Source: Glycera tridactyla
Lineage: Eukaryota
DNA length: 64,000 nt
NCBI GenBank assembly: GCA_965644265.1
Contig: OZ286473.1
Span: 23,126,001 to 23,190,000, forward strand
Direction: 5' to 3'
Shown here: positions 1-64,000 of the stretch, one piece after another
How the letters are laid out: every line of letters starts with the position of its first letter
How positions within the stretch are numbered: position 1 is the stretch's first letter
Made by a program: the position numbers and the translations under genes
The notes under the pieces: generated by a model
Told to the model about the DNA's origin: nothing
The model's database searches: none
The model's input: only the letters and a program-made list of their open reading frames with translations

Positions 1-52387: not shown

Positions 52388-52500
52388 TGTGTTGACGCTG
52401 GTTGCACATCCTGGCGGTGTTTTTGTCAGTGTCTTCTCAGGCTGCCTGAGACTGACTGAGCTCCAATCTATGATTCCTCCTTATATATTGGAAATATGGT

Positions 52501-52565
52501 CACGTGACATGTCACGTGGTTAATTTCTGGTCGTGTGATTGGCCACTTGACTGGTCACGTGACCA
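52501..52565. promoter_or_regulatory. Cluster of palindromic E-boxes (GTCACGTGAC-type)
   Basis: CACGTGACATGTCACGTG (52501-52518) and TGGTCACGTGACCA (52552-52565). Confidence 0.5.
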
Positions 52566-53234
52566 GCTGAAATTTTGAAATATTGTCATATATAGCGGGG
52601 TATATCTGACGTGTCCAAAAATTCAAAGTAGTAGAGATGGTGGTTGGGGTGGTATTGTGGATGTGAATCAATGAATATATCTCTCATTTTCTGATGCTGA
52701 AAGAGAATACTGGGTCTATCCCTTGAAGACTGAATGCATATCATCATCTGGGGCCATACTTGTGTGTACGACGGTAGGGCCGTGTATTTTTTTCTGTCTG
52801 GCACCGATATTTTTGTTCGTTCATCCTGGAAATGTGTTATGCTGTATAGCAATGATACATGTGGCTCTGTCTGAAGAATGATGTGAGATATGGCGGGAAG
52901 TGGCGGGGAGATTGGAAGACAGCTGTGGTGGTCTGAGAGTTTGGGAGGGAAGTGGCGGGAGATTTGAAGACAGCTGTGGTGGTCTGATTTGAGAGTACAA
53001 TGGATAATCTTTGAATATGGCGGTATTTTCTGCCTTGTCATTCTAAAAAAATTTGGGAACATACTATTGGAGGTGTGAACTTTCTGGACACACTATAAAA
53101 TTTGCGAGCCAATTTCATGGATCAATGGTGGACCTTTAAATAAAGCGGGAGTTTGATATTAGTGATCACCCTGTATGGGCTGAAATTGACATTGATGGTC
53201 ACCATGTAGAGGAGAATCTACGTGACTCGTAGGG

Positions 53235-53242
53235 TATAAAAA
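53235..53242 (+). promoter_or_regulatory. TATA box of Maverick gene A
   Basis: GGGTATAAAAAGG, about 190 nt upstream of ATG 53428. Confidence 0.5.
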
Positions 53243-53427
53243 GGACCACCAATTTGGATGGTGAGCTCAGGACACACCATCCTCATTGATGCTACACATC
53301 ACCCTTGCCGAGGCTTCGAAGGAAAACCCAGGATCTCCATCACATCTCCAGAACATCGGCCATCTCAGCAACCCTCTCAAAGGGATCCCAGGCACCAGCT
53401 ACACCAACCGAAGAGGATCATCAGGCG

Positions 53428-54512
53428 ATGGACCCTTCTCCATCGGGATCATCTGAGCCTACCGAAGGTGCAGTAGGACCCATGGCGTCGTCTGAGACAG
53501 GTAGGATAAATGTTTTCCATTTGTATTTCACTCAATCCACTCCCGTTGAAATGTGCGTCCTGATATATTCCGAGGATTGTGCCTACGTTGAAAATCCAGA
53601 TTCAACCAACCAATCAACCAACCAATTAACCAACCATACACTTTTCATTCAACCGGGATTCAGTTGATTTGCACCGGTATGCCGTATGCCTTCCAAAATA
53701 AATTAATTTTGAGATTATGGATCTTGTGGAGAGCGAGATGTCTTTGAAATGTTTTTTCCCGGGAATAACAGCTGATAATCTGATTTCACATGATTTTTTT
53801 CTGCTGTGGTAAATGCGGTTTGTTTTGGTGTGGTTGAATTGGGATATCAGAGATTTGTCATCTGTCACATATGTCTGGAAGGTGTCGGTATATTATGAAT
53901 GTGTGTCACTGATGAAGCAGACATGTACAAGTGCGCGTGTATGTGTGGGTGTGAGTGTGGATGTGAGTATGCGTGTCTGTGAGTGTGCGTGTGGATGATA
54001 TTTCTTATATCTCTTATCGAGTGGAATTTCATAGAATCTGTCTTGAGTATTATCAGGTGAATCATAAATCTTACCTTAGTATGGGGATGACATGATTTGA
54101 TATCCGTAGAGTTTCCCTGGTCAGATTTTGCCCCCCTCCATATAATTCCGATGAAACCTTCGGGTGATCCAATTAGATATTCACCGATATCCCGCTGTGA
54201 TATCTCATTTTCTTGTAATGATTGTGATCTCTGAGTAATGGCATTCGCGTGATGTAGCTGAATATATTATCCATTGACCTGTATCAAGTACAAAAACTGG
54301 AAATCGAGTCATATTCTCTCTTAGCTGAAGATATATCCGTTAGCCTGAGAACAGCTTGTGATATGTCTTTCAAACGTGACCTATTTTGTCTCCTCGACAA
54401 TCTCCATATAAGGGAATTGTCGGTACAACCGACCGTTACCGAAAGATTAGTGAATGATGACACTACGTGTTGATCCAGCACGTGCGTGTGCATGTGCATG
54501 TGTGAGTGTGTG

Positions 54513-54564
<52 letters not shown>

Positions 54565-55456
54565 TGTGTGCAGGTGTGAGAGAAAATGAGAATGATTGAC
54601 TATGCATGTGATAGATTTCATATGCATATTTGCTTAGACAACATCTTTTCTCGTTACTTGTAGATGACCGTAATACACAATCAGAGGAATCCTTGCGCTT
54701 TCTCAGACTGTTGCCTGCTTCCCAACATGTGGAGATAGAATTTATTATCAACCACTGGTACATCTTCATAGTGAGGGAACTTGAAGATCATGTGATGACT
54801 GCCAGGAAAAGATGGCAGGATGCAGGAATACCTCCTAAAGGGTTCTCATTGTTGAAGAGGGAATCAAAACAGCATTGAATGAGGACATGTATGATGCTGG
54901 GTATCCGTTTGCCACTCTTTTTGGCGAACTGTATTCTAAACATCCCAACACAGCTATCGAATATTTGACAAGATTCATAGCACAAGATATGGCTACCAGT
55001 GATCACAGAATGTTCCCAGAAGTGAACGAAATACACAAGGGTGACCAACTGCAGGAATTGTTGCGGAATGTTGTGTGGAGGTGTCTGACTGATTCTACAT
55101 CCTTCTGGTATCGTGAAGTTCGATTGGGACTGTGTGAAAGTGTCTTTGATGATGAGGATGAAACTTCGGATGAATCTGGTGAATTTAGTGAGGAATCGAG
55201 TGAATTCTAACATTTTAATGGTGAAATATCCCTCTTTCACCCCTTCTTTGTAGAATTCATCACACCACAGGAAGTTTTGGACATATTGACTGAATCAACC
55301 TATTCATGCTTATATGAAGAGATTGCAATCATTATTCATGAGATGGATCATATTGATCATCTTATCAACAGACAGAGACAACCACATCAATACGTTCATA
55401 TGGGTGTCATTCAATATTGGAATGGGTGTTATTTAGATATATTTATCCAGGGATAG
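53428..55456 (+). CDS. Spliced hypothetical protein, Maverick gene A (~260 aa, one frameshift)
   Basis: Exons 53428-53500, 54664-55178 (or 55199) and 55254-55456; all junctions are GT-AG and phase 1. A -1 shift near 54835-54845 joins track ORFs 54630 and 54875. No recognisable homology. Confidence 0.5.
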
Positions 55457-55592
55457 CTGAGAGTTGATATAACCATATTGCAGTTTGATGTCTAAAAATA
55501 TACTTACTTTTCTAAATACGTTTGAAAACGACAAAGTTGGTGCCGTCCTCCCAAGCAAACTCGCGAATGACCTGGCATGTGGCTGCGTCAGA

Positions 55593-55603
55593 TATATATA
55601 AAA
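55593..55603 (+). promoter_or_regulatory. TATA box upstream of the putative PolB first exon
   Basis: TATATATAAAA preceded by TGCGTCA; ATG at 55654 in ACAAACATG context. Confidence 0.4.
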
Positions 55604-55653
55604 TGTTCATCACAAGATTTTCTGCAACTTGAAGATTCTGCTGTTGGACAAAC

Positions 55654-56252
55654 ATGAGAATTCGGGCCCAACGAGCGCCACTCGTGTCCCACGCAAATGG
55701 GACGAAAAATAAATACGTTGCAGACTCCATGACTACGAAAGGTGATGTGACCCGCTATAGAGGACACGGTTCGGAGGTATAAGGTTAAACTCACAACATG
55801 ATGACATCACATATATTAATACACATTCATATGCTGACATCAGCGACGGATATGATCACCATGGTCTTTGCGGGTTGAAAAAAATTGTCCGTCTGACAAT
55901 CAGTCAATCAGTTTGAATGTGTGCGCCATCCATCCAACCGTCCATCCATCCGTCCATCCATCCATCCATCCATCGGTCCATCCATCCATCGGTCCTATGC
56001 TTAGACGGTGCAATTATCACCAAGATATTGTATACTTGTTCCAGATGTGCATGATGCATTACCAATATCAGCGGCAAAAATCAATGAAATGATAGACCTG
56101 GCCTGTGATGAAACAATCCCCCCTGGGGCACACCGAGCATCAGCGATGGACATATCTACCACTGAATCTGAAACTGATGAGATCAGTAAACCAGCACTAC
56201 CTAAGAGACGGCCGAAAAAAAGTTATCAGGAAGAGCGCAATTTCTTTGCAAC
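55654..56252 (+). CDS. Putative first two exons of the extended PolB gene
   Basis: 55654-55741 (phase-1 donor) and 56045-56252 (ttccag acceptor; strong gtaagt donor at 56253, phase 2). Encodes ..[17 protein letters not shown].. with an NLS-like basic patch. Confidence 0.45.
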
Positions 56253-56712
56253 GTAAGTTCATTATATCTTGATAATCTTTCTTTACTACAGGATGTGATC
56301 ATCATATTACTTTAACTCTATTAATTCTATACACAGGCAAAATTGATGTCAATAGTTGGGGCGAAAATATAGTAAAAGTGACACCTATGGAGGATCTTGT
56401 GAATGAAATTGATGAAATTCCCTGAGTTCGTATTTTAGATGGTACTTGAACCATATGTGATCACTCAACTGTCACGACCTCAAGTATATTCCGTATTCAC
56501 CAATTTGTATTCTATAAGGTCATATCGCTGAATCACGTGGGTGTCATAGGGAGATATCCTATCATATTGAATAGATTGACTGATAAGATGTGTGTCTATT
56601 ACATTCTGAATGAATGTGAATTTTGTGGTGAGTATAGGATTTTAGTGTTCTGTCATTCGATCATATCATAATACTCACGTGTTCATGGTAGAAATATTCT
56701 GTATCATTCCAG

Positions 56713-59382
56713 TGTTTTGTGTCGTGGACTTGTGCGTGCCATCTCCGTGTTCGGTGAGGAGATGCACACGGCTCTCTCTTCTCAACTCGCTTCCGTGACG
56801 GTGCCGGCTAGCCCTCGAGTGAACCAATTCCTATCCATGGTTCAAGCACCTGCTCTCAACAACAACCCAGCAGCTGCTAGGAAATCATCAATTAAGGGAG
56901 TATCGGGAAAAAGCTCAAAACCATCCAAGAACGACAAGAAGCCCACAGCACGTGCAAAGTTGCTCGTGCCCCCGTTGGGAAGACTTTGAAAACAGGCAAT
57001 AAGGTTTCTATCCGAAAGGGTGGTAAGGGTGCATCTGAAACATTGCCAAAATTGGTATCATCCCCCATTTTGTCCAGGTCGATCACCCGTAAATCTGATT
57101 CTCAGATCAAAAATTCCAATCATTCGACCATCCCAATTTCTGGAACAGATAGTAGTAAGGACGAAAGTAAAATTGACACGAATTTGGATGATACCAAAGG
57201 GGATTCGGTCAAATTTGGTCATAAAGCACCCGGCAAGAGTGTCGAGTCCAAATTACCACTACTTTCATCAGCTCCAAAGAAATGCATGACTACAGAGATC
57301 GGTGATAATGTTGTTCAATTTCAGGAGAAAGAACTTCGTAAAACAAGTTCTTTCACATCAAAGCTCTCTACTGGGAAGAAGCGAGTTGGAGTTGATCTGC
57401 GTGAGCCACCTGAGCAGATTAAGTCTAGGAAGCTTGAGAAGGTGACCATCAAACCACCACAGCTGCGTCCGATGCCACCACAACAGCCGCCGATCACACG
57501 TAACGCCCAACCACCACACAAGCAGCCGAAACAGCGTCAAGCTGTCATAGGTAATGATTCCTCCACTCCATTAAGTGATGTGTTTGCAGAAGCATTGGCT
57601 GGAATTCAGTCTTTAAATGAATGCTCTGGTTCATCCTATGGTTATCCTATCCCTTTGTCATTACCTGACATATCTTCAATGACATTAGAATCACCAAATT
57701 TATCACCTTCTGTGACAAAATGTACAGGCAAATCTGATACTCAAGATGTGAGTTTGAGTCACAAAGCCTCAATTTCATCATCACGGTATTCACAAGCCAA
57801 TCCACATCTATTGGATACTTCACCAGTTCACACTTCTGTATCACAGGTGTCAACTGTGAAGATTCCAAGTGATTCACAAACCTCTCTGGTTTATATATCG
57901 AAAGTGGCACCATCTGTGTCAGATGCACCGATAGTGTCATTACAACTGCCGTCGTTAAGTGCTTTATTATATATCAACACTCCTGTGTCACATGTGAAAT
58001 CATCTCAGGTATCTACAACTTTGGTGTCATCATCATCACATCACCGTGTCTCATCATCGGTGCTATCAGTATCTGAACCCGATCAGTCATCGGTCACCAC
58101 TGTGACATCGAGCTCTGATTATTTTTCAAAATTACCGATTCCCGGTGATTTCACTAAAAAAGTGAATTGTAAACCACCACTTATCCGGACCGGATCATGT
58201 GTCCCACCATTATCAGCCAAAGTTCTTAATCAGAAGAACACTTTCCAGATAAGTAGGTTACAGCTTCGTAAATCTTGTGTGAATAATAATCCAGCAAAGT
58301 ATGTCGAAGACACACCCAGAAGGGTGAAAATTCCAATCTGTAGGAATTTGTTCCAAGTGTTTGATGGTGGATCAAGTGATAATTCTAAAAATATATCCAC
58401 TCCGTCACTGGGTTGCACCACTCTATCAGAATCATCTTTTTCTGAGGATGATTCTTGTGGACCATCTCTCTCATCCTTACATTCTGACGGTCATGTCATC
58501 AAAAGTGACTCATCAAAAGTTAAGGTGTCTGAGACCGTAGTGATTAGAAAGGGTGACGTGTGTAGAGATATTATTTCAGACACATCCAGTAAGATGGACA
58601 TAATTTATATTGATTCTTCTGATGAGAAATCTGATGAAAAAGGTGAAATGAGTGGTAAAGATGACAATGGGGTGTCTCCTAATAATTGTTGTGAATCAGA
58701 TCAGAGTGATGGCCCCATTTTTGTCTGGGACGATTGTGATAGTGAGCTGAGCGGTGGTGATGATATCCAAAGTTCAGTTATCAACGTTAATGATGAGCAT
58801 GAATCTGGTGGTGATGATATCTCTGATATGCATGGCAACGACGATAACAGTAATGATGACGACAATGATAGTGACAACGACAGCGATGACAACGATGATC
58901 GTCAGGGTGACAAGGACGATAATACCGGCGACGACAACGACGATAATAGTAGTGACGATAACTCAACTGATGACGATAATAGTACCGGTGATGATGACAA
59001 TTACAACGGTGACGACGATAACAGCGGGGGTGACAATAATTCTGACAATGACGACTATGACGCGGACGATGATTCTAGCGACGGTTGTGACGAAGAAAAT
59101 GATAGTGGAAACGATGCTGATGACGAGTATGAATCATCGTCTGAATCTCAAATCATCAATGACAATTGTGACAACATTGAAATATGTGGTGATGACACAG
59201 GGGTGAATAACAACTTAGGTACTGAACAGATCACTCATGATGCTATGCAACCATCTAAACACCCTCTTATTTCATTTTCATGCCGTATATGTAGTTCAAA
59301 TGAGACCGGTGAAGAAGGGGTTGTGAAATCCGATTTCTCGTGCTTACAAGACATCTATGACCATGTGCAAGAACACCATAAG
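56713..59382 (+). CDS. Long Ser/Pro/Lys-rich, Asp-rich region ending in a C2H2-like finger; putative N-terminal exon of PolB
   Basis: Track ORFs 56717 and 56986 join by a -1 shift near 56955. Asp-rich tract ~58840-59130; CRIC..HVQEH finger; phase-2 acceptor at 56712 and phase-0 donor AAG|GTATAT at 59383. Confidence 0.7.
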
Positions 59383-59736
59383 GTATATATTCCTGAAATC
59401 TACTTGATCAGTATGAATATAGACTCAATTTTGGATATATCAATATGGAGTTCTCAGTTGATGATACTACATTTTCATATATCACCTCCTCATTCAAGTT
59501 TTTATTCATTGAATGCAGTAGTGATAGGGCTTTTCAATCCAATTATCATTGTCTGAATTTGGGACTAATGCTCGCCTAATTTTTGATTCATCAAGTCTGT
59601 AGCACAGATAGATGCCAGTGAATATGTGGCGTAATGTCACATCTTATGTGTACTGGCAATTTAACTTATTTTCTGAGGACCCTTTTGGTGTGTATCTCCA
59701 TGAAAATATATGAGTTTTTTCTCTATCTTGTTTCAG

Positions 59737-62700
59737 ACAATTAGACAAGATCATACTGGTGGTGCACCAACAACAAGATCAAGGGCGAGAAATCGGAAAT
59801 CCCCCTCTTCTTCATCCGGCAATGTCAAAGGCGGTAGAGGCGGTGGTGGTGGTGGTGGTGGTGGTGGTGGCGGTGATAGCAAAGCAAGAAGCACAGGTGG
59901 TGACACGAAACGGATCGGATCAACTTCGACAAGCCGTCTGAACAGTAAGACCAGTGATAAATCTATTTTGCATGATAAAGGTAATGCTGCTACATCTACA
60001 TCAGCTAATGCATCTAATTCATCACCACAATCTTCATCATCTAGCGGTGATGACGGACATGATGGCGGTGGTGATCATGGTGGTGGCGAAGGTGGTGGCG
60101 ATGGTGGTGGCGATGGTGGTGGCGACGATGGTGGTGATGATGGTGATGATGATGGTGACGGTGGTGATGAATCTCCTGCATTAAGTGATGAAGATGATGA
60201 TGACAATGTGGATGATGATCCCCTTGAAGATTTTTTAAATATTGCCGACATTAGAGTGAGTCCAAATGAGCAAGCTGACCATAATGCAGGCTCACCAATC
60301 AACTACATTTCCCCTAACAACCCTTTGTATATCCATTCACCAGTTGTTATCAATGATGACGAGCAGGAGATATTTCAAGTACAACGATATGCACATGAAA
60401 CTTTTGCGGGTGGGTTGGTCGGGGGAGCTCTTTTTAAGATAACCCCTCTAGATTCATTTCTCTCCACAATTTCGCCATCATCTATAGAGGAGATCCGTGA
60501 TGTTATCAAAGTGATTCTAGAGAAAATTCTTGAAGGGTTTTCAAATTCAAGCTCTCCTGACAATATTTTCAAAATAGTATTTGATCAGGCTTTGTTAGAT
60601 TCCCCTTTGATAATTGAGCCTCAGAAATATTCTGAACTCAACATCTGGGAGATTCTTGGTAAAATAGCTGCCGTATTACAATCTAAGAGAGAAGTAGCCA
60701 TTGATAGAACCTTTTTTATAACAGTTTCAGTGATTAGATCTATAGAAGATGGCGGCTTTGGTAGCAGAAAAACCATATCACTATTAAATGAAGACACACA
60801 ATCTCTGTATGCTAAACGGTCTATTGTGCAAATTCGTAATGACTGTAGTGAAAGTTGTCTTCCCCGTTCTGTTCTGGTCTCGTGGGCTTGTAACGTGCAG
60901 ACAACTAAAGAGAATTTTCAGTTGTTGAAAATTGACAGTGATAAGGATGATGTTGATACATGTTTGAGGGTTGGTAAAACAACCCCAGCTCTTTACAAGG
61001 CGATAAGGGATCCTAGAGGAAAGGTTCAGGATAGAGCTCTCCATAAATTACTTTTGAGAGCTGGGCTTGGCGATCAGGAAACTTTCAATCTCAATCATTT
61101 GGAAAATTTAGAAGAGACTTTGAAGTGTGGGGTATATGTATTATCACAGCTTAGTGGTAATAAGTTTGTAAGGACACCCCCACAACATATCAAAGAGTTC
61201 GGATGGATCAAAGTCTATATTTATCATCACAGGATTGATCCTGGGGACATAACATCTCCATTCCATTTCGACTCAATTACAAAATTGAATGCGTTCTTCG
61301 ATAAACGGGCCATCTGCGAGGAATGCTGTAAACCAAAAAAGAATGATTTCAGCGTGTGCTGTATGCCGCCAAAATGCTGGAAATGTGAATCAAATTATTG
61401 TGGATTGATAAAGAATAAGGAGGATGTCATATCATGTAAGTCATGTACTACTTCGTTCAAATCTCTAGAATGTTATGAACGCCACAAATCTGTGACATGT
61501 ATGAAATTTTGGACATGTGGTTGGTGTTCTAAAACGTTTGAATATTCCAAAAGGACCAGAGAATTTCACCAGTGTGGTGAATATTTATGTAAAAAATGTG
61601 ACAATTACTTTTTGGATCATCATGTGTGTTATATTCGGGCCAAACCTACAAATGTCCAGAAGAGTAAGAATAGGAAAGACAATTTGTTCATATTCTTCGA
61701 TATAGAAACAACTCAAGAGGATGTGACACAATGTTCTCTTGGAAATTTATTGCCACAACAGAGATGTGACAGTTGCAGAGATAGTGTCTTTCCATGTAAT
61801 GTGTGCAGCAAGTGTTTGAATTGCGGTAGTCCAACATGTGGATGCTTTAAGCATAACGGCAATCTGGTGGTCGCTCAGAAAGCATGTGATGAGTGCCGTG
61901 ATTTGCCCTTTGCAGCTGATATCCCGTGCAATCGTTGTGGAGATAGATGTAGTTTGAAATGTAAGCTTAGACGTAAGAAAGACCCGGTAAGACAATATAA
62001 GCAAAAACAAGTGTGTCCTGAGGGCGATTGTGGTACGAGAGAAAGAGTCTTTTTTGGGGATTCATGCATCAGAAATTTCCTGACCTGGCTACTGTCACCT
62101 GAAAATGATGGTGCAACTGTGATATCTCACAATGGCAGCGGGTATGATCATATCTTGATTTTACGAGAATTGCTAAGAAATAAGGACATTGACCCTGCCG
62201 AAGTGATATTCACAGGCTCAAAACTATTATTCATGGAGATCAACAATCCCATTTCCATACGATTTCTGGACAATTACAAGTTCATATCGTATCCGCTAGC
62301 CTCACTACCCAAGGCCTTCCATCTGAATCAATCCGAGGATTCAGAAATTGACGTCAACCTGTGCAAAGGTTATTTCCCTCACTTATTCAATAAGAAATGT
62401 AACGAGAACTATGTGGGACCTTATCCATCGCAATCTTACTATTCTGTAAACACGATGAAGCCTGAAACGGCAGACGCTTTCGATCTATGGTATAATGAAA
62501 AGATGATATCTGGCGATGTTTTTGATCTTAAGTCTGAATTAATCTCATACTGCATAAATGATGTAGTCATTCTGAGACTAACATGTATGAAATTTCGGAA
62601 ATTGGTTATGGAATTATGCGGGATAGACCCCTACGAGAAATCAATGACGCTGGCCAGCATGGCTATGAGAATATTCCAGACCAAATTCATCACAGAGTAT

Positions 62701-64000
62701 TATGAGGTACTTTTGTCACTAAAACCCGGCTCTACAGCACTCGAGTGGATACAAACTGGTATATATTACTCAGCCTGTCAACGGAATGGTGAAATCAAGA
62801 TTGATTTTGGTAACGGTCGTGGAATGATACTCTTTAAAAATTTACCTAAGGGGTATAAGATTGAGAAAAAGAAGTTCTTGTACACCGAATTAGGTCGAGT
62901 CCCACCAGGTGGTTATCGAAGTTACATTCACGGTCATAGTAAGATTGCGTTGGAATGGCTGGGGTTTATGGCAGAAAGTGAATCATATGAAATTTATCAT
63001 GCTGGCAACTGGTCGGAGGTAGGGATAAGAATGAGAGATGGCAGAGTGGTGTATGCCGACGGATTTGCCACAGGTGACGGGAGGTCTCTCCCTATAAAAC
63101 CTGTTATTCAAAATCCAACACCCGGTGACACTATATTTTACTTTCACGGGTGTTGGTTTCATTCTTGCCCATCATGTTTCCCCTTGAATCGAAACGCCGT
63201 CCATTGTGAAAAAACTGACAGAACCAGAAATGAGATATATCAAGAAACCATAAATAGGTCAGCTCTACTTTCTGCTATGGGGTTCAATATAATTACGTGT
63301 TGGGAGCATGATTTCAGGTCACTTCTTATTAACAATCTCTTTGCACAGGTTGTTGTTAATGGTCTGGAAGAGATTGAGGATCCAATGGATCCAAGAGATG
63401 GATATTACGGTGGGAGGGTTGAGGTTTTCAAGATGAGTTATTCAGAGGGAGATATCCGCCTAGATGAATCTTCCAATCTCACATTCCCACGAGTAGAATA
63501 TGCCGATGTCACTTCATTATACCCCTGGGTGATGAAATCCAAGAAGTTTCCTCTAGGTCACCCCAAAGTTATGACCTATGATTTGTATACTGGTGGGTTT
63601 GATCTGTCATTAAAACCATATTTTGGATTGGCCAAAGTATCAATTCTACCTCCTAGAAAACTGTATTATCCGGTCTTACCATTCAGAATCAGGCAAAAAC
63701 TACTCTTTTCCCTGTGCGCACAATGTTCATCTCAAGAGAAACCACCCAAGATTTGTTCATGCCCTGATTCTTCCAGAGTTATTAAAGGGACATGGGTGAC
63801 ACCCGAGTTGAGATTTGCTATAGATAGAGGGTATAAGGTTCTGAAAATTCACGAAGTTTATCATTATGATAAGACTTCTGAGAATACAATCGACTCTTTC
63901 ACAAATGAAAATGTGAATCTTTTCAAAGACTATGTGAATCTGTTTTTAAAAATAAAAACAGAGAGTAGTGGATACCCCACAGGCTGTGAGTCATACGCTG
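59737..64000 (+). CDS. polB: Protein-primed family B DNA polymerase (Maverick/Polinton pPolB), 3'-truncated by the window
   Basis: 1421 codons without a stop. Motifs: FDIET (ExoI, 61699), HNGSGYD (ExoII), KGYFPHLFN, YCINDV (ExoIII), PRDGYYGGRVE, YADVTSLYP (motif A, 63499), GTWVTPEL and LFKDYVNLFLKIK..SSGYP. An unspliced start is possible at ATG 59710. Confidence 0.95.

What the first reader, a model, noticed from the sequence alone, without database searches (positions are those of the whole stretch)
55654..64000. Maverick PolB apparently spliced to a ~1,000-aa disordered, acidic, zinc-finger N-terminal extension (>2,400 aa)
Seen: a phase-0 GT-AG intron (59383-59736, with a pyrimidine tract before TTTCAG) joins the 56713-59382 ORF, right after its C2H2-like finger, in frame to the PolB ORF. 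Upstream, the strong donor at 56253 (phase 2) matches the acceptor at 56712 (phase 2), and 55654-55741 matches 56045 (phase 1). After the 59383 donor the upstream ORF reads like AT-rich intron. Established: Polinton pPolBs are usually single-exon terminal protein-(OTU)-exonuclease-polymerase fusions. Inference: this is a four-exon, host-spliced polymerase with a large intrinsically disordered, Asp-rich (possibly histone-chaperone or DNA-mimic) extension. The model needs one missing base near 56955.
Basis: partly seen in the sequence, partly recalled or inferred. Interest (0 to 1): 0.8.

Follow-up and report, generated by a model that had tools for sequence, protein, structure and literature searches.

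The report
Spliced giant Maverick polymerase, shared leader
A virus-like Maverick transposon in an animal genome likely uses host splicing to join one short leader exon to several alternative genes, the last predicted to be an unusually large (about 2,700 residues) DNA polymerase with a floppy zinc-finger front end; the splice sites are conserved across related elements, but no RNA proof was available.

Summary
Their ends are kept in 30-31 of 31 genomic copies and at the same phases in all 10 lineage representatives examined, down to 39% protein identity. The frame break near 56955 is this copy's defect: the exon is open in 23 of 31 copies. The likely first exon is a TATA-driven coding leader (ATG 53428, phase-1 donor 53500|53501). 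It faces three tandem phase-1 acceptors (54664, 55254, 56045), so one promoter likely yields two small proteins and a ~2,696-residue PolB, as adenovirus E2B yields pTP and Pol. The 984-residue extension is basic, then Ser-rich, then acidic; the acidic tract is not conserved, so the histone-chaperone idea is weak. Intronless relatives have zinc finger, QxGG and terminal-protein domain in one ORF, so the leader is an enlarged viral feature, possibly cut off by the element's protease. This scan already noted spliced Maverick PolB leaders in other genomes; a shared leader with alternative acceptors is not in those note summaries.

The parts
52036..52041 (.). 6-bp target-site duplication (left copy)
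   Evidence: same hexamer flanks the right end at extended position 79476-79481; 6-bp duplications also in 2 of 3 other copies checked, 5 of 6 letters in the third
52042..52107 (.). left terminal inverted repeat of the Maverick; the element spans 52042 to extended position 79475 (27.4 kb)
   Evidence: self-BLAST and copy boundaries
53232..53244 (+). TATA box, likely promoter of the unit
   Evidence: conserved in subfamilies 1-3; TATA-like word 206-356 nt before the leader donor in 5 of 7 deeper families
53264..53500 (+). predicted leader exon; in-frame ATG at 53428 (24 codons + 1 nt); phase-1 donor 53500|53501; start site inferred
   Evidence: donor conserved; ATG-started frame ending at a phase-1 G|GT donor in 7 of 7 deeper families
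54664..55210 (+). alternative exon 1 (phase-1 acceptor; 181-codon ORF, unknown helical protein); frameshifted near 54850 in this copy
   Evidence: acceptor in 23 of the 23 copies that cover it; pN/pS 0.44 between subfamilies 1 and 3; break shown
55254..56004 (+). alternative exon 2 (phase-1 acceptor 43 nt after the previous stop; 160-codon ORF with invariant CxC..C..H); interrupted in this copy by the foreign patch
   Evidence: acceptor in 28 of 31; dN/dS 0.21; homologs in 7 of 7 deeper families; AlphaFold pLDDT 88.5
55444..55995 (.).
   Evidence: 97% identical to the F50 family left region; 17 genomic places, 8 in or beside this subfamily's copies and 9 elsewhere, 8 of those near F50-type PolB matches
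56045..56252 (+). PolB exon 2 (208 nt, phase 1 in, phase 2 out), 40 nt after the stop of exon 2; LxCxE at 56098-56112 followed by an acidic Ser/Thr stretch
   Evidence: phase-2 donor in 7 of 7 deeper families; LxCxE in 23 of 31 copies but in the short exon of 0 of 7 deeper families
56253..56712 (+). intron, GT-AG, phase 2, 460 nt
56713..59382 (+). PolB exon 3 (2,670 nt here, frame broken near 56955): conserved N-terminal helix, basic, Ser-rich and acidic (58834-59133) low-complexity tracts, C2H2-like finger 59281-59382
   Evidence: open in 23 of 31 copies and 9 of 10 lineage representatives; dN/dS 0.45; helix and finger aligned across lineages
59383..59736 (+). intron, GT-AG, phase 0, 354 nt
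   Evidence: 31 of 31 copies; 10 of 10 lineage representatives; non-3n gaps
59737..64000 (+). PolB exon 4 (continues to 64875): HTGG motif 59752-59763, low-complexity linker, terminal-protein domain from about 60346, vOTU (Cys near 60856, His near 61264), Cys-rich insert, exonuclease (Exo I 61693), polymerase (motif A 63499)

Best explanation
This Maverick likely transcribes its left end as one unit in which a short coding leader is spliced to one of three tandem acceptors, the third giving a predicted four-exon, ~2,696-residue protein: a ~984-residue low-complexity zinc-finger extension fused in frame to the terminal protein-OTU-exonuclease-polymerase. Shown: the promoter-like word, the donor and acceptor dinucleotides, their phases, the open frames and their conservation across copies and families. 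Inferred: that the junctions are used (about 0.8 for the two downstream introns, about 0.7 for the shared leader with alternative acceptors); that acceptor choice sets the ratio of small accessory proteins to polymerase; and that the element's own adenovirus-type protease later cuts at the HxGG/QxGG motif just after the last junction, freeing the extension as a nucleic-acid-binding regulatory or scaffold protein (about 0.5).
For: Splice dinucleotides in 30-31 of 31 copies. Same chain of phases (leader 1; short exon 1 to 2; large exon 2 to 0; PolB exon 0) in 10 of 10 lineage representatives, TP-region identity 39-98%. Protein similarity starts at the phase-2 acceptor and ends at the phase-0 donor; read-through tails differ in sequence and run from 6 to 61 codons. 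Subfamily 1 vs 2 indels: 7 of 7 are 3n in the large exon, 4 of 4 in the PolB exon start, 1 of 4 in the two introns; subfamily 1 vs 3: 23 of 33 in the large exon, 3 of 13 in the introns. Best-scoring AG near the start of upstream ORFs is phase 1 in 19 of 23. The xQxG motif is in 7 of 7 deeper families and lies before the first nearby in-frame Met in 4 of 7, so it is translated there only if spliced in. Zinc finger(s), Q-x-G-G/A and the TP domain share one ORF in 6 of 150 database relatives under a strict pattern, and in P0009 and P0084 with longer spacing; an adintovirus protein annotated 'C2H2-type' is the second fold match. Adenovirus protease accepts Gln at P4 and cuts pTP at QRGF/G (PMC4246237 passages); the element encodes a C5 protease.
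Against: No RNA junction was observed. An in-frame ATG sits 27-30 nt before the last acceptor in subfamilies 1-3, and Mets precede the motif in 3 of 7 deeper families. The first 20 read-through codons after the 59383 donor are 60% identical between subfamilies 1 and 3, and the tail's dN/dS (0.54) is no higher in practice than the exon's (0.45). AATAAA lies in the last intron in 3 of 10 representatives, so an unspliced stand-alone zinc-finger protein may coexist. An out-of-frame ATG (53289) precedes the leader ATG in subfamilies 1-2. With a shared 3' end, mRNAs for the two small ORFs would have introns after their stops and risk nonsense-mediated decay (own knowledge). One copy has a 5-nt deletion right after the last acceptor. 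This subfamily has His, not Gln/Met/Ile/Leu, at P4. No protein of 1,415-4,040 residues related to the extension was found (a weak search). The lineages share ancestry, and ORFs and donor candidates were chosen by me, so the counts are not independent trials.
Confidence: 0.72

Rival explanations
1. Two separate products: the zinc-finger ORF ends in its read-through tail and PolB is made on its own, from ATG 59710 or from the leader spliced by another route; the fusion is minor or absent.
For: In-frame ATG just before the acceptor in subfamilies 1-3; conserved first 20 tail codons; poly(A)-like word in the intron in 3 of 10 representatives.
Against: The phase-0 donor is fixed right after the finger in 9 of 9 finger-bearing representatives and is also present in the one family without a finger; about ten ATGs lie upstream inside the intron; no Met precedes the motif nearby in 4 of 7 deeper families; the leader donor is phase 1 and the PolB acceptor phase 0, so a direct join is out of frame; relatives encode finger and TP in one ORF.
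Confidence: 0.13
2. The PolB fusion is real, but the two small ORFs have their own starts (separate promoters or trans-splicing) and do not share the leader.
For: Acceptors 16-43 nt after the previous stop resemble operon-type spacing; 12 of 23 upstream ORFs have a Met within 25 codons of the best acceptor; no RNA.
Against: Trans-splicing would not need one phase, yet 19 of 23 best acceptors are phase 1 and match the only conserved upstream donor; coding conservation begins at the acceptor, before any in-frame Met, in subfamilies 1-3.
Confidence: 0.12
3. One reading: exon 55654-55741 starts the gene and the acidic tract acts as a histone chaperone or DNA mimic.
For: Phase 1 matches 56045; the patch carries a TATA-like word and is in 7 of 31 copies, so it could act as a secondary start in that sub-clade.
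Against: Absent from 24 of 31 copies and foreign in origin; the conserved leader is intact in this copy; the acidic tract is missing in some families.
Confidence: 0.03

Closest known systems
Maverick/Polinton (Alpha-type adintovirus) protein-primed PolB, PF03175, TP-vOTU-exonuclease-polymerase (PMC11071308, PMC8502044)
   Same: Domain order and catalytic motifs; element with TIRs, 6-bp TSD, integrase, ATPase-like P-loop protein, C5 protease.
   Different: Predicted four exons and ~2,696 residues; vertebrate and nematode Maverick core genes are described as intronless (PMC8097293, bioRxiv 2022.07.12.499685, passages); ~1,500-1,800 residues are called the largest replication enzymes known for Preplasmiviricota (PMC12721341, passage).
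Adenovirus E2B unit (pTP and Pol mRNAs with the same 5' exons and 3' end but different junctions to the last exon; PMC11304566 passage; 9-nt pTP first exon in PMC2397415 table)
   Same: One promoter, shared upstream exon, alternative 3' acceptors, polymerase as the most distal product (inferred here).
   Different: Here the alternative products are small accessory proteins, TP stays fused to Pol, the leader codes 24-100 residues, and Pol carries two further introns.
Adintovirus 'Oncoid' ORFs upstream of PolB with LxCxE, CK2 and paired Cys motifs (PMC8502044 passage)
   Same: Position upstream of PolB; LxCxE plus acidic Ser/Thr stretch in the 208-nt exon; Cys/His motif in small ORF 2.
   Different: The LxCxE is inside the predicted PolB precursor and is not conserved beyond subfamilies 1-2.
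Intronless Maverick PolB with N-terminal C2H2 fingers and QxGG (P0009, P0036, P0084; UniProt A0A7D4VFN9)
   Same: Low-complexity region, finger(s), QxGG, then TP.
   Different: About 200-490 residues before TP in one ORF there, against about 1,190 spread over four exons here.

Membership tests
Maverick/Polinton | [quoted passage not shown] | tested here: met
Maverick/Polinton | Protein-primed PolB (PF03175) with exonuclease and polymerase motifs | tested here: met
   E 1.7e-35; motifs
Maverick/Polinton | rve integrase and adenovirus-type C5 protease | tested here: met
   PF00665 E 9.7e-11, PF00770 E 6e-06 in a sister copy
Maverick/Polinton | Packaging ATPase and double jelly-roll capsid | tested here: inconclusive
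   P-loop protein with PF04665 E 8e-4, below cut-off; a 491-residue ORF in the capsid position had no Pfam match and was not folded
Alpha-type adintovirus PolB | OTU domain N-terminal to the PF03175 core | tested here: met
   model residues 151-316 match Otu2, Z 10.3, rmsd 2.7, 109 aligned; best viral matches are MELD/adintovirus PolB
Maverick core genes as described in vertebrates and nematodes | Intronless ORFs | tested here: inconclusive
   comparative evidence says not met, but no transcript was seen
C2H2 zinc finger | CxxC, aromatic and hydrophobic core, HxxxH spacing | tested here: inconclusive
   ligands invariant in 8 of 8 aligned lineages but with a long loop after CxxC; no Pfam match at E 0.1
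Adenovirus E2B-type transcription unit | Shared 5' exons and 3' end shown on mRNA | not testable with these tools
   no RNA run on record
Adenovirus protease substrate | (M/I/L, also Q)xGG/x or xGx/G site that is cut | tested here: inconclusive
   Q at P4 in 7 of 7 deeper families, H in subfamilies 1-3; cutting not tested
Histone chaperone / DNA mimic | Conserved acidic surface or tract | tested here: not met
   best 100-residue Asp+Glu count is 16 and 26 in two families, 48-86 in seven; one representative is frameshifted

The most novel reading that the evidence does not exclude
A whole Maverick clade runs an adenovirus-style early transcription unit: one TATA promoter and one coding leader are alternatively spliced to two to four accessory ORFs and to a ~2,700-residue replicase polyprotein, larger than any Preplasmiviricota replicase in the papers read, which the element's own protease cuts at QxGG to release a ~1,000-residue zinc-finger regulator from the terminal protein-polymerase.
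Probability: 0.4. Interest if true: 0.8.

Novelty: new variant of a known kind. Interest (0 to 1): 0.62.

Why it matters
Mavericks are annotated as arrays of intronless ORFs. If this model holds, ORF-based annotation truncates their polymerase by more than a third and misses the N-termini of their accessory genes, and 'intact' screens that require intronless genes would drop such families. It also gives a testable account of how a Maverick sets the dose of its polymerase (acceptor choice, then proteolysis) and shows that the shared-leader logic of adenovirus E2B exists in the transposon-like relatives from which adenoviruses are thought to derive. Five exact junctions are predicted and can be checked with one RNA data set.

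Tried and rejected
RNA: no RNA holder listed. Four runs laid as contigs showed no joints; two cover both introns continuously and look like DNA, the other two cover little: no evidence either way. Protein searches with the extension (longer proteins) and with PolB residues 215-540 found nothing at E 0.001; IMG/VR gave no related locus. Only the profile search found relatives (916 at E 0.001); of 10 looked up, 2 were named 'hypothetical protein' and 8 had no name. A hairpin masking the 59383 donor: folds differ among 6 lineages, rejected. Resemblance of P0005's N-terminal helix to the start of the large exon: no profile match, rejected. Fold of small ORF 2: no match at E 0.001 in PDB or viral models, best Z 5.7 for a helical bundle, no Atlas hit: inconclusive. 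Small ORFs 1 and 2 as paralogs: E 0.003, probability 11%: weak. PDB sequence search with PolB gave nothing useful. Rows dropped: family F58 (degraded, no clear junctions) and second copies of F65, F50 and F39 were left out of the 10-lineage counts; F61 is represented by either of two copies, each broken at a different place; 14 places were picked from the 127 matches. Literature searches listed no paper that describes a spliced Maverick PolB or a shared leader; Repbase entries, most subscription papers and all supplements were not seen and could hold such annotations.
Full report
Setting. The window lies in a 2.04-Gb animal-type genome. The finding is in the left third of a 27.4-kb Maverick that starts at 52042 and ends 15 kb beyond the window, with terminal inverted repeats and a 6-bp target-site duplication. 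Sister copies encode an rve integrase, a C5 protease, a P-loop protein and a TBP homolog. The last PolB exon (59737-64875, 1,712 codons) has the usual order. A model of its folded N-terminal part (pLDDT 85.7) matches OTU proteases (Z 10.3, rmsd 2.7, 109 residues) and, in the first domain, the little-finger fold (Z 6.9); its best viral matches are adintovirus and MELD PolB. Exonuclease and polymerase motifs are present.

The observation. A DNA search gave 75 matches in three identity bands at the junction (97-100%, 86-88%, 70-77%), and I took 10-kb stretches of 30 copies. With the window, n = 31: the 59383 donor, 59736 acceptor and 56712 acceptor are in 31, the 56253 donor and 56044 acceptor in 30. 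The 56713-59382 exon is a single open frame of the right phase in 23 of 31; the window is among the 8 broken ones. Between subfamilies 1 and 2 all 7 indels in that exon are multiples of three, against 1 of 4 in the introns; between subfamilies 1 and 3 it is 23 of 33 against 3 of 13. dN/dS for the exon is 0.45-0.47, against 0.09-0.12 for the polymerase body.

The exon 55654-55741 has its donor in only 7 of 31 copies. It lies in a 552-bp segment that replaces about 286 bp of coding sequence found in the other copies and is 97% identical to the left region of another family. The window copy is also frameshifted near 54850.

The likely first exon and the shared leader. Subfamilies 1-3 keep a TATA box (53232-53244) and, about 270 nt later, a donor at 53500|53501. 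An ATG in frame with a phase-1 join lies before it in all four long copies checked and in the window (53428), although at three different places. Downstream are three acceptors, all phase 1: 54664 (181-codon ORF), 55254 (160-codon ORF, 43 nt after the first stop) and 56045 (208-nt exon, 40 nt after the second stop). Both small ORFs are under purifying selection. No AATAAA or ATTAAA lies between the leader donor and the 56253 donor in subfamilies 1 and 2. Exon lengths 73 + 208 + 2,671 + 5,139 give 2,696 residues, 984 of them before the last exon.

Depth of conservation. A protein search gave 127 matches down to 37% identity. I fetched 14 places from eight bands, dropped one degraded family and counted one copy for each of seven. 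All seven have an ATG-started frame ending at a phase-1 G|GTGAGT donor, a short exon ending in a phase-2 donor, a 2.3-3.1-kb exon from a phase-2 acceptor to a phase-0 donor, and a phase-0 acceptor 5-19 codons before an xQxG motif. With subfamilies 1-3 that is 10 of 10, and the large exon is open in 9 of 10. In six of the seven the donor follows the second His of a C2H2-like finger within 1-4 codons, and the sequences after it share nothing. One to three small ORFs precede the short exon; the best-scoring AG near the start of these ORFs and short exons is phase 1 in 19 of 23 (nominal p 2e-6, overstated because the ORFs are related, were picked by me, and TAG cannot be phase 0 inside an ORF).

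What the extension is. In 75-residue windows it is basic for the first 300 residues, Ser/Thr-rich in the middle and acidic in the last third; a charge-hydropathy index is negative (unfolded) in 7 of 12 windows. It has no Pfam match. The acidic tract varies from 16 to 86 Asp+Glu per 100 residues among lineages, so it is not the conserved function. Conserved are a short N-terminal helix, the finger and the motif after the last junction. Among 150 database relatives of the TP domain, 6 have finger(s) then Q-x-G-G/A in the same ORF under a strict pattern, and others with longer spacing; one begins with a pyrimidine-type run, Q and QIGGG, like the acceptor context here. So the extension looks like an enlarged, intron-split form of a viral N-terminal leader, not a captured host gene. 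Adenovirus protease cuts (M/I/L)xGG/x or (M/I/L)xGx/G, accepts Gln at P4, and cuts pTP at QRGF/G (PMC4246237, passages). All seven deeper families fit QxGG or QxGxG; subfamilies 1-3 have HxGG. Cleavage there is a hypothesis. An LxCxE motif with an acidic Ser/Thr stretch is in the short exon of 23 of 31 copies but of none of the deeper families, recalling the 'Oncoid' ORFs upstream of adintovirus PolB (PMC8502044, passages).

Evidence against. No RNA was available. An in-frame ATG lies 9-10 codons before the last acceptor in subfamilies 1-3; the first 20 read-through codons are 60% identical between subfamilies 1 and 3 and the tail's dN/dS does not separate it from the exon; three representatives have AATAAA in that intron. 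A stand-alone zinc-finger isoform may therefore exist beside the fusion. In three of the four families without a Met before the motif, a later Met still precedes the TP domain, and in the fourth the frame stays open upstream into a shifted frame that has Mets. An out-of-frame ATG precedes the leader ATG in subfamilies 1-2.

Comparison with what is known. Passages read: intact vertebrate Mavericks have no introns (PMC8097293); nematode Maverick core genes are intronless while cargo genes have introns (bioRxiv 2022.07.12.499685); pPolB is TP-vOTU-exonuclease-polymerase, with no hit for 'splic' or 'intron' in the main text (PMC11071308); fusions of ~1,500-1,800 residues are called the largest replication enzymes of Preplasmiviricota (PMC12721341); adenovirus pTP and Pol mRNAs share their 5' exons and 3' end and differ in the junction to the last exon (PMC11304566; PMC2397415 table). 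Term look-ups in bioRxiv 2023.08.22.554363, bioRxiv 2024.03.25.586562, PMC8502044 and PMC8363768 showed nothing on spliced PolB. Nine searches listed no paper on this; Repbase and supplements were not seen. Four earlier notes of this scan report spliced micro-exon leaders on Maverick PolB in other genomes; I did not test them and they are not independent support. Their summaries describe tiny exons and introns of about 60 nt, not kilobase exons or alternative acceptors.

Verdict. A real, conserved gene structure in a bona fide Maverick: a new variant of a known kind. The two downstream introns are likely used (about 0.8), the shared leader with alternative acceptors is likely (about 0.7), and proteolytic release of the extension is an even bet. 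Interest 0.62.

Noticed in passing
L057:2954-3616 (+); beyond the window at extended 67963-68625: The element encodes a TATA-binding-protein homolog (PF00352, E 6e-28, two stretches), present in subfamilies 1 and 3. It could serve the element's own TATA promoter.
   Followed up: partly
window 55444-55995: Recombination patch between two Maverick families about 49% identical in the TP region; it removed most of small ORF 2 in a sub-clade that went on to spread (8 places).
   Followed up: yes
L058:559-1968 (+); extended 74906-76255: A downstream 430-470-residue low-complexity ORF begins at a conserved phase-0 acceptor in two subfamilies, so splicing is probably not limited to the PolB unit.
   Followed up: partly
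window 55254-56004; alignment A2: Small ORF 2 family: helical domain with invariant CxC..C..H in 9 of 9 lineages, confident model (pLDDT 88.5), no clear fold match.
   Followed up: yes
window 61320-62060: Long Cys-rich region with many CxxC pairs after the OTU domain and inside the exonuclease.
   Followed up: no
window 59330-59445: Unusually high nucleotide conservation on both sides of the 59383 donor between subfamilies 1 and 3 (synonymous divergence 0.29 against 0.58 for the whole exon; a 15-nt identical block in the intron); may be a splicing control element, unexplained.
   Followed up: partly
L039, L042-L049: Subfamily 2 copies share internal deletions in the PolB exon yet mostly keep the large upstream exon open: non-autonomous lineages that kept spreading.
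   Followed up: no
G000: A family at about 39% identity has more than 50 near-identical matches with PolB frames up to 1,710 residues and the same exon phases but no zinc finger in the large exon.
   Followed up: partly
extended 85465-89052 (+), L023: A 1,196-residue ORF outside the element that begins like an endonuclease of a LINE-type retroelement (motif recalled).
   Followed up: no
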